Source: an uncultured Acidobacteriota bacterium (GTDB lineage: Bacteria; Acidobacteriota; Vicinamibacteria; Vicinamibacterales; CAVPJW01). Taken from it: a stretch of 64,000 nucleotides of DNA. A program made the translations under genes and the position numbers. Shown in pieces: positions 1 to 64,000 of the stretch; positions within the stretch are counted from its first letter, which is position 1, and each line of letters begins with the position of its first letter. A model generated the notes under the pieces. It was not told where the DNA came from. It saw only the letters and a list, made by a program, of their open reading frames with translations, and ran no database searches. The stretch is taken from assembly GCA_963705525.1 (NCBI GenBank), contig CAVPJW010000007.1, positions 184,355 through 248,354 on the forward strand. Reading direction: 5' to 3'.

Positions 1-192
1 GCTCACGAGCCCCTCGCGGACCCGGTTCTTCCGCACCAGATCCATGACCGTGTCGGTCAGGTCGACGACGTCGATCCGCTGGTTCGTCTGAACGACGATG
101 GTCTCACCATGAATCGTGAGGCCGCCGGCCGTCGCAGTCGAGACATCCGAAACCGGCGTCTCGCGGACGGTGACCGTCGAGCTCTTGTTCAT
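1..192 (-). CDS. YjbQ/UPF0047 family protein, 5' part (gene runs off the window start)
   Basis: My own minus-strand translation from the ATG (rc of 190-192) gives MNKSSTVTVRETPVSDVSTATAGGLTIHGETIVVQTNQRIDVVDLTDTVMDLVRKNRVREGLVS... This fits the N-terminal pattern of the YjbQ family (ID[IV]TD.V followed by a G-L-V stretch). A GAGGAG Shine-Dalgarno lies just upstream. It is absent from the ORF track because it is open at the window edge. Confidence 0.55.
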   Translation of the reverse strand, partial: MNKSSTVTVRETPVSDVSTATAGGLTIHGETIVVQTNQRIDVVDLTDTVMDLVRKNRVREGLVS

Positions 193-384
193 GCTCTCCT
201 CATCGGTTTACACACGATCGGCCAGCGCGCGCGCTGCCGGCTCCGGCGCGAATCTTAGGCGAAAAGACTCACGACAGGCAACCAATACGGCCATTTTACC
301 TGATTATCGGCCCCGATCCGGCCCCGCCCCACCGAGCCGCCGTGCAGCTCCAGAACGCGTCCGGATCGCCTGGCCGCGTGCGCT

Positions 385-846
385 TTAGAGCCAATCCGCG
401 AGAATCTGCCGCATCTCCTCCGCGTGCTTGGTTTCGTCGCCGATCATGTTCTCGTACTGGACGCGCAGGGCGACGTCGCCGGCACTCTCCGCGAGCGCGA
501 GGTGCTTGCGGTAGATCGCGATCGCCTGCTCTTCGGCCTTGAGCACGACCTCGAGCATCCCTCTCGCATCGTCTGCCTGCTCGATCTCCTTCAGCACGAT
601 CTGCGGCTCGCCGCCGAGCGCGGCCACCTTGTCGGCCAGCGCCTGAGCGTGCAGCAGTTCATCGGTCACTTCGGTCCTGAACAGCGCGCTGATAGCCGGG
701 CGATATGGTCCGTGCACTCTCGCCGCATAGACGATATAGCGCGCGATCGCCTGCATTTCGAGGGATAGATCCTGATTGAGCGCCTCGAGCAGACGCTCGC
801 GTTTGCTGGGCTTGGGTCCCGATCTCTTCGCCACATTCTCCTCCAT
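385..846 (-). CDS. Ferritin-like (bacterioferritin/rubrerythrin-fold) domain protein
   Basis: ORF 385..897. It shows a four-helix di-iron-type pattern: LNQDLSLEMQAIARYIVYA, ELLHAQALADKV, EEQAIAIYRKH, DETKHAEEMRQIL. I prefer the ATG at 846 (MEENVAK) because a start at 897 would overlap the divergent promoter at 897-905. Confidence 0.7.
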   Translation of the reverse strand: MEENVAKRSGPKPSKRERLLEALNQDLSLEMQAIARYIVYAARVHGPYRPAISALFRTEVTDELLHAQALADKVAALGGEPQIVLKEIEQADDARGMLEVVLKAEEQAIAIYRKHLALAESAGDVALRVQYENMIGDETKHAEEMRQILADWL

Positions 847-896
847 CGATGGCCGCGATCGGCATGCCGCGCCGCACGGGCTGCATGATTTTGCCA

Positions 897-905
897 TGCT
901 ATACT
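897..905 (+). promoter_or_regulatory. Extended -10 promoter (TGcTATACT) for the riboswitch-btuB transcript
   Basis: The sequence atgcTATACTgcg contains a TGn motif directly 5' of TATACT. It lies about 15-20 nt upstream of where the riboswitch fold begins. No good -35 is present, which is consistent with an extended -10 promoter. Confidence 0.4.
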
Positions 906-919
906 GCGCGCTGACAACC

Positions 920-1168
920 GACGCTCACCCGACGACTACGGGAAGTGGGTGCGAAACCCACACGGTCCCGCCACTGTAAGCGGGGAGCGGCCGCTCGAAC
1001 GGCGCTCGCAAGAGCGCCCGTCACTGTGCTCTCGAGGGAGCATGGGAAGACGCAGAGCGGACCGCGTGGATCCGCGAGTCAGGAAACCTGGTCATCGGGG
1101 TTCGTCCCCTTCCGCCTCCACCGGCGACGTGGAGGCCCCGGCGCGTGGTCACGCCGGAAGGAGACTCA
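920..1168 (+). promoter_or_regulatory. Cobalamin (B12) riboswitch with SD-sequestering expression platform
   Basis: The conserved core GGGAAGTGGGTGCGAAACCCACACGGTCCCGCCACTGTAA lies at 940-979. The B12 box GAGTCAGGAAACCTGG lies at 1077-1091. Downstream, CCCCTTCCG (about 1106-1114) is complementary to the SD region CGGAAGGAG (1155-1163) preceding the ATG at 1169. The element sits directly 5' of a TonB receptor plus a BtuCDF-type transporter. Confidence 0.85.
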
Positions 1169-3460
1169 ATGCCCGCTCCGCATCCCCGCTCACGATTTCT
1201 TTCTCCTCCCGTTCTTCGCACGTTCGGATTTTGTCTGATCGCGATGAGCGCTGCGCTCACCGCGCTCGCCGCGACCGTGCAGGGCACCGTCAGCGATCCG
1301 GACGGCAAGGCCGTGCCCGGCGCCCGAGTCGTGCTCTCGACGCCGCTGACGTCGGCCGCCACGGCAACGACCGACGCGAATGGTCACTTCAGCTTCGACT
1401 CACTCGCGGCCGGCCGCTACGAGGTGCACGTGCTGATCGAGGGGTTCCGCGCCGCGCCCGTCTCCTTCGTGCTCGAGGCGAATGAGTCGCGCGACGTGCC
1501 TGTGACCTTACAGGTCAGTGCCTTCACCGAGTCCGTGGTGGTCTCCGCGTCACAAGTGGATGTGCCCCTTTCCCGCGTCGCGGATTCGGTGGCCGTCGTC
1601 ACCGAACGTGAACTCGAGGCACGGCAGGTGGAGTCGGTGTCCGATGCCCTGCGATCGATCCCGGGGATGACCGTCGTGCGGAGCGGCGGGCGCGGTGGGC
1701 TCACCGCGGTCTTTCCTCGAGGCGGTGAGTCGGATTTCACCCTGGTGCTGGTAGACGGCATGCGGGCGAACGACTTCGGCGGCGGATTCGATTTTTCGAT
1801 GCTGCCGCTCGCGAGCGTCGAGCAGGTCGAGATCGTGCGTGGCCCGCAGAGCGCGTTGCACGGCTCGGACGCGATCGGTGGTGTCGTGCAAATCGTCACG
1901 AGACGGGGCGGGCGCCCACGCGCCGGCGCGCTCTTCGAGGGCGGCGGGATGGACACGACGCGGGTGGCCGCGACGACGGCGGGGTCGGTGAACCGCTGGA
2001 TCTGGGGCGGCGCGTTCGATCGGCTTGCGACCGACGGCTTTACTGGCATCGCCCCCGCAACCGGAGAGCCGGTGACCAACGACGATTACGAGATGCAGGA
2101 GGGTTCGGGCACGTTCGGATATCAGGCGTCAGACTCCTTCGACGCACAGCTGAACGTCCGCGTCTACTCGGATGAGCGAGGCTTCCCCGGGCCGTACGGA
2201 TCCAACCCGATCGGCGCATTCACGAATGTCGATCGGACTTCCCGCGGAAAGAACGACGGCCGGCAGGTTGGCTTCAGAACGACCTTTCCGTGGAGCGCCT
2301 CCGATCGATGGCGTCAGCAGGCCAACGTGTCGTACTCGGACTTTGATGGGAGCTTTGTCAGCCCGTTCGGAGACTCTACGAGCGGCCTGAATCGCTGGAC
2401 GGCGCGAACCGTCACCGACGTCCTCGCATGGCGCGACACGACGGCGAGCTTCGGCGTAGAGTTCCAGAACGAAAAGGCAGACAACACGTTCATCACGGGC
2501 GCATCGGGCACGATGGTGCCCGTCAAGCGACGGACGTTCGGCTATTTCGGTGAACTGCGAGCGCAACCGAGCGAACGGCTGTCGATCATCGGCGGCATCC
2601 GGGTCGAGCACATCAGGCGTGAACGGCTCGAAGCCAGTTTCGATCCGTTCTCTCCGCGCCCGACATTCGATGTGGACACCGTGGTCTCACCGAATCCCAA
2701 AGTCACGGCGGGGTATTACCTCAGCCTGCCGAGCACAACTGGATCGTGGACGCGACTGCGCGCAAGTGCCGGCACCGGTATCCGGCCGCCTTCGGCGTTC
2801 GAGATTGCCTTCACTGACAATCCCGGACTGAAGCCCGAAAGAAGCCGTAGCATTGAGGCCGGCGTCACCCAGGCATTCGCAAACGGAGCGGTCATGCTCG
2901 ATCTGACCGGCTTCTACAATCATTTCGACGATCTGATCGTGGCCGTGGGCCAATCACAGCAGGATGCCAGTCGATATCAGACGGATAACATCGCGAACGC
3001 GAGATCGAGCGGCCTTGAAACCGGCGTGTCCTGGCGCCTCGCCTGCGGACTGATGAGCCGCGCCACCTACACGTGGCTCTCGACGGAGATTCTCGCGGTT
3101 GACGGCGCCAGCAATGAAGCCCCGTCGCCGTTCGTCCCCGGCGACCGGCTGATACGACGCCCGAAGAACCAGGGCTCACTCGACGTCACGCTGACGCGCG
3201 AGCGCTTCAACGCCTTCCTGACCGTCGAGGCGCGGGGGCAGATGATCGACGTGGAGCCGTCGTTCGGCACCTTCGGCGGACTCTTCTCCAATCCCGGCTA
3301 CGGCGTGGTTCACATGGGCGGCGGCGTTCGACTCACGAGCGTCGTTGAGGTGTATGGGCGCGTGATGAATCTGTTCGATCGCCAGTACGAGGAAGCTCTG
3401 GGATTCCCGGCGATTGGCCGCACAGCCCTCCTGGGAGTGCGCGTTGCTACACGTCGATAG
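1169..3460 (+). CDS. btuB: TonB-dependent outer-membrane receptor (cobalamin/corrinoid type) with N-terminal CarboxypepD_reg-like domain
   Basis: ORF 1145..3460. The ATG at 1169 has a GGAAGGAG SD. Signal peptide: FGFCLIAMSAALTALAA. Carboxypeptidase-regulatory-like segment: TVQGTVSDPDGKAVPGARVVL. Plug segment: DALRSIPGMTVVRSGGRGG...FPRGGESDFTLVLVDGMRAN. A long beta-barrel follows. A B12 riboswitch lies upstream. Confidence 0.85.
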   Translation: MPAPHPRSRFLSPPVLRTFGFCLIAMSAALTALAATVQGTVSDPDGKAVPGARVVLSTPLTSAATATTDANGHFSFDSLAAGRYEVHVLIEGFRAAPVSFVLEANESRDVPVTLQVSAFTESVVVSASQVDVPLSRVADSVAVVTERELEARQVESVSDALRSIPGMTVVRSGGRGGLTAVFPRGGESDFTLVLVDGMRANDFGGGFDFSMLPLASVEQVEIVRGPQSALHGSDAIGGVVQIVTRRGGRPRAGALFEGGGMDTTRVAATTAGSVNRWIWGGAFDRLATDGFTGIAPATGEPVTNDDYEMQEGSGTFGYQASDSFDAQLNVRVYSDERGFPGPYGSNPIGAFTNVDRTSRGKNDGRQVGFRTTFPWSASDRWRQQANVSYSDFDGSFVSPFGDSTSGLNRWTARTVTDVLAWRDTTASFGVEFQNEKADNTFITGASGTMVPVKRRTFGYFGELRAQPSERLSIIGGIRVEHIRRERLEASFDPFSPRPTFDVDTVVSPNPKVTAGYYLSLPSTTGSWTRLRASAGTGIRPPSAFEIAFTDNPGLKPERSRSIEAGVTQAFANGAVMLDLTGFYNHFDDLIVAVGQSQQDASRYQTDNIANARSSGLETGVSWRLACGLMSRATYTWLSTEILAVDGASNEAPSPFVPGDRLIRRPKNQGSLDVTLTRERFNAFLTVEARGQMIDVEPSFGTFGGLFSNPGYGVVHMGGGVRLTSVVEVYGRVMNLFDRQYEEALGFPAIGRTALLGVRVATRR

Positions 3461-4250
3461 CGTCAGCTTCGCGTACGGTCATCGCGCCACCACCCGCCGC
3501 GGTGCGCCCCCGGCCCGCGAGGTGCTGAGCCGCGTCACCTTGCACGTCGAGCGGGGTGCGCTCATCGGCGTCCTCGGCCCGAACGGTTCCGGCAAGTCCA
3601 CGCTGATCAGGCTCATGGCGGGCACGCTGACGCCGACATCAGGAGAGGTGACGCTCGACGAGGTGTCGATCGCCCGGATCCCCCGTGCAGCGCTCGCCCG
3701 GCGCATCGCTGTCGTCCCGCAGGAAACGCGTCTCACCTTCGACTACTCCGTCCTCGACATCGTGCTGATGGGCCGGTATCCGCACATGGGTGCGTTCGAG
3801 CTCGAGGGACCCGAAGAGATCCGCCTGGCGCGCGAAGCCCTGGCCGCCACGGACACCCAGGATCTCGAGGACCGGCCCTTCGCGAGCCTGAGCGGCGGAG
3901 AGAAGCAGCGCGTGATCCTTGCGTCGGCTCTTGCACAATCGGCCGAGCTCCTTCTGCTCGACGAGCCGACGGCTGCCCTCGATCTCGGCTATCAGATGGA
4001 GGTCGTGATGATCCTCAAGCGCTTGAACGAGAGTCGAGGCGTCACCATGGTCTTGACCGCGCACGATCTCAACTTTGCGGCGAGCCTCTGTCGGCACCTG
4101 ATCCTCCTGAAACAGGGAAGGGTGATTGCGGCTGGTCCGACGGCGGAAGTCCTGACGCCCGACTCGATTCGCGCGCTGTACGGCGTCGAAGCGGACGTGA
4201 GACACCACGAACGCGCGGGCCACGTCACGATTGTGCCAGTGGGAAAATGA
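3444..4250 (+). CDS. btuD: ABC transporter ATP-binding protein (FepC/BtuD family)
   Basis: ORF 3414..4250. Walker A GPNGSGKST, signature LSGGEKQRV, Walker B LLLLDEPTAALD, H-loop TAHDL. The likely start is the TTG at 3444 (MLHVDSVSFAYG), which overlaps the btuB end. The exact start is uncertain. Confidence 0.88.
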   Translation: MLHVDSVSFAYGHRATTRRGAPPAREVLSRVTLHVERGALIGVLGPNGSGKSTLIRLMAGTLTPTSGEVTLDEVSIARIPRAALARRIAVVPQETRLTFDYSVLDIVLMGRYPHMGAFELEGPEEIRLAREALAATDTQDLEDRPFASLSGGEKQRVILASALAQSAELLLLDEPTAALDLGYQMEVVMILKRLNESRGVTMVLTAHDLNFAASLCRHLILLKQGRVIAAGPTAEVLTPDSIRALYGVEADVRHHERAGHVTIVPVGK

Positions 4251-4303
4251 GCGGCTTAGGGCTTCGGACTTCAGGTTCAGGCTTCGCTGGACGCCGAAGG
4301 ACT

Positions 4304-4344
4304 AAGATTAAGAACCAAGAACTAAGAACCAAGAACCAAGAACT
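4304..4344 (+). repeat. Tandem AAGAACY heptamer array (aagatt aagaacc aagaact aagaacc aagaacc aagaact)
   Basis: Read directly from the sequence. Five in-phase heptamers plus one degenerate unit form an AT-rich island in GC-rich DNA between btuD and btuC. It is preceded by an imperfect hairpin whose arms are cttagggcttcgg and ccgaaggactaag (4255-4305). Confidence 0.9.
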
Positions 4345-4406
4345 TCTCCATTGTCTTCTAGTCCCGACTCCGTCACCGCCTGTTCGTCACTGTCCTCGCC
4401 TTTGGT

Positions 4407-5363
4407 GTGCCCGCCCTCGCGGCCTGTCTCCTTGCGCCACTCATCGGCTCGACGCACATCAGCTTGTGGCGTGTCGTCGATCGATCGATTGCGATCAGCG
4501 ACAACGTGGACGCGCAGATTTTCTTCGTGGCGCGCCTGCCGCGGGTGCTTGCGGCGGCGCTCGTCGGAGCGGCGCTGGCCGCGGCGGGAGTCGTGTTTCA
4601 GGCGCTTCTCCGAAACCCTCTTGCGACGCCGTTCACGTTGGGCGTGTCGGCCGGAGCGTCGCTCGGAGCCATGCTGGCGATTACCTTCAACCTCGACGTC
4701 TCATTCGGCGAGCTATCGGCCGTGCCCATCGCCAGTTTCGCCGGCGCGCTCGGCGCGGTCGCGATTGTCTATGCCCTTGCGCGGGCGCGACATCAGGGCA
4801 TATCCACGACGGTGCTCCTTCTGGCGGGAGTCACGCTCAACGCGTTCTTTTCGGCCATCATCATCTTCGTGCAGTACTTTGCCGATTTCTCGCAGACCTT
4901 CCGCACGGTCCGCTGGCTGATGGGTGACCTCGACGTGGCCGGTTATACGCCGATCGTCGCCGCGCTGCCCTTCACCGCGGTGGCATTCATCGCCTTCGGT
5001 GTCCTCCCGAGGGCGCTCAATCTGATGAGCCTGGGCACTGATGCCGCGGCCACACGCGGCATTGACGTGGTGAACACGCAGCGCTTGGCGTTCTTCAGCG
5101 CTTCGCTGGCCACGGGTGCCGCTGTTTCGCTCGGCGGGCCGATCGGGTTTGTGGGCATCATCGTTCCTCATCTCGTGCGCCTGCTGGTCGGATCCGATCA
5201 TCGCCTCGTGCTGCCGGCCTCGCTTCTCTTCGGTGCAACGTTTCTGATTGGCTGCGACGTGCTCTCTCGCACGCTCATGCCACCACTCGAGCTCCCGATT
5301 GGCGTTCTCACCGCGTTGATCGGCGGACCATTCTTCATCTGGCTGCTCGTCCGACGGGGCTGA
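4407..5363 (+). CDS. btuC: FecCD/BtuC-family ABC transporter permease
   Basis: ORF 4407..5363 starts at a GTG. Typical FecCD motifs are present: RLPRVLAAALVGAALAAAGVVFQALLRNPLA.P..LGVSAGASLG and GPIGFVGIIVPHLVRLLVG.DHR. The frame is open from 4362 and encodes more of TM1 (RLFVTVLAFGVPALAA). The real start may therefore be upstream at a non-canonical codon such as the CTG at 4380. Confidence 0.85.
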   Translation: MPALAACLLAPLIGSTHISLWRVVDRSIAISDNVDAQIFFVARLPRVLAAALVGAALAAAGVVFQALLRNPLATPFTLGVSAGASLGAMLAITFNLDVSFGELSAVPIASFAGALGAVAIVYALARARHQGISTTVLLLAGVTLNAFFSAIIIFVQYFADFSQTFRTVRWLMGDLDVAGYTPIVAALPFTAVAFIAFGVLPRALNLMSLGTDAAATRGIDVVNTQRLAFFSASLATGAAVSLGGPIGFVGIIVPHLVRLLVGSDHRLVLPASLLFGATFLIGCDVLSRTLMPPLELPIGVLTALIGGPFFIWLLVRRG

Positions 5364-5368
5364 ACGGC

Positions 5369-6226
5369 ATGCATAGGCTCGCCAAGGCATTCACCGCGCT
5401 TGTCATCGTGCTGATGGCCATCGGCCTCCAGGCGGCGCCGCCACAGCGAATTATTTCGATCGTGCCGGCGTTGACGGAGATGCTCTTCGCCATCGGCACA
5501 GGACCTCGGGTCATCGCCGTTAGCAGCTTCGACAACTTTCCGCCCGAAGTGCGCGCGCTTCCGCGCGTGGGTGCGCTGCTCGATCCCAATCTCGAGATGA
5601 TGCTGTCGCTCAAACCCGACCTCGTCGTCGTCTACAAGAGCCAGGCAGACCTCACAACGCAGCTGTCGCGCGCCAATATCCGGACGTTCTCGTATGCGCA
5701 TGGCGGCCTCGCCGACATCGTGTCAACGATTGAAGCGCTGGGGCGTGAGACGGGCATGGCCGAGCGCGCCGAAGCGCTCGCCAGCAGCATCAATACGCGG
5801 CTCGCTGGAGTACGTGCACGCGTGGCGCCGCGTCCGAAGCCCCGTGTGCTGCTCGTCTTCGGGCGGGACAGCAAGTCGCTTCGGAACATCTATGCGAGCG
5901 GCGGCACCGGTTTCCTCCACGACATGCTCGAGCTGGCCGGCGGCGACAACGTCTTTCGTGATGTGAAGCGCGAGTCGGTGCAGGCGACGACGGAAGCCAT
6001 CCTCTCGTCTGCGCCGGACGTGATCATCGAGCTTCGTTACACAGGCGACGTCGGCGCCGACGCTCTGGCACGCGAGCGGACCGCATGGAACGCGCTGAGC
6101 GCCGTTCCAGCGGTGCGCGCCGGGCGCATCACGTTTCTCGTCGGAGATGAATTCGTGGTGCCCGGCCCCCGGATCGGTGACGCGACGGAGCGCATGGCGC
6201 GGGCAATTCATCCGGAGGCGTTTTAG
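5369..6226 (+). CDS. btuF: Periplasmic cobalamin/siderophore-type substrate-binding protein (BtuF-like, cluster A-II SBP)
   Basis: Signal peptide MHRLAKAFTALVIVLMAIGLQAA, then RIISIVPALTEMLFAIG and LKPDLVVV, typical of the PF01497 fold. It lies in an operon with btuCD. Confidence 0.8.
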   Translation: MHRLAKAFTALVIVLMAIGLQAAPPQRIISIVPALTEMLFAIGTGPRVIAVSSFDNFPPEVRALPRVGALLDPNLEMMLSLKPDLVVVYKSQADLTTQLSRANIRTFSYAHGGLADIVSTIEALGRETGMAERAEALASSINTRLAGVRARVAPRPKPRVLLVFGRDSKSLRNIYASGGTGFLHDMLELAGGDNVFRDVKRESVQATTEAILSSAPDVIIELRYTGDVGADALARERTAWNALSAVPAVRAGRITFLVGDEFVVPGPRIGDATERMARAIHPEAF

Positions 6227-6233
6227 GCGTTGC

Positions 6234-7067
6234 ATGGACCCGTACCCTGAGCGCATCGTCTGCCTGACGGAAGAGACGACCGAGACTCTGTATCTGCTTG
6301 GACAGGGCCATCGGATCGTCGGGGTGTCGGGGTATACGGTCCGGCCGCCGGAAGCCCGCTCCAAGCCCAGGGTGTCGGCGTTCATCAACGCGCGGTTCGA
6401 GAAGATTGAGGCGCTCCAGCCGGATCTCATTCTGGGCTTCTCCGATCTGCAAGCAGACATCGGAGCGGAGCTGGTCAGACGCGGATGGCCGGTCGTCATT
6501 TTCAACCAGCGCAGTGTCGCGGAGATATTGCAGACGATCAGGATGATTGGCGGGCTCGTCGGGAGCGAGGCCGGCGCCGATAGACTCGCGACCACTCTCG
6601 AACGCGACCTTGACGCGATTCGCCAGAGTGCAGCGCGATTTCCTCGAAGACCGAGGACATTCTTCGAAGAGTGGAACGACCCGCTCATTTCCGGCATTCA
6701 CTGGGTGGAGGAGCTCGTCGAAGTCGCCGGTGGAGCGCCGCTCTTCCCTGAGCTTCGAGGTCAGAAACTGGCGAAGGATCGCATCGTCTCAATCTCGGCG
6801 GTGGCCGAGCGCGATCCCGACGTCGTCATCGCATCGTGGTGCGGAAAAGCGGTGCGGAAGAGCGCGATCGTCTCAAGACCAGGGTGGGCCGATGTCACCG
6901 CCGTCCGGGACGGATCCGTCTTCGAAATCAAGTCGACCTACATCCTGCAGCCGGGCCCTGCTGCGCTGACCGAGGGCATTCGCCAGCTTCACGCGATCCT
7001 CTCGCGCGTTGTCGGCCTACCGATCGACCCAGATCTGATGCCGACCGAACGAATGGACGGGGGATGA
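6234..7067 (+). CDS. Second BtuF/PF01497-like binding protein lacking any signal peptide
   Basis: ORF 6147..7067. The ATG at 6234 gives MDPYPERIVCLTEETTETLYLLGQGHRIVGVSGY...LQPDLILGF...DPDVVIASWCG. This is the same fold family as the preceding gene but has no hydrophobic N-terminus. Confidence 0.7.
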   Translation: MDPYPERIVCLTEETTETLYLLGQGHRIVGVSGYTVRPPEARSKPRVSAFINARFEKIEALQPDLILGFSDLQADIGAELVRRGWPVVIFNQRSVAEILQTIRMIGGLVGSEAGADRLATTLERDLDAIRQSAARFPRRPRTFFEEWNDPLISGIHWVEELVEVAGGAPLFPELRGQKLAKDRIVSISAVAERDPDVVIASWCGKAVRKSAIVSRPGWADVTAVRDGSVFEIKSTYILQPGPAALTEGIRQLHAILSRVVGLPIDPDLMPTERMDGG

Positions 7068-7079
7068 GGTAGGTCATCA

Positions 7080-7099
7080 GGTCCTGTTGGTGCAGGACC
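7080..7099. terminator. Hairpin between convergent genes (GGTCCTG-ttggtg-CAGGACC)
   Basis: A 7-bp perfect stem read from the sequence, located between stop 7067 (+) and stop 7124 (-). There is no U tract, so function as an intrinsic terminator is uncertain. Confidence 0.3.
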
Positions 7100-7123
7100 A
7101 GAAGGACGATTCTTCGTCTCGCC

Positions 7124-7957
7124 CTACTCCGCGAATTCGACGTGAGGCTTGTGCGGAATGATTCGCCGCTGATACGCCTCGCCGAGGAGGACGCGGACGG
7201 CCGTCCTTCCGCGCTCACCGTACGCCATCGTCAGATCGTTCACGTACATCCCGACGAACCGATCGGCGCGCTGGCGATCGAGCCCGCGTCCGAACTTCAT
7301 GGCGTAGTCGAGCGCTTCGCTCCTGTGCGAGAGTCCGTATGCAATGCTGTCGCGCAGCAGCGATGACACTCTGGTGATCGTTCCTGTCCCAAGGTCGCGC
7401 CGGATCACGTTGCCGCCGAGCGGCAATGGAAGCCCTCCCGTGCGATCCGACCACCATTCGCCCAGATCGACGATCTTGAAAAGACCTTCCTGCTGGTACG
7501 TCAGCTGCCCTTCGTGGATGAGCAGGCCGGCATCGACTTCGCCCCCATGCACGGCCTCCTGGATCTTGTCGAACGGCATGACCACGCAGTCGGCGTTCGG
7601 TTCGTACAGCTGAAGCGCCAGATAGGCGGTCGTCAACTTGCCAGGGATGGCCACCTTGATTCCTTGAAGAGATCTCGGGCTCTCCTTCCTGGCGACGACG
7701 ACCGGGCCATAGCGATCGCCCATGCTCGCACCGTGCGGAAGCAGCACATATCGATCCGTCAGATGTGCGTAGGCGTGGAACGAGACGGCGCTCACTTCGT
7801 ACTTGCCTTCGAATGCCGAGCGATTGAGCGTTTCGATGTCCGACAGGACGTGCTCGATGTCGATGTCGCCGGTCGGCACGGCGCCGCTGGCCAGGCCGTA
7901 GAACATGAACGCGTCATCTGAATCTGGACTGTGAGCGATGGCAATATGCATGGTCAC
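7124..7957 (-). CDS. mqnD: MqnA/MqnD-family protein, most like 1,4-dihydroxy-6-naphthoate synthase (futalosine menaquinone pathway)
   Basis: N-terminus IAIAHSPDSDDAFMFYGLASG (compare SPCPNDTF.FYAL in MqnD). Also present: DIETLNRSAFEG, KLTTAYLAL, GLLIHEGQLTY, VDLGEWWSDRTGGLPLPLGG. The pattern was recognised from memory of the PF02621 family. Confidence 0.6.
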   Translation of the reverse strand: MTMHIAIAHSPDSDDAFMFYGLASGAVPTGDIDIEHVLSDIETLNRSAFEGKYEVSAVSFHAYAHLTDRYVLLPHGASMGDRYGPVVVARKESPRSLQGIKVAIPGKLTTAYLALQLYEPNADCVVMPFDKIQEAVHGGEVDAGLLIHEGQLTYQQEGLFKIVDLGEWWSDRTGGLPLPLGGNVIRRDLGTGTITRVSSLLRDSIAYGLSHRSEALDYAMKFGRGLDRQRADRFVGMYVNDLTMAYGERGRTAVRVLLGEAYQRRIIPHKPHVEFAE

Positions 7958-8457
7958 ACGTCGTCGTTTTCGGGCCGCGCGTACGGGGTGGACGCACGCT
8001 TGACGACGATGGTCAGGCCGAAGAGGACGAGGACGATGGAGGCCGCGAAGCCTACGTAGATGCCGGAACCCACCGCGGTGGTTGGAACGGCAGGCGCTTC
8101 GACATTATCGACAATCGCCAGGGCCTGTGAACGAGCCCAGGCGTGCTGGAGCGCAGAGCGCTCCATCCACTGATATGCGAGCAGGAAGATCCCAAGCGCC
8201 ACGAGACCGACGAGCAACAGAGGATGCCGCGAGTTCTTGTGCGTGTAAATGCTCAGAGACGCCAGGATGACAGCCGAAGCCCCCAGCCCGAGAATCCACA
8301 GACCGGCAAGATCCGGAACACCCCCGATGGCGATGTCCCCGACGAGCACCCACGGCATGAACGCGCTGACAATCAGAACGATACCCGCAACCAGCGCAAC
8401 GTAGTACGGCCGCATGCTGTGGCAAACGGCGGCGATCGCGACCGAACGCAGGGTCAT
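7954..8457 (-). CDS. Hypothetical integral membrane protein (4-5 TM)
   Basis: The ORF has several long hydrophobic segments (YYVALVAGIVLIVSAFMPWVLV, LWILGLGASAVILASL, LLLVGLVALGIFLLAY, IYVGFAASIVLVLFGLTIVV). Its stop overlaps the mqnD-like start by 4 nt. Confidence 0.6.
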   Translation of the reverse strand: MTLRSVAIAAVCHSMRPYYVALVAGIVLIVSAFMPWVLVGDIAIGGVPDLAGLWILGLGASAVILASLSIYTHKNSRHPLLLVGLVALGIFLLAYQWMERSALQHAWARSQALAIVDNVEAPAVPTTAVGSGIYVGFAASIVLVLFGLTIVVKRASTPYARPENDDV

Positions 8458-8500
8458 CGGTCGGAAGTGTACTACAAGGGTAGGAGCGCGGAAGGCGGCG

Positions 8501-8905
8501 CTACCGTGAGGCCTTCGAGGTGAGCCACGCGATCAGTCCGCTGATATCCATGACGGGCGCCTTGAATTCGAGCGGCGTCATCATGTCCAGCATGTCGCGG
8601 TGCGTTGGCGCTGACATCGGGACCGGACCTGAAATGGTGTCGAACCCTGTAAAGAAATCGATGCGCGGCGCGGTGCCGTACACCTGGATGTAGTACTCGA
8701 GTTTCAAGCCGCTGATGTTGGTGGTCGCCGGAGCCGTGGCGAGTTTCTTCTGGATCCGATCGAGCGAGATGGGGAGTTTGTCGACGGCGATGGTCGTCGC
8801 CTTTTCGGCGGCTCGAGGTGGATCCGGCACCTGGTCAGGCGGATGGTCCTGCGCCCGAACGACCGATGCCGCGAGGAGGACGAAAGCGATGGCCAACCCC
8901 GCCAT
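8501..8905 (-). CDS. Secreted hypothetical protein
   Basis: This is the internal ATG of ORF 8501..9268. MAGLAIAFVLLAASVVRAQD is a Sec signal with an A-Q cleavage context. The upstream part of the long ORF is Arg/Cys-rich and overlaps iscU, so I regard it as non-coding. Confidence 0.5.
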   Translation of the reverse strand: MAGLAIAFVLLAASVVRAQDHPPDQVPDPPRAAEKATTIAVDKLPISLDRIQKKLATAPATTNISGLKLEYYIQVYGTAPRIDFFTGFDTISGPVPMSAPTHRDMLDMMTPLEFKAPVMDISGLIAWLTSKASR

Positions 8906-8976
8906 GGAATTCTCACAGGATCTGACGGTGGCCACTCGAAAAGAGCCGTGCCGGCACGATTCCGACATCCAGACGC

Positions 8977-9387
8977 TCACGGCCGCGCCCTTCGCGATGA
9001 CCTCGCTCTGTATGAGCTGACCATCGCACGCACGGCATCGCTTGCCAGGTCGGCGCAGTGCAACTGCTCGACCGTCAGCTCGAGCGCTTCGATGACGGTC
9101 CGAGACTCGAATGCGGCCGCCTGCTCGACCGTTCGGCCGCTCAGCCAGTCGGTCACAAAACTGGCACTTGCAATCGCCGCACCACAACCGAAGACCTTGA
9201 ATCGCATCTCCCGGATACGATTGTCCGCCGCATCGATCCTGGCCTGCAGGCGCATCTGGTCGCCGCAATCGCCGCCTCGGGCTGTAACGGTGATCACATC
9301 CCTGTCTTTGGCGGGCAAGCTCCCGACATTTCGCGGGTGCTCATAGTGGTCGCGCAGCGTGTCTGAATACCGAGACGCCGTCTTCAT
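8977..9387 (-). CDS. iscU: Fe-S cluster scaffold IscU/NifU N-terminal family
   Basis: This is the internal ATG of ORF 8977..9612 (MKTASRYSDTLRDHYEHPRNVG). The three scaffold cysteines are in GDCGDQMRL, FGCGAAIASAS and LHCADLASDAV. The start overlaps the iscS stop by 4 nt. Confidence 0.85.
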   Translation of the reverse strand: MKTASRYSDTLRDHYEHPRNVGSLPAKDRDVITVTARGGDCGDQMRLQARIDAADNRIREMRFKVFGCGAAIASASFVTDWLSGRTVEQAAAFESRTVIEALELTVEQLHCADLASDAVRAMVSSYRARSSRRARP

Positions 9388-10595
9388 CGGTCCAGAGACC
9401 AGTCTGACACGGATTCGTCCGCCTCCTTCTCGACGAGCGGTGAAATCTCGCGCAAACGCGACACGAGCGCGATGAGGCGATCGGCCACGTGGTCGATCTC
9501 CTCTTCCGTGTTGAATCGTCCCAGTCCGAACCGAATCGACGATCGGGCCTGCTCGTCGCTGAGACCCATGGCCTTGAGCACGTACGACGGTTCGGGGCTC
9601 GCCGACATGCATGCCGATCCGGTTGACACGGCGACACCGGTCAGCCCCATCAGGATGGATGAGGCATCGACACCGCGAAAACTGATGTTGAGATTCTGAG
9701 GCAGCCGGGCCTTCATCGATCCGTTGACGATGGCATCGGGTACGCCGAGGGACAATCGCGCGTGCAGGCGGTCGCGTAGACGCGCGAGCCTCGCTCGCTC
9801 ATCGGCTTTCTCTTCAATCGACAGTTCGGCCGCACGCCCGAACCCGACGATCCCGGGCACGTTCAACGTTCCCGAGCGTACGCCGTGTTCGTGCCCACCT
9901 CCGTCGATGATTGGATCGAGCACGATTCGTGGCTGCCGTCGCCTCACACAAAGCGCGCCGACTCCTTTGGGTCCATAGATCTTATGAGCCGTCAACGACA
10001 TCAGATCGGCCTGAAGCGCCTGAAGATCGACTGGAAGCGTGCCCACGGCCTGCACGGCATCCGTGTGGAACAGGATGCCACGCTCTTGTGCGAGCTTTCC
10101 GATCTCGCCAATAGGTTGAATCACGCCGGTTTCGTTGTGCGCCATCATCACGCTGATAAGCAGCGTCGAGTCGCACAGCGCATCGGTCAACCGGTCCAGA
10201 TCGATCAAACCGTCGGACCCGACGGGCAGGTACGTGACGCGGCATCCTTCCCGTTCGAGTCGCCGGCACGTGTCGAGCACCGCCCGATGTTCGGTCGCGA
10301 CCGTCACGACATGACGATCGCCGTCGCGCGCTCGAACGACGCCCTTGATCGCCAGGTTGTCGGACTCAGTCGCGCCGCTCGTGAAGACAATGTCCCGCGC
10401 GCGGGCGCCGACGAGCGACGCCACTTGCTCGCGGGCCTTCTCGACGGCGTCGCGCGCCTGCCAGCCGTATTCGTGCGCACGACTCGCCGCATTGCCGAAC
10501 CGCTCGCCGAAGTACGGGAGCATGGCGTCCAGCACGCGCGGATCGACCGGCGTGGTGGCGTGATGATCCAGATAGATGCGGGCAGGTTGTCGCAC
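9384..10595 (-). CDS. iscS: Cysteine desulfurase (class V aminotransferase, IscS/NifS type)
   Basis: IYLDHHATTPVDPRVLDAMLPY, FTSGATESDNLAIKG, SLTAHKIYGPKGVGAL (PLP lysine), and SGSACMS near the C-terminus (active-site Cys loop). Confidence 0.9.
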   Translation of the reverse strand: MRQPARIYLDHHATTPVDPRVLDAMLPYFGERFGNAASRAHEYGWQARDAVEKAREQVASLVGARARDIVFTSGATESDNLAIKGVVRARDGDRHVVTVATEHRAVLDTCRRLEREGCRVTYLPVGSDGLIDLDRLTDALCDSTLLISVMMAHNETGVIQPIGEIGKLAQERGILFHTDAVQAVGTLPVDLQALQADLMSLTAHKIYGPKGVGALCVRRRQPRIVLDPIIDGGGHEHGVRSGTLNVPGIVGFGRAAELSIEEKADERARLARLRDRLHARLSLGVPDAIVNGSMKARLPQNLNISFRGVDASSILMGLTGVAVSTGSACMSASPEPSYVLKAMGLSDEQARSSIRFGLGRFNTEEEIDHVADRLIALVSRLREISPLVEKEADESVSDWSLDR

Positions 10596-10608
10596 GGTGC
10601 GACCTCGT

Positions 10609-11064
10609 TCAGAGTTGCGGCTGAACGGTGGCTCGAGACACCGGGACGATGTGTGCGGCTGGTCGGTCAGACGCCAGTTCGGCGATGGAGCACGACTCGA
10701 GCGCCTGAATGATGCGTTCCCTCACGCGCCAGAGCGGGTCCCTCACGTTGCATTTCGAATATTGGTCGCAGCTCGGATCCTCGTTCGAGCAGGCGGTGAC
10801 GGTCAGCGGGCCGTCAATCGCCTGGACGACGTCGGCGATCGAGATGCGAGTGGCCGGTCTGGCCAGCTGGTAGCCGCCGCGCGTGCCTTGCTGCGATTGG
10901 AGGAGGCCCTTGTGCACCAGCCGCTGGAGTACCTTGGCCATCAGCTCGGTGGGAATGTCGAACTGGCCGGCAATCTCGCGGGCGCTGGACGCCTGATCGC
11001 GTCTCAGCGTGAGATGCTTCATGGCAATCAGCGCGTAATCGGCCTTCTTGGATAGCCTCAGCAT
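10609..11064 (-). CDS. iscR: Rrf2-family transcriptional regulator (IscR-like)
   Basis: MLRLSKKADYALIAMKHLT... is a typical Rrf2 wHTH. The Cys-containing region (TACSNEDPSCDQYSKCNV) is compatible with Fe-S ligation. It lies directly upstream of iscS-iscU. Confidence 0.8.
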   Translation of the reverse strand: MLRLSKKADYALIAMKHLTLRRDQASSAREIAGQFDIPTELMAKVLQRLVHKGLLQSQQGTRGGYQLARPATRISIADVVQAIDGPLTVTACSNEDPSCDQYSKCNVRDPLWRVRERIIQALESCSIAELASDRPAAHIVPVSRATVQPQL

Positions 11065-11135
11065 GCGCCTGAACTCGCCTGAGCTCGGACGTACTGTAGC
11101 GACCTATACCCGCAAAGTAAAGAACGGTCGCGCGC

Positions 11136-12575
11136 TCAGTATCTGGGCTGACTCGGATCGATCTTGTCCACCCAGTCGACGATGCCGCCCTTCAGGTTTC
11201 TCGCCTTACCGAACCCCGCCGACCGCAGGAACTCCACCGCCCTGGCGCTCCGCACACCCGACTTGCAGTGCACGACCAGCTCGCGGGCGCTGTCGAGCTC
11301 GTGCGCGCGCTGCGGAAGATCGCCGAGCGGGATCAGGACCGATCCCGGAATGCGGTTGATCTGATACTCCTGTGGCTCCCGAACGTCCAGAATGAGGGGA
11401 CGCTCTCCGCGATCGAGCCGTTCATTCAGCTCCTGGACGGTAATCTCGGGGACACCCGAGTGTGAATCGCTGGCCACGGCAGGTCCGACACCGCAAAACT
11501 GATCGTAGTCGATCAGGGCCCGGACCGTCGGATGCGTTCCGCACACGGGGCAGTCCGGATCCTTCCTGAGCTTCAGCTCGCGGAACTTCATCCTCAGGGC
11601 GTCAAAGATCAGAAAGCGACCGATGAGAGGCTCGCCCGAACCGATGATGAGCTTGATCGCCTCCGTCGCCTGGATCGTGCCAATGATGCCGGGCAGCACA
11701 CCGAGCACCCCACCCTCCGCGCAACTCGGCACCAGCCCTGGCGGCGGCGGCTCGGGATAGAGACAGCGGTAGCACGGACCTTCCTTCGTCGCAAAGACGG
11801 ACGCCTGCCCCTCGAATCGGAAGATGCTGCCGTACACGTTCGGCTTGCCCAGGAGCACGCACGCATCGTTGACGAGATACCGCGTCGGGAAATTGTCGGT
11901 ACCGTCCACGACGATGTCGTAATGAGAGAGGAGGTCGAGGGCATTCGCCGAGCTGAGCGCGACCTCGTGCGTTTCGATCCGGATCTCCGGATTGATGGAG
12001 TTCAGCCGATCCTTGGCGGACGCCAGCTTCGGCCGGCCCACGTCGGACGTTCCATGCAGAATCTGACGCTGCAGGTTGCTGAAGTCCACAGTGTCGAAAT
12101 CCACGATGCCAAGCGTGCCGACACCCGCGGCGGCGAGATAAAGCCCGACCGGCGATCCGAGCCCGCCGGCGCCGATGCAGAGGACGCGCGCCGCCTTCAG
12201 CTTGCGCTGCCCGTCCATGCCGACCTCGGGCATGATCAGGTGCCGGCTGTAGCGCTTCACCTCGTCCTTCGACAGCGTCGGGAGCTCCGCTTCAGCGACC
12301 GCACCACCCGCGACCGACGGGATGATGCTGATCGTGTCGCCGGGACTGACTGCCGTCTGCTCCTTGTCCAGGTACCGGATGTCTTCGTCGTTCAGATACA
12401 CGTTGACAAAGCTGCGAAGACGTCCCTGATCGGTGAAGAGATGTTGCCGGAGCCCGCCATACTCCTTCGTGAGGTTCGAGAGCAGCTCGCCGACGGTCGT
12501 CCCTTCGACGTCGACGCTCTCCTTCTTGCCGGTGAACGGCCTGAGCGGTGTGGGAATGAGAACTTTGCTCGCCAC
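11136..12575 (-). CDS. Tri-domain fusion: MoaD/ThiS/CysO-like ubiquitin-fold carrier (res 1-91, ends VAGG), MoeB/MoeZ-type E1 adenylyltransferase, and C-terminal rhodanese
   Basis: N-terminus: MASKVLIPTPLRPFTGKKESVDVEG..VGELL...VNVYLNDEDIRYL....VSPGDTISIIPSVAGG (Gly90-Gly91 encoded at 12303-12308, with no stop after them). Then KRYSRHLIMPEVG..GQRKLKAARVLCIGAGGLGSP (E1 Rossmann), CYRCLYPEPPPPGLVPSCAEGGVLG plus CPVCG (Zn site), and the rhodanese loop HCKSGVRSARA. Confidence 0.85.
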   Translation of the reverse strand: MASKVLIPTPLRPFTGKKESVDVEGTTVGELLSNLTKEYGGLRQHLFTDQGRLRSFVNVYLNDEDIRYLDKEQTAVSPGDTISIIPSVAGGAVAEAELPTLSKDEVKRYSRHLIMPEVGMDGQRKLKAARVLCIGAGGLGSPVGLYLAAAGVGTLGIVDFDTVDFSNLQRQILHGTSDVGRPKLASAKDRLNSINPEIRIETHEVALSSANALDLLSHYDIVVDGTDNFPTRYLVNDACVLLGKPNVYGSIFRFEGQASVFATKEGPCYRCLYPEPPPPGLVPSCAEGGVLGVLPGIIGTIQATEAIKLIIGSGEPLIGRFLIFDALRMKFRELKLRKDPDCPVCGTHPTVRALIDYDQFCGVGPAVASDSHSGVPEITVQELNERLDRGERPLILDVREPQEYQINRIPGSVLIPLGDLPQRAHELDSARELVVHCKSGVRSARAVEFLRSAGFGKARNLKGGIVDWVDKIDPSQPRY

Positions 12576-12587
12576 GTCTGATCCTCG

Positions 12588-13013
12588 TCAGGAAGTGAGC
12601 GCCCTGAGGACGCGTTCATCAAATGCGGTCCGCCCGGGATTGAGCGACCATGCGGTCAGAACCTTCGGTTCGCCGCCTTCGATCCCCAGTATCAGATACA
12701 GGAATGACGGCCATGCGTGGTCCAGGTCGTACTGAGACGGTCGGGCCGGCGCATCCGGATGCGAATGATAGAAGCCAAGCAGGCTGAGCCCCGTTTCGGC
12801 CGCGCGCGCCTCTGCGCGCCGGTAGTCGGTCGTGCTCACCATGAAGCGGCGACGCGGACCTTCGTCCGTGGTATTGGGTAGCGCGAGCGCTAATTGCACG
12901 GCGGTGTCCAAGCCATACAGCGCGCCGCAGCACTCGTTGGGATACGTCTCCGCGGCGTGGCTGCGGATCGCGTCGGTCACCGCGCTCCCGATAAACACCA
13001 CGTCGTCGGCCAT
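12588..13013 (-). CDS. JAMM/MPN+ metalloprotease (Mec+/Mov34 family)
   Basis: YPNECCGAL (the Glu motif) and GFYHSHPDAPARPSQYDLDHA (H-S-H-x7-S-x2-D JAMM motif). 141 aa. It lies between cysM and the Ubl-E1 fusion. Confidence 0.85.
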   Translation of the reverse strand: MADDVVFIGSAVTDAIRSHAAETYPNECCGALYGLDTAVQLALALPNTTDEGPRRRFMVSTTDYRRAEARAAETGLSLLGFYHSHPDAPARPSQYDLDHAWPSFLYLILGIEGGEPKVLTAWSLNPGRTAFDERVLRALTS

Positions 13014-13967
13014 TCAGTTCACACCCCCGATGGTCGACCCTTCGGCTGGTTGTTCCCAGAACCGCTCGGACAAGTACTTCTCGCCGCCGTCGCAGAAGAT
13101 CGTCACGATGACGGCATTCCTGACCCGCGCGGCGAGCCGGAGCGTTGCGGCCAGGGCGGCGCCGCTCGAGATGCCGACCAGCAGCCCTTCGCCGACCGCC
13201 AGCCGACGCGTGAGCTCGTACGCCTCTTCGGTGCCGACGCGAATATCCTCGTCCGCGATCGTCGGATCGTAGATGCCCGGCACGATGGCCGACTCCATGT
13301 GCTTCAAGCCTTCGAGGCCATGAAGCGGCGAGTCGGGCTGGACTGAGACGAGCTCGATCCGAGGATCGTGCTCGCGAAGACGACGACCGACCCCGACGAA
13401 CGTTCCGCTGGTGCCGAGTCCTGCGACAAAATGGGTGATGCGACCGCCGGTCTGGTTGAGGATTTCCTGGCCGGTGGTGTCGTAGTGAGCTCGCCAGTTC
13501 GCGTCGTTGTTGTACTGGTCCGGATAAAAGTACCGATCGGGTTCGCTGGCAGCGAGCCGCCGCGCTTCGCGGATCGCCCCATCCGAGCCTTCGAGCGGAT
13601 TGGTGAATACCATTTCCGCACCGTACGCGCGCAGGATTCTCTTGCGCTCGGGCGTGACGTTGGAGGGAAGGCAGAGCGTGACCTTGTACCCGCGCGCTGC
13701 CCCGATCATCGCGTAGGCAATTCCGGTGTTGCCCGAGGTCGCATCGAGAATCACGCGATCGGGGGTCAGCGCACCCGCCCGCTCGCCTTCGACAATCATT
13801 CGGAACGCCGCGCGGTCCTTGACCGACCCTCCGGGATTCTGCCATTCCGCCTTCGCATAAAGCTCGACATTCTCGAGCGCGGTTTCGAACCCTCTGAGGC
13901 GAAGAAGTGGTGTATTTCCAATGAGTTCAAGGATTGAGGCGGTGGCCTCTGAAAAGGGCGGCGCCAC
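13014..13967 (-). CDS. cysM: Cysteine synthase B-type PLP enzyme (CysM/CysK family)
   Basis: GNTPLLRL, NPGGSVKDRAA (PLP lysine), TSGNTGIAYA, GLGTSGTFVGV, ISSGAAL. GTG start at 13967. The stop abuts the JAMM gene start. Confidence 0.88.
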   Translation of the reverse strand: MAPPFSEATASILELIGNTPLLRLRGFETALENVELYAKAEWQNPGGSVKDRAAFRMIVEGERAGALTPDRVILDATSGNTGIAYAMIGAARGYKVTLCLPSNVTPERKRILRAYGAEMVFTNPLEGSDGAIREARRLAASEPDRYFYPDQYNNDANWRAHYDTTGQEILNQTGGRITHFVAGLGTSGTFVGVGRRLREHDPRIELVSVQPDSPLHGLEGLKHMESAIVPGIYDPTIADEDIRVGTEEAYELTRRLAVGEGLLVGISSGAALAATLRLAARVRNAVIVTIFCDGGEKYLSERFWEQPAEGSTIGGVN

Positions 13968-14002
13968 GGTGTGTGACCATAAATACGACCGATTTAGTCC
14001 GA

Positions 14003-14030
14003 ATTATATCATCGCGGATGCGACTGTCAA
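14003..14030 (-). promoter_or_regulatory. Consensus sigma-70 promoter TTGACA-N16-TATAAT upstream of cysM
   Basis: The reverse complement of 14003-14030 reads TTGACAgtcgcatccgcgatgaTATAAT. The -10 ends about 35 nt upstream of the cysM GTG. A short inverted repeat (ctgtc aacgc gacag) overlaps the -35. Confidence 0.6.
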
Positions 14031-14115
14031 CGCGACAGACCGCTCGTCCCGTCCAGTGATCGGCTCTCTGACCTTTGACTCGTGCGCCGGTCGGCAGGAT
14101 CCCGTCGGTCGTCGT

Positions 14116-14841
14116 CTACTTGAGCGACGCCGTCAAGGTGACCGATGCGCGGACCTCGATCTCGCCGGCAACAATCGGCGGTGAGGGTGGCGGCCCCGGC
14201 GCGGCCTCGGCGGCCACCATGCGGAACTGTGGTCCCGGAATCGGCACGGCCACACCGGATTCCTGAATTCTCAGGATGCGATCCACGGTGCGGCCGGCAC
14301 CAGCGGCCGCGGCATCAGCGCGCGCCCGCGCGTCGGCGACCGCCCGCTTCAGCGCTTCTCGCTCCAGCGACTCACGGTCCCGCAGGTCGAATCGGACGTT
14401 CGTCGCGGCCGTCGCGCCCCCACTGGTCGCAGCTGCAATGACGTCTCCGGTGCGTTCCACTTGATCCACACGGACTTCAATCACATTTCTCGCGACGTAG
14501 CCGCGTGAAGTCTGCTTGCCGTTGACGTAGTCGAATTCCTGCTGCAGGTCGTACGCCGTCGTGCGGATGGCATCCTTCGGGACGTTGGCTTCTGCCAGCT
14601 TCTGCAGCACCGACGCCATGGACGCCGCGCTCGCCTTCTGCGCCTCCATCGGCATCCGGGCGGTCGCCTCGACCGAAATCGTCACGAACGCGCGATCGGG
14701 AGCAGCCTTGATCACGCCTTCGCCCGTCGTCACCACGGTTGGAACCGGCGAACTCGCGTCCTGCGCCGCCAGAACAACCTGAAAGCCCACGATCAGCGCG
14801 ATGGGAAGCGTCAATGCCGGAAGTCCTATCTGTTTGTTCAC
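14116..14841 (-). CDS. SIMPL/DUF541 domain periplasmic protein
   Basis: Signal peptide MNKQIGLPALTLPIALIVGFQVVLAAQ, then TTGEGVIKAAPDRAFVTISVEA..., YVARNVIEVRV and REALKRAVADARARADAAA, typical of SIMPL (oxidative-stress defence protein family). Confidence 0.75.
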   Translation of the reverse strand: MNKQIGLPALTLPIALIVGFQVVLAAQDASSPVPTVVTTGEGVIKAAPDRAFVTISVEATARMPMEAQKASAASMASVLQKLAEANVPKDAIRTTAYDLQQEFDYVNGKQTSRGYVARNVIEVRVDQVERTGDVIAAATSGGATAATNVRFDLRDRESLEREALKRAVADARARADAAAAGAGRTVDRILRIQESGVAVPIPGPQFRMVAAEAAPGPPPSPPIVAGEIEVRASVTLTASLK

Positions 14842-14984
14842 CTGTGGCCTCCTCTCTCGGTGGAGCGCGTCCCGCGCCGCCTGACGCGGAAGGGATCAGG
14901 AGTATAGCCGAGCATGTTGATGCTCAACCGGCCGAGCCATCGTAAACTTTCGCGGATGCATCCACGAGCAGTCGGAGGCACGTC

Positions 14985-16040
14985 ATGGCTTTAGCGGCGC
15001 TCGAACTCCGAATCGCCCTCGTCGGGTTTGGCAATGTCGCCCGCCGTTTCGTCCGCCTTCTCGACGAGCGCAAGGCCGAGCTCCAGGACCAGGAAGGGCT
15101 GAACTGCCGGATCGTCGGAATTTCCACGGGCCGCCATGGCCAGACCTTCTCGGAATCGGGCGTCGATGTCGCGGCAGCGCTCTCCAGCCGCGACGCAGGT
15201 CAGCCCTTGCCCTCCAGTGAGGCGCGTCAGGCCAGTTCGGTCGAGTTCATTCGCCATGCCTGTGGCCGGTGTCGAGATCTGGTCGTGATAGAAACCACGC
15301 CCCTCAACGTCAGGAATGGGCAGCCGGCGATTGATCACATCCGGACGGCGCTCGAGGGCGGCGCGGACGTCGTGACCGCGAACAAGGGGCCGGTGGCCTT
15401 CGCCTATCGCGAACTCCAGGCGCTGGCCGATCGACGAGGCCGCTCCTTCCTGTTCGAAGGCACGGTGATGGACGGCATTCCGATCTTCAACCTTGTTCGA
15501 GAGACTCTTCCGGCGGTGCAGATCACCGCGGTTCGAGGAGTGGTCAACAGCACGACCAACCACATCCTGACGGAAATGGAGCGCGGCAAGACCTTCCAAA
15601 CCGCGCTCAGCGAGATGCAGCAGGCCGGGATTGCCGAAGCCGATCCATCGCTCGACATCGAGGGCTGGGACGCAGCCGCGAAGATCGCCGCGCTCTCGAA
15701 CGTGCTCCTTGGCGGAAACGTGTCACCACAGAATGTGAGGCGAACGGGCATTTCGGGGATCTCGAACGACGATGTCAAACGGGCGATGGACCAAAACACT
15801 CGCATCCGCCTGGTGGCAGAGGCCGAACGCCGCGGCGGCACCGTCGTCGCGTGGGTCGAGCCCCGCGCGCTCACCCTCGACTCCCCGCTCGCGCACCTCG
15901 TGGGGCTGCAGAATGCGCTCATCCTGCGTACGGACCTGCTGGGCGAGATTGCGATCACGCAGCTCGACGGCGGGTTGACGCAGACGGCCTACGCGCTGCT
16001 GAGCGATCTGGTCCGCGTGGCGAGGCGGAGAAGGCATTGA
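14985..16040 (+). CDS. hom: Homoserine dehydrogenase family protein (no ACT domain)
   Basis: LRIALVGFGNVARRF (NAD-binding GxGxxG), VVTANKGPVA, and GIPIFNLVRETLPAVQITAVRGVVNSTTNHILTEM (catalytic domain pattern). Confidence 0.75.
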   Translation: MALAALELRIALVGFGNVARRFVRLLDERKAELQDQEGLNCRIVGISTGRHGQTFSESGVDVAAALSSRDAGQPLPSSEARQASSVEFIRHACGRCRDLVVIETTPLNVRNGQPAIDHIRTALEGGADVVTANKGPVAFAYRELQALADRRGRSFLFEGTVMDGIPIFNLVRETLPAVQITAVRGVVNSTTNHILTEMERGKTFQTALSEMQQAGIAEADPSLDIEGWDAAAKIAALSNVLLGGNVSPQNVRRTGISGISNDDVKRAMDQNTRIRLVAEAERRGGTVVAWVEPRALTLDSPLAHLVGLQNALILRTDLLGEIAITQLDGGLTQTAYALLSDLVRVARRRRH

Positions 16041-16079
16041 TGCGGCTTCCGGAGACGGTCACTATAGAATTGTCCGCCG

Positions 16080-17300
16080 ATGACTGACACCAGATCCGCC
16101 GGCGACGAATCTGCCGGCCCGCTCCGTGGCATCACCATCGTCGACCTCACACGAGTGCTGTCGGGACCCTATTGCACGATGCTCCTCGCAGACATGGGTG
16201 CGAGGGTCATCAAGATCGAGCAGCCCCGCAAGGGCGACGACACGAGGGCCTGGGGGCCGCCCTTCGTTGCGGGAGAGAGCGCATATTTCTTGAGCATCAA
16301 TCGAAATAAGGAAAGCGTCACGCTCGATTTCAAGCATCCCGAGGGCCGTGACCTGCTGGCACGACTCATCGGCCGGGCCGATGTGGTGGTCGAAAACTTC
16401 CGTCCGGGCACGCTCGATCCTCTTGGCTTCGGCTACGCGCAGCTTGCCAAGAAGCATCCGCGACTCATTTATTGCTCCATATCCGGTTTCGGACAGACCG
16501 GACCCCGGCGGACACAGGCCGGATACGATGCGATCGTTCAGGCCGAAGGCGGGCTGATGAGCATCACAGGCGACGCGGACGGGCCGCCATTTCGGCTCGG
16601 CGTGGCGATTGGCGATCTCGTGAGCGGGATGTTCGCGGCGCAGGGAATTCTACTGGCGCTCTTCGCACGCTCTCAGACTGGTCGAGGACAGTTCGTTGAC
16701 ATCGCGATGCTGGATTCTGTCGCCGCGCTGCTCACCTACCAGGCCGCTCTCCTGTTCGCGACGGGCAACCCGCCACAGCGAATGGGCAACCGTCACCCGA
16801 TGATTGTGCCGTATGAAACGTTCGACGCAAGCGACGGGGCATTCGTCCTCGCGGTGGGAAACGACGATTTGTGGCGCCGGTTCTGCCGCGCGATCGGTCT
16901 CGACGAACTGGGCCGCGATCCGCGCTTCGCCACCAACCGCGATCGCGTGTCCGCGTACGATCAGCTGCGGCCTCTGCTCACCTCGCGACTCAAGACCCGG
17001 TCGAGAGCCGAGTGGCTGACGATTCTGGAATCAGCCGGTGTGCCCGCGGGATCCGTCCGAAACGTGGAAGAGGTGCTGGCCGATCCGCAGGTCGAAGCCC
17101 GCCGGATGGTCGAACACCTCATGCACCCGACGGTCGGGGACCTGCGGCTGCTCGGCGTGCCGGTGAAGCTGTCGGACACTCCGGGCAGCGTCCGGACCCC
17201 GCCGCCCCTCCTGGGCCAGCACACGGCATCGGTTCTCGAACATGACCTCGGTCTCGACGAGGCTGCGATCGAACGGCTGCGACAAGCTCACGCAATTTGA
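16080..17300 (+). CDS. CaiB/BaiF family III CoA-transferase
   Basis: LRGITIVDLTRVLSGPYCTMLLADMGARVIKIE, ENFRPGT, and GYDAIVQAEGGLMSITG (the catalytic Asp region is typical of class III CoA-transferases). Confidence 0.85.
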   Translation: MTDTRSAGDESAGPLRGITIVDLTRVLSGPYCTMLLADMGARVIKIEQPRKGDDTRAWGPPFVAGESAYFLSINRNKESVTLDFKHPEGRDLLARLIGRADVVVENFRPGTLDPLGFGYAQLAKKHPRLIYCSISGFGQTGPRRTQAGYDAIVQAEGGLMSITGDADGPPFRLGVAIGDLVSGMFAAQGILLALFARSQTGRGQFVDIAMLDSVAALLTYQAALLFATGNPPQRMGNRHPMIVPYETFDASDGAFVLAVGNDDLWRRFCRAIGLDELGRDPRFATNRDRVSAYDQLRPLLTSRLKTRSRAEWLTILESAGVPAGSVRNVEEVLADPQVEARRMVEHLMHPTVGDLRLLGVPVKLSDTPGSVRTPPPLLGQHTASVLEHDLGLDEAAIERLRQAHAI

Positions 17301-17318
17301 GAAAGACGGGAACCCAGA

Positions 17319-17747
17319 ATGGAAGTCTCAGAGATTCGACGACGCCTTCGGCAGGTCATCGAAGGCGCCAAACGGGCGGACGCGGAGAAACGAGTTCGTT
17401 CGGACGCCGCCGCGAAAGCCTACGAGGCCTTTCTGCCGCGCACGGCCCTGCCGGTGTTCCGCACGCTCGCCAGCGCGCTCACCGCAGAGGGTTTGCCATT
17501 CCGCGTTTCCAACCCGGCGGCGAGCATCCGGCTGGCCTCGGAGCACGCGCCCGAGGACTTCGTCGAACTGGAGCTCGACGCGTCGGGCCCGCTGCCGCAA
17601 GTCATCGGGCGAACCAACCGGCGACGCGGAAGCCGCGTCGAGCGCACGGAGCGCCCTATTCGAGAAGCGACAGCGGTCGCCGACCTCACCGACGAAGATG
17701 TGCTGGCGTTCGCACTGAGCGCGCTCACCGACCTGCTCGAGAGATAG
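17319..17747 (+). CDS. Hypothetical protein (142 aa)
   Basis: An ORF with plausible composition and an ATG start 19 nt after the upstream stop. I recognise no motif. Confidence 0.4.
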   Translation: MEVSEIRRRLRQVIEGAKRADAEKRVRSDAAAKAYEAFLPRTALPVFRTLASALTAEGLPFRVSNPAASIRLASEHAPEDFVELELDASGPLPQVIGRTNRRRGSRVERTERPIREATAVADLTDEDVLAFALSALTDLLER

Positions 17748-17774
17748 GTGCCGCGGTGAAGGGACTGAATCGTT

Positions 17775-18215
17775 CTACGCAGATTCCGGCTGAATCTGGT
17801 AGATGCGAACGAGCTCGACAAGCTTGTACCCTCGCGTCTGGTAAGGTGGAATGATCCGCTCGGTGCGGAGATACTGCAGCATCGTCCCATCCGAGTAGTC
17901 CGGCGCTCCGATTTCGTCTTGTGATGAGAGCGTGCGTTCGAGATCCGCGAGCGACATCGACGCCTCCTGCACGGGACGCGTGGCCGGCAGAAACCCGAAG
18001 CGGCGGAAACCCTGGTGTCGAGTCCGCATGTCGAAGCCCACGTAGATCTCGTTGCTGATGAAGTTGTAGTCGGCCTCGGCGCGCGTGGCAGGTGCATCTT
18101 CCACACGAAGAAACCTGATCCCCGACACCGCCTTCAGTGTGTCGATGAGCTTCTGGGTGAACTCACCCTCACCAGACCAGCCAGCCGATTCGAACGTCAT
18201 GGCGCTCTCGACCAT
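17775..18215 (-). CDS. Hypothetical protein (146 aa), co-oriented directly downstream of ubiE
   Basis: An ORF with normal amino-acid composition. It begins 15 nt after the ubiE stop. I recognise no motif. Confidence 0.45.
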   Translation of the reverse strand: MVESAMTFESAGWSGEGEFTQKLIDTLKAVSGIRFLRVEDAPATRAEADYNFISNEIYVGFDMRTRHQGFRRFGFLPATRPVQEASMSLADLERTLSSQDEIGAPDYSDGTMLQYLRTERIIPPYQTRGYKLVELVRIYQIQPESA

Positions 18216-18229
18216 ACTGGCAAAGGACG

Positions 18230-18955
18230 TCAGCCCACCCGACCAGCAGGTTTCTTCGCCGTGTGAATTGCCATCAGTCCTCCAAGGACGGGCGTGTGTT
18301 CGACCTCGATCAGGCCCGCGTCGCGCATCAACCGGGCCACACCCGCGGCGCCCGGATATCTTCGGATCGACTCCGGTATGTAGCGGTACGTGTCGGGATC
18401 CCCGTGAAGCACGAGGCCCGCGGCCGATCCGACGATGGTCAGATACCCAAGATACACCGCCCGAATGAACCCGTTCGCGGGGCGATTGAAGTCAAGCGAG
18501 AGGATCCGCCCGCCCGGGCGCAGCACGCGCACGATCTCGCCGATGGCCGCCTCGAGACCCGGCACGTTTCGCAACCCATAACCGGTCGTGACGAGATCGA
18601 ATGATCGGTCGGCGACGGGGAGCGCCATCATGTCACCAACCACGAACGAAGGCGGATCCTCGGTCCGCTTTCTTCTCGCCAGTGAAATCATGCGAGGAGT
18701 AATGTCGAGTCCGACCACCGCGGCGCCGGCGGCCCGAACGGCATATGCCAGATCGCCCGTGCCGCAGGCGAGGTCGAGGGCACGCTCGGAGGGCCCGGGA
18801 CGAGCCAGCTCGACGAGTCGCTGCTTCCAGCGGCGATCCTGGCCGTAGGACAGACATACGGTGATGAGGTCGTAGCGGTTGGCAATGGTGGCGAACAGCC
18901 GACGAACGTACCGGCTCTTCTCTTCGGGAGTGGCGAGCGCTTGCTCGAGGGACAT
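18230..18955 (-). CDS. ubiE: Demethylmenaquinone/ubiquinone C-methyltransferase (UbiE/MenG)
   Basis: FATIANRYDLITVCLSYGQDRRWKQ (the hallmark UbiE N-terminal motif), the SAM motif LDLACGTGDL, and GYGLRNV. Confidence 0.85.
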   Translation of the reverse strand: MSLEQALATPEEKSRYVRRLFATIANRYDLITVCLSYGQDRRWKQRLVELARPGPSERALDLACGTGDLAYAVRAAGAAVVGLDITPRMISLARRKRTEDPPSFVVGDMMALPVADRSFDLVTTGYGLRNVPGLEAAIGEIVRVLRPGGRILSLDFNRPANGFIRAVYLGYLTIVGSAAGLVLHGDPDTYRYIPESIRRYPGAAGVARLMRDAGLIEVEHTPVLGGLMAIHTAKKPAGRVG

Positions 18956-19076
18956 CAGACCCGCTTCCGCCGATCATCATACCCGTCCAGGCCGCTCCAC
19001 CGGTTTCAGGAAACCTGCGACGAATCCGAGGTTTGTACAAGCTTGCTACAATCCATTCGCGTTGCTGGCATTCGGC

Positions 19077-19914
19077 ATGGTCTCAAGTCGCGCCCTCAGG
19101 GGATTGGCGGCAACATCGTTCGTTTCTCCTCGCCGCGAACGTCGGAGCGCAATCGCCGACCTCAAATGGCACGCCCGCGCAACGCCCGTTCGAGCTCGTG
19201 GACAATTCGTTCTTCGTCGAGGAGGCCTTCAATCAGGAACCGGGAGTTGTTCAGAACATCTTCGGTTTCTCTGCAGGCGAAGACGGGTGGGCTGCCATTT
19301 TCACGCAAGAGTGGCCGGTCTCGACGGTCAAGCACCAGCTGTCGTATACGATTCCCTTTTCGGGGATCAATAACAGCGGCGGCCTGAATGACGTGCTCAT
19401 CAACTATCGCTATCAGGCCTTGACGGAGGGACCCGGACAACCGGCGTTCGCTCCGCGGCTGAGCGTGATTCTTCCAAGCGGCGACGAAGCCAGCGGCCGG
19501 GGCAAGGGCTCGTGGGGACTGCAAGCCAATCTGCCATTCAGCAAGCAGGTTCAAGATTTCTACTTTCACTGGAACGCCGGGCTGACGTGGTTTCCGGGCA
19601 CGACGGATTGGCCGGACGGCGCCGAACGATCGCTCACGATGCCGTCCCTGGCCGGCAGCGTCATCTGGCAAATGACGCCGATGGCGCATGCCATGTTCGA
19701 AGCATTCACGCTGTTCAGGCAGCCCGCAGAGAAAGCCATCGGAACCGAGCGGGAGACGGTGGTCATCCTCTCGCCCGGCGTGAGGGTCGGGAAAAACTTC
19801 GGCGCCAAACAACTGGTGCTGGGTCTGGCCGTCCCCTTCACGTGGAACATCGGCGAGGACCCATCGAGCACGGCGGTTCTGGCCTACTTGTCGTACGAGC
19901 TGCCGTTCCGGTAG
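19077..19914 (+). CDS. Outer-membrane beta-barrel protein (MetA-pathway/transporter-like) with an apparent 1-nt frameshift inside the signal peptide
   Basis: The body is ORF 19033..19914, with alternating beta-strand patterns and a C-terminal ...LSYELPFR. It has no signal peptide in its own frame. The ATG at 19077 in the -1 frame encodes MVSSRALRGLAATSFV, which joins to LLAANVGAQSP if one T of the run at 19123-19125 is removed. Confidence 0.55.
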
Positions 19915-20379
19915 CTAGCGGCCCCTGTGCGCGGCCCCCGCGTCACTGCTGCGATCGGACTTCGCCGTCAAGGCCTGCTGCCCGCGGTACGACGCAAACG
20001 ACGACGGAGTCTCCCATACTCGCACTTCAACCACGGGGAATCCGTTCTGGCGGGTGAAGTCGAAGATCAGCTGGGCAATCTGTTCGACAGTCGGATTGCT
20101 CGAGACGAGGAACACCGGCTCGCCCAGCTGCTGGAGAGGCTTCACGAGCGGATCGTCGTGGCGCAGGATCATCTTGTGGTCCAGCTCCCGATCGATCCAG
20201 CCTTTCACGACCCGCTTGATGTCGCTGAAATCACAGACCATGTTCCGATCGTCAAGTGCGCCCGTCTCGACTTCGATTTCCGCCACCGCATTGTGCCCGT
20301 GCGGATGCTTGCAAATGCCGTCATAATCGAGCAGCCGATGCCCGTAGCAGAACTCGATGCGCTTGGTGACTGAATACAT
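19915..20379 (-). CDS. queD: 6-carboxy-5,6,7,8-tetrahydropterin synthase (QueD/PTPS family)
   Basis: This is the internal ATG of ORF 19915..20448. MYSVTKRIEFCYGHRLLDY...CKHPHGHN carries the Zn/His and Cys motifs of QueD. It is divergent from queC. Confidence 0.8.
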   Translation of the reverse strand: MYSVTKRIEFCYGHRLLDYDGICKHPHGHNAVAEIEVETGALDDRNMVCDFSDIKRVVKGWIDRELDHKMILRHDDPLVKPLQQLGEPVFLVSSNPTVEQIAQLIFDFTRQNGFPVVEVRVWETPSSFASYRGQQALTAKSDRSSDAGAAHRGR

Positions 20380-20418
20380 AGAGACCTCGAGGATTCGGAT
20401 TCCGCGGGCCGACGTCTC

Positions 20419-21126
20419 ATGGTAGCTGAAGAATTCCAGGATGACCAAACCGTCGCCGTGCTTCTCTCAGGAGGCCTCGACAGCGTCGTCCTGGCCGCGG
20501 ACCAGCTGCGGAGGAGTCGTGTTCAACCCGTCTATGTCAGCGTCGGGCTGGCCTGGGAATCCGAGGAGCTGCGCATGCTCGAGCGCCTGCTCGCGGCGCC
20601 GCCCCTTCGCAACGGAATGTTTCCACTCGCAAAGCTCGAGCTCACGATGCGCGACGTGTACTCGTCGACGCACTGGGCCATTCGAGGCACGCCGCCCGCG
20701 TACGACACACCTGACGAAGATGTCTATCTGGTCGGTCGGAATGTGGTCTTGCTTGCCAAAGGCGGCGTCTATTGCGCCGCGCGGCGGATCCACCGGATCG
20801 CGATGGGACCGCTCGCCGGGAATCCATTTCCAGACGCGACGCCGGAGTTCTTCGCTGGCTTTGCGCGCGCGCTGTCTCTGGGCCTCGCGCACGAACTGAC
20901 GATTCTCACGCCGTTCGTGCACATGCACAAGTCCGAGGTGGTCGCGCTCGGCCACGCGCTCGGCGTGCCATTCGAGCTGACCATGTCCTGCAACAACCCG
21001 AGCGGCGGCATGCACTGCGGCCTTTGCAGCAAGTGCAGGGAGCGAAGGGATGCGTTCGATGAGGCGAGAGTCAGCGACCCGACGCACTACGCGAATCCGT
21101 CACCGCGCGAACCACGCCGGGCCTGA
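20419..21126 (+). CDS. queC: 7-cyano-7-deazaguanine synthase
   Basis: VAVLLSGGLDSVV (PP-loop) and the C-terminal Zn cluster SCNNPSGGMHCGLCSKCRERRDAF. Confidence 0.85.
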   Translation: MVAEEFQDDQTVAVLLSGGLDSVVLAADQLRRSRVQPVYVSVGLAWESEELRMLERLLAAPPLRNGMFPLAKLELTMRDVYSSTHWAIRGTPPAYDTPDEDVYLVGRNVVLLAKGGVYCAARRIHRIAMGPLAGNPFPDATPEFFAGFARALSLGLAHELTILTPFVHMHKSEVVALGHALGVPFELTMSCNNPSGGMHCGLCSKCRERRDAFDEARVSDPTHYANPSPREPRRA

Positions 21127-21143
21127 CGCACACTGAAGAGATC

Positions 21144-22052
21144 TTATCCGCGGCGCAGACGCACCGAACCGTCCGACGTTCTGATCCTGAAGTTGCGACC
21201 GCCGCTGCCGAGCGTGCCCCGCAACGAGTCCTTCGAGATCGGACCGGTCGTCACGATGTTCAGGTTGTCGGCCTGCACACTCCCGTCAGAGGTGTGCACG
21301 TCGAACTCCGCCGAAAAATCAGCCGGCACATCGACATCGACACTGCCATCGCCGGTCGAGATGTCCCAATCCTCTGTCATCTTGCTGCCCGTATCCGCTC
21401 GAACGGTGATGTGACCGTCGGACGTCCGGGCACGAAGCGTCGCCAGCGTCCCAACGACGGTAATGGCGCCATCGCCGCTCTCGACTTCGACATCGCCCCG
21501 GATGTCACGCAACTCCATCGATCCATCCGAGGTATGCGCAACGATCGGCCCGGAAACGTCATTGGCTTCAATGGAGCCATCGCTCGTCCGGAGCTCAACA
21601 CGCCCTTCAATCCGTCGCACTGCAATCGCACCGTCGGATGTGCGGGCGATGACGTCCGTCTGCCGCGGCACCGATGCAACGAGTCTCACGGACTTCGACA
21701 GGTGCCAGCCAACCTGGACGACGCCTTCGCCGCGGGGCGGCTGCTTGGCCTCGACTGTGATGCGATTGCCGGCCTGATCAACGCCGACCTTGATGGCATC
21801 GGCCTGATCCTTGTTGCCCGCCCGGCGTTCGATGACGACCTGCACGTCGGGCCGATCCCACGACACCACCTCAATTGCCCCGTCGAACGTAGTCAGGTTC
21901 AGCTCCGGCCGGCCGTCCACCTTGAACTGCCGTTCCTCCCGGGTGGTATAGCCTTCCGCATCCAGGTCAATCGAGCAGCCTATACCGGCCAGCGCGCCGA
22001 TGACGACCCAACCGCAGACGGCGACAGATGTCTTGAACATAAGCCCTCGCAA
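21144..22052 (-). CDS. DUF4097 beta-strand-repeat protein (putative adhesin fold), lipoprotein-like
   Basis: Signal MFKTSVAVCGWVVIGALAGIGCS, with repeated TSDG[SA]I..... units (TSDGAIAVRR, TSDGSIEAND, TSDGSMELRD, SGDGAITVVG, TSDGHITVRA, TSDGSVQADN, TSDGSVRLRR). Confidence 0.75.
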   Translation of the reverse strand: MRGLMFKTSVAVCGWVVIGALAGIGCSIDLDAEGYTTREERQFKVDGRPELNLTTFDGAIEVVSWDRPDVQVVIERRAGNKDQADAIKVGVDQAGNRITVEAKQPPRGEGVVQVGWHLSKSVRLVASVPRQTDVIARTSDGAIAVRRIEGRVELRTSDGSIEANDVSGPIVAHTSDGSMELRDIRGDVEVESGDGAITVVGTLATLRARTSDGHITVRADTGSKMTEDWDISTGDGSVDVDVPADFSAEFDVHTSDGSVQADNLNIVTTGPISKDSLRGTLGSGGRNFRIRTSDGSVRLRRG

Positions 22053-22102
22053 GAAAAGTATACGGGGCCGCGGCGGTGAAGGTTCCCTCGGAGCCGCCTC
22101 GG

Positions 22103-23293
22103 CTAGCGAGCCGAGAAGGCGAGGTGCCCCCCTACATAGGTCTGCACGACCTCAAGGCTCCGATTGAGAACCGTGAGGTCGGCGACCGCGCCGGGCTCGA
22201 TAACCCCGACCCCTTCGAGTCCCATTTCAGATGCCGGCGTCGTCGAGCACATCCTCGCCGCGTCCACGAGCGGCAGTCCGACCGTTTCGACCAGCACCTT
22301 CAGCACGCGATCCATCGTCTGTGTGCTGCCGGCGAGCGTGCCGTCTTCCAGGTAGGCCGCGCGATCGCCCGTGACGATGGTGTGCTCTCCCAGACGCGCC
22401 CTCGAGCCGACCGGGAGTCCGGACGCCGCGGTTCCATCCGTAATCGCCATGACGCGCCGCGACGTTTTGGCATCGATCGCGAGACGCATCACCGCCGGAT
22501 GAACATGAACGCCATCGCAAATCAACTCCGCCGCGACAGTGTCGTCCACCAGGACGGCGCCTGCGAGCCCTGGTTCGCGGTGATGCACGGGAGGCATCCT
22601 GTTGAACAGGTGCGTCGCGTGTCGAGCTCCTGCCGCGATGGCCTCCCGGCTTTGATCGAAGGTCGCGCCGGAGTGTCCGAGCGACACGCGAATGCCTGTG
22701 CGCGCCAAGCGACGGACGAGATCGATGCCACCGCGAAGTTCCGGCGCAAGCGTGACGATGCCGACGTCGGCCGACGACGATTCGATCCGCTCGAGAATCG
22801 GCCCGGCGCTGATGCCGTCGACATTGGACGGCTCGAGATGGCCGGGATTCGGCGGCAGGCAAAGACATCGGAGCGGTTGCGCCCCGCGGAAATCGGGATT
22901 GATAAAGTTGCTCTCCAGGTGCGCGGGCAGCACACGCGCGGATCCGCTCTCCTGATCGCGGCGCGCGTTCCCCGTCGCATCGAGGACGCCGCGGAGTGCA
23001 TCGGCCTCGCACGCAATCGTCGTCGGACAGAATGCCGTCACGCCGTAGCGCGGGAGTCGTTGGGCGATGCGACGAATGGCGTCCTGGCCGTTCATCGCAT
23101 CAGTCCCGTCAACACCATGCACGTGCACGTCGACGAAACCCGGAACGATGACGTGATTCCGCAAGTCCACCCGGCTCGCATCCTTCGATGAGCCGGGCTC
23201 GACGGCCACGATGCGGCCGCCATCGATGACCAGGGTCCCCGATGTCAGGATCCGGTCGCCGAGGACGATGTCAGCACCGGCAAGCAGTGTCAT
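22103..23293 (-). CDS. nagA: N-acetylglucosamine-6-phosphate deacetylase
   Basis: VIVPGFVDVHVHGVDG (the HxH metal site), VSLGHSGAT, THLFNRM and DGVHVHP are typical NagA amidohydrolase motifs. Confidence 0.85.
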   Translation of the reverse strand: MTLLAGADIVLGDRILTSGTLVIDGGRIVAVEPGSSKDASRVDLRNHVIVPGFVDVHVHGVDGTDAMNGQDAIRRIAQRLPRYGVTAFCPTTIACEADALRGVLDATGNARRDQESGSARVLPAHLESNFINPDFRGAQPLRCLCLPPNPGHLEPSNVDGISAGPILERIESSSADVGIVTLAPELRGGIDLVRRLARTGIRVSLGHSGATFDQSREAIAAGARHATHLFNRMPPVHHREPGLAGAVLVDDTVAAELICDGVHVHPAVMRLAIDAKTSRRVMAITDGTAASGLPVGSRARLGEHTIVTGDRAAYLEDGTLAGSTQTMDRVLKVLVETVGLPLVDAARMCSTTPASEMGLEGVGVIEPGAVADLTVLNRSLEVVQTYVGGHLAFSAR

Positions 23294-23751
23294 TGAGCGG
23301 GGTCGTGCGAATCGATCGTGCCCACCCAGTCCACCTGCGCGTGGAGTTTGCGACCGCGCAGCGGGAGCGGCGTGACCAGCCGATCGGTCCCTTCACTCGT
23401 GATCGAGAAGAGCGATCCTGCGACGCGCCGCAGGAGTTTGGTGAGCGCCCGTTCGTCGGGGGCGCTCACGACAAGGACACCGTCGGTCTCCGCCGGCGGG
23501 AATCGCCGGTCGTCCAGATAGTCCCGGTCGAGTGTCACGAGTGTGCGGTGCAGGCGCCGGGCCAGACGAAAATGCTCCACGTCGGGCGCGCGCCGCAGGT
23601 CGTCTTCTTCGAGGACGAAGAAGACGTCCCACTCCAGGCGCTGCCGCATGAACTGCACGACGCCCGCAGGAACGTTGGCGTCGGCGTAGATGCGAGGCGC
23701 AGCCGAGGGCTGATCGAGAAACGGCTCGAGTTCCGAGGAGAACGTTCGCAT
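23290..23751 (-). CDS. DUF5615-like (Mut7-C/PIN-like) protein
   Basis: RIYADANVPAGVVQFMRQRL.WDVFFV...D.....PDVEHFRLARRLHRTLVTLDRDY matches the F/YADENVP...D....D.E......R.L.T.D.DF pattern of DUF5615. It overlaps the nagA start by 4 nt (ATGA). Confidence 0.5.
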   Translation of the reverse strand: MRTFSSELEPFLDQPSAAPRIYADANVPAGVVQFMRQRLEWDVFFVLEEDDLRRAPDVEHFRLARRLHRTLVTLDRDYLDDRRFPPAETDGVLVVSAPDERALTKLLRRVAGSLFSITSEGTDRLVTPLPLRGRKLHAQVDWVGTIDSHDPAQ

Positions 23752-23798
23752 CGAGTGGATGCTCGAGGCGGCCGGATGGCGACACCAGTCCGCGCGTG

Positions 23799-24944
23799 TT
23801 ACTTCGGCACGTTGGCGGGCTCGCCCTCGGTCGCCGTCCGTGCCACCTTTGCCTGGCGCTTGAGGTCGGCCACAAGCTCCTCACGCCGGTGCACGAGCTC
23901 CTTGCGCGGCCGACGTCCGTACTTCGAGCCGACCGCATATTCACAGAAGAGAGGAAACGCGATCGTTGAATCGCAGTACGCCACGACCGTGTCCGGCAGC
24001 ACCCCCGGATTGACCTTGCCCCAGCTGACCGCCTCGGCCGGTGTCGCGCCCGACAGCCCGCCCCAGACGACCTGATCCGTGGTCATCTGGATGAAGTAAT
24101 CGTTTCCGCCTTTCGGAATGCCGTACACCTCCCAGAGCGTCGGCTGTCCCTGGAGGTAGAAGTTCTTCGGCGACCCGCCGCCCAGAATGACGCAGCCATT
24201 CTGCTGGCCGGCCAGCACCATCGCACAGACCTCGTTGACATCGAGATTGGGATCGATCATCAGCCGGCTGTCATTCATCAGCTCGTGATACGCCACGTTC
24301 ATCCCGATCGAACTGTCGCCGGGCGACGACGTGTAGATGGGAACGCCTGACTTGGCCGCCTGCGCGACGACCGAGTACTCCACGCACCCCGGATTCCTGC
24401 GAATCAGGTCCCGTCCGAGGCGATAGTGCAGATCGGCCGACGACACCGGGCAATCGATGCCCTCGCGAACGAGAAAGTCGCGGACGTACTTGTCCGTCTC
24501 GAGCAGCACCGTGGCCGGAAAGAGCACGTCGTAGATGCGAATGATCCCCTGTTCGTAGAGCTCGATATCGTTGACAAACGGTGACCCGCGAGTCAGCGTG
24601 AAATTGAGCGCGTAGTGCAGATCGTGATAGAGATTCGCTCCTGTGCTGATGATGAAATCGATGAGCCCGCGCTCCATCAACTCGACGATGCAGCCGCCGA
24701 GTCCGGCGGGCGTCATGGCGCCGGCTACCGTCAGAGCAATGGTGGTGTTGTTGTCCGGATGAAGCATCTTGTCGGAAAAAATCCGACACGCCTCAGACAA
24801 CCGTGCTGCGTTGAACGCCTGGAACCCGTCATCGATCAGACTGCGAACCTCAGCGCTTCCGCGCGGGCGGTAGTAGCGGATGGCCTTGCCCGACAGGTAG
24901 TTCTTCTGGGCCTTTTCAGGAGCACCAGGAGCGCGGTGCGGCAC
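23799..24944 (-). CDS. Deoxyhypusine synthase-like protein (DHS/homospermidine synthase family)
   Basis: FNAARLSEACRIF, TIALTVAGAMTPAGLGG, DFIISTGANLYHDLHYAL and VILGGGSPKNF fit the DHS-like NAD-binding fold pattern. Confidence 0.75.
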   Translation of the reverse strand: MPHRAPGAPEKAQKNYLSGKAIRYYRPRGSAEVRSLIDDGFQAFNAARLSEACRIFSDKMLHPDNNTTIALTVAGAMTPAGLGGCIVELMERGLIDFIISTGANLYHDLHYALNFTLTRGSPFVNDIELYEQGIIRIYDVLFPATVLLETDKYVRDFLVREGIDCPVSSADLHYRLGRDLIRRNPGCVEYSVVAQAAKSGVPIYTSSPGDSSIGMNVAYHELMNDSRLMIDPNLDVNEVCAMVLAGQQNGCVILGGGSPKNFYLQGQPTLWEVYGIPKGGNDYFIQMTTDQVVWGGLSGATPAEAVSWGKVNPGVLPDTVVAYCDSTIAFPLFCEYAVGSKYGRRPRKELVHRREELVADLKRQAKVARTATEGEPANVPK

Positions 24945-25135
24945 GGCAAACCTCCGAAAGTCTTGAGCCGAGCGTTTGGCCTAGCTTAACACCAGCTCCG
25001 TGGGTTCCGGGCGACGAGGCGCCTCCGAGACGCCGATGCCGCCGACGGCCCGGAGCCGGGCCTCAGGCTGTCGAGCCCCCCCGACCGTGCCGATATGTAG
25101 AGTGCCAGTTCCGGCGTATCGATCCCGGTGCAAAG

Positions 25136-26497
25136 GTGGATGAACTGACCTTCAACGCGAGACGATCGGCTGCCGCAGCCGCTCGGACGATGCCCACGTT
25201 GGACGACCCCGAGACGCGTTTTCGCTCGCTCGTTCAATCACCGCTCCGCGCTGGCATTCTCCGCTATCTGAGCGCCCGTCCCGAGGAATCGTTCGACGTT
25301 GACTCGCTGATGCAGACGTTCGGGCGCCTCCGGCTCGACGTCGAGAACTGCGTTCGAGAGCTGGCGGATTTCGGCGTCGCCGCCGTCGTCGCCGGCCCCG
25401 TCGAGCGATACACCGCCGCCAGGCCTGACGATGACGCGCTCGCCACGCACCTGGACAGCTTCCTCGAGCGCCGGGCGATGGTCAGCACCGAGGATCAATC
25501 GCCTTCAGTTCAGCGCTTCCGGGAGATGATCGGCCGCGACGAGAAGATGTTGATCGTCTTCGAGTGGATTCGGACGGCCGCCAAATCGGACATTTCCGTC
25601 CTCATCCTCGGACCGACCGGCTCGGGCAAGGAAGTCGTCGCACGGATGATCCACGAGCTGAGCCGTCGAAGCGTGCAGAAGTTCCAGGCCGTCAACTGCG
25701 CGGCTCTTCCCGATACCCTTTTTGAATCAGAGCTCTTCGGCTACGAAAAAGGGGCCTTCACGGGGGCGCACGACCGGAAGCCCGGGCGCATCGAGCTCGC
25801 CACGGGAGGCACACTCTTCCTCGATGAAATCGGGGATCTTTCGATCGTGGCGCAAGCGAAGCTCCTCAGAGTCCTCGAAGAGCGGCGCTTCGAGCGGCTG
25901 GGCGGGAACAAGTCGATTCACGTCGATTTCCGCCTGATTTCTGCGACGAACCGGCCGCTCGACCTCTTCGTGCGCGACAGCCGATTCCGCGAGGATCTCT
26001 ACTACCGGATCAACGCGTTCTCGATTCGGCTGCCGTCGCTCCGGGAACGTCAGGTTGACATTCCGGTGCTGGCGCAGCGATTCCTCGCGCGATACTGCGC
26101 CGCCAACGGCCTTCCGCTCGACTCGAAGTCTTTCTCGAAGGAAGCGCTGGATCTGCTGTCCACCTATCACTGGCCCGGCAACATCCGCGAGCTCGAGAGC
26201 ACGGTCTCGCGCTCGGCGCTCTCGGCACCGGGGCGATCGATCCGCGCGGCGGATATCGAGTTCCTCCATGCCGTGCAGCCTGCGGAATCGTCCACCGAGC
26301 GCCTGCCCTCGCTCCGCGAAACCGAACGGTCGCATATCGTGCGGATCCTCGAAGCCGTCCGCTGGAACAAGAAAGAAGCCGCCAAAGTGCTCGGCATCAG
26401 CCGCGGGACGCTCTACCGAAAGATTGGCGAGTTCGGACTCGAGCCCCAGGTGCGTGCGGCGTCGCGCAGCCGTTCCAGCCGCAGCGCGGCCCGCTAG
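25136..26497 (+). CDS. Sigma-54-dependent transcriptional activator (bEBP) with a non-receiver N-terminal domain
   Basis: AAA+ core: VLILGPTGSGKEVVAR (Walker A), ESELFGYEKGAFTGA (the GAFTGA loop), GGTLFLDEIGDL (Walker B), and a C-terminal Fis-type HTH (WNKKEAAKVLGISRGTLYRKI). The N-terminal 150 aa have no phospho-acceptor pattern. LRAGILRYLSARPEESF looks wHTH-like. Confidence 0.88.
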   Translation: MDELTFNARRSAAAAARTMPTLDDPETRFRSLVQSPLRAGILRYLSARPEESFDVDSLMQTFGRLRLDVENCVRELADFGVAAVVAGPVERYTAARPDDDALATHLDSFLERRAMVSTEDQSPSVQRFREMIGRDEKMLIVFEWIRTAAKSDISVLILGPTGSGKEVVARMIHELSRRSVQKFQAVNCAALPDTLFESELFGYEKGAFTGAHDRKPGRIELATGGTLFLDEIGDLSIVAQAKLLRVLEERRFERLGGNKSIHVDFRLISATNRPLDLFVRDSRFREDLYYRINAFSIRLPSLRERQVDIPVLAQRFLARYCAANGLPLDSKSFSKEALDLLSTYHWPGNIRELESTVSRSALSAPGRSIRAADIEFLHAVQPAESSTERLPSLRETERSHIVRILEAVRWNKKEAAKVLGISRGTLYRKIGEFGLEPQVRAASRSRSSRSAAR

Positions 26498-26751
26498 CGT
26501 CTCTCCTTCAACCCGTTCAGCTTTTCCCGGTTCGGCATGGTCCACAGTCTCATTCCAGTACGGCCTGATAAGCCAGTCCCAAGTACCTGACGGCGCATCG
26601 AGTTAGAGATCAAACTCGTCGGCGTGTGTTCCAGTCTGACACGTCACAGATGTGCACAATCTGACGGCGACGCCGGGTCGCCGGCAGAACCTGCACCGTA
26701 AACCACTGCCGAATCAGCGGTTCCCTGACGTGATCCATTTTGAGTACGGGA

Positions 26752-26767
26752 GGGCCTCAGCCTTGCA
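26752..26767 (+). promoter_or_regulatory. Candidate sigma-54 (-24/-12) promoter gGGCct-N5-TTGCA
   Basis: gGGCCTCAGCCTTGCA has the GG (26753-54) and GC (26765-66) at the canonical spacing and a perfect TTGCA -12 element. It lies about 95 nt upstream of the HD-GYP gene start and downstream of the bEBP gene. Confidence 0.4.
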
Positions 26768-26861
26768 CTGCGACATGTCGGACAGGGGTCCGGGTGTAGC
26801 CCGGACTGGCGATGGGCGAATCGACGATTGATCGCACACATGCCCGGCGCCGTTCGGAGTC

Positions 26862-29330
26862 GTGTCAATGGGCGAGCTGACGAGCATTACGAAACTCTAC
26901 ATCGGGTTTGTGATCGCTGCCGGTGCGGCGTTCGTGGTGTCGACGCTGCAGCTGGGGCGTGTCACGGATCCCGCACTCTTCCTGCTCCTGCTCGCGCTCG
27001 CTGGCACCATCTCGGCACTGAAGGTCGAGCTGCCGTTGACGGGCGACTCGAGATCCACACTGTCGCCGTCGTACGCCATCGTGTTCGCATCGCTGCTGCT
27101 TCTTGAACCGCAGGCGGCCATGCTGATTGCGACAACGAGCGCGTGGAGTCAATGCACCTTCAACCTCAAGCAACCCACGCCCCCCTACAGGCTGTTGTTC
27201 AACATCGCCAGTCTCGTGACGACGGTCAAGGCCGCGGGCGCCGTGTTCGTCGCGCTGGGCGGACATCCCGGCCAGCTGTCGTTCAGCTGGCAGGGATTCG
27301 GCCTGCCGCTGGTGGCGGCAGCCGCGACGTATCTGCTGGTCAATTCGTTGCTGGTCGGTACGGCGATCGCGTTGTCGACCCGCCAGCACATTCTTCGGGT
27401 CTGGAACGAGAACATCATTTGGGGTTCCCCGAGCTATGCGGCCGGCGCCGTCATCGCGGCGCTGGTGGCCTGGCTGATCCTTCAGGCAGGCCAGTGGATT
27501 GTCTGGGCGGCCGCCATTCCCCTTTACGTGATTTACCGGACCTACAAGATGTACTCGGCGCGGATTTCAGAGGAGCGCGCACAGGTGCAGCGCATGTCCG
27601 ATCTGCACCTGGCGACCATCGAAGCGCTGGCGCTGGCGATCGAGTCGAAGGATCGAACCTCGGCTTCGCACATCCGGCGGGTGCCGGTCTATGCGACGGC
27701 GCTCGCGCGGGCTCTGGGCATGGCCGAGGCCGAGGTCGAAGGCGTCAAGACGGCGGCGCTGCTGCACGACATCGGCAAGCTCGCCGTTCCTGACCACATC
27801 CTGTCGAAGCCGGGCCCACTGACCTCGGACGAATTTCAGAAGATGCAGATTCACCCGGAGGTCGGGGCCGAGATCATCGAAGCGGTGCCATTTCCTTATC
27901 CAGTCGCCCCGATCATTCTTGGACATCACGAACGCTGGGACGGCAAGGGTTATCCGCTCGGACTGAAGGGCGAAGAGATTCCGCTGGGCGCACGCGTGCT
28001 CACCACCGTGGACTACTACGACGCGCTGGTATCGGAGCGCCCGTACCACAAGGCCATGAGCATCGAGTCAGCGGTCGAGGTCCTGCGCGACGAAAAAGGC
28101 CGGGCGCTCGATCCACGGCTGGTGGAGAAGTTCCTGGAACTCCTGCCCCGCCTGCCCGACGAGTCCGAAACGGGACCTCCCGTCAGATCGAAAGTCAGGA
28201 TGCCGGCCCCGCTGCTCCACACCGGTCCCGTGATTCCCGGGTTTGAACGCGAGAGCGCGACGAAGTCCGCCTTCGATGACATCGCTCGAGCGCATCGCGA
28301 GATCTATGCCCTCTACGAGATTGCCCAGACGATGGGCACGAGTTTGGGCGTCGCGGACACGATGGGCCTGATCTCATCGAAGCTCAGCAACCTCGTGCCG
28401 TTCTCGTGCTGCGCGCTGTTCCTCCAGAACGAGGAGACCAACTCGCTGGCGTGCCGGTTCGCCGTCGGCACCGACGCCGAGCTGCTGGCCCGCCTCACGA
28501 TTCCCCATGGCGCAGGCATGACGGGCTGGGTCGCGCGCAATCGAAAGGCGCTCGTGAACGCACGGCCCGTGATCGATCTGCAGGCCGCCGGTCTGTCGGA
28601 GCCTCTCGCACTCCAGGCCGCGCTCGTCTGTCCGCTGGTCTTCGCCGACAGATTCATCGGCACGTTGTCCGTCTATCACACCGAGCCCGGCTTCTACACC
28701 GACGACCATCGTCGTCTTCTCGATCGGGTCTCGGAGCAGGCGGCGGCGGTCATCTCCAATTCGATCGTGTTCGAGCAGACGCAGGAAGATTCGCTGACTG
28801 ATTCATTGACCGGCCTGCCCAACACGCGATTCATGTTCATGCACCTCACGCGCGAGCTGTCGCGGGCCGAGCGGATAAAGTCGCACGTCGGCCTGCTCGT
28901 CATGGACATGGATCGCTTCAAGGACATCAACGACAGCCACGGTCATCACATCGGCGATCGCGCGCTGCGACTGATGGCGAAGGTCCTCAGGTCCGCGATT
29001 CGACCTTACGACACGTGCGTGCGATACGCCGGAGACGAATTCATCGTGCTCCTGCCGGGTTGCGGGCCCGACGAGATTGAGCTCAAGCAGCACGAGCTGT
29101 GCGCCGCCCTCGATGGCCTGACGCTCGAAGTGCGGCCTGGCAGGACCGTCACGCTCGGCCTGAGCGTCGGCGGTGCGGTATTCCCCGAGGACGGCGACAC
29201 GTACGAGTCCCTGCTCGCCACTGCCGACAGTCGCATGTACAAGGACAAGGCTCGGCGGAAGGGCCTGGCCGCGCGAGGCGATCTTAGCGTCGGCGTCACC
29301 GAACCGGCATCAGTCAGCCGAGCCTCGTGA
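26862..29330 (+). CDS. Membrane-anchored HD-GYP phosphodiesterase, GAF domain and degenerate GGDEF (AGDEF) domain protein
   Basis: The N-terminal ~230 aa are polytopic. HD-GYP: HDIGKLAVPDHIL...HPEVGAEII...GHHERWDGKGYPLGL. A GAF-like region spans about res 470-620. GGDEF domain: TGLPNTRFM...DHFKDINDSHGHHIGD...RPYD-TCVRY-AGDEFIVLLPG. The start could be the GTG at 26862 or the ATG at 26868. Confidence 0.85.
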   Translation: MSMGELTSITKLYIGFVIAAGAAFVVSTLQLGRVTDPALFLLLLALAGTISALKVELPLTGDSRSTLSPSYAIVFASLLLLEPQAAMLIATTSAWSQCTFNLKQPTPPYRLLFNIASLVTTVKAAGAVFVALGGHPGQLSFSWQGFGLPLVAAAATYLLVNSLLVGTAIALSTRQHILRVWNENIIWGSPSYAAGAVIAALVAWLILQAGQWIVWAAAIPLYVIYRTYKMYSARISEERAQVQRMSDLHLATIEALALAIESKDRTSASHIRRVPVYATALARALGMAEAEVEGVKTAALLHDIGKLAVPDHILSKPGPLTSDEFQKMQIHPEVGAEIIEAVPFPYPVAPIILGHHERWDGKGYPLGLKGEEIPLGARVLTTVDYYDALVSERPYHKAMSIESAVEVLRDEKGRALDPRLVEKFLELLPRLPDESETGPPVRSKVRMPAPLLHTGPVIPGFERESATKSAFDDIARAHREIYALYEIAQTMGTSLGVADTMGLISSKLSNLVPFSCCALFLQNEETNSLACRFAVGTDAELLARLTIPHGAGMTGWVARNRKALVNARPVIDLQAAGLSEPLALQAALVCPLVFADRFIGTLSVYHTEPGFYTDDHRRLLDRVSEQAAAVISNSIVFEQTQEDSLTDSLTGLPNTRFMFMHLTRELSRAERIKSHVGLLVMDMDRFKDINDSHGHHIGDRALRLMAKVLRSAIRPYDTCVRYAGDEFIVLLPGCGPDEIELKQHELCAALDGLTLEVRPGRTVTLGLSVGGAVFPEDGDTYESLLATADSRMYKDKARRKGLAARGDLSVGVTEPASVSRAS

Positions 29331-29579
29331 CGATCCGTCGGCGGGCGATGATGGATCGATCCAGTCGGCCTTCCGTCCGCTGATCGCGGATACAGCCAGC
29401 GCCAGTCCTGTCGCCAGGAGAACGAGACTCACGCCGTCGGTCAGCCAGGTTTCCCAGGAAAAATCGTAGGCAATGAGGAGCCAGCCCGGTGCCGCCAGCG
29501 CCAGTCCCAGCGCGAGCGCAAGCGGACGATTGCGGATCAGCCGCAGCAGGGCGCCGCGTGCACGTCGCATCGTTCGCAT
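29310..29579 (-). CDS. Small membrane protein (about 89 aa), hypothetical
   Basis: This is the internal ATG of ORF 29310..29663. MRTMRRARGALLRLIRNRPLALALGLALAAPGWLLIAY...LVLLATGLALAVSAI gives two TM segments. The longer version would overlap the fabI 3' end. Confidence 0.4.
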   Translation of the reverse strand: MRTMRRARGALLRLIRNRPLALALGLALAAPGWLLIAYDFSWETWLTDGVSLVLLATGLALAVSAISGRKADWIDPSSPADGSSRGSAD

Positions 29580-29631
29580 GTCGTGGCTCGGCGCAGGTCT
29601 CGACCGAAAGGAGCCGGGCAGGGACGACCGG

Positions 29632-30405
29632 CTACATCCCCGTGGCGTGGAATCCGGCGTCAACCATCAGGACTTCGCCGGTGACGGCCTTCCCGGCGTC
29701 GCTCAGCAGGAACAGCGCCGCCGAGGCCACCTCGGCGGTCTCGACCGTGCGTCTGAGGGGAGCACGGTCGCGGTACACGCCAAGGATGCCGGAGAAACCA
29801 GAAATCCCGGACGCCGCGAGCGTCTTGATGGGACCGGCCGATATGGCATTGACCCTGATGTTCCTGGGACCGAGATCGGCGGCGAGGTACCGCACGGCTG
29901 ATTCAAGTGCGGCCTTCGCGACGCCCATCACGTTGTAGTTCGGAAAGACGCGGTCGCTGCCGAGATAGGTGAGGGTCAGGACGCTGCCTCCGCCGCGGCG
30001 TTCCATCAGCGGCGCCGCGCCGCGAGTCAGCGCGACGAGGGAATAAGCGCTGACGTCGAGCGCGATTCTGAACGCCTCACGCGTCGTCTCGACGAACGGC
30101 GCCGACAGCGCCTCTCGAGGCGCAAAGCCCACGCCGTGCACCACGAAATCGAGCGCACCCAATTCCTTGTCGATGACGGTGAAGACGTCCTGAAGCTGCT
30201 GTTCGTCGGTCACGTCCAGAGGAAGAATCAGCGGGTCTTTGAGATCTGCGGCCAGTTCGCGCACGTTTTCTTCCAACCGCTCGCCCTGGTATGTCAGTAC
30301 AAGCCGCGCTCCTGCCTGTGCGGCGGCCTGCGCGATCGCCCACGAGATGGATCGCTTGTTGGCAACGCCAACCACGAGGCCGATTTTGGACGAGAGATCG
30401 GGCAT
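29632..30405 (-). CDS. fabI: Enoyl-[acyl-carrier-protein] reductase (NADH), FabI
   Basis: GLVVGVANKRSISWAIAQA, HGVGFAP, Y..MGVAKAALE (catalytic Tyr/Lys), RVNAISAGPIKTLAA. Confidence 0.9.
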   Translation of the reverse strand: MPDLSSKIGLVVGVANKRSISWAIAQAAAQAGARLVLTYQGERLEENVRELAADLKDPLILPLDVTDEQQLQDVFTVIDKELGALDFVVHGVGFAPREALSAPFVETTREAFRIALDVSAYSLVALTRGAAPLMERRGGGSVLTLTYLGSDRVFPNYNVMGVAKAALESAVRYLAADLGPRNIRVNAISAGPIKTLAASGISGFSGILGVYRDRAPLRRTVETAEVASAALFLLSDAGKAVTGEVLMVDAGFHATGM

Positions 30406-30530
30406 GATCGGTTCTTGGCTCTCAGCTAGTCGTCTTCATTCATCGGCTTTCCGCAATCAGCTCTGGGCTTCCAGTAGGTCAGACTGGCAGGCCTGAGTTG
30501 CCGCGGCCACTCATTTGTCGATGGTTGCGC

Positions 30531-31250
30531 TCACCGGTGGCGCTTCTTGCCCGGACGCGATTGCGGGTTCATTGGATGGTTTGCCGATCGATGCTGATGG
30601 GGCGAACGATTGCCGGAACGGTTCGACATCGGACCCGGGCGATCGCCGTGCCGGTTGGGCGGACCCTGTCGCATGCCGTGTGCCTTCTGCCCCGGGCCGC
30701 CCTGCGGCTGCGAAAACCCCATGGGTCTGTTTGATCGGTGAGCCCCGCGCGGACCTCCCGGCCGGAATCGACCTGGCCGGCCGGTGGGCTGACGCATGGT
30801 GAAATCCGGCGCCGGGCGCGCGGGCACCTGACCCTCGGGTCGCGGCAGCGTCGCGCGAATCAGCGGGCGGTGTACGGGCCCGTCGTCCTCACGTGGGGCT
30901 TCCGGCGTTTCTGATGCAAGCGCCGCTTCGGGCACGGGCTCGGGCGACGTGGGCTCGGCAATCTCGCGTCGATGAACAACGGGAGGAAGAACGGCCGCGG
31001 GCGGCGTGATCGTGCCCTCGGCGTTCTGGCCGTCGAGCACCTGCTTGAACAGCGCGCCAGGCGCTTCCTTCTTCTTTCGCTGCGGGGGAACCTTCCCGTG
31101 TCGATAGTCGTGCTCGGCTTCGCACGTGGTGCACCGCGTCTGTTTGACGTCGGCCCCGATCATGGCGACCACCGCATGGTTGGTGATGCGCCGCTCGCGC
31201 GGGCAATAATCGTCCAGGATGTCACCAAGCCGAAGCTGGCGCTGCTGCAT
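30531..31250 (-). CDS. Hypothetical protein: N-terminal Cys-pair (zinc-ribbon-like) module plus long Pro/Arg/Gly-rich disordered basic tail
   Basis: This is the internal ATG of ORF 30531..31322. MQQRQLRLGDILDDYCPRERRITNH...QTRCTTCEAEHDY, followed by about 170 aa of low-complexity P/R/G/Q sequence. Confidence 0.5.
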   Translation of the reverse strand: MQQRQLRLGDILDDYCPRERRITNHAVVAMIGADVKQTRCTTCEAEHDYRHGKVPPQRKKKEAPGALFKQVLDGQNAEGTITPPAAVLPPVVHRREIAEPTSPEPVPEAALASETPEAPREDDGPVHRPLIRATLPRPEGQVPARPAPDFTMRQPTGRPGRFRPGGPRGAHRSNRPMGFSQPQGGPGQKAHGMRQGPPNRHGDRPGPMSNRSGNRSPHQHRSANHPMNPQSRPGKKRHR

Positions 31251-31368
31251 CAATCCCCCGAAATTGTGTTGGCTGGAGGCAGGATACGCGACCGTAAGGC
31301 CGCCCGATCCTAGCAAACCCACCTGAGGCGAGGCAACCTATTCGACCTGAGCCCCGCACTTCGGCGCC

Positions 31369-32598
31369 TCACCCGCGCCCGAGCGCCTCGGCCTCGCTCG
31401 GCGTTGGCTCACGGCGGGCCTTGCGGGCGGCCGTCTCGGCTGGCAACCCCCAGATCTTGATGAATCCCTCGGCCGCCGCAGGGTCGAAGCGATCGCCCTC
31501 GTCGTCGACCGCCAGCGCATGGTCGTAGAGCGCGTAGGGCGACTTCCTTCCGACGACGCGGCACTCGCCTTTCCAGAGCTTCATGCGGATCGACCCAGTG
31601 ACGCGCTCCTGAACCTTGGAGACGAAGGCATCGAGCGCCTCCCTGGTGGGCGTGAACCAGAGTCCGTTGTACACGAGATCGGCATAAGTCGGCGCCAGCT
31701 GGCGCTTGACGCGCTGCAGGTCGCGGGGGATGACAAAGGCTTCGAGTTCTCGATGGGCCGTGTGGAGCACGACGGCCGCCGGCGCTTCGTATACCTCGCG
31801 GGACTTGATGCCCACGACCCGGTTTTCAATCATGTCCACGCGGCCGACTCCGTGCGTACCGGCGATCGTCGCCAGGCTGGCGATGAGCTCCGGCATCGGC
31901 ATCGCAATGCCGCTGACGCCGGTGGGCGTGCCGCGATCGAACTCGATGTCGACGTACGCGGGGGCATCCGGACAGTCAGCCGGCGACCTGGTGATGGTGT
32001 AGACCTCTTCCGGCGGTTCCACCCACGGGTCTTCGAGCACTCCGCACTCAATCGAGCGACCCCACAGATTTTCGTCGATGGTGTACGGGCTGTCGATCGC
32101 CGCAGGCACCGGAATGCCCCTTGCCCGTGCGTAGGCAATCTCCTCCGGCCTCGTCATGCCCCACAGCCGCGCGGGCGCAATCACGCGAAGCTTCGGATTG
32201 AGCGCGCGCGCCGACACGTCGAGACGCACCTGATCGCCGCTCTTGCCCATGCATCCGTGGGCAACCGCGCCGGCGCTTTCCATCTCGGCGATGTCAACGA
32301 GCTTCCGCGCGATCAGTGGGCGCCCGAGCGCGGTCGCGAGTGGATAGCGGTCTTCGTAGATGGCCCCGGCCTGCAGCGCCGGCAGAATGAACTCGGTGGC
32401 GAACTCCTGACGGGCATCGAGCACGTGCGCGCGGACCGCGCCGGCGGCGAGGGCGCGCTCACGAACGCGCTCGAGATCACCGCCCTGGGCGAGATCGAGC
32501 GTGACCGCGACGACCTCGGCGTCGAACCGCTCGGCCAGCCAGGGGATCGCGACCGACGTCTCGAGCCCGCCTGAATACGCCAATACGATGCGTTCCAT
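31369..32598 (-). CDS. argG: Argininosuccinate synthase
   Basis: MERIVLAYSGGLETSVAIPWL (the ATP PP-loop AYSGGLDTS), HGCMGKGNDQVR-like (HGCMGKSGDQVR), and ENRVVGIKSREVYE. Confidence 0.92.
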   Translation of the reverse strand: MERIVLAYSGGLETSVAIPWLAERFDAEVVAVTLDLAQGGDLERVRERALAAGAVRAHVLDARQEFATEFILPALQAGAIYEDRYPLATALGRPLIARKLVDIAEMESAGAVAHGCMGKSGDQVRLDVSARALNPKLRVIAPARLWGMTRPEEIAYARARGIPVPAAIDSPYTIDENLWGRSIECGVLEDPWVEPPEEVYTITRSPADCPDAPAYVDIEFDRGTPTGVSGIAMPMPELIASLATIAGTHGVGRVDMIENRVVGIKSREVYEAPAAVVLHTAHRELEAFVIPRDLQRVKRQLAPTYADLVYNGLWFTPTREALDAFVSKVQERVTGSIRMKLWKGECRVVGRKSPYALYDHALAVDDEGDRFDPAAAEGFIKIWGLPAETAARKARREPTPSEAEALGRG

Positions 32599-32612
32599 CG
32601 TCTCTTTCGTCC

Positions 32613-33065
32613 CTACCGCCGCGTGAGGCTTTCGATGCGCCGCCTCAGCGCTCGCGCATGTCGGGAGTCGCGCGCGATGACCAGGATCGTGTCATCTCCC
32701 GCCAGCGTCCCCACGACCTCGGCGAGGTCCGCGCGATCGATGGCCTCACCGACCGACTGCGCCTGACCGCGGCCGGTGCGCACGACGATCAATTGCTGCA
32801 CCTGGTCCACGCGGACGACGAACTCGGCAATCGCGCGCTCGAAGACGGAAATGACCGCCGCGGGGTTGCTGGTGTCTCCGGTGGGACGCTGGTAGGCACC
32901 ATCCGCCGCGCGCTTGACGAGACCCAGGTCACGGATGTCGCGCGACAGCGTGGCCTGGGTCGCGCCCAGCCCGGCGGCCCGCAGCCGCCGCCGGAGCTGG
33001 TGCTGGCTGCGGATGCTCTCCCGATCGACGAGCTCCAGGATCGCGGCCTGACGACGGAGCTTCAT
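32613..33065 (-). CDS. argR: Arginine repressor
   Basis: QATLSRDIRDLGLVK (wHTH) and the C-terminal GTLAGDDTILVIAR (arginine-binding GT.AGDDT motif). Confidence 0.9.
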   Translation of the reverse strand: MKLRRQAAILELVDRESIRSQHQLRRRLRAAGLGATQATLSRDIRDLGLVKRAADGAYQRPTGDTSNPAAVISVFERAIAEFVVRVDQVQQLIVVRTGRGQAQSVGEAIDRADLAEVVGTLAGDDTILVIARDSRHARALRRRIESLTRR

Positions 33066-33163
33066 ACTTCTTCAACGGCCCCTGCATCTTACACGGTGCC
33101 CGTTCCGCTCTTCAACCATCGAAATCGCTCGAAGCCGCCGATCCGGGCGGCTCCCACCAGAGC

Positions 33164-33221
33164 CTTGTATAAGTATTCTGTGTTCTGTATAATTATTCTT
33201 TTGCATGAATAAAGTTGCAGA
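33164..33221 (+). promoter_or_regulatory. Three tandem 18-bp ARG boxes overlapping a TTGTAT-N17-TATAAT promoter and the argC start codon
   Basis: Boxes: ctTGtATaagtATTCtgt (33164-81), tcTGtATaattATTCttt (33184-201) and caTGAATaaagtTgCAga (33204-21). Each is separated by 2 bp and fits tnTGAATwwwwATTCAnw. The -35 is TTGTAT at 33165-70 and the -10 is TATAAT at 33188-93. The argC ATG is at 33205. Confidence 0.65.
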
Positions 33222-34248
33222 GGCTGTTGGCGCTCCCTCAGCCCGGCTCCGGCCGTCGTCGCCGCTCCAGGTCGCGGTCGCCGGCGCGACCGGATATGCC
33301 GGCCGTGAACTGGTCAGGCTGCTCGTCCGCCACCCGGCGATCACGGTTCGCACCGTGTGCTCGGGAACCGGCGCGACACCGCGAGCCATGCCTGAGCTGA
33401 CCGGCATCTGGACGGGCGAGGTCACGCCGCTCGCCGACGCCGACCTGGCCGGCGCGCACGACGTCGTGTTCCTGGCCCTGCCAGACGAGGCCGCGGCGAC
33501 ACTGACGCCTGGCCTGCTCGCGCAGGGCGTGCGAGTGATCGACCTCTCCGGGGCTCATCGCCTGAGAGACGACGATCTCCGCAGCCGCTGGTACCCGCAC
33601 GCCGAGCGCTCTGCCGCGAATCGCGCCGTCTACGGACTGCCCGAGCACCATGGTCGGGAACTGCGGGATGCACAGCTGATCGCGAGCGCGGGGTGCTATC
33701 CCACTGTGTCGCTCCTGGCCCTCAAGCCGCTCATCCAGGCCTCGCTCCTGAGCGGCGATGTCATCATCGACGCGAAATCCGGGGTGTCGGGCGCGGGCCG
33801 CACGCCGTCGGAGCGAACGCACTTCTCCGAGTGTCATGGCAATGTGGCGGCGTACGGCGTCTTCACACACCGGCACACGGCGGAGATCGAACAGGAGCTC
33901 GGACGCGAGGTCACCTTCGTGCCTCATCTGGTTCCGCTCGATCGCGGCATTCTCGCGACAATTCATGCGAGGCTGCGCCCGGGCGTCGACGAAGGTGCCG
34001 TGGCGCAGGCTTTTCATGCAGCCTACAGCCAGTCACCGTTCATCCGGCTGACCGGGTCGGCGCTGCCGGAAATCAAGCACGTCGCCCACAGCAACTTCTG
34101 CGATATCGGCTGGCGCATCGATCCGATGTCGGGCCGAATCGCGATCGTGTCCTGCATCGACAATCTCGTAAAAGGCGCGGCCGGCCAGGCGATTCAGAAC
34201 ATGAACCTCGCGTGTGGGTTTGACGAGCGGGCGGGGCTATGGCCATGA
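33205..34248 (+). CDS. argC: N-acetyl-gamma-glutamyl-phosphate reductase
   Basis: VAVAGATGYAGRELVRLL (NAD-binding) and ASAGCYPT (the active-site Cys motif). Confidence 0.9.
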   Translation: MNKVAEAVGAPSARLRPSSPLQVAVAGATGYAGRELVRLLVRHPAITVRTVCSGTGATPRAMPELTGIWTGEVTPLADADLAGAHDVVFLALPDEAAATLTPGLLAQGVRVIDLSGAHRLRDDDLRSRWYPHAERSAANRAVYGLPEHHGRELRDAQLIASAGCYPTVSLLALKPLIQASLLSGDVIIDAKSGVSGAGRTPSERTHFSECHGNVAAYGVFTHRHTAEIEQELGREVTFVPHLVPLDRGILATIHARLRPGVDEGAVAQAFHAAYSQSPFIRLTGSALPEIKHVAHSNFCDIGWRIDPMSGRIAIVSCIDNLVKGAAGQAIQNMNLACGFDERAGLWP

Positions 34249-35141
34249 CGTCGCCGACCGTCGTGAAGCTCGGCGGCGAACTCCTCTCGACGCCGTCATC
34301 GACGCGCGACCTTGCCGTCGCGCTCGCCCGCTGCAGCCGGAGGGCGCCGTTGATCGTGGTCCACGGGGGCGGGCGCGAGATAGACGGCGCGCTCCGGCAG
34401 GCCGGCATCGCGCCTCGACAGATCGACGGCGTGCGCGTCACCGACGAGCCCACGCTGGCCGTGGTCGTGTCGGTGCTCGCCGGACTTGTGAATACGCGGC
34501 TGGTGGCCGCAGTCGTGGACGCCGGTGCGGCAGCAGTTGGATTGACGGGCGCGGACGCGCGGACGCTCAACGCCAAGCCCGCGCCTCCCATCCGTGCACT
34601 CGATGGCGTGGAAACCGACCTCGGCTTCGTCGGACTGCCCGACGGCGGTGGTCCGCCGCGCCTCCTCATCGATCTGCTCGAGCGAGGATACCTGCCCGTC
34701 CTCGCCACCGTGGGGATTGGCGAGCGCGGTCAACTGCTGAACGTCAACGCCGATGCGTTCGCGGCCGACCTTGCGGCTCGACTCGGCAGCCAGCGTCTCG
34801 TGATCGCGGGCGGCACGTCGGGCGTGCTCGACGCCGACGGTCGTCCGCTGGCCGAACTGGATGGCGACGACGTGGAGACATTCTTGGCGTCGGGCGGCGC
34901 CAGCGCCGGAATGGTCGTCAAGCTCCGGTCCGCGATGCAGGCCATCGCGGGGGGAGTGGCCGAAGTGATCATCGCGAACGGCACGCTCACCGAAGTCCTG
35001 AGCGGCCTGATCCTCGATGGCCGCTCGGCCGCCGACGTCAGCTGGACTTGCATTCGAACGCCCGAAGTGTCACGGCTCAGGCTCAAAGGAGAGACCGACC
35101 GAGACGTCATCACCGCAGGATCGCCTGGAGTGCGCGCATGA
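34239..35141 (+). CDS. argB: Acetylglutamate kinase
   Basis: VVKLGGELL (the AAK N-terminal motif), VVHGGG and NVNAD. It overlaps the argC end and the argD start (ATGA). Confidence 0.88.
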   Translation: MAMTSPTVVKLGGELLSTPSSTRDLAVALARCSRRAPLIVVHGGGREIDGALRQAGIAPRQIDGVRVTDEPTLAVVVSVLAGLVNTRLVAAVVDAGAAAVGLTGADARTLNAKPAPPIRALDGVETDLGFVGLPDGGGPPRLLIDLLERGYLPVLATVGIGERGQLLNVNADAFAADLAARLGSQRLVIAGGTSGVLDADGRPLAELDGDDVETFLASGGASAGMVVKLRSAMQAIAGGVAEVIIANGTLTEVLSGLILDGRSAADVSWTCIRTPEVSRLRLKGETDRDVITAGSPGVRA

Positions 35142-36370
35142 ATCCTTCGTCTGTCGCCGACTCGCCCACGCTTGCTGACGTTCGAGCGCTCGAAGAACGG
35201 CACATCCTGCAGATCTATCGCCGTGCGGGTGTCGCCTTCGTGCGCGGCGCCGGAGCGCGCTTGTACGATACGGAGAACAAGGAGTATCTCGACTTCATCT
35301 CGGGAATCGGCGTGACGTCGCTCGGCCATGCGCATCCGGGACTGGCGGCGGCGATCGCGCAACAGGCAAAGGAGCTGTTGCACTGTTCGAATCTTTACTT
35401 CCATCCGCTTCAAGGTCGGGTTGCCGAGCGACTCGCCTCGCTCACGGGCCTGCCACGCGCATTTCTGTGTAACAGCGGCACAGAAGCGATCGAAGCCTGC
35501 CTCAAGTTCGTACGGCGGTTCTGGTACTCACGGGGCGATCACGCTCGACGCGATATCGTCGCGCTCGAAGGATCGTTCCACGGTCGCACGTACGGATCGC
35601 TTTCGGTAACGTGGGACGTACATTACCGACAACCATTCAGTCCGCTCCTCCCAGACGTCCACTTCGTGTCGCCCGGCAACCCATTGGCCATCCGCAGCGC
35701 CGTCACGTCCACGACGGCGGCGGTCATTCTCGAACCCATTCAGGGAGAAGGCGGCGTTCGTCCACTCTCGCCGGCATTCGCGCACGCCGTGCAGGACGCC
35801 TGTGATCGGCATGGAGCGCTCTTGATTGCCGACGAGGTGCAGAGCGGTCTGGGACGAACCGGGTCAGTTCTGTACTCGCCGAGGCTCGGACTAAAACCGA
35901 ACATTGTGGCGCTCGGCAAGGCGCTCGGAGGAGGCGTTCCGGTCGGCGCCGCACTGATGACCGACGACGTGGCCCAGACAATTTCGTTTGGCGACCATGG
36001 CACAACATACGGCGGGAACCTTCTGGCCTGCCGGGCGGCGCTCGTATTCCTCGATCTGCTCGCGGACGGCAGCCTGATCGAAAACGTCAGGCGTGTCGGC
36101 GCGGTGCTCGAATCGCGCCTCCGCAGCCTCGAAGGCCGCCACCCGCAGGTGACTGCGGTCCGGGGCGCCGGCCTCATGTGGGGCATCGAGCTCAATGCCG
36201 ACGCGACGCCCGTGATCGAGAAAGCTCTCACACGTGGACTGCTCGTCAATCGCACGAACCAGACGGTGGTTCGACTTCTACCGCCGCTGACCATCGAAGA
36301 GCCGGACCTCCATCGAGGGCTCGACATTCTCGAGGATGTGCTCGGCGACGTCGGGAGGCAATCGGCATGA
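35138..36370 (+). CDS. argD: Acetylornithine aminotransferase (class III)
   Basis: This is an internal ATG within the artefactually long ORF 34214..36370. VRGAGARLYDTENKEYLDFISGIGVTSLGHAHP, FLCNSGTEAIEA, LIADEVQSGLGRTG and ALGKALGGG (PLP lysine). Confidence 0.9.
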   Translation: MNPSSVADSPTLADVRALEERHILQIYRRAGVAFVRGAGARLYDTENKEYLDFISGIGVTSLGHAHPGLAAAIAQQAKELLHCSNLYFHPLQGRVAERLASLTGLPRAFLCNSGTEAIEACLKFVRRFWYSRGDHARRDIVALEGSFHGRTYGSLSVTWDVHYRQPFSPLLPDVHFVSPGNPLAIRSAVTSTTAAVILEPIQGEGGVRPLSPAFAHAVQDACDRHGALLIADEVQSGLGRTGSVLYSPRLGLKPNIVALGKALGGGVPVGAALMTDDVAQTISFGDHGTTYGGNLLACRAALVFLDLLADGSLIENVRRVGAVLESRLRSLEGRHPQVTAVRGAGLMWGIELNADATPVIEKALTRGLLVNRTNQTVVRLLPPLTIEEPDLHRGLDILEDVLGDVGRQSA

Positions 36371-36939
36371 ACGTACCCGCTCTCGCGAGCCCGGAGACCA
36401 GCACCAAGCGAGCCGCAAGGCCGTTCGAGCATCCGGGCCTGTCGCTCCGCAATGGCACCGTGGACGATGCTCCCGCCATTCATGCGCTGGTGCACCGATA
36501 CCTGGTCGAGGGCCATCTCCTACCGCGAACGCTGGGAGACGTCACACAGCACGCAGCTCGATTTCTCGTGGTGTACGAGCACGGCGGGCTCGTCGCATGC
36601 GGTGAGCTCGCGCCGCTCAGCCAGAGCGTCGCTGAAATTCGATCGCTCATCGTCGATCGGACCGCGCGCGACGTGGGTCTCGGACAGCTCATCGTCAACG
36701 AGATTGCCCGGCGCGCCGAGAACGAGGGCTTCCGCCAACTCTGCGCGTTCACCCACGGTCCTCGCTTCTTCAGCCGGCTCGGTTTTTCGATCGTTCCGCA
36801 TACGTGGCTGCCGGAGAAGATTGCCGCCGACTGCGTGTCGTGTCCCCTCTTCCGCAGATGCGGACAGTTCGCCATGCGTCGGGATCTGGACGCGGAGCGT
36901 CGTCGGGTCAGTAACGGAAACCGGATCCTCCTCGGATGA
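36367..36939 (+). CDS. Single-domain GNAT acetyltransferase (short N-acetylglutamate synthase-like)
   Basis: This is an internal ATG (overlapping the argD stop) of ORF 36178..36939. GNAT core: AEIRSLIVDRTARDVGLGQLIVNEI. C-terminal Cys cluster: ADCVSCPLFRRCGQ. It lies inside the arg operon. Confidence 0.7.
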   Translation: MNVPALASPETSTKRAARPFEHPGLSLRNGTVDDAPAIHALVHRYLVEGHLLPRTLGDVTQHAARFLVVYEHGGLVACGELAPLSQSVAEIRSLIVDRTARDVGLGQLIVNEIARRAENEGFRQLCAFTHGPRFFSRLGFSIVPHTWLPEKIAADCVSCPLFRRCGQFAMRRDLDAERRRVSNGNRILLG

Positions 36940-38162
36940 CGACAATCGGCGAGTGGATGACTCTCGACAAGGTTGAGGGCGGGGTTTCCGCCCCGTTGGG
37001 CTTCCGGGCCGCCGGCGTCGCCTGCGGGATCAAACGGGACCGGCTCGATCTTGCACTGCTCGTGGCGGACCGGCCGGCCAGCGCCGCTGGCGTGTTCACG
37101 ACCAATCGTGTTCAGGCGGCGCCCGTTCTGGTGTCACGGAGCCATCTCGAGCGATCGCGTGGCGTGGCGTCGGCCGTGATCGTCAACAGCGGGTGCGCAA
37201 ATGCCTGCACCGGCGAAGACGGCCTGACCGTTGCGCGCGAGACGACCAGAACCGTTGCCCAGGCGCTCGGATGTCCTGTCGAGCAGGTTCTGGTCGCCTC
37301 GACCGGCGTCATCGGCGTCGGTCTCGATCTGCACAAGATCAAACAGGGTGTGCCGATGGCCATCTCGCAGCTGACTCGAGAGGGGCACGCCGCCGCAGCC
37401 AAGGCCATCATGACGACCGACCCGGCACCCAAGGAGGCGGCGGCCAGGATCGACATCGCCGGCGGGACGTTCTCCATCGGCGGCATGGCCAAGGGTGCGG
37501 GCATGATCGAGCCGAACATGGCAACCATGCTCGCGTTCGTCACCACCGATGCGCAGGTACCGTCCGCTCTTCTTCAGCGAGCGCTCAATGAGGCCGTCGA
37601 TGAGTCGTTCAACGCCATTACGGTCGATGGTGATTGCTCGACGAACGATACCGTCATCGCGCTCGCCAGCGGCGCGAGCCCGGTTCGCATCGACGAGGCC
37701 GCCTATGGCGCCTTCGTGAACGGCCTGCAGTCGGTATGTCGAGAGCTGGCGCTTGCGATTGTCCGCGGGGGCGAGGGCGCGACGAAGCTGGTCCGCGTGG
37801 AAGTCGTCGGGGCCGGCTCTCAGGACGATGCCCGACGCGCGGCGCGCACGATTGCCAACTCCCTCCTGGTCAAGACTGCGATTCATGGAGGCGATCCGAA
37901 CTGGGGCCGGCTGCTCTCGGCAGCGGGGCGCTCCGGCGCAGACTTGCATCTGGCCGGAGCGGCGGTGAGCATCGGGTCGTCGGTGCTGTTCAGCGACGGG
38001 CGGCCTCACGATGAACTGGCCCCCATCGCGGCCGAATACCTCCAGCAACGCGACATTGATATTCGTGTCGATCTGGGGACCGGAGGCGGTCATCGAGCGA
38101 CTGTGTGGACCTGCGACCTCAGCGCCGACTACGTGCGAATCAACGCGGAGTATCGAACCTGA
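36936..38162 (+). CDS. argJ: Bifunctional glutamate N-acetyltransferase / amino-acid acetyltransferase
   Basis: GFRAAGVACGIK, NSGCANACTG, and MAKGAGMIEPNMATMLAFVTTDA (the autoprocessing ATML site). Confidence 0.92.
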   Translation: MTTIGEWMTLDKVEGGVSAPLGFRAAGVACGIKRDRLDLALLVADRPASAAGVFTTNRVQAAPVLVSRSHLERSRGVASAVIVNSGCANACTGEDGLTVARETTRTVAQALGCPVEQVLVASTGVIGVGLDLHKIKQGVPMAISQLTREGHAAAAKAIMTTDPAPKEAAARIDIAGGTFSIGGMAKGAGMIEPNMATMLAFVTTDAQVPSALLQRALNEAVDESFNAITVDGDCSTNDTVIALASGASPVRIDEAAYGAFVNGLQSVCRELALAIVRGGEGATKLVRVEVVGAGSQDDARRAARTIANSLLVKTAIHGGDPNWGRLLSAAGRSGADLHLAGAAVSIGSSVLFSDGRPHDELAPIAAEYLQQRDIDIRVDLGTGGGHRATVWTCDLSADYVRINAEYRT

Positions 38163-39130
38163 TGGCTACCACGCTCTCGATTCCGAGCGTCGCGACGCGG
38201 CGGTTCCTCTCGATTCTCGATTTCGCACCCGGAGAGCTCGACGACTGCCTCAGCCTGGCGTGCCGCCTCAAGCGGGAGCGGGCCGCGAAACGGAGGACCT
38301 CCACGTCTGGTGCGCTGGCGGGATCCACGGTAGGTATGGTGTTCGACAAGCCGTCGCTCAGAACCCGCACGACGTTCGAGATCGCCGTCCGTGAGCTGGG
38401 AGGCGAAATCGTTCACCTGCCGCCTGATCTGATGACCGGTGAGCGAGAGGCGGTGACCGACGTCGCCAGAAACCTCGAACGCTGGGTTGATGCCGTCGTC
38501 ATTCGCACGTCCACGCACCGACGCCTTGTGGATTTCAGTGAAGCCGCGCCACGGCTCCATGTCGTCAACGCGCTGACCGATGAACAGCACCCCTGCCAGG
38601 CGCTGGCGGATCTGATGACGCTCCGCGAGCGGTGGGGTTCGATTGCAGGGCGAACGGTTGCGTTCGTGGGCGACGGCAACAATGTCGCCGCATCGCTGGC
38701 GCACGCCGGATTGATGGCCGGGCTGACGGTCCACGTCGCCTCTCCCGAAGGTTATGAGCTTCCCCCGCAGGTCGTCGAAGCGGCCGAGGGGGTTCGAAGG
38801 CACGGTGCTCGGATCAGGCTGTTCAGAGAACCCGAAGACGCGGTAAGGGACGCAGACGCGGTTTACACCGACGTCTGGGCATCGATGGGTCAGGAAGGCG
38901 AGAGAGATCTGCGACGCTCGCGATTCGAAAAATACCAGGTGAATGAGGCGCTGATGGCGGAGGCACCGCCTGGCGCTCTCTTCATGCACTGCCTTCCGGC
39001 GCATCGGGGCGAGGAGGTCACCAGCGAGGTCATCGACGGACCTCGATCGGTCGCCCTCGACCAGGCCGAGAACCGGCTCCACACTGAGAAGGCGCTTCTC
39101 CTCATGCTCCTCCGGTCAGGTCTCGACTAG
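38162..39130 (+). CDS. argF: Ornithine carbamoyltransferase
   Basis: This is the internal ATG of ORF 38105..39130. FDKPSLRTRTTFE (the S.RTR carbamoyl-phosphate site), HPCQALADL, and HCLPAHRGEEV. Confidence 0.9.
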   Translation: MATTLSIPSVATRRFLSILDFAPGELDDCLSLACRLKRERAAKRRTSTSGALAGSTVGMVFDKPSLRTRTTFEIAVRELGGEIVHLPPDLMTGEREAVTDVARNLERWVDAVVIRTSTHRRLVDFSEAAPRLHVVNALTDEQHPCQALADLMTLRERWGSIAGRTVAFVGDGNNVAASLAHAGLMAGLTVHVASPEGYELPPQVVEAAEGVRRHGARIRLFREPEDAVRDADAVYTDVWASMGQEGERDLRRSRFEKYQVNEALMAEAPPGALFMHCLPAHRGEEVTSEVIDGPRSVALDQAENRLHTEKALLLMLLRSGLD

Positions 39131-39137
39131 CCGACGG

Positions 39138-40881
39138 TTGTACCGCTCGGCCCGGCGTAAGATAGGGATCTCGCGGCGGAGGTCCCCCATCGAGCCGAGA
39201 CCCTGGCTGAACCATTACGACTCGAACATCCGCACGGCGCTCGAGTACCCGGAGTGCCTCGTCTTCGACTACCTGACCGCCTCGGCGCGCAGCCGCCCGG
39301 GCCACCCGGCAATCATCTTCAAGGGCCGCCGAATCTCGTGCGGAGAGCTCGAGAGCCTGACCAACGCCTTCGCCGCCGCGCTCGTTGAGCTTGGCATCCA
39401 GAAGGGCGATCGCGTCGCCCTCCTCCTGCCGAACGCTCCGCAGTTCATGATTGCGGAGATCGGGGCATGGAAAGCCGGCGCCATCGTCGTGCCGCTCAAT
39501 CCGATTCATACCGAGCACGAGCTCGAAGGCCCGCTCGTCGACAGCGGCGCCGAGACCATCGTCGTCCTGACGCGGTTCTATGAGCGGATCAAGCGCTGCC
39601 AGCCCAGGACCCGTCTCCGGCGCGTCATTGCCACGAACATCAAGGAGTATCTCCCGCCCGTGCTCGGGCTGCTTTTCACCGTGGCCAAGGAGAAGAAAGA
39701 AGGACATCGCGTGGATCTGGCCGCGGACGATTGGTGGATGTCCGACCTTCTCGCACGGCATCGCGGCGCGGCACGCCCGAATGTGCTGGTGAGCCCTGAC
39801 GATCCGGCAGTCCTTCTGATGAGCGGTGGCACGACCGGTGTGCCGAAGGGCGTGCTCGGCGTGCACCGCGGCTTCGTGATGGCCGGAATGCAGCTGCACG
39901 AGTGGCTCAAGGAAGCGCTCGTCGATTGGGACGATTCTTTTCTGCTGCCTCTGCCGCTCTTCCATGTCTACGCGAACGTCGGGGTCCAGTCGTGCGCGCT
40001 CATTGGCCATCACCCGCTCGCGCTGGTGCCAAACCCGCGTGATCTCGACGATCTTCTCGCGACGATCAACCAGGTGCGCCCGGCGTTCTTCTGCGCCGTG
40101 CCGGCGCTCTTCGTGGCGATGCTCCAACACGAAGCCGTCGGCAAGGGGCGCATCGACTTTCGACCTATCAAGCTCTGCACGTCCGGCTCGGCGCCGCTCA
40201 TGGCCGAAACCAAGCGCCGGTTCGAGGACCTGACCGGCGCGCCCATCCTCGAGGGGTACTCGCTGACGGAAGCCATGATGGCGTGCACGCTCAATCCGGT
40301 CGCGGGCACGCGCAAACTCGGTTCGGTCGGCATGCCGCTGCCCGATGTCGAAGTCGCGATTGTCGATCCGGAGGACGATGGGACGCGGCTGCCAGCTGGT
40401 TCGGTCGGTGAAATCATTCTCAGGGCTCCGCAGAACATGCCGTCGGTACTGGCGGAATCCCGATGAGACGGCGCTCGTTCTTCGGCGTCACGACTCCGGC
40501 GCGCCGTGGCTTCACACCGGCGATCTGGGGAGCCTGGACGCGGACGGATATGTGACCATCGTCGATCGCAAGAAAGACCTCATCAAGACCAGCGGCTGTC
40601 AGGTGTGGCCGCGCGAAATCGAGGAAGTGATTGCCTCTCACCCTGCAGTCGCCGAAGTCGGCGTCGCCGGCGTGCCCGACGCGCTCAAGGGAGAAGTGGC
40701 GAAGGCGTGGGTGGTTCTCCGTACAGGCATGCAGGTGAGCGACGAAGAGCTCCGCGCCTTCTGCAGGGAACAGCTCGCCTCGTACAAGGTGCCGGCGCGG
40801 ATCGAATTCCGCGCGGAGCTGCCGAAGACGCTGGTGGGCAAAGTACTGAGGCGCGCCCTGGTCGCGTCCGAGCCCGCCTGA
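39138..40881 (+). pseudogene. Long-chain/medium-chain acyl-CoA ligase (AMP-binding family) interrupted by a +1 frameshift near 40440-40447
   Basis: ORF 39138..40466 carries LMSGGTTGVPKGV and GYSLTEA and ends GEIILRAPQNMPSVLAESR*. The +1 frame (ORF 40345..40881) continues YWRNPDETALVLR...WLHTGDLGSLDADGYVTIVDRKKDLIKTSG.QVWPREIEEV...YKVPARIEFRAELPKTLVGKVLRR. Together these form one normal adenylate-forming enzyme. Confidence 0.8.
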
Positions 40882-40899
40882 TCGCGCGCACTGTCGCGT

Positions 40900-41454
40900 T
40901 CAAGGAGTCGATCGTCTCGTGAAGCTGATCGGAGCGCCGTAGGCGCCCGCGTCGACCCTGGCACGCATCCACTCTCTGAACTCCCGGCTGGGGGCCGTGA
41001 TGACGACGTTCTGACGTTCGTCCAGCATCACCGGAAGTCCCAGGAGCCCCTTCTCGTCCATCGTCTTCAACGCCCAGTCGTAGTCGATCGGCGTTGCCAG
41101 CAGGCGCGCACCGCTCAACTCGATGCGGCAGAAGCCGTGGAGTGGTGCAAACAGCAGGCTCTGTTCCAGGCCGTACGCCGGCGTCACGTCCAGAAACCGC
41201 GTCCCTGCAACATCGCTGAGATAGCCCTTCAGGGAGATCGTCCCCGTCCTGTCGGTGTACTTGATGCGATACGAGCGCCACTCGCCCGGCTCGACCGTCG
41301 CGACGCCATTCGTCTCGGAACTGTCCCATGTTCCGATCAGCTGTTCCTCGTAGACGAGGGACTCCGGCTGGTAGAGCGGGTGGAAGGAGAGCACGAGGCA
41401 ACCCGAAGAACAGGCCCCGAGCACTGCGATCGCGAAGAGACACCTGCTGTGCAT
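40900..41454 (-). CDS. Lipoprotein, hypothetical
   Basis: This is the internal ATG of ORF 40900..41565. MHSRCLFAIAVLGACSSGC contains a lipobox (LGAC). I recognise no other motif. Confidence 0.55.
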   Translation of the reverse strand: MHSRCLFAIAVLGACSSGCLVLSFHPLYQPESLVYEEQLIGTWDSSETNGVATVEPGEWRSYRIKYTDRTGTISLKGYLSDVAGTRFLDVTPAYGLEQSLLFAPLHGFCRIELSGARLLATPIDYDWALKTMDEKGLLGLPVMLDERQNVVITAPSREFREWMRARVDAGAYGAPISFTRRSTP

Positions 41455-41589
41455 GCCTATTCCAGTCGCTGACCCTGTGTTCACGGAATTCAGATCCAGA
41501 CTGCAGTCGCCATCAGAAACGCAGTTACGTGGGACGGAAAGTTGGCGGTGTCGCCCCCTTCCCACCAGTCGAGCTACTCCGGCTCTCGC

Positions 41590-42360
41590 TCATTCTCGAG
41601 CCTGTCCAATCGCGACGACTCGGATTCCTGCCGCCTCGAGGCCGGCCCGGAGCTCAGACGCCAGCGCTCCAGCTCCCGGCGTGTCGCCGTGGACGCAGAT
41701 GGTGTCCGCCTCGAGCCGCAGGGTCGAGCCGTCCGTGGCCGTCACGACACCCGTTTGGACCATCTGCACGGCCCGGCTCACCACCGCATGCCGGTCGTGC
41801 AGCACCGCTCCTGGCTTGCGACGGGACGTCAGCGATCCATCCGGCTCGTACGCGCGATCGGCAAATACCTCTGCCGCCACCCGCAGGCCAGCGCCGCGCC
41901 CGGCGTTCAGAATCTCCGACCCTGGCAGCCCGAACAGAATGAGTGCCGGATCGACCGCCGCGACGGCACGCGCGATGGCGTCGGCCAGCGCGCGGTCCCC
42001 GACGGCCATGTTGAAGAGCGCGCCATGCGGCTTGACGTGCTGCAGACGAATACCTTCGGCTTGCGCCGCGGCGGCCAGCGCACCGATCTGATAGATCACG
42101 AGATCCTCGACCTCCGACGGTGTCGCGTTCAGTTCGCGCCGGCCGAATCCGACGAGGTCAGGGAATCCTGGGTGAACGCCTACGGCCACGCCCGCGTCGC
42201 GCGCGAGGCGCACGGTTTTGCGCATCACGGTCGGATCGCCGGCGTGAAACCCGCAAGCAATATTGGCCGAGGTGATGCTCTTCATCAGATCGGCATCGGC
42301 GCCGAGGCTATATGCGCCGAAGGACTCGCCCACGTCGGAATTGATGTCAATTCTCGTCAT
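41590..42360 (-). CDS. pxpA: LamB/YcsF family protein (5-oxoprolinase subunit A, PxpA)
   Basis: MTRIDINSDVGESFGAYSLG.D..L....TSANIACGFHAGDP is the hallmark N-terminus, followed by VGVHPGFPDL and VKPHGALFN. The start overlaps the stop of the upstream giant gene by 14 nt. Confidence 0.88.
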   Translation of the reverse strand: MTRIDINSDVGESFGAYSLGADADLMKSITSANIACGFHAGDPTVMRKTVRLARDAGVAVGVHPGFPDLVGFGRRELNATPSEVEDLVIYQIGALAAAAQAEGIRLQHVKPHGALFNMAVGDRALADAIARAVAAVDPALILFGLPGSEILNAGRGAGLRVAAEVFADRAYEPDGSLTSRRKPGAVLHDRHAVVSRAVQMVQTGVVTATDGSTLRLEADTICVHGDTPGAGALASELRAGLEAAGIRVVAIGQARE

Positions 42361-45300
42361 CGTCGTCAGAATCTTTGGGCGGACGCGCGCGACTCAGGCT
42401 CATGGTCACGCCACCGAAGAACTCGTCTGTCTTGCGATCGATCTTGTGACGGCCTTCGACCAGGTAGTCGAGCACCGCCGTGTCCCATGTCAGCCCAATG
42501 GCGGCGACCTTGGCGAGCCAGTCTCCCCTGGCTGTCTCGTCGGGGGCTTCAGTCGAGCCGTCCCAGATGGTGATGTTGGGCTGGCGGGTCATGAAGTCCG
42601 CAGCCTTCGGATCGGCGCGGTCACCCTTGATGGCGCTGTACATCAGCACGCCGTTGGTGAAGTCGAGCTTGAAGTTGCGTTGGTCCCACTGGAACGTATA
42701 ACGCCGGTATCGATCGTACGCCCGCGCGTTCAACGACGTGGCTTCCGGCGACGCGTTGATCCGATCGGTAATCAGCTGCCGTATTTTGAACTGCTCACGC
42801 TTGTGGCGGGGATATTTCGGATCGTCCAAGTAGCTGAAGTAAGGCATCCACCAGCCCCGCATCGACCAGTAGTCGCGCGTCTCCACGACGCGGTTCCGCA
42901 CCCAGGCCGCGTATTCGGAGAAGAGCTGTACCCATTCGTGCGAAGGATACCCGTGCGGGTTGAGAAAGATATCCGGCAGCCACGCGCGCCAGATGTCGGG
43001 CCGGACTCGAGATTCCGGGTAGAGAGGATCAGGGTCCCATTGAGCCGCCGTAACATCAACGCCGAGAGACCCGAGATAACCGGCGTGCAGCATGAAATCA
43101 GGCGTGACCTTGAAGAGGTCGTACGCCAGCTGCGCGCCATCGGGGTTGGTGATCGGGTGAATGACCACATTCACCTTGCGGAGCTTCTCCTTGAACGCAG
43201 GATCCGTGAGCAGCAGCTCGCCGAGCCGGAGGACGTGACTCGTCGACGACACTTCATTCGCATGCTGCCTGGCCGAATACACGATGGTTGGTTTGAGCGT
43301 CGTCGCCTTGAACTGCGACCAGTGCGTGGCTGACACCGGCGGCATCAAGTCCATCGCCCAGATGTCCTGATCGAGATAGCTTCGCCCAACTCTGTACACG
43401 TGAGCTTCGGGAAAGGTGGACATGCGCGCCAGAATTTCGGCCGCTTCTCCTGGCGGGATTGGCGTCGCCCACTGCACGAGGCGTTCACCTTGATAGCCAT
43501 AGCCGGACGGCAGCAACTTCCGAATGTCGGGCGCGTCGGCTGGCATTCCATTGGGCTCGAGGTCGCAGATGAGTTCAGCGGCGGGATTCGAATCGTGCTC
43601 CCACGCGGCCACGACCCGCAACGCCCTCAGGCCGGGGAAGGCCATCGCGTCGCGGTAGAGGCCGGCGGCTCGCAGTCGCCCAAGAATCGAGAGCACGTCA
43701 CGGACCTGCGCGGCCGACAGCATCTCACGGTCCACTTCCCTCTCGGTCGTCCGCTTGATCAGCTCGCCGCGCTCGTCCTTCTCGGTGTCCACTTTCACGC
43801 GAAGCTCGAGGCGGTCGAGCCCGGAGCGCGCCGCGTTGACCACGGCTCCGAGCGCCATCGGACGATCGACCGCAATTTTCTGCACATCGCGCCTCAGTCG
43901 CGCCTCTGATTGGCCGGCCGCCCGATAATCGATCGTGACCGACGGACGGGCCACATCGAACGCCGTCACCGTAATGCGGGCATGGCCACGCTTTCCGTCG
44001 GCCTTCGGGTGCATGATGGGAATCACGCGACCGGGATAGGCAAGAGCGGGACCCCGGACGAACCGCCCGAAGACATCGAAGAAATGCAGCGTGTTGAAAT
44101 ACAGCTCTTCGTGGACTGCTTCGAGCGACGAGATCTGCTCCTCGTCGATCCCGATGCGGTAGTCAGGCTCGCTGAGCGTCAAGTCGACTTTCAGCTCGCC
44201 AAAGAACGGCGCCTCGTCGGCTCGCGGCTTCCCTTCGGCGACGGCCATGACATGGTCGTACAGCGCAGGCAGCGTTTGCCCCTGAAAGTGATCCCAGAAG
44301 CGCTCGACGTCGGTCACTATCCGCTGATCAACGACCGTCGCTGACGCAACACGCCCCGTTATCCACCCCGTCGTGACACGAACCTTTTCGTAGTCGGGAA
44401 AGCGATCGAAGAACGGCCGGATGACGAACTTGGGATCGAACGTTCCGTGGAAAAGCACTGCGCCGGCAGCCGACGTCGCCGTGACGTCGTACGCGGACGA
44501 TCCCTTTGCGGCCATCTCGAGCTGAACCTGTTTCACCCCGAGGCCGAGATCCCGCGCCAGGATTTCATCGATGGGATAGATCTCCAGGAGCCACCGCGTC
44601 GGAGCGTACGTCCCCTGGAAACGCCACTCGGGCGGCGGCCCGATCTCGGCGCACTTGATAGTGATCCGATCGACAGGCGTTCCGCTGAGCGCGGGCCGGA
44701 CGACATCGTTCAGCCAGCTGTATCCCTGCTTGTAGGCCGAAAGGATGGTGACGGACAGATCTCGTTCGTTTGCGCCGGCCCGTACGAAAGCGGCACGCAC
44801 TTCTGATTCCAGGCGTGCCCGCACTTCCGGTGGCTCGCTCAGTCTCGCCTCGAGCTGGACCGCCTTCCCCTTCTTGACAGCCGGCAGGACACGCGATCGA
44901 ACCAACGTCCAGAAGTCATCCACTTCTGAAGGAATGTCGAGCTCTTCCTCGATGATCGCCCGACCCTTCCGCACATCCAGATCCTGAAGGCTCACAACGA
45001 TCTTGGGGGCTCGAATGCTTTTTTCGACCTCGCGGCGCAGAAAATCACGCAGTCCGGGATCGGCGTCCTTGACGTAGAACCTGACATCGGCCGTCTCGAG
45101 CTCTTTGCCCCTGAGCTCGGACGCGAGCTGATCAAACTTGTAGATCGCGGTCGCAGCCTGCCCCGCCGGTGTTCTCGCGCCGAGCGTTCGGCGCAACTCG
45201 TCGGCCACATCGCCAATCGTTCGGCGATCCTTGCCGCGTTCCCAGATATGCGGAAATCGTTCCGCAACCTGACTGACACCCCGTTCGAGTCCAGCTCGGT

Positions 45301-46564
45301 TCGCACCGGCGATGACGATGGCGCTCTTGTCGCCAAACGCTTTGCGCACGATTCGGATCACACCCTCACCCGACACCGCTGAAGGGAGTTCGAGCTTGTG
45401 AGCCTTGACGAGGTCGGCGATGAGCGGGTGATCGGCGCCGATGATGACGAGCGTGGGCTGGGCACCCGGAACACCGATTGCCGAAGGTGGTACCGCCATG
45501 GGCACGGATATGCCCGTCGATTCGACGCCCAGCCGTGCGGCCAGATCGACACTTGCGCTCGACCCCTCCCCGGTTGCAGAGATCAGTGCATCCACGCGAT
45601 CGCCGATCAGGTTGCTGTCCGAATCACCCAACAATCCATCGATGCCGTACAGATTCGACAGATCGAGGGCCTCCTTGGCCGAGGATCCCGGCCTCGGTCC
45701 AAGAGCCCTGCGGGTTTCCGGGGTCGATCCACGAGGGATGTCGATGGTGGCGACTTGATTGCCGGAACGCGCGCGCACGCGAACAGTCGCGATGCCTTCG
45801 TAGGAGATCGTCGCCTCTTCCGCGCCGCCGGCTCGACGCCTTAGTACGGTGAGCGCCATCAAGGCCCTCCGGGCCCTCAGAACGTCCTGCGGTGCAGCCA
45901 GGCGCACCGAGACAGTGAGGCGTTCAATCTGATCGGCGCCGCTCCTTACGGCGAGACCGGACACGACGGCACGGCCACCCGTGATGCCACTTCTCGTGAC
46001 CGCCTCCAGCACCCGCGCCTCGACATCCTTCAGATCTGGCCCCTTCATCGCCCAGGCGTGTGGAAGACGACCAGCCAGGAAATCGCCCGCGGCGAGGAGA
46101 CCCGCTCTGTCCCCCCCTGAAATCAGAACGCCAGGCGTGCCGTTCAGCGAGAAGGCTGTCAGAGATCCCATGCCTGGCTGGTTCTCTGGTGTTTCATCGA
46201 GCACCGCGCCAAGGCTGCTGAAAGCTCGCGCGCCGATGACGAGGGCCGGGACTGAAGCATCGCTGGCGCTTCCCCGGAGCGGCAGATTCATCGCGGAGGT
46301 CTCGAAACCGAGCCGGGCCGCGACGTTCGCGGCCGCCGCGACTTCTCCATCGTCCGGACGCTCAGGCAAGACGATTCGGGCGTTGACGAAGTCGATCACG
46401 TCGTCGCCGTTCCGGTCTTGAAGAATCACGCCGCGATCGAAGACCGCCGCCAGATCCGTCGAAGCAGCCGACGAGGCCTGGCGCGCGGCAGAGGCCGCCG
46501 CGAGCATCGACCATAAGAGCGACGCGACGAAAGGGGTCTTCAGAGCACGACGCCAGGATGCCAT
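42347..46564 (-). CDS. Giant (1405 aa) secreted protein with a C-terminal M14-like zinc carboxypeptidase domain and a long uncharacterised N-terminal region containing a duplicated module
   Basis: Signal peptide: MASWRRALKTPFVASLLWSMLAAASAARQ. M14-like motifs: YSARQHANEVSS (HxxE; His codon at 43262-64), VIHPITNPDG, and FLNPHGYPSHEW (third Zn-ligand candidate). The acidic tail ends KDSDDDDEN. Confidence 0.75.
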   Translation of the reverse strand: MASWRRALKTPFVASLLWSMLAAASAARQASSAASTDLAAVFDRGVILQDRNGDDVIDFVNARIVLPERPDDGEVAAAANVAARLGFETSAMNLPLRGSASDASVPALVIGARAFSSLGAVLDETPENQPGMGSLTAFSLNGTPGVLISGGDRAGLLAAGDFLAGRLPHAWAMKGPDLKDVEARVLEAVTRSGITGGRAVVSGLAVRSGADQIERLTVSVRLAAPQDVLRARRALMALTVLRRRAGGAEEATISYEGIATVRVRARSGNQVATIDIPRGSTPETRRALGPRPGSSAKEALDLSNLYGIDGLLGDSDSNLIGDRVDALISATGEGSSASVDLAARLGVESTGISVPMAVPPSAIGVPGAQPTLVIIGADHPLIADLVKAHKLELPSAVSGEGVIRIVRKAFGDKSAIVIAGANRAGLERGVSQVAERFPHIWERGKDRRTIGDVADELRRTLGARTPAGQAATAIYKFDQLASELRGKELETADVRFYVKDADPGLRDFLRREVEKSIRAPKIVVSLQDLDVRKGRAIIEEELDIPSEVDDFWTLVRSRVLPAVKKGKAVQLEARLSEPPEVRARLESEVRAAFVRAGANERDLSVTILSAYKQGYSWLNDVVRPALSGTPVDRITIKCAEIGPPPEWRFQGTYAPTRWLLEIYPIDEILARDLGLGVKQVQLEMAAKGSSAYDVTATSAAGAVLFHGTFDPKFVIRPFFDRFPDYEKVRVTTGWITGRVASATVVDQRIVTDVERFWDHFQGQTLPALYDHVMAVAEGKPRADEAPFFGELKVDLTLSEPDYRIGIDEEQISSLEAVHEELYFNTLHFFDVFGRFVRGPALAYPGRVIPIMHPKADGKRGHARITVTAFDVARPSVTIDYRAAGQSEARLRRDVQKIAVDRPMALGAVVNAARSGLDRLELRVKVDTEKDERGELIKRTTEREVDREMLSAAQVRDVLSILGRLRAAGLYRDAMAFPGLRALRVVAAWEHDSNPAAELICDLEPNGMPADAPDIRKLLPSGYGYQGERLVQWATPIPPGEAAEILARMSTFPEAHVYRVGRSYLDQDIWAMDLMPPVSATHWSQFKATTLKPTIVYSARQHANEVSSTSHVLRLGELLLTDPAFKEKLRKVNVVIHPITNPDGAQLAYDLFKVTPDFMLHAGYLGSLGVDVTAAQWDPDPLYPESRVRPDIWRAWLPDIFLNPHGYPSHEWVQLFSEYAAWVRNRVVETRDYWSMRGWWMPYFSYLDDPKYPRHKREQFKIRQLITDRINASPEATSLNARAYDRYRRYTFQWDQRNFKLDFTNGVLMYSAIKGDRADPKAADFMTRQPNITIWDGSTEAPDETARGDWLAKVAAIGLTWDTAVLDYLVEGRHKIDRKTDEFFGGVTMSLSRARPPKDSDDDDEN

Positions 46565-46691
46565 GAACGACTCCAGTGCACGCGAGAGTCGCTATTCTAG
46601 CCGTCCCACGCACGTGTCAGCGTTGGGGGCTCCTGCCGCAGGGTCGGTCGGGGAAATCGCGTGAAGGGAAGATCAGTGAAATGCGTGGCTC

Positions 46692-46725
46692 AAAAAACGA
46701 AAGGGGCATCAGGATTGATGCCCCT
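46692..46725 (-). terminator. Rho-independent terminator (minus strand)
   Basis: On the minus strand the sequence reads AGGGGCATCaatcctGATGCCCCT followed by TTCGTTTTTT. This is a 9-bp GC-rich stem plus a U tract. It lies about 200 nt downstream of the DGQHR gene stop. Confidence 0.75.
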
Positions 46726-46925
46726 CCCGCATATTGCCGACCTGGCTCCCCAGCAATCACGGCGTCCTGCCGTAAACAGGCCGGCGACCGTCGGCTTACG
46801 AGGCAAGCGGCATGCCGCCGTTTAACCGTTATTTTTTGAGGGTTGCGGCGACGTCTGGTGACGGAAATGAAGGGGCAATTACAAATATCGTCGCAAGCGG
46901 AGCGGGCGACCGCCGAATGATGACG

Positions 46926-48062
46926 TCAGACGGTCGCGCCTTCGGGATACTGGAGCGCCAATTTGAGCTCTTTGGCCAGCGAATCGACGGTGGTGCCGCC
47001 CCTCTTCCAGGCGCCTTCGGTCTCAAAACGGAGGTCTCCAATTCGGCGCCCCCACGGCGAGATCACCCGCCCGATCGCCCGGAAGTCCGCCCGGTCTGCG
47101 TGTTCCTGGTCGAGGCGCCTGACGACCTCCGGCGAGACACGAATGAACGCTCGCAGCGCCGTCGCGCTCTTGATGCTGTATTTTCGGCCGTTCCACGCGG
47201 CGTTGAAAACGAGCGCCAGCTGCTTGAAGTAATTGACGAAAAACTGCCGGGCGTCCGCGTGAAAGTCTTCGGTTTTCTTCGCGCCCCCGAAGGCCTCGCT
47301 TGCAAAGAGTTTCTTGAGCTCTTGTGCAATGGGCGCCTGCGCGACTCGCCCCCGACCCACACCGAGGAGCTTGATCTCCCCGTGGAGCGGCGAATCGGAT
47401 CGGTCATTCAGCGCCCGGACGATGTCGTGCGCGACGGCCAGATTGTCGTCGCGATAGAGCTGGCGACCCGAAAGCGTGACGAGATGCGACGCGTTCAGCC
47501 GCGTATGCTTCGCGTTGATCGTGACGAACATCTGCACGATGTGGTCCTCGGGCAGACGGTCGAAGATGATCGCCGGGACGCTGAACTCTTCGTTGCCGAA
47601 GCGCTCGATGTCGGCATGCAACGCGAGGAGCCGATGCTGACCGTCAATCGCGCGAAGAATGCCCTCGCGCTCGGGCACTTTCAGCGTGCCGACTGAAGCG
47701 TTGTTGTCCGCCGGTTCGAACTTGAGAGGTTCGTCACACGAGATGATGACCGCGCCTGGAATGGACGGCAGATCGCGGGCCTGGCGGCATTGCTCGTAGT
47801 ACTGGACGAGCTCGTCGATCTTGCGTCGGATGATCTGGCGCTGGTACGCCTTCTCACTGGATGCGATTCGGCGTTCGAGGAGGTCCCAGTTGATCTTCGG
47901 ATTGACGACCCGGCGCTTGCCACCGCGAACCGGGGGCTGTGCCTGCTCTCCGTAGCTCAAGACTTCGAATCGAACGAGCTTATCGATATCTCCGGCCGTC
48001 AGAGAGGCCTGATAGAATTGCACCCCGAATTGCTGCATCCGAATAGCCGCGACGTTGATCAT
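46926..48062 (-). CDS. DGQHR-domain protein (DndB-like, ParB/Srx-fold superfamily)
   Basis: The literal motif is RAIDGQHRLLAL. The N-terminus MINVAAIRMQQFGVQFYQASLTAGDIDKLV and the later VPAIIFDRLPEDHIVQMFVTINAKHTRLNASHL match the DGQHR/DndB family layout as I remember it. Confidence 0.75.
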   Translation of the reverse strand: MINVAAIRMQQFGVQFYQASLTAGDIDKLVRFEVLSYGEQAQPPVRGGKRRVVNPKINWDLLERRIASSEKAYQRQIIRRKIDELVQYYEQCRQARDLPSIPGAVIISCDEPLKFEPADNNASVGTLKVPEREGILRAIDGQHRLLALHADIERFGNEEFSVPAIIFDRLPEDHIVQMFVTINAKHTRLNASHLVTLSGRQLYRDDNLAVAHDIVRALNDRSDSPLHGEIKLLGVGRGRVAQAPIAQELKKLFASEAFGGAKKTEDFHADARQFFVNYFKQLALVFNAAWNGRKYSIKSATALRAFIRVSPEVVRRLDQEHADRADFRAIGRVISPWGRRIGDLRFETEGAWKRGGTTVDSLAKELKLALQYPEGATV

Positions 48063-48289
48063 CGGCGTCCAGTCCCTGGGAATACCCGCCGGACGGGGAG
48101 TCTCCGATCGGCGGTCGAAACGATGAGTCGCTCGTCTCCCGACTCTCCCGCAGCGGGTACAAGACGCGAATTTTACCGGCCCGTGCGCCCGAATCTCAAC
48201 GGTTTTTTGGCGTCATCGGCCCTCGCGCCCGCCAAGCCAGCGGAGCCGACAATCCTCACATCCGTTTCATTACAAAAGAGTTATCTGAC

Positions 48290-51070
48290 ATGATGATATC
48301 TGGAGCCCTTCGCAAAATCGTCCTGGCGTTCGTTCTCGCGGTCATCCTGGTCGTTCACCTGCCAGCTCAGCAGTCGGCATCGGGCCAGATGGACCCCGAG
48401 TTTGCGCGTCTGGTGAAGGAATGGACGACGAAACCTGAGTTTCTCAGTCCGCTTGTCGATCACTTGCCCAAGGTTGACGACGTACCGTCGCCCAAGGACG
48501 TGCTGGGCCATTACATCGGTGCGCCCAAGACGCTGACCTACTACGCCGATCTCTTGAAGTACTACCGCGCGCTCGCCGACGCCTCCGGGCGCGTGAAGGT
48601 TGTCTCGATCGGCCAGACCGACGAAGGCCGGGAATGTGTCGTCGTATTCGTCGGCTCCGAGGAATCGATTGCGAACCTCGATCGCAACCGCGAGAACCTC
48701 GCCAAGCTCGCGGACCCGCGAGGACTCTCCGAGACGCAGGTCCAGGACATCCTCGCGACGGCCAAGCCCCTCTATCACCTCATGGGTGGCCTCCACAGCA
48801 GCGAGAGTGGTCCGCCCGAAATGCTGATGGAACTGGCCTACCGTCTGGTGACCGAGGATTCGCCGATCATCCGGCAGATCCGCGACAACGTGATCGTCAG
48901 CATCACTCCGGCCGCCGAACCCGACGGGCGCGACCGGTTCGTCGACTGGTACTACCGGTACAACCTGGATCAGACCGACGAAGATCGCATGGTGGACGGC
49001 CCTCCCTACTGGGGCAAGTACGTTTTTCACGACAACAATCGCGACATCAACTACTCGCAGGTGACCATGCGGAACCTGCTGGGATGGTATCTCCAGTGGC
49101 ACCCGCCCATCATGCACGAGCTGCACGAGTCGGTGCCGTTCCTCTACACCTTCAGCGGCCAGGCGCCGCAGAATCCGACGCTCGACCCGATTCTCTACGG
49201 GGAACTTCCCTGGTTCTCGAACTTCGAGATGTCGCAGTTGACGAAGTACGGCATGCCTGGCGTGTGGACGCACGCGTTCGTGGACATGTGGTCCCCGGGC
49301 TACCTCGGCTTCATGGCGTCCAATCACAACGGCATGCTCCGCATGTACGAGACCTTCGGCAATGGCGGCGCGACCACGATGAAACGGAAGATCGAACGCG
49401 ACGACGACGGTCCGCGCCGCGTCAGCCCGACGACGCGGGAGTGGTATCGCCCGATGCCTCCGTACAAGGAAGTCGAGTGGTCGATGCGGAACAATACGAA
49501 CTACATGGAGACCGGCGTGCTGTCGGCGCTGCAGCTGACCTCCGCGTTTCCCCGCGTGATTCTCGAGAACTTCTATCTCAAGAGCCGCAACTCGATCGAA
49601 GCAGGCAAGAACGACGCGCCGTTCGGCTTCATCGTGCCGGGGGGCCAACCGGACATGACGCGCGTCGCGAACATGATCCGGATTCTGCGCACGCAGGGGA
49701 TAGAGGTCGGTCAGGCGACCGGCGAGATCAAGCTGAAGGAAGGGACGTTCCCGGCTGGGTCGTACGTCATCAAGCGAAATCAACCGTACGGACGCCTGGC
49801 GAAGATCCTCCTCGAAAAACAGTCGTTCCCCGATCCGGGTCTTCGCACGTACGACGACACGGGATGGACGATGGGGCTGATGAGCCACGCCGAGGTCCGC
49901 GAAATCGCTGACAAAGCGGTGCTCGATCTGCCCGTCACGCCGGTCACGGAAATCATGGTGGCCGGGAGCGTTTCCGGCGGCCGTCCAGGCACGGGTGCGT
50001 ATTACGCCGTGGCGAACCGCGGCTCGAACAATCTCGTGACGCTCCGTTACCGATTGCGAGACCTGTCGGTCCGCGCTCTGGAGCGCTCCTTCAAGTCGGG
50101 CGATACCGAGCTCGCGGCAGGCTCCTTGCTCATCGCGGCGGATCAGGGCGGCGGAGACGTTCGCGATCGAATCCGGGGCGCAATCGAGGACCTGGGCCAG
50201 AAGGCAGTCGTGCTGTCATCGGCGCCCGGCGTGCCGATGCACGACGTCGATCTTCCGCGACTGGCAGTGTATTCAACGTGGGGCGATACGCAGAATGTGG
50301 GCTGGGTCCGGTACGCCCTGGACCATTTCGAGGTCCCGTACGATCTGATCTACAAGGATCGGGTCAAGCGCGGGTCCCTTCGCGATGCGTACGATGTGAT
50401 CGTCATCCCGGACCAGGGGGGCAGCGGCAAGCAGCTCGTGTTTGACATCGAACCTCAGGGCAAGCCAATCGCGTACACCAGGACGGATCGATTCGAGCGG
50501 CTCGGCATGTACGGCGAATCAGAGGACATCACCGGGGGCATGGGACTCGAGGGAGCCGGCGAATTGCAGCGATTCGCCGCTGCGGGTGGTGTCCTGGCCA
50601 CGCTCGGAGCGGCGAGTTACTTCCCGCCCGAATTCGGGTTGACGCTCCGCATTGAAGCCAACCGCCCCTCGCGCGATTTCTATGCGCCCGGACCAATCGT
50701 CGAAGCCGACATTCTTCAGCCCGCTCATCCGCTTTTCTACGGGTACTCCAAAAAGACAATTCCGGTGCGCTACGCGGGCGGACCGCTGCTGCGGGTGCCG
50801 GATCGTGACAAGGCCGAACAAGTGCTGATGCAGTTCCCCGGTACCGACGCGTCGGTGCTGAGCGGTTTGATGAAAGGCGTCGGCGAGATTCGCAATCGAC
50901 CGGCGATTGTGGACGTGCCGACGGGCCAGGGACGCGTGATCCTTTTCGCCACGAATCCCGCGTACCGGTGGCAGAACTTCGGCGAGCTGAACATGCTCTT
51001 CAACCTCGTGATGCACTACAACGACATCGCACGAGATCGGCAGACTGCCGCGACGGCAGCCAAACCCTAG
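48290..51070 (+). CDS. Large (926 aa) secreted M14-family metallopeptidase-like protein
   Basis: Signal peptide: MMISGALRKIVLAFVLAVILVVHLPAQQ. M14-like motifs: LMGGLHSSESGPPE (HxxE), SITPAAEPDGRD, and WHPPIMHELHES. Confidence 0.75.
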   Translation: MMISGALRKIVLAFVLAVILVVHLPAQQSASGQMDPEFARLVKEWTTKPEFLSPLVDHLPKVDDVPSPKDVLGHYIGAPKTLTYYADLLKYYRALADASGRVKVVSIGQTDEGRECVVVFVGSEESIANLDRNRENLAKLADPRGLSETQVQDILATAKPLYHLMGGLHSSESGPPEMLMELAYRLVTEDSPIIRQIRDNVIVSITPAAEPDGRDRFVDWYYRYNLDQTDEDRMVDGPPYWGKYVFHDNNRDINYSQVTMRNLLGWYLQWHPPIMHELHESVPFLYTFSGQAPQNPTLDPILYGELPWFSNFEMSQLTKYGMPGVWTHAFVDMWSPGYLGFMASNHNGMLRMYETFGNGGATTMKRKIERDDDGPRRVSPTTREWYRPMPPYKEVEWSMRNNTNYMETGVLSALQLTSAFPRVILENFYLKSRNSIEAGKNDAPFGFIVPGGQPDMTRVANMIRILRTQGIEVGQATGEIKLKEGTFPAGSYVIKRNQPYGRLAKILLEKQSFPDPGLRTYDDTGWTMGLMSHAEVREIADKAVLDLPVTPVTEIMVAGSVSGGRPGTGAYYAVANRGSNNLVTLRYRLRDLSVRALERSFKSGDTELAAGSLLIAADQGGGDVRDRIRGAIEDLGQKAVVLSSAPGVPMHDVDLPRLAVYSTWGDTQNVGWVRYALDHFEVPYDLIYKDRVKRGSLRDAYDVIVIPDQGGSGKQLVFDIEPQGKPIAYTRTDRFERLGMYGESEDITGGMGLEGAGELQRFAAAGGVLATLGAASYFPPEFGLTLRIEANRPSRDFYAPGPIVEADILQPAHPLFYGYSKKTIPVRYAGGPLLRVPDRDKAEQVLMQFPGTDASVLSGLMKGVGEIRNRPAIVDVPTGQGRVILFATNPAYRWQNFGELNMLFNLVMHYNDIARDRQTAATAAKP

Positions 51071-51167
51071 CCCCTAGCGTTGCAGGGCACGCCGGGGGCA
51101 GTTTTGCGTTAGGATGGCCCCCGCGGCAATTCTCGAATCCCGGGTTTCCCTTGAAAGGAGCAGGCCC

Positions 51168-52466
51168 ATGGCCAGAGGTCGCAACGATTCGCACGTGATG
51201 AGCCGACGAAACTTCGCGCGGCTGCTGGCCGTTGGAGGCTCGGCGGCGGTCATCCCCGCTCCTGCGCTGGCATGGCGCAACCGGGCGCCGCTTCCGCCGA
51301 CTCCGGCGGAGATCGGCGAGGCGTTCTGGGACAGCGTGCGCGAACAGTTCGTGCTCTCGCCCGATCTCGCCATCATGAACGCAGCAAACCTCTGTCCATC
51401 GTCCGCACCGGTGCTCGATTCGCTGTATGCGAACACCAAGGACATGGATCACGATCCATCCTTCAACAATCGCGAGAAGATGAGCGAAGGGAAGGAAACG
51501 ACGAGGAAGATCCTCGCCGACTTCCTGCGCGTCACGCCGGACGAGATCGTCATCACGCGAAACACGAGCGAAGGCAGCAATATCGTCTCGAGCGGTCTTG
51601 AGCTCAAGGCCGGCGACGAGGTCGTAATCTTCGAGGACAACCACCCGAGCAACAACGAGGCCTGGCAGGAAAAATCGAAGCGGTTCGGCTTCACCGTCAC
51701 CGTGATTCCGCAAGTCAATCCGTATCCAGGGCCGGAACACTACATCGACGCCTTCACGAAGGCGATCGGCTCGCGAACCAGAGTCATCGCGTTCACACAC
51801 CTGACGAGCACCGTCGGCGATCCGTTTCCCGCGAAGGAGCTGTGCCGGCTCGCCAGGGAACGCGGGGTTCTTTCGCACCTGGACGGCGCCCAGACGTTTG
51901 GCCTGCTCGACGTTGACCTGAGCGACATTCGGCCGGACTTCTACTCGGGAAGCGCGCACAAGTGGCCGTGCGGACCCAAGGAGACCGGCGTCCTCTTCGT
52001 CAACAAGGACGTTCAATCGAAGCTGTCGGCCAGCGTGATCAGCGCGTATAAGGGCCACAGCGGCATCGCCAAGACCGTCGAGGGGCTCGGACAGCGCGAC
52101 GAACCCGCGATTATCGCGTTCGGCGAGTCCCTGAACTTCCAGACAAAGATCGGCCGGAAGGTCATCGAGAATCGCTCGCGCGAGCTCACGCAGGCGCTGA
52201 TCCAGGGGTTGCAGAAGATCGACGGCATCAAGCTCTGGACGAATCCCGCGCTCGATCGCTCCGTGGCCATCGTCTCGTTCCAGCCGGGGAACCTGGATGT
52301 TCCCAAGCTGTCGAAGGCGCTCTATTCGAACGACCGCATTGCGTGCGCGCCGCGGGGCGGCGCGGACCGAGGCGGGCTGCGATTCTCGCCGCATTTCTAC
52401 AACTCGCATCGCGAGGTCGAGCGAGTCCTGGCGGCGATGAAGAAGTACATGGCATCGGGAGTGTAG
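51168..52466 (+). CDS. Class-V aminotransferase-fold PLP enzyme with a twin-arginine (Tat) signal peptide
   Basis: The ATG at 51168 follows an AAGGAG SD. Tat motif: MSRRNFARLLAVGGSAAVIPAPALA (SRRxFxK-like). PLP lysine motif: YSGSAHKW. Class V pattern: NTSEGSNIV. Confidence 0.8.
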   Translation: MARGRNDSHVMSRRNFARLLAVGGSAAVIPAPALAWRNRAPLPPTPAEIGEAFWDSVREQFVLSPDLAIMNAANLCPSSAPVLDSLYANTKDMDHDPSFNNREKMSEGKETTRKILADFLRVTPDEIVITRNTSEGSNIVSSGLELKAGDEVVIFEDNHPSNNEAWQEKSKRFGFTVTVIPQVNPYPGPEHYIDAFTKAIGSRTRVIAFTHLTSTVGDPFPAKELCRLARERGVLSHLDGAQTFGLLDVDLSDIRPDFYSGSAHKWPCGPKETGVLFVNKDVQSKLSASVISAYKGHSGIAKTVEGLGQRDEPAIIAFGESLNFQTKIGRKVIENRSRELTQALIQGLQKIDGIKLWTNPALDRSVAIVSFQPGNLDVPKLSKALYSNDRIACAPRGGADRGGLRFSPHFYNSHREVERVLAAMKKYMASGV

Positions 52467-52579
52467 TCGCCGGGCCATCGTGGCTTTTTGCAAGACAATC
52501 GGTTACAACACCGCCAGACTCGATCACCTAAGGTAGGGAGTTCGGAAGGCGGCCTAGAAGCAAGCCTTCCGTTCTCCCG

Positions 52580-54832
52580 ATGATCTATTCGACCCTCCTT
52601 CGGCGCGCCTGCCTGGTCTGTGCCGGCGTGTCCTTCTGTCCCGTCGTCGCCGCCGCCCAGGGAGTCAACTTCGATACGGCAAAGCTCGAGCGGCGCCTGA
52701 TCGCTGTGCGCGCCACAGGGCCCATCGTCCTGGATGGTGTGCTCGATGAGCCGGCATGGACGGCCGCGCCGGTCGCGACGCGCTTCATTCAAAGCGAGCC
52801 CCGCGAGGGCGAGCCGGCCACCGAAGAATCCGAGGTGCGCGTCGTCTATGACGACGAGGCGATCTACTTTGGCGCGTTCATGCACTCGCCTGATCCCCAT
52901 CGCATCATCATCAACGATCTGAAAAAAGACTTCGAGACACGGTCGGAAGAGATCTTCGGCGTCGTGCTGGACACGTTTCACGACGAGCGGAACGGCTATC
53001 AGTTCGCCACCAACGCGATGGGTGCGAAGTGGGACGCGCAGATGGTCGGCGAGGGCCGCGAAGTCAATACCGACTGGGACGGCATCTGGTTCGTGAAGAC
53101 GAAGATCATGGAGAACGGCTGGTACGCGGAGATTCAGGTTCCCTTCCGGACGCTCCGGTTCTCGAACGCCGATCCGCAGACATGGGGCATCAATTTCCTC
53201 CGGCGCATCCGCCACAACAACGAGGACACGTATTGGTCGCCGCTTCCGCGAATCGATCGGATCTACCGCGTGTCAATGGCCGGGACGCTCGAGGATCTGG
53301 AAGGCGTCAAGCCAGGCCACGACCTGCGGATCAAGCCGTATGTGCTCGGCAGCGCCAACCGGCTGATCACCGGAGACAGTCGTGGTGACTTCGACGCGGG
53401 CGTCGACGCGAAGTACGGCGTCACGAGCGGATTGACGTGGGACTTCACGGTCAACACGGACTTCTCACAGGTCGAGGCCGACGAACAGCAGGTCAATTTG
53501 ACGCGCTTCACCCTCTTTTTTCCCGAGAAGCGCGATTTCTTCCTCGAGAATTCCGGCGTCTTTCAATTCGGTCCGGGCGATTTCCGCCAGCTCGGCGGAG
53601 GCGGCGGCGGTGGCGGGCTCGGCGGTCGGCAGAACAGCCAGCAGGATCTCATCCTCTTCTTCAGCCGGCGCATCGGCCTGGTGGGCGACGATGACAATCC
53701 GATCCCGATTCCCATCATCGCGGGAACGAGACTGACCGGGCATGCGGGGCCGTACAGCATCGGCGCGTTGAACATTCAGCAGAGCGACAAGTTCGGCAAT
53801 CCGTCCACGAACTTCACGGCGCTACGGTTCCGACGGAACATCTTCGGCAATTCAGAAGTCGGCGTGATGTTCCTGAACAAAGACGAGCACGGCTCGCACT
53901 ACAACCGAGCGATCGGAGCCGACGCCAACTTCAATTTCTACCGGAGCCTCTACCTGAACGCGTTCGCCGCGAAAACGTTCTCACCGGAAGCCGTCGTGGG
54001 CGGGACCACCGACGATGCCGCGGCCCGTGGCGGGATCGCGTGGCGTGACAACACCTGGGAGTTGAGGGCCGCGTATACGACCATCGGCTCGCGTTTCAAC
54101 GACGAGCTGGGGTTCGTGCCGCGCGTCGGCATCGATCGCACCGAGGTGTTCGCGGGCATCCACATCCGGCCAAAGGCAACCGAAAGCTGGCTGCGTGACA
54201 TCTATCCGCACTATCAGTTCATCAACGTGGACCGCTCAGGCGGCGAGCTCGATTCGCGGTACGTCGACTACCACCTGCCATTCAACTTCCAGAACGGCGC
54301 GTTTCTCGAGCTCGGACTGAACCCCAACACAGAGGATCTCGTCGATCCGTTCGAGATCAGCACGAACCCGAAAGTCAGCATCCTGCCGGGCCGCTACGAT
54401 TTCAACGAGAAATTCGTGCTCTTCGACACGAATCCAGCCGCACCCTTTTCCCTGCTGGGACGGTACGGCTTCGGAGATTTCTACGACGGCTACAAGCGCG
54501 GATATCAGATCGGCGGGACGGTTCGTCCGAACGCGCATTTCAACGTTTCGCTCACCGTCTCCATCAACGACGTCGATCTTCCCGAGGGGCCGTTCACGAC
54601 GAAGCTCGTGGCCGGACGCGTCAACTACAACTTCTCCACCCGCATGTTCCTCAACGGGCTGTTTCAGTACAACACCGATTCCAGGGAGTGGAACTCGAAC
54701 GTCCGCTTCAACCTCATCCATCGGCCGCTCAGCGACTTCTTCCTCGTCTACAACGAGCGGCGCAACTCACTGACGTACGACCTGATGGATCGCGCCTTGA
54801 TCGCGAAGATCACCTACATGGTGGCGTTCTAA
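52580..54832 (+). CDS. CBM9-like / DUF5916 family exported protein
   Basis: Signal peptide, then IVLDGVLDEPAWTAAPVATRFIQSEPREGEPATE.SEVRVVYDDEAIYFGA (CBM9-like N-terminus). A long beta-rich region with an internal poly-Gly segment (LGGGGGGGGLGG) follows, ending ...AKITYMVAF. Confidence 0.65.
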   Translation: MIYSTLLRRACLVCAGVSFCPVVAAAQGVNFDTAKLERRLIAVRATGPIVLDGVLDEPAWTAAPVATRFIQSEPREGEPATEESEVRVVYDDEAIYFGAFMHSPDPHRIIINDLKKDFETRSEEIFGVVLDTFHDERNGYQFATNAMGAKWDAQMVGEGREVNTDWDGIWFVKTKIMENGWYAEIQVPFRTLRFSNADPQTWGINFLRRIRHNNEDTYWSPLPRIDRIYRVSMAGTLEDLEGVKPGHDLRIKPYVLGSANRLITGDSRGDFDAGVDAKYGVTSGLTWDFTVNTDFSQVEADEQQVNLTRFTLFFPEKRDFFLENSGVFQFGPGDFRQLGGGGGGGGLGGRQNSQQDLILFFSRRIGLVGDDDNPIPIPIIAGTRLTGHAGPYSIGALNIQQSDKFGNPSTNFTALRFRRNIFGNSEVGVMFLNKDEHGSHYNRAIGADANFNFYRSLYLNAFAAKTFSPEAVVGGTTDDAAARGGIAWRDNTWELRAAYTTIGSRFNDELGFVPRVGIDRTEVFAGIHIRPKATESWLRDIYPHYQFINVDRSGGELDSRYVDYHLPFNFQNGAFLELGLNPNTEDLVDPFEISTNPKVSILPGRYDFNEKFVLFDTNPAAPFSLLGRYGFGDFYDGYKRGYQIGGTVRPNAHFNVSLTVSINDVDLPEGPFTTKLVAGRVNYNFSTRMFLNGLFQYNTDSREWNSNVRFNLIHRPLSDFFLVYNERRNSLTYDLMDRALIAKITYMVAF

Positions 54833-54860
54833 GCGCACCGCAGCCCTGTCACCTCGGCGG

Positions 54861-55916
54861 TCAGACTGCCGGCCGGACCGACCGCCATTTTCGCGCGACC
54901 CAATCCTTCAGGAGCACGAGGAGGTACATGAGCGCCGCGAAGGCAAAGAATGCGGCCACCGCTCGCGTGAACTCGAGCTTGTGGTGGAGGCTGCGCGTCA
55001 GGTATCCGTAGACCATTTCCACGTGAATCCAGTACACGAAGAGTGACGACATCCCGAGCGTGACCAGCGGCTGCCAGGACGTCAGACGAAATGGCCGGGA
55101 CTCCCACAGGTATCCAAGGACGATCGCCAGCGCGAGGATGCCGCACCGGAGAAAGAAGAAGGTCGGCGAGCTCGTCCAGAAACTGGTGACCCGATAGATC
55201 GGTGGAAGAAACGACGCGCCATAGCCGAGCGCGGCCACCAGCGCGCCAATCACCACCAGCAGGGTCATGACGCGACGCTCGGACCCATCGTCGCGGCTTC
55301 GATCGATGAAGAGGCCAACGAGAGCGCCCGCGAACACAAAGCCGGCCCAGGGGAACAGCGTGAAGTTCGTGCGCCCGGCCACGGGCCGGATGTACCACTC
55401 CACTGGATCCGGGACCCAATTGAGCAGCGGCGTCGACCGAATGAGCGGCGTCACCATCGCGAGCCCGATCGTCACAATGACGAACCCGGCCACCCGGGAT
55501 CTGAAACGCTCGAACCATCCCCAGAAATCTGCGGCCGCGATGATCGACGGACCCATCACGTTCAGGATGTCGACCTTGAGGAGCCCGATCCAGGCGGCAC
55601 CGGGATTGAGCACGTACGACTGGAGTCGGAAGAGAAACGCCAGGCCAAAGATCTGCCAGCCGCGGCGCTTCACCGTCCTCACCGCCAGTTCCATGTCGGC
55701 CCACTGCCGATACTTCGAACCCGCCGACATGCTGACGGCGACACCAGCCAGGAACAGGAAGAGCGGCGCCCCGAAGCCGCCGAGAACCATCGCATAACCG
55801 AAGGCCGGCGTTCCGCGCCCGGACGGAGATGTCCATGAGTCGAGCGTGTGCGCCTCGATCATGATGAGAACCGCGACCCCGCGCAGCCAGTCGAGATAGG
55901 TTTTGCGCCGGGTCAC
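54861..55916 (-). CDS. DUF1624 / heparan-alpha-glucosaminide N-acetyltransferase-like membrane acyltransferase
   Basis: TYLDWLRGVAVLIMIEAHTLDSW is the typical N-terminal motif. The protein has about 10 TM segments. The alternative frame 54829..55836 is Arg-rich and was rejected. Confidence 0.7.
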   Translation of the reverse strand: MTRRKTYLDWLRGVAVLIMIEAHTLDSWTSPSGRGTPAFGYAMVLGGFGAPLFLFLAGVAVSMSAGSKYRQWADMELAVRTVKRRGWQIFGLAFLFRLQSYVLNPGAAWIGLLKVDILNVMGPSIIAAADFWGWFERFRSRVAGFVIVTIGLAMVTPLIRSTPLLNWVPDPVEWYIRPVAGRTNFTLFPWAGFVFAGALVGLFIDRSRDDGSERRVMTLLVVIGALVAALGYGASFLPPIYRVTSFWTSSPTFFFLRCGILALAIVLGYLWESRPFRLTSWQPLVTLGMSSLFVYWIHVEMVYGYLTRSLHHKLEFTRAVAAFFAFAALMYLLVLLKDWVARKWRSVRPAV

Positions 55917-56005
55917 GATCGAAGCGGTGCGCGCATACCGTGGAGGAAAAATGATCGAGGGTGCTCGCGCGGGTGCGAGCCGTGCACGCGGTCAGTATAC
56001 GCGCG

Positions 56006-56776
56006 TCAGGAGACCGGCTGCGGCGCCGGCTTGCGCATGCCGAGGAACGTCGCGACCGTGAGCCAACCGAGCGGAAGGAGCACGAGAAGATACGTCAGGT
56101 ACTGGCCGTAGCGACCGTCGGGGCCATATGGCTCGGTCGCCCAGTGCAACGGCTCGCTGTACGGAAAGATGTTGGCTTCAGTCAGCTCGTGGAAACCGTA
56201 GATGAGGAGCTGCACGACGAAGACGAGAAGGAAGACGGCCGTGACCTGAAAGAAGAGCGCGAGATTGACGCGATGGCCATAGCGGGACCACAGCCACGAC
56301 ACACCCGCCGCCGATGCAAGGCCAATGACGGCGCCGCTCAGCACCTGCGCGGACTTGATTTGGAAGAGGAGCGTCCCGAGGAGGAGCGCCGTCTCCATGC
56401 CCTCGCGCGAGATCATGAGAAGTGTGAACAGGAACACGCCAAGGAAAGCCGCCGATCCGGTCTTGAGCGTTGACGACTGAAGACGCCCCTCGATGTCGCG
56501 TCGCATGCGTCGCGCCGCCCGCCACATGTGCACCGTCAGTGTCGTCACGGACAAGGCGGCCACGAGCGCGAGAATGCCCTCCCAGAGAGACTGATTCGAG
56601 GCCTTTTGAAAGAGGAACGCTGCCGCCACGCTCAGCAGGATGGAAACGCCGATGCCCCAGCGGACGGCCGGCACGAGTTCGCCGCGTCCGGCCTTCCGAA
56701 GATAGGCCAGACTGATGGCCACGATGAGAAAGGCCTCCAACCCCTCACGAAGGGTAATCACGAACGCCTGCAGCAT
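56006..56776 (-). CDS. FTR1/EfeU-family high-affinity iron permease
   Basis: Two REGxE motifs, MLQAFVITLREGLEAFLIV and MISREGMETALLL, in a polytopic membrane protein. Confidence 0.85.
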   Translation of the reverse strand: MLQAFVITLREGLEAFLIVAISLAYLRKAGRGELVPAVRWGIGVSILLSVAAAFLFQKASNQSLWEGILALVAALSVTTLTVHMWRAARRMRRDIEGRLQSSTLKTGSAAFLGVFLFTLLMISREGMETALLLGTLLFQIKSAQVLSGAVIGLASAAGVSWLWSRYGHRVNLALFFQVTAVFLLVFVVQLLIYGFHELTEANIFPYSEPLHWATEPYGPDGRYGQYLTYLLVLLPLGWLTVATFLGMRKPAPQPVS

Positions 56777-56853
56777 GATGTCCGTCCCGGTCCAGTATAC
56801 GCGTCGAAGATGAGATCGAGTCTCGTTTTGCTGAGCCCCAGTCTAGCCTCTTC

Positions 56854-56878
56854 ATATCCGACCGGTCAAGTCGGATAT
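56854..56878. promoter_or_regulatory. Perfect 9-bp inverted repeat ATATCCGAC-n7-GTCGGATAT (candidate operator)
   Basis: Read directly from the sequence. It lies in the divergent intergenic region between FTR1 (-) and the VWA gene (+). Confidence 0.3.
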
Positions 56879-56946
56879 GCGCGCGCGTCCACTCGACTGG
56901 ACCGTTCGCGTTTGCCCCCCGGAACCGACGTTGTTAAGCTCAGTTC

Positions 56947-57861
56947 ATGGGACGCTTCACCTTCGTTCGGACAGCCCTTCTCGCGGCTCTCGCATGCCCC
57001 ACCGCGCTTCTCGCGCAGGAGCCGACGTTCAAGGCCGGCACCCGTCTGGTCCCGGTCTACACCACCGTCGTCGACGCGCAGAAACGGCTCGTGCCCGACC
57101 TGCTCCAGGACGACTTCGAAATTCTCGACAACGACAAGCCGCAGCAAATCTCCATCTTCGACAATCAGGTGCAACCGATCACCGTGGTCGTGATGCTCGA
57201 CACGAGCGCCAGCATGACGGGCAGCCTGAAACTCCTGAACGAGGCGGCCGAGCAATTCATCTTGCGCCTGCTGCCGGCCGACAAGGCCCGCATCGGTGCG
57301 TTCAACGACAAGATCCAGTTCGCGTCGGACTTCTCATCGGATCGCGACGAGCTCGTCGCCTCGCTGAAGCATCTCGACTTCGGCAACCCGACACGCCTCT
57401 ACGACGCCATCGATGCGAGCCTCGAAGAGCTGAAGGGAGTCGAAGGCCGGCGCGTGGTGCTCGTCTTTACCGATGGCGACGACACGGGGAGTCGATTGAA
57501 CCAGGGCGACGTGCTCGACCGGGCCCGTGTCGACGAAGTGATGATCTACGCCATCGGCCTGCAGAGCGAGTTCTTCAACGGCGTGCGCCAGGTGCGATCG
57601 CGACCGGATCGCGGGCTCAGGAAGCTGGCGGATGAAACCGGCGGCGGATATTTCGAGCTGGACGCGACGGCGGACCTCGCGCCAACGTTCACGCGAGTCG
57701 CGCAGGAACTACACAGCCAGTATGTGCTCGGGTTCGCGCCGACGACCCTGGACGGGAAGGTTCACAAGCTGATGGTCCGCCTCAAGCGGCCAGGATTGAA
57801 CGCGCGCGCGCGAAAGAGTTATCTGGCGGCAGCGGAAGGCAATACCACGGCGAGCCAATGA
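56947..57861 (+). CDS. VWA domain protein of the acidobacterial VWFA-related type
   Basis: Signal peptide, then FKAGTRLVPVYTTVVD...LVPDL...DFEILDNDKPQ.I..F, followed by the MIDAS motif VVVMLDTSASMTG. Layout is as in the TIGR03436-type family (from memory). Confidence 0.75.
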   Translation: MGRFTFVRTALLAALACPTALLAQEPTFKAGTRLVPVYTTVVDAQKRLVPDLLQDDFEILDNDKPQQISIFDNQVQPITVVVMLDTSASMTGSLKLLNEAAEQFILRLLPADKARIGAFNDKIQFASDFSSDRDELVASLKHLDFGNPTRLYDAIDASLEELKGVEGRRVVLVFTDGDDTGSRLNQGDVLDRARVDEVMIYAIGLQSEFFNGVRQVRSRPDRGLRKLADETGGGYFELDATADLAPTFTRVAQELHSQYVLGFAPTTLDGKVHKLMVRLKRPGLNARARKSYLAAAEGNTTASQ

Positions 57862-57932
57862 AGTTGAAGCGCCAGGCTTCGGCAGGGACTGGGTACTAAC
57901 CACCAACAACTAAGAACCAGAGAGATCCCCAT

Positions 57933-57994
57933 CGGTTGAGGGATCGGAGTCGATTCGACTCCCGACCCTCAACGGTGCGGAGCTCGACGCTCCG
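57933..57994. terminator. Two consecutive hairpins between convergent genes
   Basis: Hairpin 1 (57933-57975) is cggttgagggatcggagtcg att cgactcccgaccctcaacgg, an imperfect stem of about 19 bp. Hairpin 2 (57978-57994) is cggagc tcgac gctccg. Neither has a clear U tract. Confidence 0.35.
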
Positions 57995-57995
57995 G

Positions 57996-58079
57996 TCAGA
58001 TAAACGCAATGACCATCGCAAGCACGAGCAGGATGCCAACGGCGTATTCAGCAGTGCTAGAGAAGTTCGCTTCGATCAT
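57996..58079 (-). CDS. Candidate 27-aa hydrophobic mini-protein (Flp-pilin-like AEY motif?)
   Basis: My own translation of the minus strand gives MIEANFSSTAEYAVGILLVLAMVIAFI*. It is not in the ORF track because it is under 60 aa. A purine-rich stretch AAAGGCGGGTGA precedes the ATG. The overlapping + strand ORF 57936..58154 is Arg/Ser-rich and implausible. Confidence 0.35.
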   Translation of the reverse strand: MIEANFSSTAEYAVGILLVLAMVIAFI

Positions 58080-58286
58080 GGGAATCACCCGCCTTTCGCG
58101 ACCACGCCTGCAGGAACGACTCGTCTTCCTCAGTTATGGTGCTCATTTGGTTAGACGGCCTCCATCGCCATAAAGTTGCAACCTATATCTGACTATTTAT
58201 CAACAGGTTAGATGGCGCCAGCCGGTCGGCAATCCCGGATGCTACAATGCGCCACCCGAGCGTCGATTTGCGATCGAGGAGGTTGG

Positions 58287-58943
58287 ATGGGTGATCACAA
58301 GGCACTGTTCGTGATGGCGGTACTCGCCGTCGTGGCGAACGCGGCGTGCGGCAGCAAACAGGAAAACGCCGCCGAGTCGAATGGCACGGCTCAAGTGCAA
58401 AAAGGCGCAGAGACGATGGCGGGAGGCGCCAAGGAGATGGCGAAGGGATTCGAAGCGCTCGGCAAGGGCCTCGCCGAGATGGCCACCGACTCCAATCTGA
58501 CTCCGGTAGAACCCGTCAGCTTCCACGAGCTGCAAACTGTATTTCCGGATCTTCCAGGTTGGACAAAGGGCAAACCCACGGGCGAAAAAATGTCCACGCC
58601 GGTGTCGTTCTCCCAGGCTGAAGTGAAATACCGAAAAGATTCGTCGACGATCAGCGCGAAGTTGGTGGACTCAGGTTTCAACAAGCTGCTGATGGCGCCG
58701 TTCGCGATGTTTCTGACGACGGGATATGAGAAAGAGACCGAGCATGGATACGAGAAGTCGGTCAAGATCGGCGAATATCCCGGCTGGGAAAAATGGAACA
58801 GCGAGAGCAAGGACGGAGAGTTGAATGCGGTCATCAACAAACGATTCCTCCTCACGCTCGAGGGTGACGGCCTCGCCGACACCTCCGTGCTCCACGAGCT
58901 GGCTCGCAAAGCGGACCTGGCCAGACTCGCGGCCGTCAAGTAA
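58287..58943 (+). CDS. Lipoprotein, hypothetical
   Basis: This is the internal ATG of ORF 58212..58943, preceded by a GAGGAGG SD. MGDHKALFVMAVLAVVANAACGS contains a lipobox. Confidence 0.6.
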   Translation: MGDHKALFVMAVLAVVANAACGSKQENAAESNGTAQVQKGAETMAGGAKEMAKGFEALGKGLAEMATDSNLTPVEPVSFHELQTVFPDLPGWTKGKPTGEKMSTPVSFSQAEVKYRKDSSTISAKLVDSGFNKLLMAPFAMFLTTGYEKETEHGYEKSVKIGEYPGWEKWNSESKDGELNAVINKRFLLTLEGDGLADTSVLHELARKADLARLAAVK

Positions 58944-58971
58944 CAGAGAACATGGCGCCGCTATACGGATC

Positions 58972-60681
58972 GTGCGCCGCGCCTCGCTAGCCCTGGTCCT
59001 CGCCGCCATGTTCATCGGAATTCCAGGAGCTCAAGCGCCTGGTGATCGGCCAGCACCGAATCCGCGATCGACGAGATCGGTCGTGCTGGCGCGAAACGGC
59101 CTCGTGGCAACCAGCCAACCCCTCGCATCGGCGGCTGGCCTGCAAGTCCTGCAGGAAGGCGGCAACGCAATCGATGCCGCCGTCACCGCCGCCGCAGTGC
59201 TTGCGGTCGTCGAGCCCACGATGACGGGCATCGGAGGCGATCTGTTCGCGCTCGTCTGGGACGCCCGTACGCATTCGCTCCATGCGCTCAATGCCAGTGG
59301 ACGATCGGGACACGCGGCAGCAGCCCAGGCGTTCAAGGATCGCGGGCTCACAGAAGTGCCGTCGACCGGCCCGCTGCCCGTCACGGTTCCAGGGGTGGTG
59401 GACGGCTGGTCCGAGCTTCTCTCCAAGCACGGCACCATCGACTTGCACCGGGCATTGGCTCCCGCCATCAGGTACGCTCAGGAGGGCTATCCCGTTTCAG
59501 AGATCATCGCAGTGGACTGGGAGAGCGCGGCAGCAGATCTCGCCGCCGATCCCGCCGCCAAGGCCACATTCCTCCCTGATGGCCGTGCTCCTTCTCCGGG
59601 GCAGGTTTTCAGGAATCCGGGCCTCGCGAGATCACTGGGCCAGATTGCCGCTGATGGCCGCGACGCCTTCTACCGCGGCCCGATTGCCAAAGCCATCGCC
59701 GACGATCTCCAGAAACGACGTGGTCTCCTGGATCTGGAAGACTTTTCCACCCATCGTTCGGATTGGGTTCAGCCGCTCAGCACGAACTATCGGGGATACG
59801 ACGTCTTCGAGCTGCCGCCAAATACCCAGGGGCTGGTGGCGCTCGAAATGCTGAACATTCTCGAGGGCTACGACCTCAAGTCGCTCGGACCGCAGTCCGC
59901 TGATTACCTTCACCTTCTCGTCGAAGCCAAGCGCATCGCCTACGCCGACCGCGATGCCTATTTGGCAGATGCGGATGCTGTACCCGCCGGACTCGTGCAG
60001 ATGCTCGTCTCGAAGGACTATGCCGCCAAGAGACGAAAGGAGATCGATCCGAAGAAGGCCGCGAAGACGTTCGCCCCAGGATCCTGGTCGCGGACGCCGA
60101 CGGCGGCGCGGGTGGACATCGAGCACCTGAGCAGCGGCGACACGGTGTATCTCACCGCAGCCGACGGACAAGGCAACGTCATCTCGCTCATTCAGTCTCT
60201 CTTCTCAACGTTCGGTGCCTGCATCGTCGCCGGAGACACCGGAATTGCCTTGCACAACCGTGGAAGCATGTTCACCCTCGAGGCCGGCCATCCCGATCAG
60301 ATCGCCCCGCGGAAGCGGCCCCTGCATACTCTCGTACCCGCCATGGTGCTGAAAGACGGAAAGCCCTGGCTGTCCTACGGTGTCATGGGAGGCGACATGC
60401 AGCCGCAGGGACACGTTCAGGTGCTGACCAATCTCGTCGACTTCGGCATGAATATTCAGGAAGCTGGTGAAGCCCCGCGTCTTCGACACTTGGCGAGCGG
60501 CGTCGCGCTCGAGAGCGCCATTCCGCCCGAAACGAGATTCGGACTCGACCTGCGCGGTCACCGTCTCGTGAATGCGATTGGGGTGTTCGGAGGATTTCAG
60601 GGAATTCTGATCGACCCCCGCAGTGGAGTTCTGATGGGCGGTTCGGATCCGCGCAAGGACGGCCTCGCGGTCGGTTATTGA
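58972..60681 (+). CDS. ggt: Gamma-glutamyltransferase
   Basis: This is an in-frame GTG at 58972 within ORF 58825..60681. Signal: VRRASLALVLAAMFIGIPGAQA. Then GLVATSQPLASAAGLQVLQEGGNAIDAAV, EPTMTGIGGD, and the autoprocessing region AGDTGIALHNRG. Confidence 0.85.
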   Translation: MRRASLALVLAAMFIGIPGAQAPGDRPAPNPRSTRSVVLARNGLVATSQPLASAAGLQVLQEGGNAIDAAVTAAAVLAVVEPTMTGIGGDLFALVWDARTHSLHALNASGRSGHAAAAQAFKDRGLTEVPSTGPLPVTVPGVVDGWSELLSKHGTIDLHRALAPAIRYAQEGYPVSEIIAVDWESAAADLAADPAAKATFLPDGRAPSPGQVFRNPGLARSLGQIAADGRDAFYRGPIAKAIADDLQKRRGLLDLEDFSTHRSDWVQPLSTNYRGYDVFELPPNTQGLVALEMLNILEGYDLKSLGPQSADYLHLLVEAKRIAYADRDAYLADADAVPAGLVQMLVSKDYAAKRRKEIDPKKAAKTFAPGSWSRTPTAARVDIEHLSSGDTVYLTAADGQGNVISLIQSLFSTFGACIVAGDTGIALHNRGSMFTLEAGHPDQIAPRKRPLHTLVPAMVLKDGKPWLSYGVMGGDMQPQGHVQVLTNLVDFGMNIQEAGEAPRLRHLASGVALESAIPPETRFGLDLRGHRLVNAIGVFGGFQGILIDPRSGVLMGGSDPRKDGLAVGY

Positions 60682-60757
60682 GTTCGTCGAGTCATCAACC
60701 GATCACGGAAGGAGAATCACCAGCCATCGGACCGCAGATCCGCGCAGGAGGTGGTAG

Positions 60758-62584
60758 ATGAGGCCCGGATTAGACCGCCGCGAATTTCTCAAGCGCTCGA
60801 TGCTCGGGACGGCAGCGACGCCACTCGCCGTCCGGACGATCGGACACACTGCCTCGCCGGCTGCCGCCAGACCCGACTCGCCAGCCAAAGTCTTTCTCCA
60901 CGAGTTCGACTATGAGGGTGTCCGACTGCTCGACGGCATGCTCAAGTCGCAGCACGACACGGCGCGCAACTACTACCTCAACATCCCGGACGACGATCTC
61001 CTGAAGGGATTCCGTGCACGAGCCGGACAACCGGCGCCCGGGAATGACATGGGCGGCTGGTACAGCGGCGATCCGAAGCGGCGTACGTGGTGGTCGGCCG
61101 GAGACACCTTCAATACCTTCGGCCAGTTCCTGAGCGGGATGGCGCGGATGTCCCGCGCTACCGGCGACGGGGAGATGTCTCGCAAAGCCGCCGGCCTGAT
61201 GCGCGAGTGGGGCAAGACGGTTGAAGCCGACGGCTACTTTTACTACTCACGCAAGCCGTGGCTTCCCCACTACATCTACGACAAAACGGTCTGCGGCCTG
61301 GTGGACCTCTGCAAGTATGCCGGGCAGAAGGATGCGCTGCCGCTCCTGAGCAGGATCACCGGCTGGGCCAACGCCAATCTCGATCGAAGCCGGAAGCCGG
61401 ACGACAACGGCGAATGGTACACGCTCAGCGAAAACCTCTACCGCGCGTACGAACTGACGGGCGATTCGACCTATCGCACGTTCGGCGATGTGTGGCGTTT
61501 CACGGATTACTGGAACGCTTTCAACGGCGGAACTGCCATCACCCGGCACGGCCACCACGCATACAGCCACGTAAATACTTTGAGCGGGGCGGCGATGGCC
61601 TATTCCGTCACGGGCGATCGCGCATACCTGGATGCCATCACACACGCGTTCGACTGGCTGCAGGAGACGCAGTGCTTCGCAACGGGCGGGTACGGACCGG
61701 ATGAGGATCTCGTTCCACCCGACGGCGAACTGGGCCGCCGGCTCGAAACGACCTACGCCTCGTTTGAAACCCCGTGCGGCAGCTGGGCGGCATTCAAGTT
61801 GAGCCGGTATCTGCTGCGGTTCACCGGCGAGGCGCGGTACGGCGACTGGATCGAACGGCTGCTTTACAACGCCATCGGGGGAGCAATCCCTATGGGCCCG
61901 AGAGGGCAAACGTTCTACTACTCCGATTACCGGATGGGTGGCGCCAGGAAGATCTATCACTTGGACGGCACGTGGCCGTGCTGTTCCGGCACGTACCCGC
62001 AGGTCGTGGCCGACTATCACAACGTGATCTACTTCAAGGACGCCGACGGTCTCTTCGTCAATCTGTTCGTCCCGTCTGAGGTCGCCTGGAACCAGTCGGG
62101 TGACGAGATCAAAGTGACGCAGGAGACGACTTATCCCGAATCCGACTCGACGACGCTGACGGTGGGTGTCGGCAAGCCCGTCGCGTTCGCGCTGCGGTTC
62201 CGAGTGCCCGGCTGGTCTCAGGGCATGTCGATCAGCATCAACGGCAGGCCCGTTCAGGCCGAGGCCAAACCTGGCACGTGGGCCCGTGTTCAGCGTTCGT
62301 GGAACCCTGGCGATCGCATCTCTCTTCAGATCCCGATGCGGCAGGGCACCAAGAGCGTCGACCCCCAGCACCCCAACAGAGTGGCGTTCACATACGGGCC
62401 GGTCGTCCTGGTTCAGACCGTCGAGCCCGTGCTCGGACTGCCGAGCGGGGACGTCGCTGGTTCCCTGCAGAAGAGGAATGGGCTGGAATTCTCGATCGCC
62501 GGACAGCAACAGGCGCCGCTGGTACCGTTCCACACAGTCGGCGCCGGGAAGCCCTACAACATGTACTTCGACATCAGGAGCTGA
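60758..62584 (+). CDS. Glycoside hydrolase family 127 (DUF1680, beta-L-arabinofuranosidase-like) with a Tat signal
   Basis: Tat motif: MRPGLDRREFLKRSMLGTAATPLAV. Also present: H.YSHVNTL, ETCG/ETPCGSW and the WPCCSGTY Cys cluster, characteristic of GH127. Confidence 0.75.
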   Translation: MRPGLDRREFLKRSMLGTAATPLAVRTIGHTASPAAARPDSPAKVFLHEFDYEGVRLLDGMLKSQHDTARNYYLNIPDDDLLKGFRARAGQPAPGNDMGGWYSGDPKRRTWWSAGDTFNTFGQFLSGMARMSRATGDGEMSRKAAGLMREWGKTVEADGYFYYSRKPWLPHYIYDKTVCGLVDLCKYAGQKDALPLLSRITGWANANLDRSRKPDDNGEWYTLSENLYRAYELTGDSTYRTFGDVWRFTDYWNAFNGGTAITRHGHHAYSHVNTLSGAAMAYSVTGDRAYLDAITHAFDWLQETQCFATGGYGPDEDLVPPDGELGRRLETTYASFETPCGSWAAFKLSRYLLRFTGEARYGDWIERLLYNAIGGAIPMGPRGQTFYYSDYRMGGARKIYHLDGTWPCCSGTYPQVVADYHNVIYFKDADGLFVNLFVPSEVAWNQSGDEIKVTQETTYPESDSTTLTVGVGKPVAFALRFRVPGWSQGMSISINGRPVQAEAKPGTWARVQRSWNPGDRISLQIPMRQGTKSVDPQHPNRVAFTYGPVVLVQTVEPVLGLPSGDVAGSLQKRNGLEFSIAGQQQAPLVPFHTVGAGKPYNMYFDIRS

Positions 62585-63596
62585 CGCGCCCGTCGATCCG
62601 AAATCCTTCCTTCAACGGATCATCGTCGTCGACGAGGAACTCGTGCTGGCCGGTCACCCAGGCCGATCCTTCGATCTCCGGCACGATCGCTTCGTGCTCG
62701 CCGACGACGGTCCGCGCCACAATCCTTCCTGAGAACGTCGTTCCGATCAGGCTTTCGTGAACGAACGGACTGTGGTCCTGAAGCAGGCCCATCGCCGAGA
62801 GCACAGCCATGACCGCGCAGGTGCCGGTGCCACAGGGTGAGCGATCGACCTCCGCATCCGCGAAGATCGTCACGTTACGCAGGTCGGCCGACGGGTGTCG
62901 GGGCGGCCCCGTGAAGATCGTCCCGTAGATTCCGCGCAGGTCCTTCTCCGATGGATGGACGATGGACTGCGTCGCTTCGACCGCCTGCTTGATCTCCATG
63001 CCGAGGCGACGCAGATCCCCGAGCCGGTTCTGCTCGACGGGCACACCGGCGGCCTCGCTATCGACGATGGCGTAAAAGGCGCCGCCGAATGCCACGTCAA
63101 CCGGAATCTCCCGTGACCCAATCCTCACGGAAAGGCCAGGCAGGTACACGAACGAGGGGACATTGGCAAACCGCACGCTTCTGACGCGGCGGTCCGACTC
63201 GGGTTCGAACTGTGCGGTCGCGCGGATCGGACCGGCTGGCGAATCGAGAACGATTCCGGCAGAGTCGGCGCGGTTCAGGATGAGTCGGTGCTCGAGCGCA
63301 ATCGATACCACGGCGATGATGCCGTGACCGCACATCGTGCTGTAGCCCTCGTTGTGCATGAACAGCACGCCGGCATCGGAACCAGGCGCGACCGGTTCGG
63401 TCAGGACGGCGCCGTACATGTCGAGGTGGCCTCGCGGCTCCTGCATGAGCGCGCGGCGGATCCAGTCGCAGTGAGACCGCACCCAGGCCCGCTTCTCGAG
63501 CATGGTCCGTCCTCGCGGCGAAGGAAACCCCTCCACGATGAGACGCAGCGGTTCGCCGGCGGCGTGTGCGTCGATGGTGCGAAGGCGGTGGATCAT
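62574..63596 (-). CDS. Proline racemase family enzyme (4-hydroxyproline 2-epimerase / proline racemase type, Cys-Cys pair)
   Basis: IDAHAAGEPLRLIV, STMCGHG (first catalytic Cys) and DRSPCGTGTCA (second catalytic Cys). Confidence 0.85.
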   Translation of the reverse strand: MIHRLRTIDAHAAGEPLRLIVEGFPSPRGRTMLEKRAWVRSHCDWIRRALMQEPRGHLDMYGAVLTEPVAPGSDAGVLFMHNEGYSTMCGHGIIAVVSIALEHRLILNRADSAGIVLDSPAGPIRATAQFEPESDRRVRSVRFANVPSFVYLPGLSVRIGSREIPVDVAFGGAFYAIVDSEAAGVPVEQNRLGDLRRLGMEIKQAVEATQSIVHPSEKDLRGIYGTIFTGPPRHPSADLRNVTIFADAEVDRSPCGTGTCAVMAVLSAMGLLQDHSPFVHESLIGTTFSGRIVARTVVGEHEAIVPEIEGSAWVTGQHEFLVDDDDPLKEGFRIDGRVSS

Positions 63597-63612
63597 GGAG
63601 AGAAGTTGTAGT

Positions 63613-63675
63613 GCTTAGTTCCTGGTGCTCAGTTCTTGGTGAGTTCCTAAGAACAAAGAACTAACCCCTAAGAAC
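63613..63675. repeat. Head-to-head (inverted) array of the same heptamer family: gcttagt tcctggt gctcagt tcttggt gagttcc | taagaac aaagaac taacccc taagaac
   Basis: Read directly from the sequence. A 7-nt phase is preserved across both halves, and the right half is the forward AAGAAC orientation seen at 4304-4344. It lies between divergent genes. Confidence 0.8.
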
Positions 63676-63701
63676 TTCGCGTCTTTAGACACCCAGCCGA
63701 T

Positions 63702-63707
63702 TATAAT
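63702..63707 (+). promoter_or_regulatory. -10 box TATAAT only 10 nt upstream of the OCD-family ATG (near-leaderless transcript)
   Basis: gatTATAATcgcccggcttATG. No SD lies between the box and the start codon. The geometry matches that at argC. Confidence 0.4.
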
Positions 63708-63717
63708 CGCCCGGCTT

Positions 63718-64000
63718 ATGCCTCTTATCCTGAGCGAGAACGACGTGCGTTCGGTTTTGACCATGGACGATCTCATCGCCACCATGGAGAAGGCGGTGGG
63801 TCATTTCTCGGCGGGCCATGCGCAGCAGCCAGTGCGCACGGTGCTGCCTGCCGCCTCCGGCGGCTTCTTCGGCGTCATGCCTGCCTATCTCTCGGAGCCA
63901 CGGGCGCTCGGCGCCAAGCTCGTCACGCTCTACACGAGCAACACCGCGAAGAACATTCCGACGCATCTTGCCACCATTGTCGTGCTCGATCCCGATACCG
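63718..64000 (+). CDS. Ornithine cyclodeaminase / mu-crystallin family protein, 5' part (runs off the window end)
   Basis: My own translation gives MPLILSENDVRSVLTMDDLIATMEKAVGHFSAGHAQQPVRTVLPAASGGFFGVMPAYLSEPRALGAKLVTLYTSN...HLATIVVLDPDT. This is the typical N-terminus of the OCD/mu-crystallin family. Confidence 0.75.
   Translation, partial: MPLILSENDVRSVLTMDDLIATMEKAVGHFSAGHAQQPVRTVLPAASGGFFGVMPAYLSEPRALGAKLVTLYTSNTAKNIPTHLATIVVLDPDT

Follow-up and report, generated by a model that had tools for sequence, protein, structure and literature searches.

A heptanucleotide repeat spacer between the ATPase and permease genes of a cobalamin riboswitch operon in an uncultured Acidobacteriota bacterium

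The transporter operon and its intergenic spacer

We analyzed a stretch of 64,000 nucleotides (the window) from an uncultured Acidobacteriota bacterium (Vicinamibacterales) with a genomic G+C content of 63% (contig CAVPJW010000007.1 of assembly GCA_963705525.1). A cobalamin riboswitch heads an operon in this window, and both the riboswitch and a gene for a TonB-dependent receptor lie 5' of a pair of genes with ABC_tran and FecCD domains (Pfam), which encode the ATPase and the permease of an ABC transporter. The labels btuD and btuC used here for these two genes were taken from a preliminary description of the same DNA. The two genes are separated by a spacer of 156 nt that carries a five-copy AAGAACY array. 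The features of the locus, in window positions, are as follows.

899 to 1106, plus strand: cobalamin riboswitch at the head of the operon (Rfam RF00174, 71 bits, E = 1.7e-15)
3414 to 4250, plus strand: ABC transporter ATPase gene btuD (Pfam ABC_tran, 1.6e-32; ORF list and translation)
4253 to 4287, minus strand: decayed inverted units GGCTTAG GGCTTCG GACTTCA GGTTCAG GCTTCGC, the left arm of the palindromic spacer (lag-7 self-identity)
4255 to 4306, plus strand: imperfect hairpin in which the decayed sense units CGAAGGA CTAAG pair with the left arm (RNA fold)
4295 to 4309, plus strand: decayed sense units CGAAGGA CTAAGAT T, which run into the perfect array (register of 7 read from the sequence)
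4310 to 4344, plus strand: five perfect AAGAACY units, 37% G+C, predicted unpaired (Tandem Repeats Finder, enrichment, fold)
4351 to 4353, plus strand: TTG, candidate btuC start, one base out of frame as sequenced (variant enumeration, spacing)
4359 to 4365, plus strand: TAG (4359-4361), then TCCC; a change of 1 nt in the CCC run at 4363-4365 would restore a canonical start (translation, variant enumeration)
4362 to 5363, plus strand: FecCD permease reading frame btuC (Pfam FecCD, 1.2e-89)

The btuD gene ends with the TGA at 4248-4250, which is overlapped by an out-of-frame ATG at 4247 (ATGA). The array lies between this stop and the permease frame and is therefore non-coding. Positions 4304-4344 read aagatt aagaacc aagaact aagaacc aagaacc aagaact, and Tandem Repeats Finder reported a period of 7 with 4.9 copies and 92% matches for 4310-4343. 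The array forms an AT-rich patch against the composition of the genome, is oriented forward (sense) with respect to the permease gene and contains no Shine-Dalgarno motif. The flanking decayed units share its 7-nt register. With a lag-7 self-identity of 0.52 in the left arm, compared to 0.1-0.36 at other short lags, the whole insert is 7-periodic, including its decayed left half.

The preliminary description had placed a hairpin with 13-bp arms at 4255-4305; the hairpin was found again, and its end moves by one base to 4306. The arms (4255-4267 and 4294-4306) form 5 + 6 bp around a 2×2 internal loop, with an additional inner 6-bp stem. At -21.3 kcal/mol (z = -1.6), with 12 of 200 shuffles folding equally well, the hairpin is real, yet only modestly better than chance. 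Decayed units alone make up its 11 + 6 bp, with all five perfect units predicted to stay single-stranded, and the structure arises as a by-product from two decayed arrays in inverted orientation. A stable RNA structure of the whole spacer was ruled out, the spacer being less structured than its shuffles (z = +2.0 and +1.2). No intrinsic terminator was found at the hairpin, which has no U-tract and is followed by AUUAAGAACC. The Rfam covariance models gave no match in the spacer at the gathering score or at E ≤ 1, and a consensus scan of 3900-4700 found no sigma-70-like promoter whose -35 and -10 elements would flank the repeat.

Related operons and the start of the permease gene

In five related operons that share this gene order (L002, L004, L267, L269 and L271), the stop codon of the ATPase gene overlaps the start codon of the permease gene, the spacer is absent and there are no AAGAAC units. 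The next spacer of the related operons holds other short tandem repeats, namely four copies of GGGATCA, and 8- and 9-mers. Hence, judging from the comparison of orthologous junctions that the preliminary description had called for, the spacer is a derived insertion, and an ancestral overlapping stop/start (translational coupling) has been replaced by about 100 nt of untranslated RNA. Decay of the left arm suggests an insert that is not very recent, and the 15 upstream permease codons are still open and conserved.

The permease frame is open from 4362 and closed upstream by the in-frame TAG at 4359-4361. Its first ATG, GTG or TTG is the GTG at 4407, and a CTG is in frame at 4380; these positions, the array and the gene borders agree with those first reported. 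Codons 4371-4406 encode the conserved N-terminus RHRLFVTVLAFG, which corresponds to M-x-RRRLxxTVLxFG in the homologues, and six consecutive codons (TVLAFG) differ from those of relative L002 at third positions only. No canonical or near-cognate in-frame start was found 5' of the conserved RHRLF codons. In agreement with the preliminary description, no canonical in-frame start precedes the conserved N-terminal codons of the permease gene. The frame is otherwise intact, with 333 codons and 100% Pfam coverage. The best homologue of the protein is 79% identical, its protein cluster has a single member, and the 318-aa database copy begins at GTG 4407.

TTG 4351, out of frame as sequenced, follows the array at a distance of 6 nt (4345-4350 lie between), and GTG 4407 follows it at 62 nt. 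The most likely start of btuC is TTG 4351, on the condition that the CCC at 4363-4365 lacks one base, either in the assembly or in the genome. When variants were enumerated, CCCC at this position gave a TTG-initiated protein of normal length beginning with LSSSPRLRHRLFVTVLAFG. The spacing of TTG 4351 also fits arrays elsewhere, whose ends fall 0-20 nt before starts, with the reservation that a start codon in the wrong frame somewhere in the 18-nt zone has roughly even odds of occurring by chance. Between long-read assemblies of one relative, 1-nt indels occur about once per kb. We scanned the window for further frameshifted genes as a gauge of assembly error, and most of them look intact, which gives no evidence of a high indel error rate in the present assembly. 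If TTG 4351 is not used, translation would begin at GTG 4407 and yield a permease without half of its first membrane helix. CTG 4380 is a further candidate.

Two other readings of the junction were rejected. Switching of the frame by copy number fails because TAG 4359 blocks the frame, and with the sequence as given all copy numbers from 0 to 9 leave the permease without a canonical start. The other reading saw in the spacer the remains of an N-terminal extension once coded from ATG 4247, an idea that came from a weak resemblance to the N-terminal extensions of P0010 and P0011; some permease homologues bear extensions of 25 residues. In the ATG 4247 frame, the third-position G+C of 4247-4309 is 0.48 (hand count), compared to about 0.8 in genes, and the stretch is 7-periodic and does not look coding.

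Heptamer arrays in the window and in other genomes

The window holds three to four heptamer sites in 64 kb, all of them intergenic, and TAAGAAC occurs at three loci only (4309/4323, 57911 and 63648/63669). The sites outside the operon are as follows.

30410 to 30418, minus strand: solo unit CCAAGAACC (ccaagaacc), sense, with an enoyl-ACP reductase gene beginning at an ATG 4 nt further on (sequence)
57897 to 57918, plus strand: decayed three-unit array TAACCAC CAACAAC TAAGAAC, 36 nt past the stop of a VWA-domain gene (sequence)
63611 to 63645, minus strand: array arm AACTCAC CAAGAAC TGAGCAC CAGGAAC TAAGCAC (Tandem Repeats Finder, period 14)
63648 to 63676, plus strand: array arm TAAGAAC AAAGAAC TAACCCC TAAGAAC, 5' of an OCD/mu-crystallin-family gene with its ATG at 63718 (sequence)

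The recurrences at 30410-30418, 57897-57918 and 63610-63676 and their intergenic position are as the preliminary description reported. All start-proximal copies in the window are in sense orientation to the gene that they adjoin, and Shine-Dalgarno motifs are rare among the window genes. The copy at 30410-30418 is a single unit and could have arisen by chance. The arm at 63611-63645 is sense-oriented for a proline-racemase-family gene starting at 63596. The leader of this gene folds at -35.3 kcal/mol (z = -2.3) and has the same predicted layout as the btuC leader, with a hairpin followed by a sense array and the start. The other arm, 63648-63676, is upstream of a -10-like TATAAT at 63702-63707 and is therefore probably outside the mRNA of the OCD/mu-crystallin-family gene. 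Promoter and terminator scans returned nothing at either array locus. The non-repeat parts of 4241-4410 have no second copy in the window and no match longer than 13 nt.

These data bear out the claim of a dispersed intergenic repeat family. A two-unit pattern with up to two mismatches matched nine times in the window, compared to 0.31 expected, and none of 100 shuffles reached nine matches; in other genomes, 135 of 143 AAGAACY arrays (94%) are non-coding among the matches listed. Repeats with a unit that is not a multiple of three would stay in non-coding DNA even if they were functionless. Three-unit patterns gave at least 120 matches in the genome and viral collections alike, and the genome matches of AAGAACY come from many phyla. 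Perfect inverted arrays able to form long duplexes are present in other Acidobacteriota (L016, L052, L053, L072 and L100). The arrays vary in length, have drifting units that grade into other units and lie in unrelated flanks, as expected for simple sequence repeats made by slippage and not for a transposed element.

The gene context of the arrays was taken from crude ORF-based gene calls made for this analysis. Among the matches listed, arrays up to 60 nt upstream of starts are in sense orientation in 32 cases and antisense in 10 (p = 0.0009), and this becomes 13 versus 2 within 10 nt, while arrays downstream of stops show no orientation bias (29 versus 29). The bias may reflect selection against antisense arrays, which carry UUG start codons and more G-U pairing, and not a benefit of sense arrays. 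Arrays often abut an ATG without a Shine-Dalgarno motif, and some fill entire spacers between co-directional genes. The genes following such ATG-abutting arrays were read from their N-termini, without a family search, as rpsM (S13), enolase and rpiB. A Shine-Dalgarno core precedes none of 16 array-preceded genes but 105 of 517 other genes of the same loci, again among the matches listed, and arrays must therefore at least permit initiation.

AAGAACY is one of many such units. After removal of the AAGAAC arrays, period 7 was by far the commonest tandem-repeat period in 822 kb of the listed loci, with 177 other arrays made of 131 different units. Those 5' of starts have little G in their sense strand (12.5% G), with C exceeding G in 21 arrays versus 9. 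In viral contigs, a five-unit pattern matched 16 times for AAGAACY versus 2 and 7 times for two composition-matched heptamers, a few-fold difference in small numbers. Viral matches are mostly coding and were for this reason left out of the leader statistics; phage replication-type genes of 39-66% G+C preserve AAGAACC repeats at the DNA level. A text search of the literature for the unit sequence returned primer lists only, and no description of the AAGAACY unit was found there.

Origin and possible role of the spacer

Heptanucleotide simple repeats have been described before but are poorly understood (STRR, TAACTGA, GGGAATC, hmw ATCTTTC). Among long simple repeats they show the strongest over-representation, and arrays of TAACTGA are situated just 5' of starts (PMC4679880). 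Long 7-nt repeats (Mrazek et al. 2007), among them STRR of Calothrix and GGGAATC-type repeats of Xanthomonas and Nostoc (PMC4692102), are intergenic head-to-tail units of several kinds per genome, which vary in length and sequence between relatives, are sometimes arranged as inverted pairs and presumably originate by slippage, all of which resembles our arrays. Like these, the spacer array has at least three head-to-tail 7-nt copies, is non-coding and is absent at the orthologous sites of five operons. It differs in its host phylum, here Acidobacteriota, and in being A-rich and G-poor instead of G-rich, so that it cannot form a G-quadruplex.

The TAACTGA repeats of marine Beggiatoaceae, Cyanobacteria and Bacteroidetes (MacGregor 2015, PMC4679880) consist of two to six or more forward units a few nt 5' of starts, replace the Shine-Dalgarno motif and occur in unrelated phyla before genes without a common function, as the AAGAACY arrays do; a translational role has been proposed for them and may by analogy apply here. 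A forward array near the start without a Shine-Dalgarno motif is found for AAGAACY at the level of the class, among the matches listed. With a different unit, with its nearby canonical start out of frame and with few copies in the window, the btuC array is an analogue and not a member of the TAACTGA type. The (ATCTTTC)n repeat of Haemophilus influenzae hmw1A/hmw2A (PMC12721329) is likewise a transcribed heptamer repeat 5' of the coding region. Some of its units fold back onto a complementary arm to form a hairpin, and its repeat number sets graded, not on/off, expression, as we propose for btuC. In hmw, at least ten units form the hairpin arm and cleavage by RNase III has been shown, whereas here decayed units alone are predicted to pair; moreover, hmw encodes an adhesin of a pathogen, and the present repeat is in a transporter operon of a soil bacterium.

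In Bacteroidota and Cyanobacteria, A-rich leaders support Shine-Dalgarno-independent initiation that is S1-dependent or 'Kozak-like'. They share with the arrays an unstructured A-rich sequence directly 5' of the start in phyla poor in Shine-Dalgarno motifs. Such leaders are not tandem repeats and are not known to be linked to 7-nt repeats.

The spacer is very probably a heptanucleotide simple sequence repeat, one of a widespread intergenic 7-nt class, and no mobile element. Replication slippage probably grew the repeat at the ATPase-permease junction in the source lineage alone, first as an inverted array that is now decayed and later as the perfect sense array of five AAGAACY units. On the mRNA, the A-rich, G-poor and unpaired sense array without a Shine-Dalgarno motif could offer an open landing zone, from which ribosomes would begin btuC independently a few nt 3' of the array, by analogy with the similar arrays found directly before starts in many Shine-Dalgarno-poor phyla. 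Repeat number would set the efficiency in a graded and evolvable manner, and the upstream hairpin may mark a point of mRNA processing or stabilization. An effect of the array on btuC translation, as first suggested in the preliminary description, is reasonable; we infer the functional step from analogy and from the ORF-based gene calls. That the array is an unstructured, G-poor leader enabling independent initiation of btuC is our tentative proposal, somewhat more apt to fail than to hold. As a whole, the account of a slippage-grown heptamer repeat acting as a sense leader for btuC is the best explanation we have, and we consider it evenly poised between right and wrong.

It is unlikely that the proposal extends to the entire class, such that AAGAACY and other G-poor 7-nt arrays are a recurrent, orientation-specific and Shine-Dalgarno-free initiation element, which would have replaced the coupling of btuC here and be used in Acidobacteriota, Planctomycetota, Verrucomicrobiota, Chloroflexota, Bacteroidota, Cyanobacteria and their phages. 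Such an element would provide an unstructured landing zone for ribosomes or ribosomal protein S1, with slippage as a heritable fine dial of expression. An array that binds protein or RNA, as also suggested earlier, is possible.

Alternatively, and with somewhat less than an intermediate probability, the spacer could be a functionless by-product of slippage that destroyed the coupled start of btuC, leaving the permease truncated from GTG 4407 or unmade. The missing start 5' of RHRLF, the in-frame TAG 4359 and the lack of the spacer in relatives are consistent with such damage, as are the tolerance of 7-nt repeats in non-coding DNA only, the very diverse units of heptamer arrays in the listed genomes and the absence of an orientation bias past stop codons. 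Slippage is also the explanation given in the literature (Mrazek 2007, as cited in PMC4679880 and PMC4692102). A mere by-product does not readily account for a sense-strand bias and a close abutment to starts that hold across phyla, nor for array-preceded genes, some apparently housekeeping as read from their N-termini, that lack a Shine-Dalgarno motif. At btuC, the remaining 333-codon frame is intact with full Pfam coverage, and 15 upstream codons are open and conserved next to an insert whose decayed left arm suggests that it is not very recent.

An RNA element with a negative or processing role is improbable. The hairpin at 4255-4306 would be cut or protective, or the long, G-poor and untranslated RNA would load Rho, and expression of receptor and ATPase would become unequal to that of permease and binding protein. 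The hairpin directly follows the ATPase stop and precedes about 100 nt of untranslated, unstructured RNA with more C than G, the hairpin-array-start layout is also predicted for the proline-racemase-family leader, and long-duplex inverted arrays exist in other Acidobacteriota. Processing of such a 5' UTR hairpin by RNase III has a precedent in the hmw heptamer repeat (PMC12721329). Against this stand a hairpin that only marginally beats its shuffles within a spacer less structured than its own, and scans that found no terminator-like site; inverted arrays are explained equally well by a sense preference on both sides of divergent genes.

A site acting at the DNA level, whether it binds a regulator, nucleoid protein or initiator-like protein or belongs to an internal promoter, is very improbable. 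It could explain an AT-rich patch in a genome of 63% G+C, the position of arm 63648-63676 upstream of a -10-like TATAAT and the maintenance of AAGAACC repeats in phage replication-type genes of 39-66% G+C, and heptad direct repeats are reported to bind protein elsewhere (SARP regulators and TTTTGAT of Vibrio cholerae ctx). However, a promoter-like site was found at neither locus, a 7-bp period sets successive units on different faces of the helix, and the unit sequences drift freely. Arrays ending 0-10 nt from start codons lie inside transcripts, and the strand bias toward the downstream gene together with the G-poverty of the sense strand points to RNA.

The REP- or MITE-like element considered in the preliminary description can practically be set aside: the spacer is palindromic overall, orthologous junctions lack it and the motif recurs at other intergenic sites, but only the heptamer units recur, with no match of more than 13 nt for the rest of 4241-4410 in the window. 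The insert also has a 7-nt period of its own, no target-site duplication was seen at its borders, and the arrays of other genomes form a continuum of lengths and pass gradually into other units. Scarcely credible is a contingency locus in which a unit change within an N-terminal extension from ATG 4247 toggles btuC, even though this ATG overlaps the ATPase stop with a frame open through the array, 7 is not a multiple of 3, some homologues have 25-residue extensions and, if CCC were CC, btuC would be 'on' with five units and 'off' with four or six; as sequenced, TAG 4359 leaves no canonical-start permease at 0-9 copies, and the third-position G+C and 7-periodicity of 4247-4309 are not those of genes.

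Heptanucleotide repeats have been known as a genome oddity for more than 30 years, without an agreed function. New for the class are a unit, AAGAACY, common to many Shine-Dalgarno-poor phyla, a measurable strand bias beside start codons and a clean before/after pair, in which the genes overlap in relatives and are set apart here by a spacer made of repeats. If arrays drive initiation, they would provide simple, evolvable tuning of protein output and a practical cue for start-codon annotation in poorly studied phyla. For btuC, either the annotated start is probably wrong or the gene is damaged, which bears on B12 import by the organism.

A lineage-specific heptamer spacer between btuD and btuC

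The ABC ATPase gene and the FecCD permease gene, labelled btuD and btuC in the preliminary description, lie in an operon with the following features:

899-1106, cobalamin riboswitch (Rfam match), first in the operon
1145-3460, TonB-dependent receptor gene, second
3414-4250, ABC ATPase gene, third
4362-5363, open frame of the FecCD permease gene, fourth
5369-6226 and 6147-7067, two tandem Peripla_BP_2 binding-protein genes, periplasmic, last

The window has a G+C content of ~63%, and the closest relatives of its proteins, by the names of the matches, are Vicinamibacterales (Acidobacteriota). As listed, the two Peripla_BP_2 genes share 80 nt; one such gene is present in the relatives' loci. The closest permease homologues are 77-79% identical, and we read the ATPase-permease junction in five related loci (L002, L004, L267, L269, and L271). 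Gene order is as in the window in four of them, the exception being L004, where the ATPase gene is not preceded by a TonB receptor gene. In all five, the permease start and the ATPase stop overlap, by 1, 4, or 17 nt as called, and none has a spacer or an AAGAAC unit at this junction. Hence, the 156-nt spacer that follows the ATPase stop (4248-4250) in the window is derived: it was gained in this lineage and broke up a gene layout of the kind typical of translational coupling. This bears out its initial reading as an insertion. Lineage-specific 7-nt repeats stand here in place of an overlapping stop and start. The next operon spacer, between permease and binding-protein genes, carries other short tandem repeats in relatives:

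L269, about 2500-2535: GGGATCA x4
L271, 2495-2560: GACGCAGAG-type 9-mers reaching the ATG
L002, 6021-6053: ACGCAGAG 8-mers

It is thus a habit of this group to fill intercistronic spacers with repeats.

The AAGAACY array comprises five units (4310-4344; TRF period 7, 4.9 copies), as first described. In 7-nt steps from 4253, the spacer reads GGCTTAG GGCTTCG GACTTCA GGTTCAG GCTTCGC TGGACGC CGAAGGA CTAAGAT TAAGAAC CAAGAAC TAAGAAC CAAGAAC CAAGAAC TTCTCCA TTGTCTT CTAG. Because the left half is 7-periodic (lag-7 self-identity 0.52 vs 0.1-0.36 at other short lags) and consists of AAGAAC-like units in reverse complement, decayed and richer in G+C, the insert is a pair of heptamer arrays in inverted orientation, an old one and a fresh one. 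The hairpin reported earlier is present (4255-4306, -21.3 kcal/mol) but only modestly unusual against shuffles (z = -1.6); it is the decayed units of the two arms pairing, nothing more.

The proposed dispersed repeat family was also recovered, the two-unit motif having 9 matches in the window vs 0.31 expected. The site at 63611-63676 has two arms on the same plan as the btuC spacer, each arm being in sense orientation for the gene on its side:

start 63596, minus strand, proline-racemase-family gene
ATG 63718, OCD/mu-crystallin-family gene

Between these divergent genes, the palindromic ATTATAAT at 63700-63707 could be a -10 box for both directions, which would give the minus-strand gene a leader of ~100 nt with both array arms (fold z = -2.3 for the predicted leader). 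At 57931-57976, between convergent genes, a long, almost perfect hairpin (GGTTGAGGGATCGGAGTCGA / TCGACTCCCGACCCTCAAC) with no obvious U-tract lies directly 3' of a decayed heptamer site.

AAGAACY arrays in other genomes and viral contigs

A scan for three AAGAACY units in one genome per species gave at least 120 matches. By record titles, those listed are mostly from Bacteroidota, Acidobacteriota, Planctomycetota, Verrucomicrobiota, Chloroflexota, and Cyanobacteria, with few from Proteobacteria, Firmicutes, and Actinobacteriota. Units drift, arrays often grading into other heptamers (cgcgaac, cgagaac, caagaac). Genes were called crudely, from open frames and with the same rules on codon-position G+C for either strand, and loci sharing one genome are not independent of each other. 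Among the matches listed, and with these crude calls, 135 of 143 arrays are non-coding, in agreement with the intergenic location noted earlier, and the class shows a sense-strand bias at starts: 32 sense vs 10 antisense within 60 nt upstream (p = 0.0009) and 13 vs 2 within 10 nt, vs 29 each downstream of stops. Again among the matches listed, arrays end 0-20 nt before the ATG of apparently ordinary genes, three of which we take, from N-terminal sequence without a family search, to be rpsM (S13), enolase, and rpiB; a Shine-Dalgarno core precedes 0 of 16 array-preceded starts vs 105 of 517 for the remaining genes of those loci; and ~11 arrays by our count occupy the spacer between two co-directional genes, as at btuC.

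With AAGAAC arrays excluded, period 7 is the commonest tandem-repeat period in 822 kb of the matches listed (177 arrays with 131 distinct units, vs 36 with period 6 and 50 with period 8), which fits the known excess of heptanucleotide repeats in intergenic regions of bacteria (Mrazek 2007, as cited in PMC4679880 and PMC4692102). Start-adjacent arrays of other units among these matches have 12.5% G on the mRNA strand, C outnumbering G in 21 and G outnumbering C in 9. Contig ends fall exactly on AAGAACY arrays in six loci (L015, L031, L047, L124, L125, and L127); the repeats evidently break short-read assemblies and could cause local misassembly too.

Viral contigs (IMG/VR; e.g. L129, L135, L140, and L148 of L128-L257) hold at least 133 arrays, and 86 of the 133 listed fall within long ORFs in sense orientation, encoding ..TKNQEPRTKNQ.. 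in an apparent linker in the ORFs read. A Pfam scan of six of the eight ORFs read found an N-terminal DUF1376 (YdaU) domain in three and no family in three, and these may be replication-type proteins. Since phages of 39-66% G+C share these DNA units, conservation at the DNA level, or else recurrent slippage, is suggested; by analogy with lambda O, they may be origin repeats lying within an initiator gene.

Initiation of btuC and alternative readings

On the mRNA, the array would form an open, G-poor leader permitting independent initiation of btuC in a host that rarely uses Shine-Dalgarno motifs, and repeat number might act as a graded dial. The sense array shows no pairing in silico and has no Shine-Dalgarno motif, and the whole spacer folds less than its shuffles do (z = +2.0 and +1.2). 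By eye, about 6 of 50 window genes have a Shine-Dalgarno motif. In many, a TATAAT-like box lies 6-12 nt ahead of the start codon, as upstream of 897 (-), 16080, 22052 (-), 33205, and 63718, and leaderless mRNAs may be common in the source organism.

The in-frame TAG (4359-4361), the first canonical start GTG 4407, and CTG 4380 were confirmed. Sixty permease homologues start with M-(0-5 residues)-RRRLxxTVLxFG or have a longer extension, and the window encodes S-R-L-R-H-R-L-F-V-T-V-L-A-F-G in frame 5' of GTG 4407. The six TVLAFG codons differ from L002 at third positions alone; therefore, this stretch has been translated for most of its history. Between the TAG and the conserved N-terminal codons there is no canonical or near-cognate in-frame start. 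TTG 4351 lies 6 nt (4345-4350) 3' of the array, and CCCC instead of CCC at 4363-4365 would let it encode LSSSPRLRHRLFV... in a protein of normal length; with CC, the frame of ATG 4247 passes through the array. As sequenced, that frame (226 codons, to 4927, its ATG overlapping the ATPase stop as ATGA) is out of the permease frame and probably an ORF arisen by chance in a G+C-rich genome, relevant if the CCC run is miscalled. An assembly error there is plausible because long-read assemblies of a relative show roughly one 1-nt indel per kb between them. Among three such metagenome assemblies of one relative (L001, L002, and L003), 11 single-base indels in 11 kb separate L002 from L003, and L001, with fragmented genes, departs from each by ~65 indel events. 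Such errors are frequent in these three; an elevated rate in the window's own assembly could not be demonstrated. A wrong-frame start codon in the short zone after the array is not improbable by chance. We tentatively favor TTG 4351 with a 1-nt indel, followed by GTG 4407 as a somewhat weaker possibility; a damaged gene is unlikely, CTG 4380 improbable, and any other start very improbable.

A functionless slippage product with a damaged btuC start would explain the missing in-frame start, and is a possible though doubtful alternative beside the strand bias at starts. Scans of the spacer for Rfam families and for promoter-like or terminator-like sites were negative. We give little credence to a processing, stability, or Rho-entry element, and still less to a DNA-binding array. 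The REP- or MITE-like element of the preliminary description is hardly credible: heptamers alone recur in the window, the other parts of the spacer having no second copy there. Frame switching by copy number, the least probable reading, is excluded for the sequence as given because 0-9 repeats restore no start.

Relation to known repeats

In its testable features, the spacer element is a heptanucleotide simple sequence repeat. Behavior as seen for AAGAACY arrays near starts has been described for TAACTGA repeats (PMC4679880); as the unit differs, AAGAACY is analogous to that group but does not belong to it. The architecture of the H. influenzae hmw repeat (PMC12721329) is shared only in part, and a Nostoc preprint speculates that heptamer repeats near start codons have a part in translation (10.1101/2022.06.06.494920). 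The literature searched yielded no account of AAGAACY arrays, and its incomplete coverage makes this no proof of novelty. Once classified, the btuC spacer is ordinary as a single locus; the long-standing question of the role of heptamer repeats becomes more testable through the strand bias seen across phyla and the clean contrast between ancestral and derived junctions.

Follow-up and report, generated by a model that had tools for sequence, protein, structure and literature searches.

The operon and its three products

The stretch analysed here, 64 kb of DNA from an uncultured Acidobacteriota bacterium (hereafter the window), carries on its minus strand a compact gene array that encodes, in 5' to 3' order, a CysM-type enzyme, a JAMM protease and a fusion protein. 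By the ORF listing, cysM and the JAMM gene are separated by 0 nt and the JAMM gene and the fusion ORF by 12 nt. The features are:

14003..14030, minus strand: promoter-like site, TTGACA and TATAAT 16 nt apart, plus an extended -10 TG (sigma-70 consensus match only)
13014..13967, minus strand: cysM-type gene (ORF call, 317 aa)
12588..13013, minus strand: JAMM protease gene (ORF call, 141 aa)
11136..12575, minus strand: carrier-linker-E1-rhodanese fusion ORF (ORF call, 479 aa, GTG start)
12303..12575, minus strand: CysO/ThiS/MoaD-type beta-grasp carrier domain, residues 1-91, ending IIPSVAGG (Pfam, structure match)
12303..12308, minus strand: Gly90-Gly91 codons GGT GGT, with the predicted cleavage bond Gly91-Ala92 (sequence)
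12276..12302, minus strand: linker AVAEAELPT, residues 92-100 (alignment A1, AF2)
11490..12275, minus strand: MoeZ/MoeB/Uba4-type E1 adenylation domain, about residues 101-362 (Pfam, NF006444)
11166..11441, minus strand: rhodanese domain, residues 379-470 (Pfam)
11122..11137, minus strand: weak terminator-like hairpin with a 5-bp stem where the fusion ORF ends (only suggestive)

The putative promoter matches the consensus at 12/12 positions, is the sole such site within 10500..14300 and lies 36 nt from the cysM start codon; a single mRNA begun there (14030..14003) would code for all three proteins, of which the fusion has 52 kDa. At the other end, terminator-like hairpins in the region are not more numerous than in shuffled sequence. 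The ORF listing and Pfam revealed no MoaE, ThiG, NcsA/TtuA or E2-like gene in the operon, and the 64-kb window holds no second ThiS/MoaD-like ORF.

Its sequence identifies the 317-aa protein as a CysM/CysK-type PLP-dependent cysteine synthase, with a putative carrier partner and a putative substrate: it matches PALP (PF00291, E 1.9e-70), scores above the cutoff of the cysKM model TIGR01136 (355.6 bits, cutoff 344.15) and falls just under that of the CysM equivalog TIGR01138 (369.6, cutoff 394.2). The PLP lysine is Lys50 in SVKDR (from residue 48), with the TSGNTG loop from residue 77 on. Its top solved relatives are the Salmonella and E. coli CysM enzymes (5e-74), the match to M. tuberculosis CysM being slightly weaker (1.5e-60).

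The 141-aa protein matches Prok-JAB (PF14464, E 1e-22, 80.6 bits, cutoff 25), has 2kcq_A as its top solved relative (E 1.5e-28) and also matches a haloarchaeal desampylase model, below the cutoff of that model. Its JAMM motif, E...HxHx7Sx2D, is complete, with Glu27, His83, His85, Ser93 and Asp96 in the strings ECCG (27), HSHPD (83) and SQYD (93). ORF, Pfam and motif searches thereby bear out the original prediction, which had placed an intact JAMM protease of this size and a CysM-type neighbour upstream of the fusion.

The same prediction had proposed the domain order carrier-E1-rhodanese for the 479-aa ORF, and Pfam and the motif positions agree. The N-terminal 91 residues do score as a ThiS fold: PF02597 covers residues 5-91 (E 2.6e-16, 60.4 bits, cutoff 22.5), the top solved-structure match is M. 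tuberculosis CysO (3dwg_C, E 3.2e-19) and the AF2 secondary-structure pattern is compatible with a beta-grasp, while the SAMP1 model gives 57.9 bits with a cutoff of 60. ThiF (PF00899) matches residues 109-344 (E 2.8e-86), with Uba4 (6yub, the best) and MoeB (1jw9) as solved matches to this part, and Rhodanese (PF00581) matches residues 379-470 (E 1.1e-20). Judging from its motifs, the E1 has the full set of nucleotide loop (GAGGLG, 135-140), Arg finger (RYSRH, 108), two CxxC zinc pairs (CYRC, 268; CPVC, 342) and conserved Cys (SCAEGG, 284). Arg108, Cys268/271, Cys342/345, Cys285 and GAGGLG are invariant in alignment A1, as is the rhodanese active-site Cys437 within HCKSGVRS (from 436); the zinc pairs and the rhodanese motif that had been predicted are hence located at 268, 342 and 436. 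The fusion scores above the cutoff of the curated MoeB model NF006444 (485.3, cutoff 449) and below those of the MoeZ equivalog NF005902 (539, cutoff 647) and of NF005646 (572.6, cutoff 633).

A masked Gly-Gly and its conservation among relatives

The Gly-Gly codons lie at 12303-12308 (ACCACC on the plus strand), and the frame does continue beyond them as first reported: The next codon is GCG (Ala92), the open frame runs on into AVAEAELPTLSKDEVKRYSRHLIM, and the peptide spanning the fusion junction is EQTAVSPGDTISIIPSVAGGAVAEAELPTLSK. Carrier Gly91 is thus followed by 388 further residues in frame, so that a free carboxylate on it would need proteolysis. The GG is invariant (80/80 loci, 120/120 proteins) and P-S-V-A-G-G is present in each of the 120 best database relatives; alignment A1 shows no conservation of the linker, and the spacing between GG and RYSRH varies from 14 up to 47 residues in relatives. 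The segment around the GG is predicted to be flexible, with AF2 pLDDT <50 at residues 87-96. A small residue mostly follows GG: 48/49 loci classed as fused have S, A, T or V there, and 96/120 proteins have A or V. In these respects the linker resembles a spacer open to cleavage, the junction SVAGG-A combining an N-terminal carrier, a GG at the boundary, a small next residue and an adjacent JAMM gene.

The architecture recurs in a large set of relatives. PF02597, PF00899 and PF00581 share one chain in every one of the 120 best relatives in the database, at 73-100% identity and from independent ENA, JGI, NCBI and Logan assemblies, and the in-frame fusion is found at 50 of 80 species-representative genome loci, mostly from Acidobacteriota and Gemmatimonadota; because these loci were picked for similarity to the fused query, both the proportion of fused to split forms and the root state inferred for them are biased. 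In several separate clusters (50% identity) reaching down to 45% identity, [AS]GG is likewise retained ahead of the E1. The other 30 loci have split carrier and E1 genes, an in-frame stop or overlapping ATGA/GTGA being all that sets certain split alleles apart, and a neighbour-joining tree of the E1 part gives at least nine switches between fused and split states. In close relatives the split carrier gene is the sole carrier of the operon, and no solo ThiS/MoaD ORF was found beside the fusion across the 80 loci. Among the split carriers, 29 of 30 have 1-32 residues beyond the GG. By these sequence comparisons, GG masking is a family rule and C-terminal processing a family requirement; because the GG is masked in almost every split carrier, a dedicated processing activity is probably encoded with the system. 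In Terriglobia relatives the operon also contains a Cys-codon-rich mini-ORF, which fits regulation by cysteine.

This survey bears on whether the fusion might be a sequencing or assembly artefact, i.e. a lost stop or an indel at 12295-12310. A one-base error could mimic it, as some relatives have a stop 1-5 codons past the GG or an ATGA/GTGA overlap; however, the closest proteins (120/120) and 50 of the 80 species-level genomes have the fusion with differing linker sequences and lengths, and the independent assemblies (ENA, JGI, NCBI, Logan) share the in-frame architecture. The artefact is thus effectively refuted, with a negligible probability, and the initial view of the fusion as real holds: Across the compared sequences it is genuine and common in soil Acidobacteria. 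Relatives with a stop soon after the GG, which the original prediction would have taken as a sign of an artefact, do exist (30/80), yet they are natural split alleles, and their likewise masked GG adds support to the cleavage model.

Almost all of the 80 related loci have a JAB gene immediately upstream of the one for carrier/E1, and nearly all, like the window, have a neighbouring CysM gene. Since a JAB protein is expected anyway for release of cysteine from the carrier, its presence beside CysM is unspecific evidence for precursor processing. It also adjoins the carrier/E1 at two loci where CysM is absent (L045, L066) and at one where a MetY-type enzyme replaces CysM (L056), and two proteins have JAB on one chain with the carrier and the E1: P0145 (JAB-ThiS-Rhd-ThiF) and P0149 (JAB-Ubl-ThiF-Rhd, with a PALP gene next). 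As far as gene and domain order indicate, the protease-carrier linkage extends beyond the CysM context.

Comparison with known systems

Operons of this type, one from an acidobacterium included, were listed by Iyer, Burroughs and Aravind in 2006, who also proposed JAB release of fused ThiS/MoaD (PMC1779556). The present operon corresponds to their type 4c (PMC1779556), like the M. tuberculosis-type pathway, in which CysO (Rv1335), CysM (Rv1336), Mec+ (Rv1334) and MoeZ (Rv3206c) have the same four activities as the locus. M. tuberculosis CysO is a free 93-aa protein that stops at a naked GG, with MoeZ encoded at another site, whereas the present locus has all genes in one operon and the carrier in frame with its E1; the ClpS and helical-protein genes of the actinobacterial operon are absent at this locus. 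A different set of Ubl-ThiF fusions, from delta/epsilon-proteobacteria and Firmicutes, has a Ubl described as distinct from ThiS, found beside a solo ThiS and without JAB, for which a non-carrier role was proposed (PMC1779556). Unlike in those, the fused domain here is the only carrier of the operon, keeps its GG and alternates with a split gene.

Experimental precedents exist: The JAMM protein DR0402 of D. radiodurans cleaves the MoaD-MoaE fusion DR2607 and HvJAMM1 cleaves linear SAMP1 fusions (PMC8832034), and M. tuberculosis MoaX is cut at Gly82-Ser83, cleavage at the GG being required for function (PMC4326299). MoaX and DR2607 share with the present protein an N-terminal GG carrier fused to a partner enzyme; they need cleavage right after the GG for activity, which in Deinococcus is the work of a stand-alone JAMM protein. 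Their partner is the sulfur acceptor MoaE of the molybdopterin pathway, whereas here it is the activating E1 and the probable product is cysteine; further, dr_0402 and its substrate DR2607 have widely separated locus numbers, whereas the JAMM gene of the present operon lies next to the fusion ORF. The idea of fused-carrier release is therefore not new, having both a prior prediction and experimental JAMM cleavage of MoaD-MoaE fusions behind it, and the novelty implied at the outset is lowered (Iyer et al. 2006, PMC1779556; PMC8832034, PMC4326299).

The 1-32 residue tails on 29/30 split relatives match the post-GG trimming of the carriers QbsE and HcyS. QbsE/QbsD belong to the quinolobactin system and HcyS/HcyD to the Wolinella homocysteine system. 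In both, the residues after the GG are reportedly trimmed by the JAMM protein of the operon, in work that goes back to Godert et al. 2007 and to Krishnamoorthy and Begley 2011. The extensions there are of 1-2 residues, against an entire E1-rhodanese of 388 residues in the present fusion. Mec+-type enzymes take off one C-terminal residue. Removal of a 388-residue partner would therefore need endopeptidase-type access, of the kind shown only for other JAMM subfamilies. A eukaryotic parallel is offered by the ubiquitin precursors (polyubiquitin, Ub-ribosomal protein), in which a GG-ended beta-grasp domain is made as part of a fusion and needs a dedicated peptidase for its release, and, in the Uba4-Urm1 system, by the E1-rhodanese architecture of Uba4, which is the same as here. 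Ubiquitin, however, is not known to be fused to its own E1 and its precursors are processed mostly by cysteine DUBs; unlike the ubiquitin system, the present one has no conjugation machinery (E2 or E3).

A proposed processing pathway and its alternatives

The invariant GG with a variable linker, the switching between fused and split forms, the masked split carriers and the JAB-Ubl-E1-rhodanese polyproteins speak for a cut after Gly91. On the best reading, it is made by the JAMM protease encoded next door and frees a ~10 kDa carrier that serves a cysteine pathway of the CysO/CysM type; this had been the preferred proposal from the start and is the one best supported by the comparative data. We put at about 0.7 the probability that the locus is a three-gene operon of the CysO/CysM/Mec+/MoeZ type for cysteine synthesis, whose carrier is a pro-domain cleaved after Gly91 by the JAMM protease.

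In such a pathway the JAMM protease would recognise the beta-grasp domain together with its IIPSVAGG tail and hydrolyse the Gly91-Ala92 peptide bond within the flexible linker. The cut would leave a ~9.9 kDa carrier with a free Gly-Gly carboxylate, ending in SVAGG, and a 42 kDa E1-rhodanese starting with AVAEAELPTLSK. Gly91 would be adenylated by the E1, and a persulfide on rhodanese Cys437, the candidate sulfur donor, would turn the carrier adenylate into a thiocarboxylate. CysM would join the thiocarboxylate sulfur to a PLP-bound aminoacrylate, formed from a serine ester that may be O-phosphoserine or O-acetylserine, and an S-to-N acyl shift would yield carrier-Gly-Gly-Cys, from which the same JAMM enzyme would release cysteine and regenerate the carrier.

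A more speculative and rather unlikely extension is that the uncleaved fusion is an autoinhibited zymogen of the pathway, with JAMM cleavage as its single switch. In MoeB-type dimers the N-terminal Arg-finger helix of the E1 extends to the neighbouring active site. Because this helix reaches the neighbouring site and the linker has just 9 residues, the tethered carrier of one chain in the E1 dimer could be pre-docked in trans on the adenylation site of the partner chain; JAMM cleavage, possibly zinc- or redox-controlled, would then make the substrate and the active E1 together in an exact 1:1 ratio. If true, bacteria would have an equivalent of ubiquitin-precursor processing that serves to turn a metabolic pathway on.

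Release of the carrier by the neighbouring JAMM protease has to be weighed against cleavage by another protease or by autocatalysis, the JAMM enzyme then only hydrolysing the carrier-cysteine adduct as Mec+ does. That role in cysteine release already explains the presence of a JAB protein, and the protease that cuts M. tuberculosis MoaX is left unnamed (PMC4326299). Against this stand the JAB genes next to a fused carrier even without CysM (L045, L066), the JAB domains covalently linked to Ubl-E1 in P0145 and P0149, the cutting of linear Ubl fusions by related JAMM enzymes (PMC8832034) and the masked GG on nearly all split carriers, which implies dedicated processing encoded by the system; we consider a separate protease unlikely. 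It is quite unlikely, too, that the beta-grasp domain stays fused as a cis-acting regulatory or decoy module on the carrier site of the E1, or as a scaffold for CysM, with a separate free carrier elsewhere. Iyer et al. 2006 argued in this sense for other Ubl-ThiF fusions beside solo ThiS (PMC1779556), the visible portion of the genome is 64 kb, and a buried, adenylation-incompetent GG fits a decoy. A decoy would not, however, require the GG invariance seen in every fused protein examined, close relatives encode the domain separately as the only carrier of the operon, fused and split forms have switched at least nine times, and neither the window nor the surroundings of the fusion in the 80 loci hold a solo ThiS/MoaD ORF.

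A JAMM-released carrier could also serve an end other than cysteine, be it another thiocarboxylate route (a thio-metabolite, tRNA thiolation or molybdopterin) or SAMP/TtuB-like conjugation with the JAMM protein as deconjugase. The near-threshold SAMP1 match of the N-domain (57.9 bits, cutoff 60) and the sub-cutoff desampylase match of the JAB protein would suit conjugation; mycobacterial MoeZ reportedly serves both cysteine and molybdopterin synthesis (PMC3227635), and the fusion of some relatives is accompanied by a MetY-type enzyme or by no sulfhydrylase. The chance of such a function appears similarly slight, given that the operon lacks MoaE, ThiG, NcsA/TtuA and E2-like genes, that CysM is adjacent here and in nearly all 80 loci, that among solved structures the carrier is matched best by CysO from a CysM complex entry, 3dwg, and that the Cys-codon-rich mini-ORF of the Terriglobia operons fits cysteine regulation.

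The operon and its encoded proteins

The ORF listing of the window places three co-directional genes on the minus strand across 11136..13967, encoding a CysM-type PLP enzyme, a JAMM (JAB) metalloprotease and a fusion protein that combines a CysO/ThiS-type sulfur carrier with a MoeZ-type E1 and a rhodanese. The features of the region are:

14030..14003, minus strand: promoter-like site TTGACA-16-TATAAT with an extended -10 TG, matching 12/12 sigma-70 consensus positions
13967..13014, minus strand: CysM-type PLP enzyme ORF, 317 aa (ORF listing)
13013..12588, minus strand: JAMM protease ORF, 141 aa, starting directly after the stop codon of the 317-aa ORF
12575..11136, minus strand: fusion ORF, 479 aa, starting 12 nt after the stop codon of the 141-aa ORF
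11064..10609, minus strand: Rrf2-family regulator (Pfam)
10595..9384, minus strand: IscS/NifS-type cysteine desulfurase (Pfam)
within 9612..8977, minus strand: NifU_N/IscU scaffold (Pfam)

Pfam and solved-structure matches bear out the domain calls of the original prediction, and a motif search recovered every motif that it had quoted. The N-terminal 91 residues of the fusion, which had been proposed to adopt a ThiS/MoaD fold, match Pfam ThiS (residues 5-91, E 2.6e-16) and have as their best solved structure M. tuberculosis CysO from the CysM-CysO complex (3dwg_C, E 3.2e-19). They are followed by ThiF (109-344, E 2.8e-86), with Uba4 (6yub) and MoeB (1jw9) as the best structural matches, and by a Rhodanese domain (379-470, E 1.1e-20). 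The characteristic motifs of the fusion are RYSRH (108), GAGGLG (135), CYRC (268), SCAEGG (284), CPVC (342) and HCKSGVRS (436). The protease matches Prok-JAB (E 1e-22) and the MPN protein 2kcq_A (E 1.5e-28), and retains Glu27 (ECCG), His83-Ser-His85, Ser93 and Asp96. The PLP enzyme matches PALP (E 1.9e-70), shows the SVKDR (Lys50) and TSGNTG motifs, and is closest to the Salmonella and E. coli CysM structures (~5e-74), with M. tuberculosis CysM at 1.5e-60. In the structure-match alignment its GLKHM motif (220) carries Lys where E. coli CysM has Arg, a position with which we take Arg220 of M. tuberculosis CysM to align; because the E. coli enzyme also has Arg, this position does not discriminate O-phosphoserine from O-acetylserine.

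At the junction, the plus strand reads ACCACC at 12303-12308, i.e. GGT GGT, coding Gly90-Gly91 of the fusion; GCG (Ala92) follows, and the reading frame continues without a stop into ...AVAEAELPTLSKDEVKRYSRHLIM. An AlphaFold2 model of the fusion is of moderate quality (pLDDT 75, pTM 0.59), in which a beta-grasp secondary-structure pattern covers residues 1-86 and pLDDT drops below 50 over 87-96; the carrier-E1 junction is thus predicted to be flexible.

The promoter-like site is located 36 nt upstream of cysM; no other was seen in the region (10500..14300), and so complete a match to the consensus is unusual in a GC-rich genome. A search of 8000..16000 for an RNA element or riboswitch gave no Rfam match at E <=0.1. 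Just upstream of the promoter-like site, a SIMPL/DUF541 protein is encoded at 14116..14841 (minus strand), as it also is in a few close relatives (loci L001, L006 and L007). The genes downstream of the fusion on the same strand (8977..11064) come after the fusion in this Rrf2-IscS/NifS-NifU_N order at many Vicinamibacteria loci too, an order that is not shared by more distant loci among the 80 examined; they could be a plain ISC operon or a source of persulfide for the rhodanese.

Conservation of the fusion and the masked GG

The original prediction of an in-frame fusion holds well beyond this contig. The 120 best relatives (73-100% identity), drawn from ENA, JGI, NCBI and Logan assemblies, all combine ThiS, ThiF and Rhodanese in a single chain and all show P-S-V-A-G-G before the E1. 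Among species-representative genomes, at least 595 loci encode a relative; in nearly all of the best 80 of these, which we examined, the gene order is CysM, JAB, carrier/E1. Most of these 80 loci belong to Acidobacteriota (Vicinamibacteria, Bryobacterales, Terriglobales, Blastocatellia) and Gemmatimonadota, the nearest to the window's fusion being Vicinamibacteria/Acidobacteriota sequences at 70-76% identity. Several separate 50% clusters, down to 45% identity, are fused and show [AS]GG where the carrier meets the E1; the majority of MoeZ-like representatives at this clustering level are unfused proteins of about 375-395 aa. Complete genomes with the fusion include CP070722.1 and the 7.9-Mb contig CAWDRU010000002.1. 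Conservation across independent assemblies rules out a sequencing or assembly artefact, and the fusion is a real, conserved and coherent feature.

Eight of the loci (L006, L009, L017, L033, L047, L051, L056, L066) come from MAGs labelled as Cyanobacteriota, Bifidobacteriaceae, Chitinophagaceae, Clostridia, Heliobacteriaceae, Acetobacteraceae, Thermoplasmata and the like. Their fusion genes are 58-72% identical to the window's Acidobacteria-like gene, which points to mis-binning or mislabelling, or possibly to lateral transfer.

A survey of fused against split forms, as the original prediction had proposed, found in-frame fusions at 50/80 loci and separate carrier and E1 genes at the other 30, some of these with a stop codon soon after the GG. 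The GG itself is invariant (80/80). The segment between it and the RYSRH helix is unconserved in sequence and variable in length, with 16-33 residues in the fused loci measured and 14-47 across the 120 proteins; the residue after GG is mostly small (S/A/T/V in 48 of 49 classed fused loci; A or V in 96/120 proteins). A neighbour-joining tree built from the E1-rhodanese part requires, by parsimony, at least nine changes between the fused and split states. In some cases, all that separates a split allele from a fused one is an in-frame stop shortly past GG, or an ATGA/GTGA overlap between the carrier and E1 genes. Given such interconversion, the two arrangements look functionally interchangeable, so that the carrier would have to end up free in both.

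The split carriers themselves seldom end at the diglycine: 29 of 30 have 1-32 further residues (e.g. GG|R*, GG|MY*, GG|NGDR*), and only that of L070 ends GG*. Judged from these termini, a masked GG is the rule in this operon family, and fused and split carriers alike would need a C-terminal processing step, the E1 fusion being the most extreme form of such an extension.

In Terriglobia split-gene relatives (L024, L025, L032, L049, L074-L077), a Cys-codon-rich mini-ORF is found between the carrier GG (around locus position 5270) and the E1 start, e.g. ...RRSACCCCCPCCCR*, MKNNTNPRFARCCCPSCP* and GG|CCPCGCCCCPR*. It is at times the in-frame tail of the carrier after GG, and at times lies in another frame or past a stop. 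It resembles a leader or attenuator peptide that senses cysteine within the operon; the window has no such mini-ORF.

Proposed release of the carrier

The carriers QbsE and HcyS have one or two residues past the GG, which are removed by QbsD and HcyD, respectively. Precedents for the processing of longer fusions are presented by M. tuberculosis MoaX, where a cut at Gly82|Ser83 is required for function (PMC4326299), and by the Deinococcus JAMM enzyme DR0402 and HvJAMM1, which cleave a MoaD-MoaE fusion and linear SAMP1 fusions, respectively (PMC8832034). Iyer, Burroughs and Aravind (2006; PMC1779556) listed operons that combine ThiS/MoaD, E1-rhodanese, JAB and cysteine synthase as one type, with an acidobacterium among the organisms. 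Both the pathway and the processing principle are already known. In the literature searched we found no description of this operon with a GG carrier joined in one chain to its own E1-rhodanese; the new parts are the E1 as fusion partner, the breadth in soil phyla and the masked GG as the family norm.

We place at roughly 70% the probability of the account as a whole, in which a JAMM-released carrier serves a CysO/CysM-type cysteine pathway. It draws on what was observed, namely the component proteins with their catalytic residues intact, the arrangement of the operon and the comparative pattern, and its steps are modelled on the established M. tuberculosis pathway for a Mec+-type enzyme. A 52 kDa pro-protein would be made from the same transcript as CysM and the JAMM protease. 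The protease would recognise the beta-grasp domain with its ...IIPSVAGG tail and cut at Gly91|Ala92, giving a carrier of ~9.9 kDa (calculated 9,952 Da, or 9,821 Da without Met1, ending ...SVAGG) and an E1-rhodanese of 42 kDa (calculated 42,032 Da, beginning AVAEAELPT). The predicted new-terminus peptides are EQTAVSPGDTISIIPSVAGG and AVAEAELPTLSK, as against a junction-spanning peptide in the uncut chain. The E1 would then adenylate Gly91, the Cys437 persulfide would turn the adenylate into a thiocarboxylate, CysM would make carrier-Cys from it, and the same JAMM enzyme would free the cysteine. The comparative pattern favours the JAMM cut after Gly91 preferred in the original prediction; cleavage itself stands as a prediction.

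The invariant GG and the existence of split orthologues argue against the fused domain being a decoy or regulatory domain that is never released, with a free carrier encoded elsewhere in the genome. This reading has been offered for a different Ubl-ThiF group (PMC1779556), and our search for a solo carrier covered 64 kb of the genome; but none was seen in the window or beside the 80 loci, phmmer searches with the carrier and the E1 matched only the fusion among the window's ORFs of 50 aa or longer, and we regard the decoy as unlikely. Cleavage by a protease other than the JAMM enzyme is possible, the MoaX protease being unidentified in PMC4326299. Some relatives may serve a purpose other than making cysteine; in the window, the neighbouring CysM gene and the resemblance of the carrier to CysO speak against this.

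Translational routes were also considered by inspection of the sequence. There is no slippery heptamer; a -1 shift past GG would end the product as GG-CGR-stop, a +1 shift would append a tail of 15 residues, and neither removes the need for a protease because GG is masked in both. Internal initiation at a GTG at Val106, behind AAGGA, could yield free E1 and not free carrier, and hence also leaves that need in place.

If the JAMM enzyme cuts the fusion, one small protease would act twice in one pathway, freeing the carrier from its own activating enzyme and later cysteine from the carrier. JAMM-dependent precursor processing would then extend from MoaD-MoaE to an E1 fusion, and a masked rather than naked GG would be the usual state of the carrier family in the abundant soil phyla Acidobacteriota and Gemmatimonadota. 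The system offers a simple, clean three-protein test of bacterial maturation resembling that of ubiquitin precursors. The fusion architecture is visible in databases under the labels "MoeB" or "adenylyltransferase/sulfurtransferase" only; with thousands of genes so labelled, these genomes seem to lack the carrier.

JAB-carrier association and larger polyproteins

JAB adjoins the fused gene even at loci without CysM (L045, L066); therefore, the JAB-carrier link is not a mere by-product of the CysM reaction. In L056, under an 'archaeon' MAG label, a Cys_Met_Meta_PP (MetY-type) enzyme (6467-7174) replaces CysM after JAB and the fused carrier-E1, which hints that the fused system also exists in a form for homocysteine/methionine.

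Three related database proteins from NCBI assemblies show further architectures, each with [AS]GG ending the beta-grasp domain. P0145 (L081 4001-5905; 634 aa) is a single-chain JAB-ThiS-Rhodanese-ThiF protein; P0149 (L082 4001-5860; 619 aa) is a single-chain JAB-Ubl-ThiF-Rhodanese protein whose gene precedes PALP and hexapeptide-repeat (Hexapep) genes; and P0127 (486 aa) has the permuted order ThiS-Rhodanese-ThiF. In L076, neither JAB nor CysM still adjoins the split carrier/E1 pair, and an IS110-family transposase (1450-2559) is encoded upstream of it.
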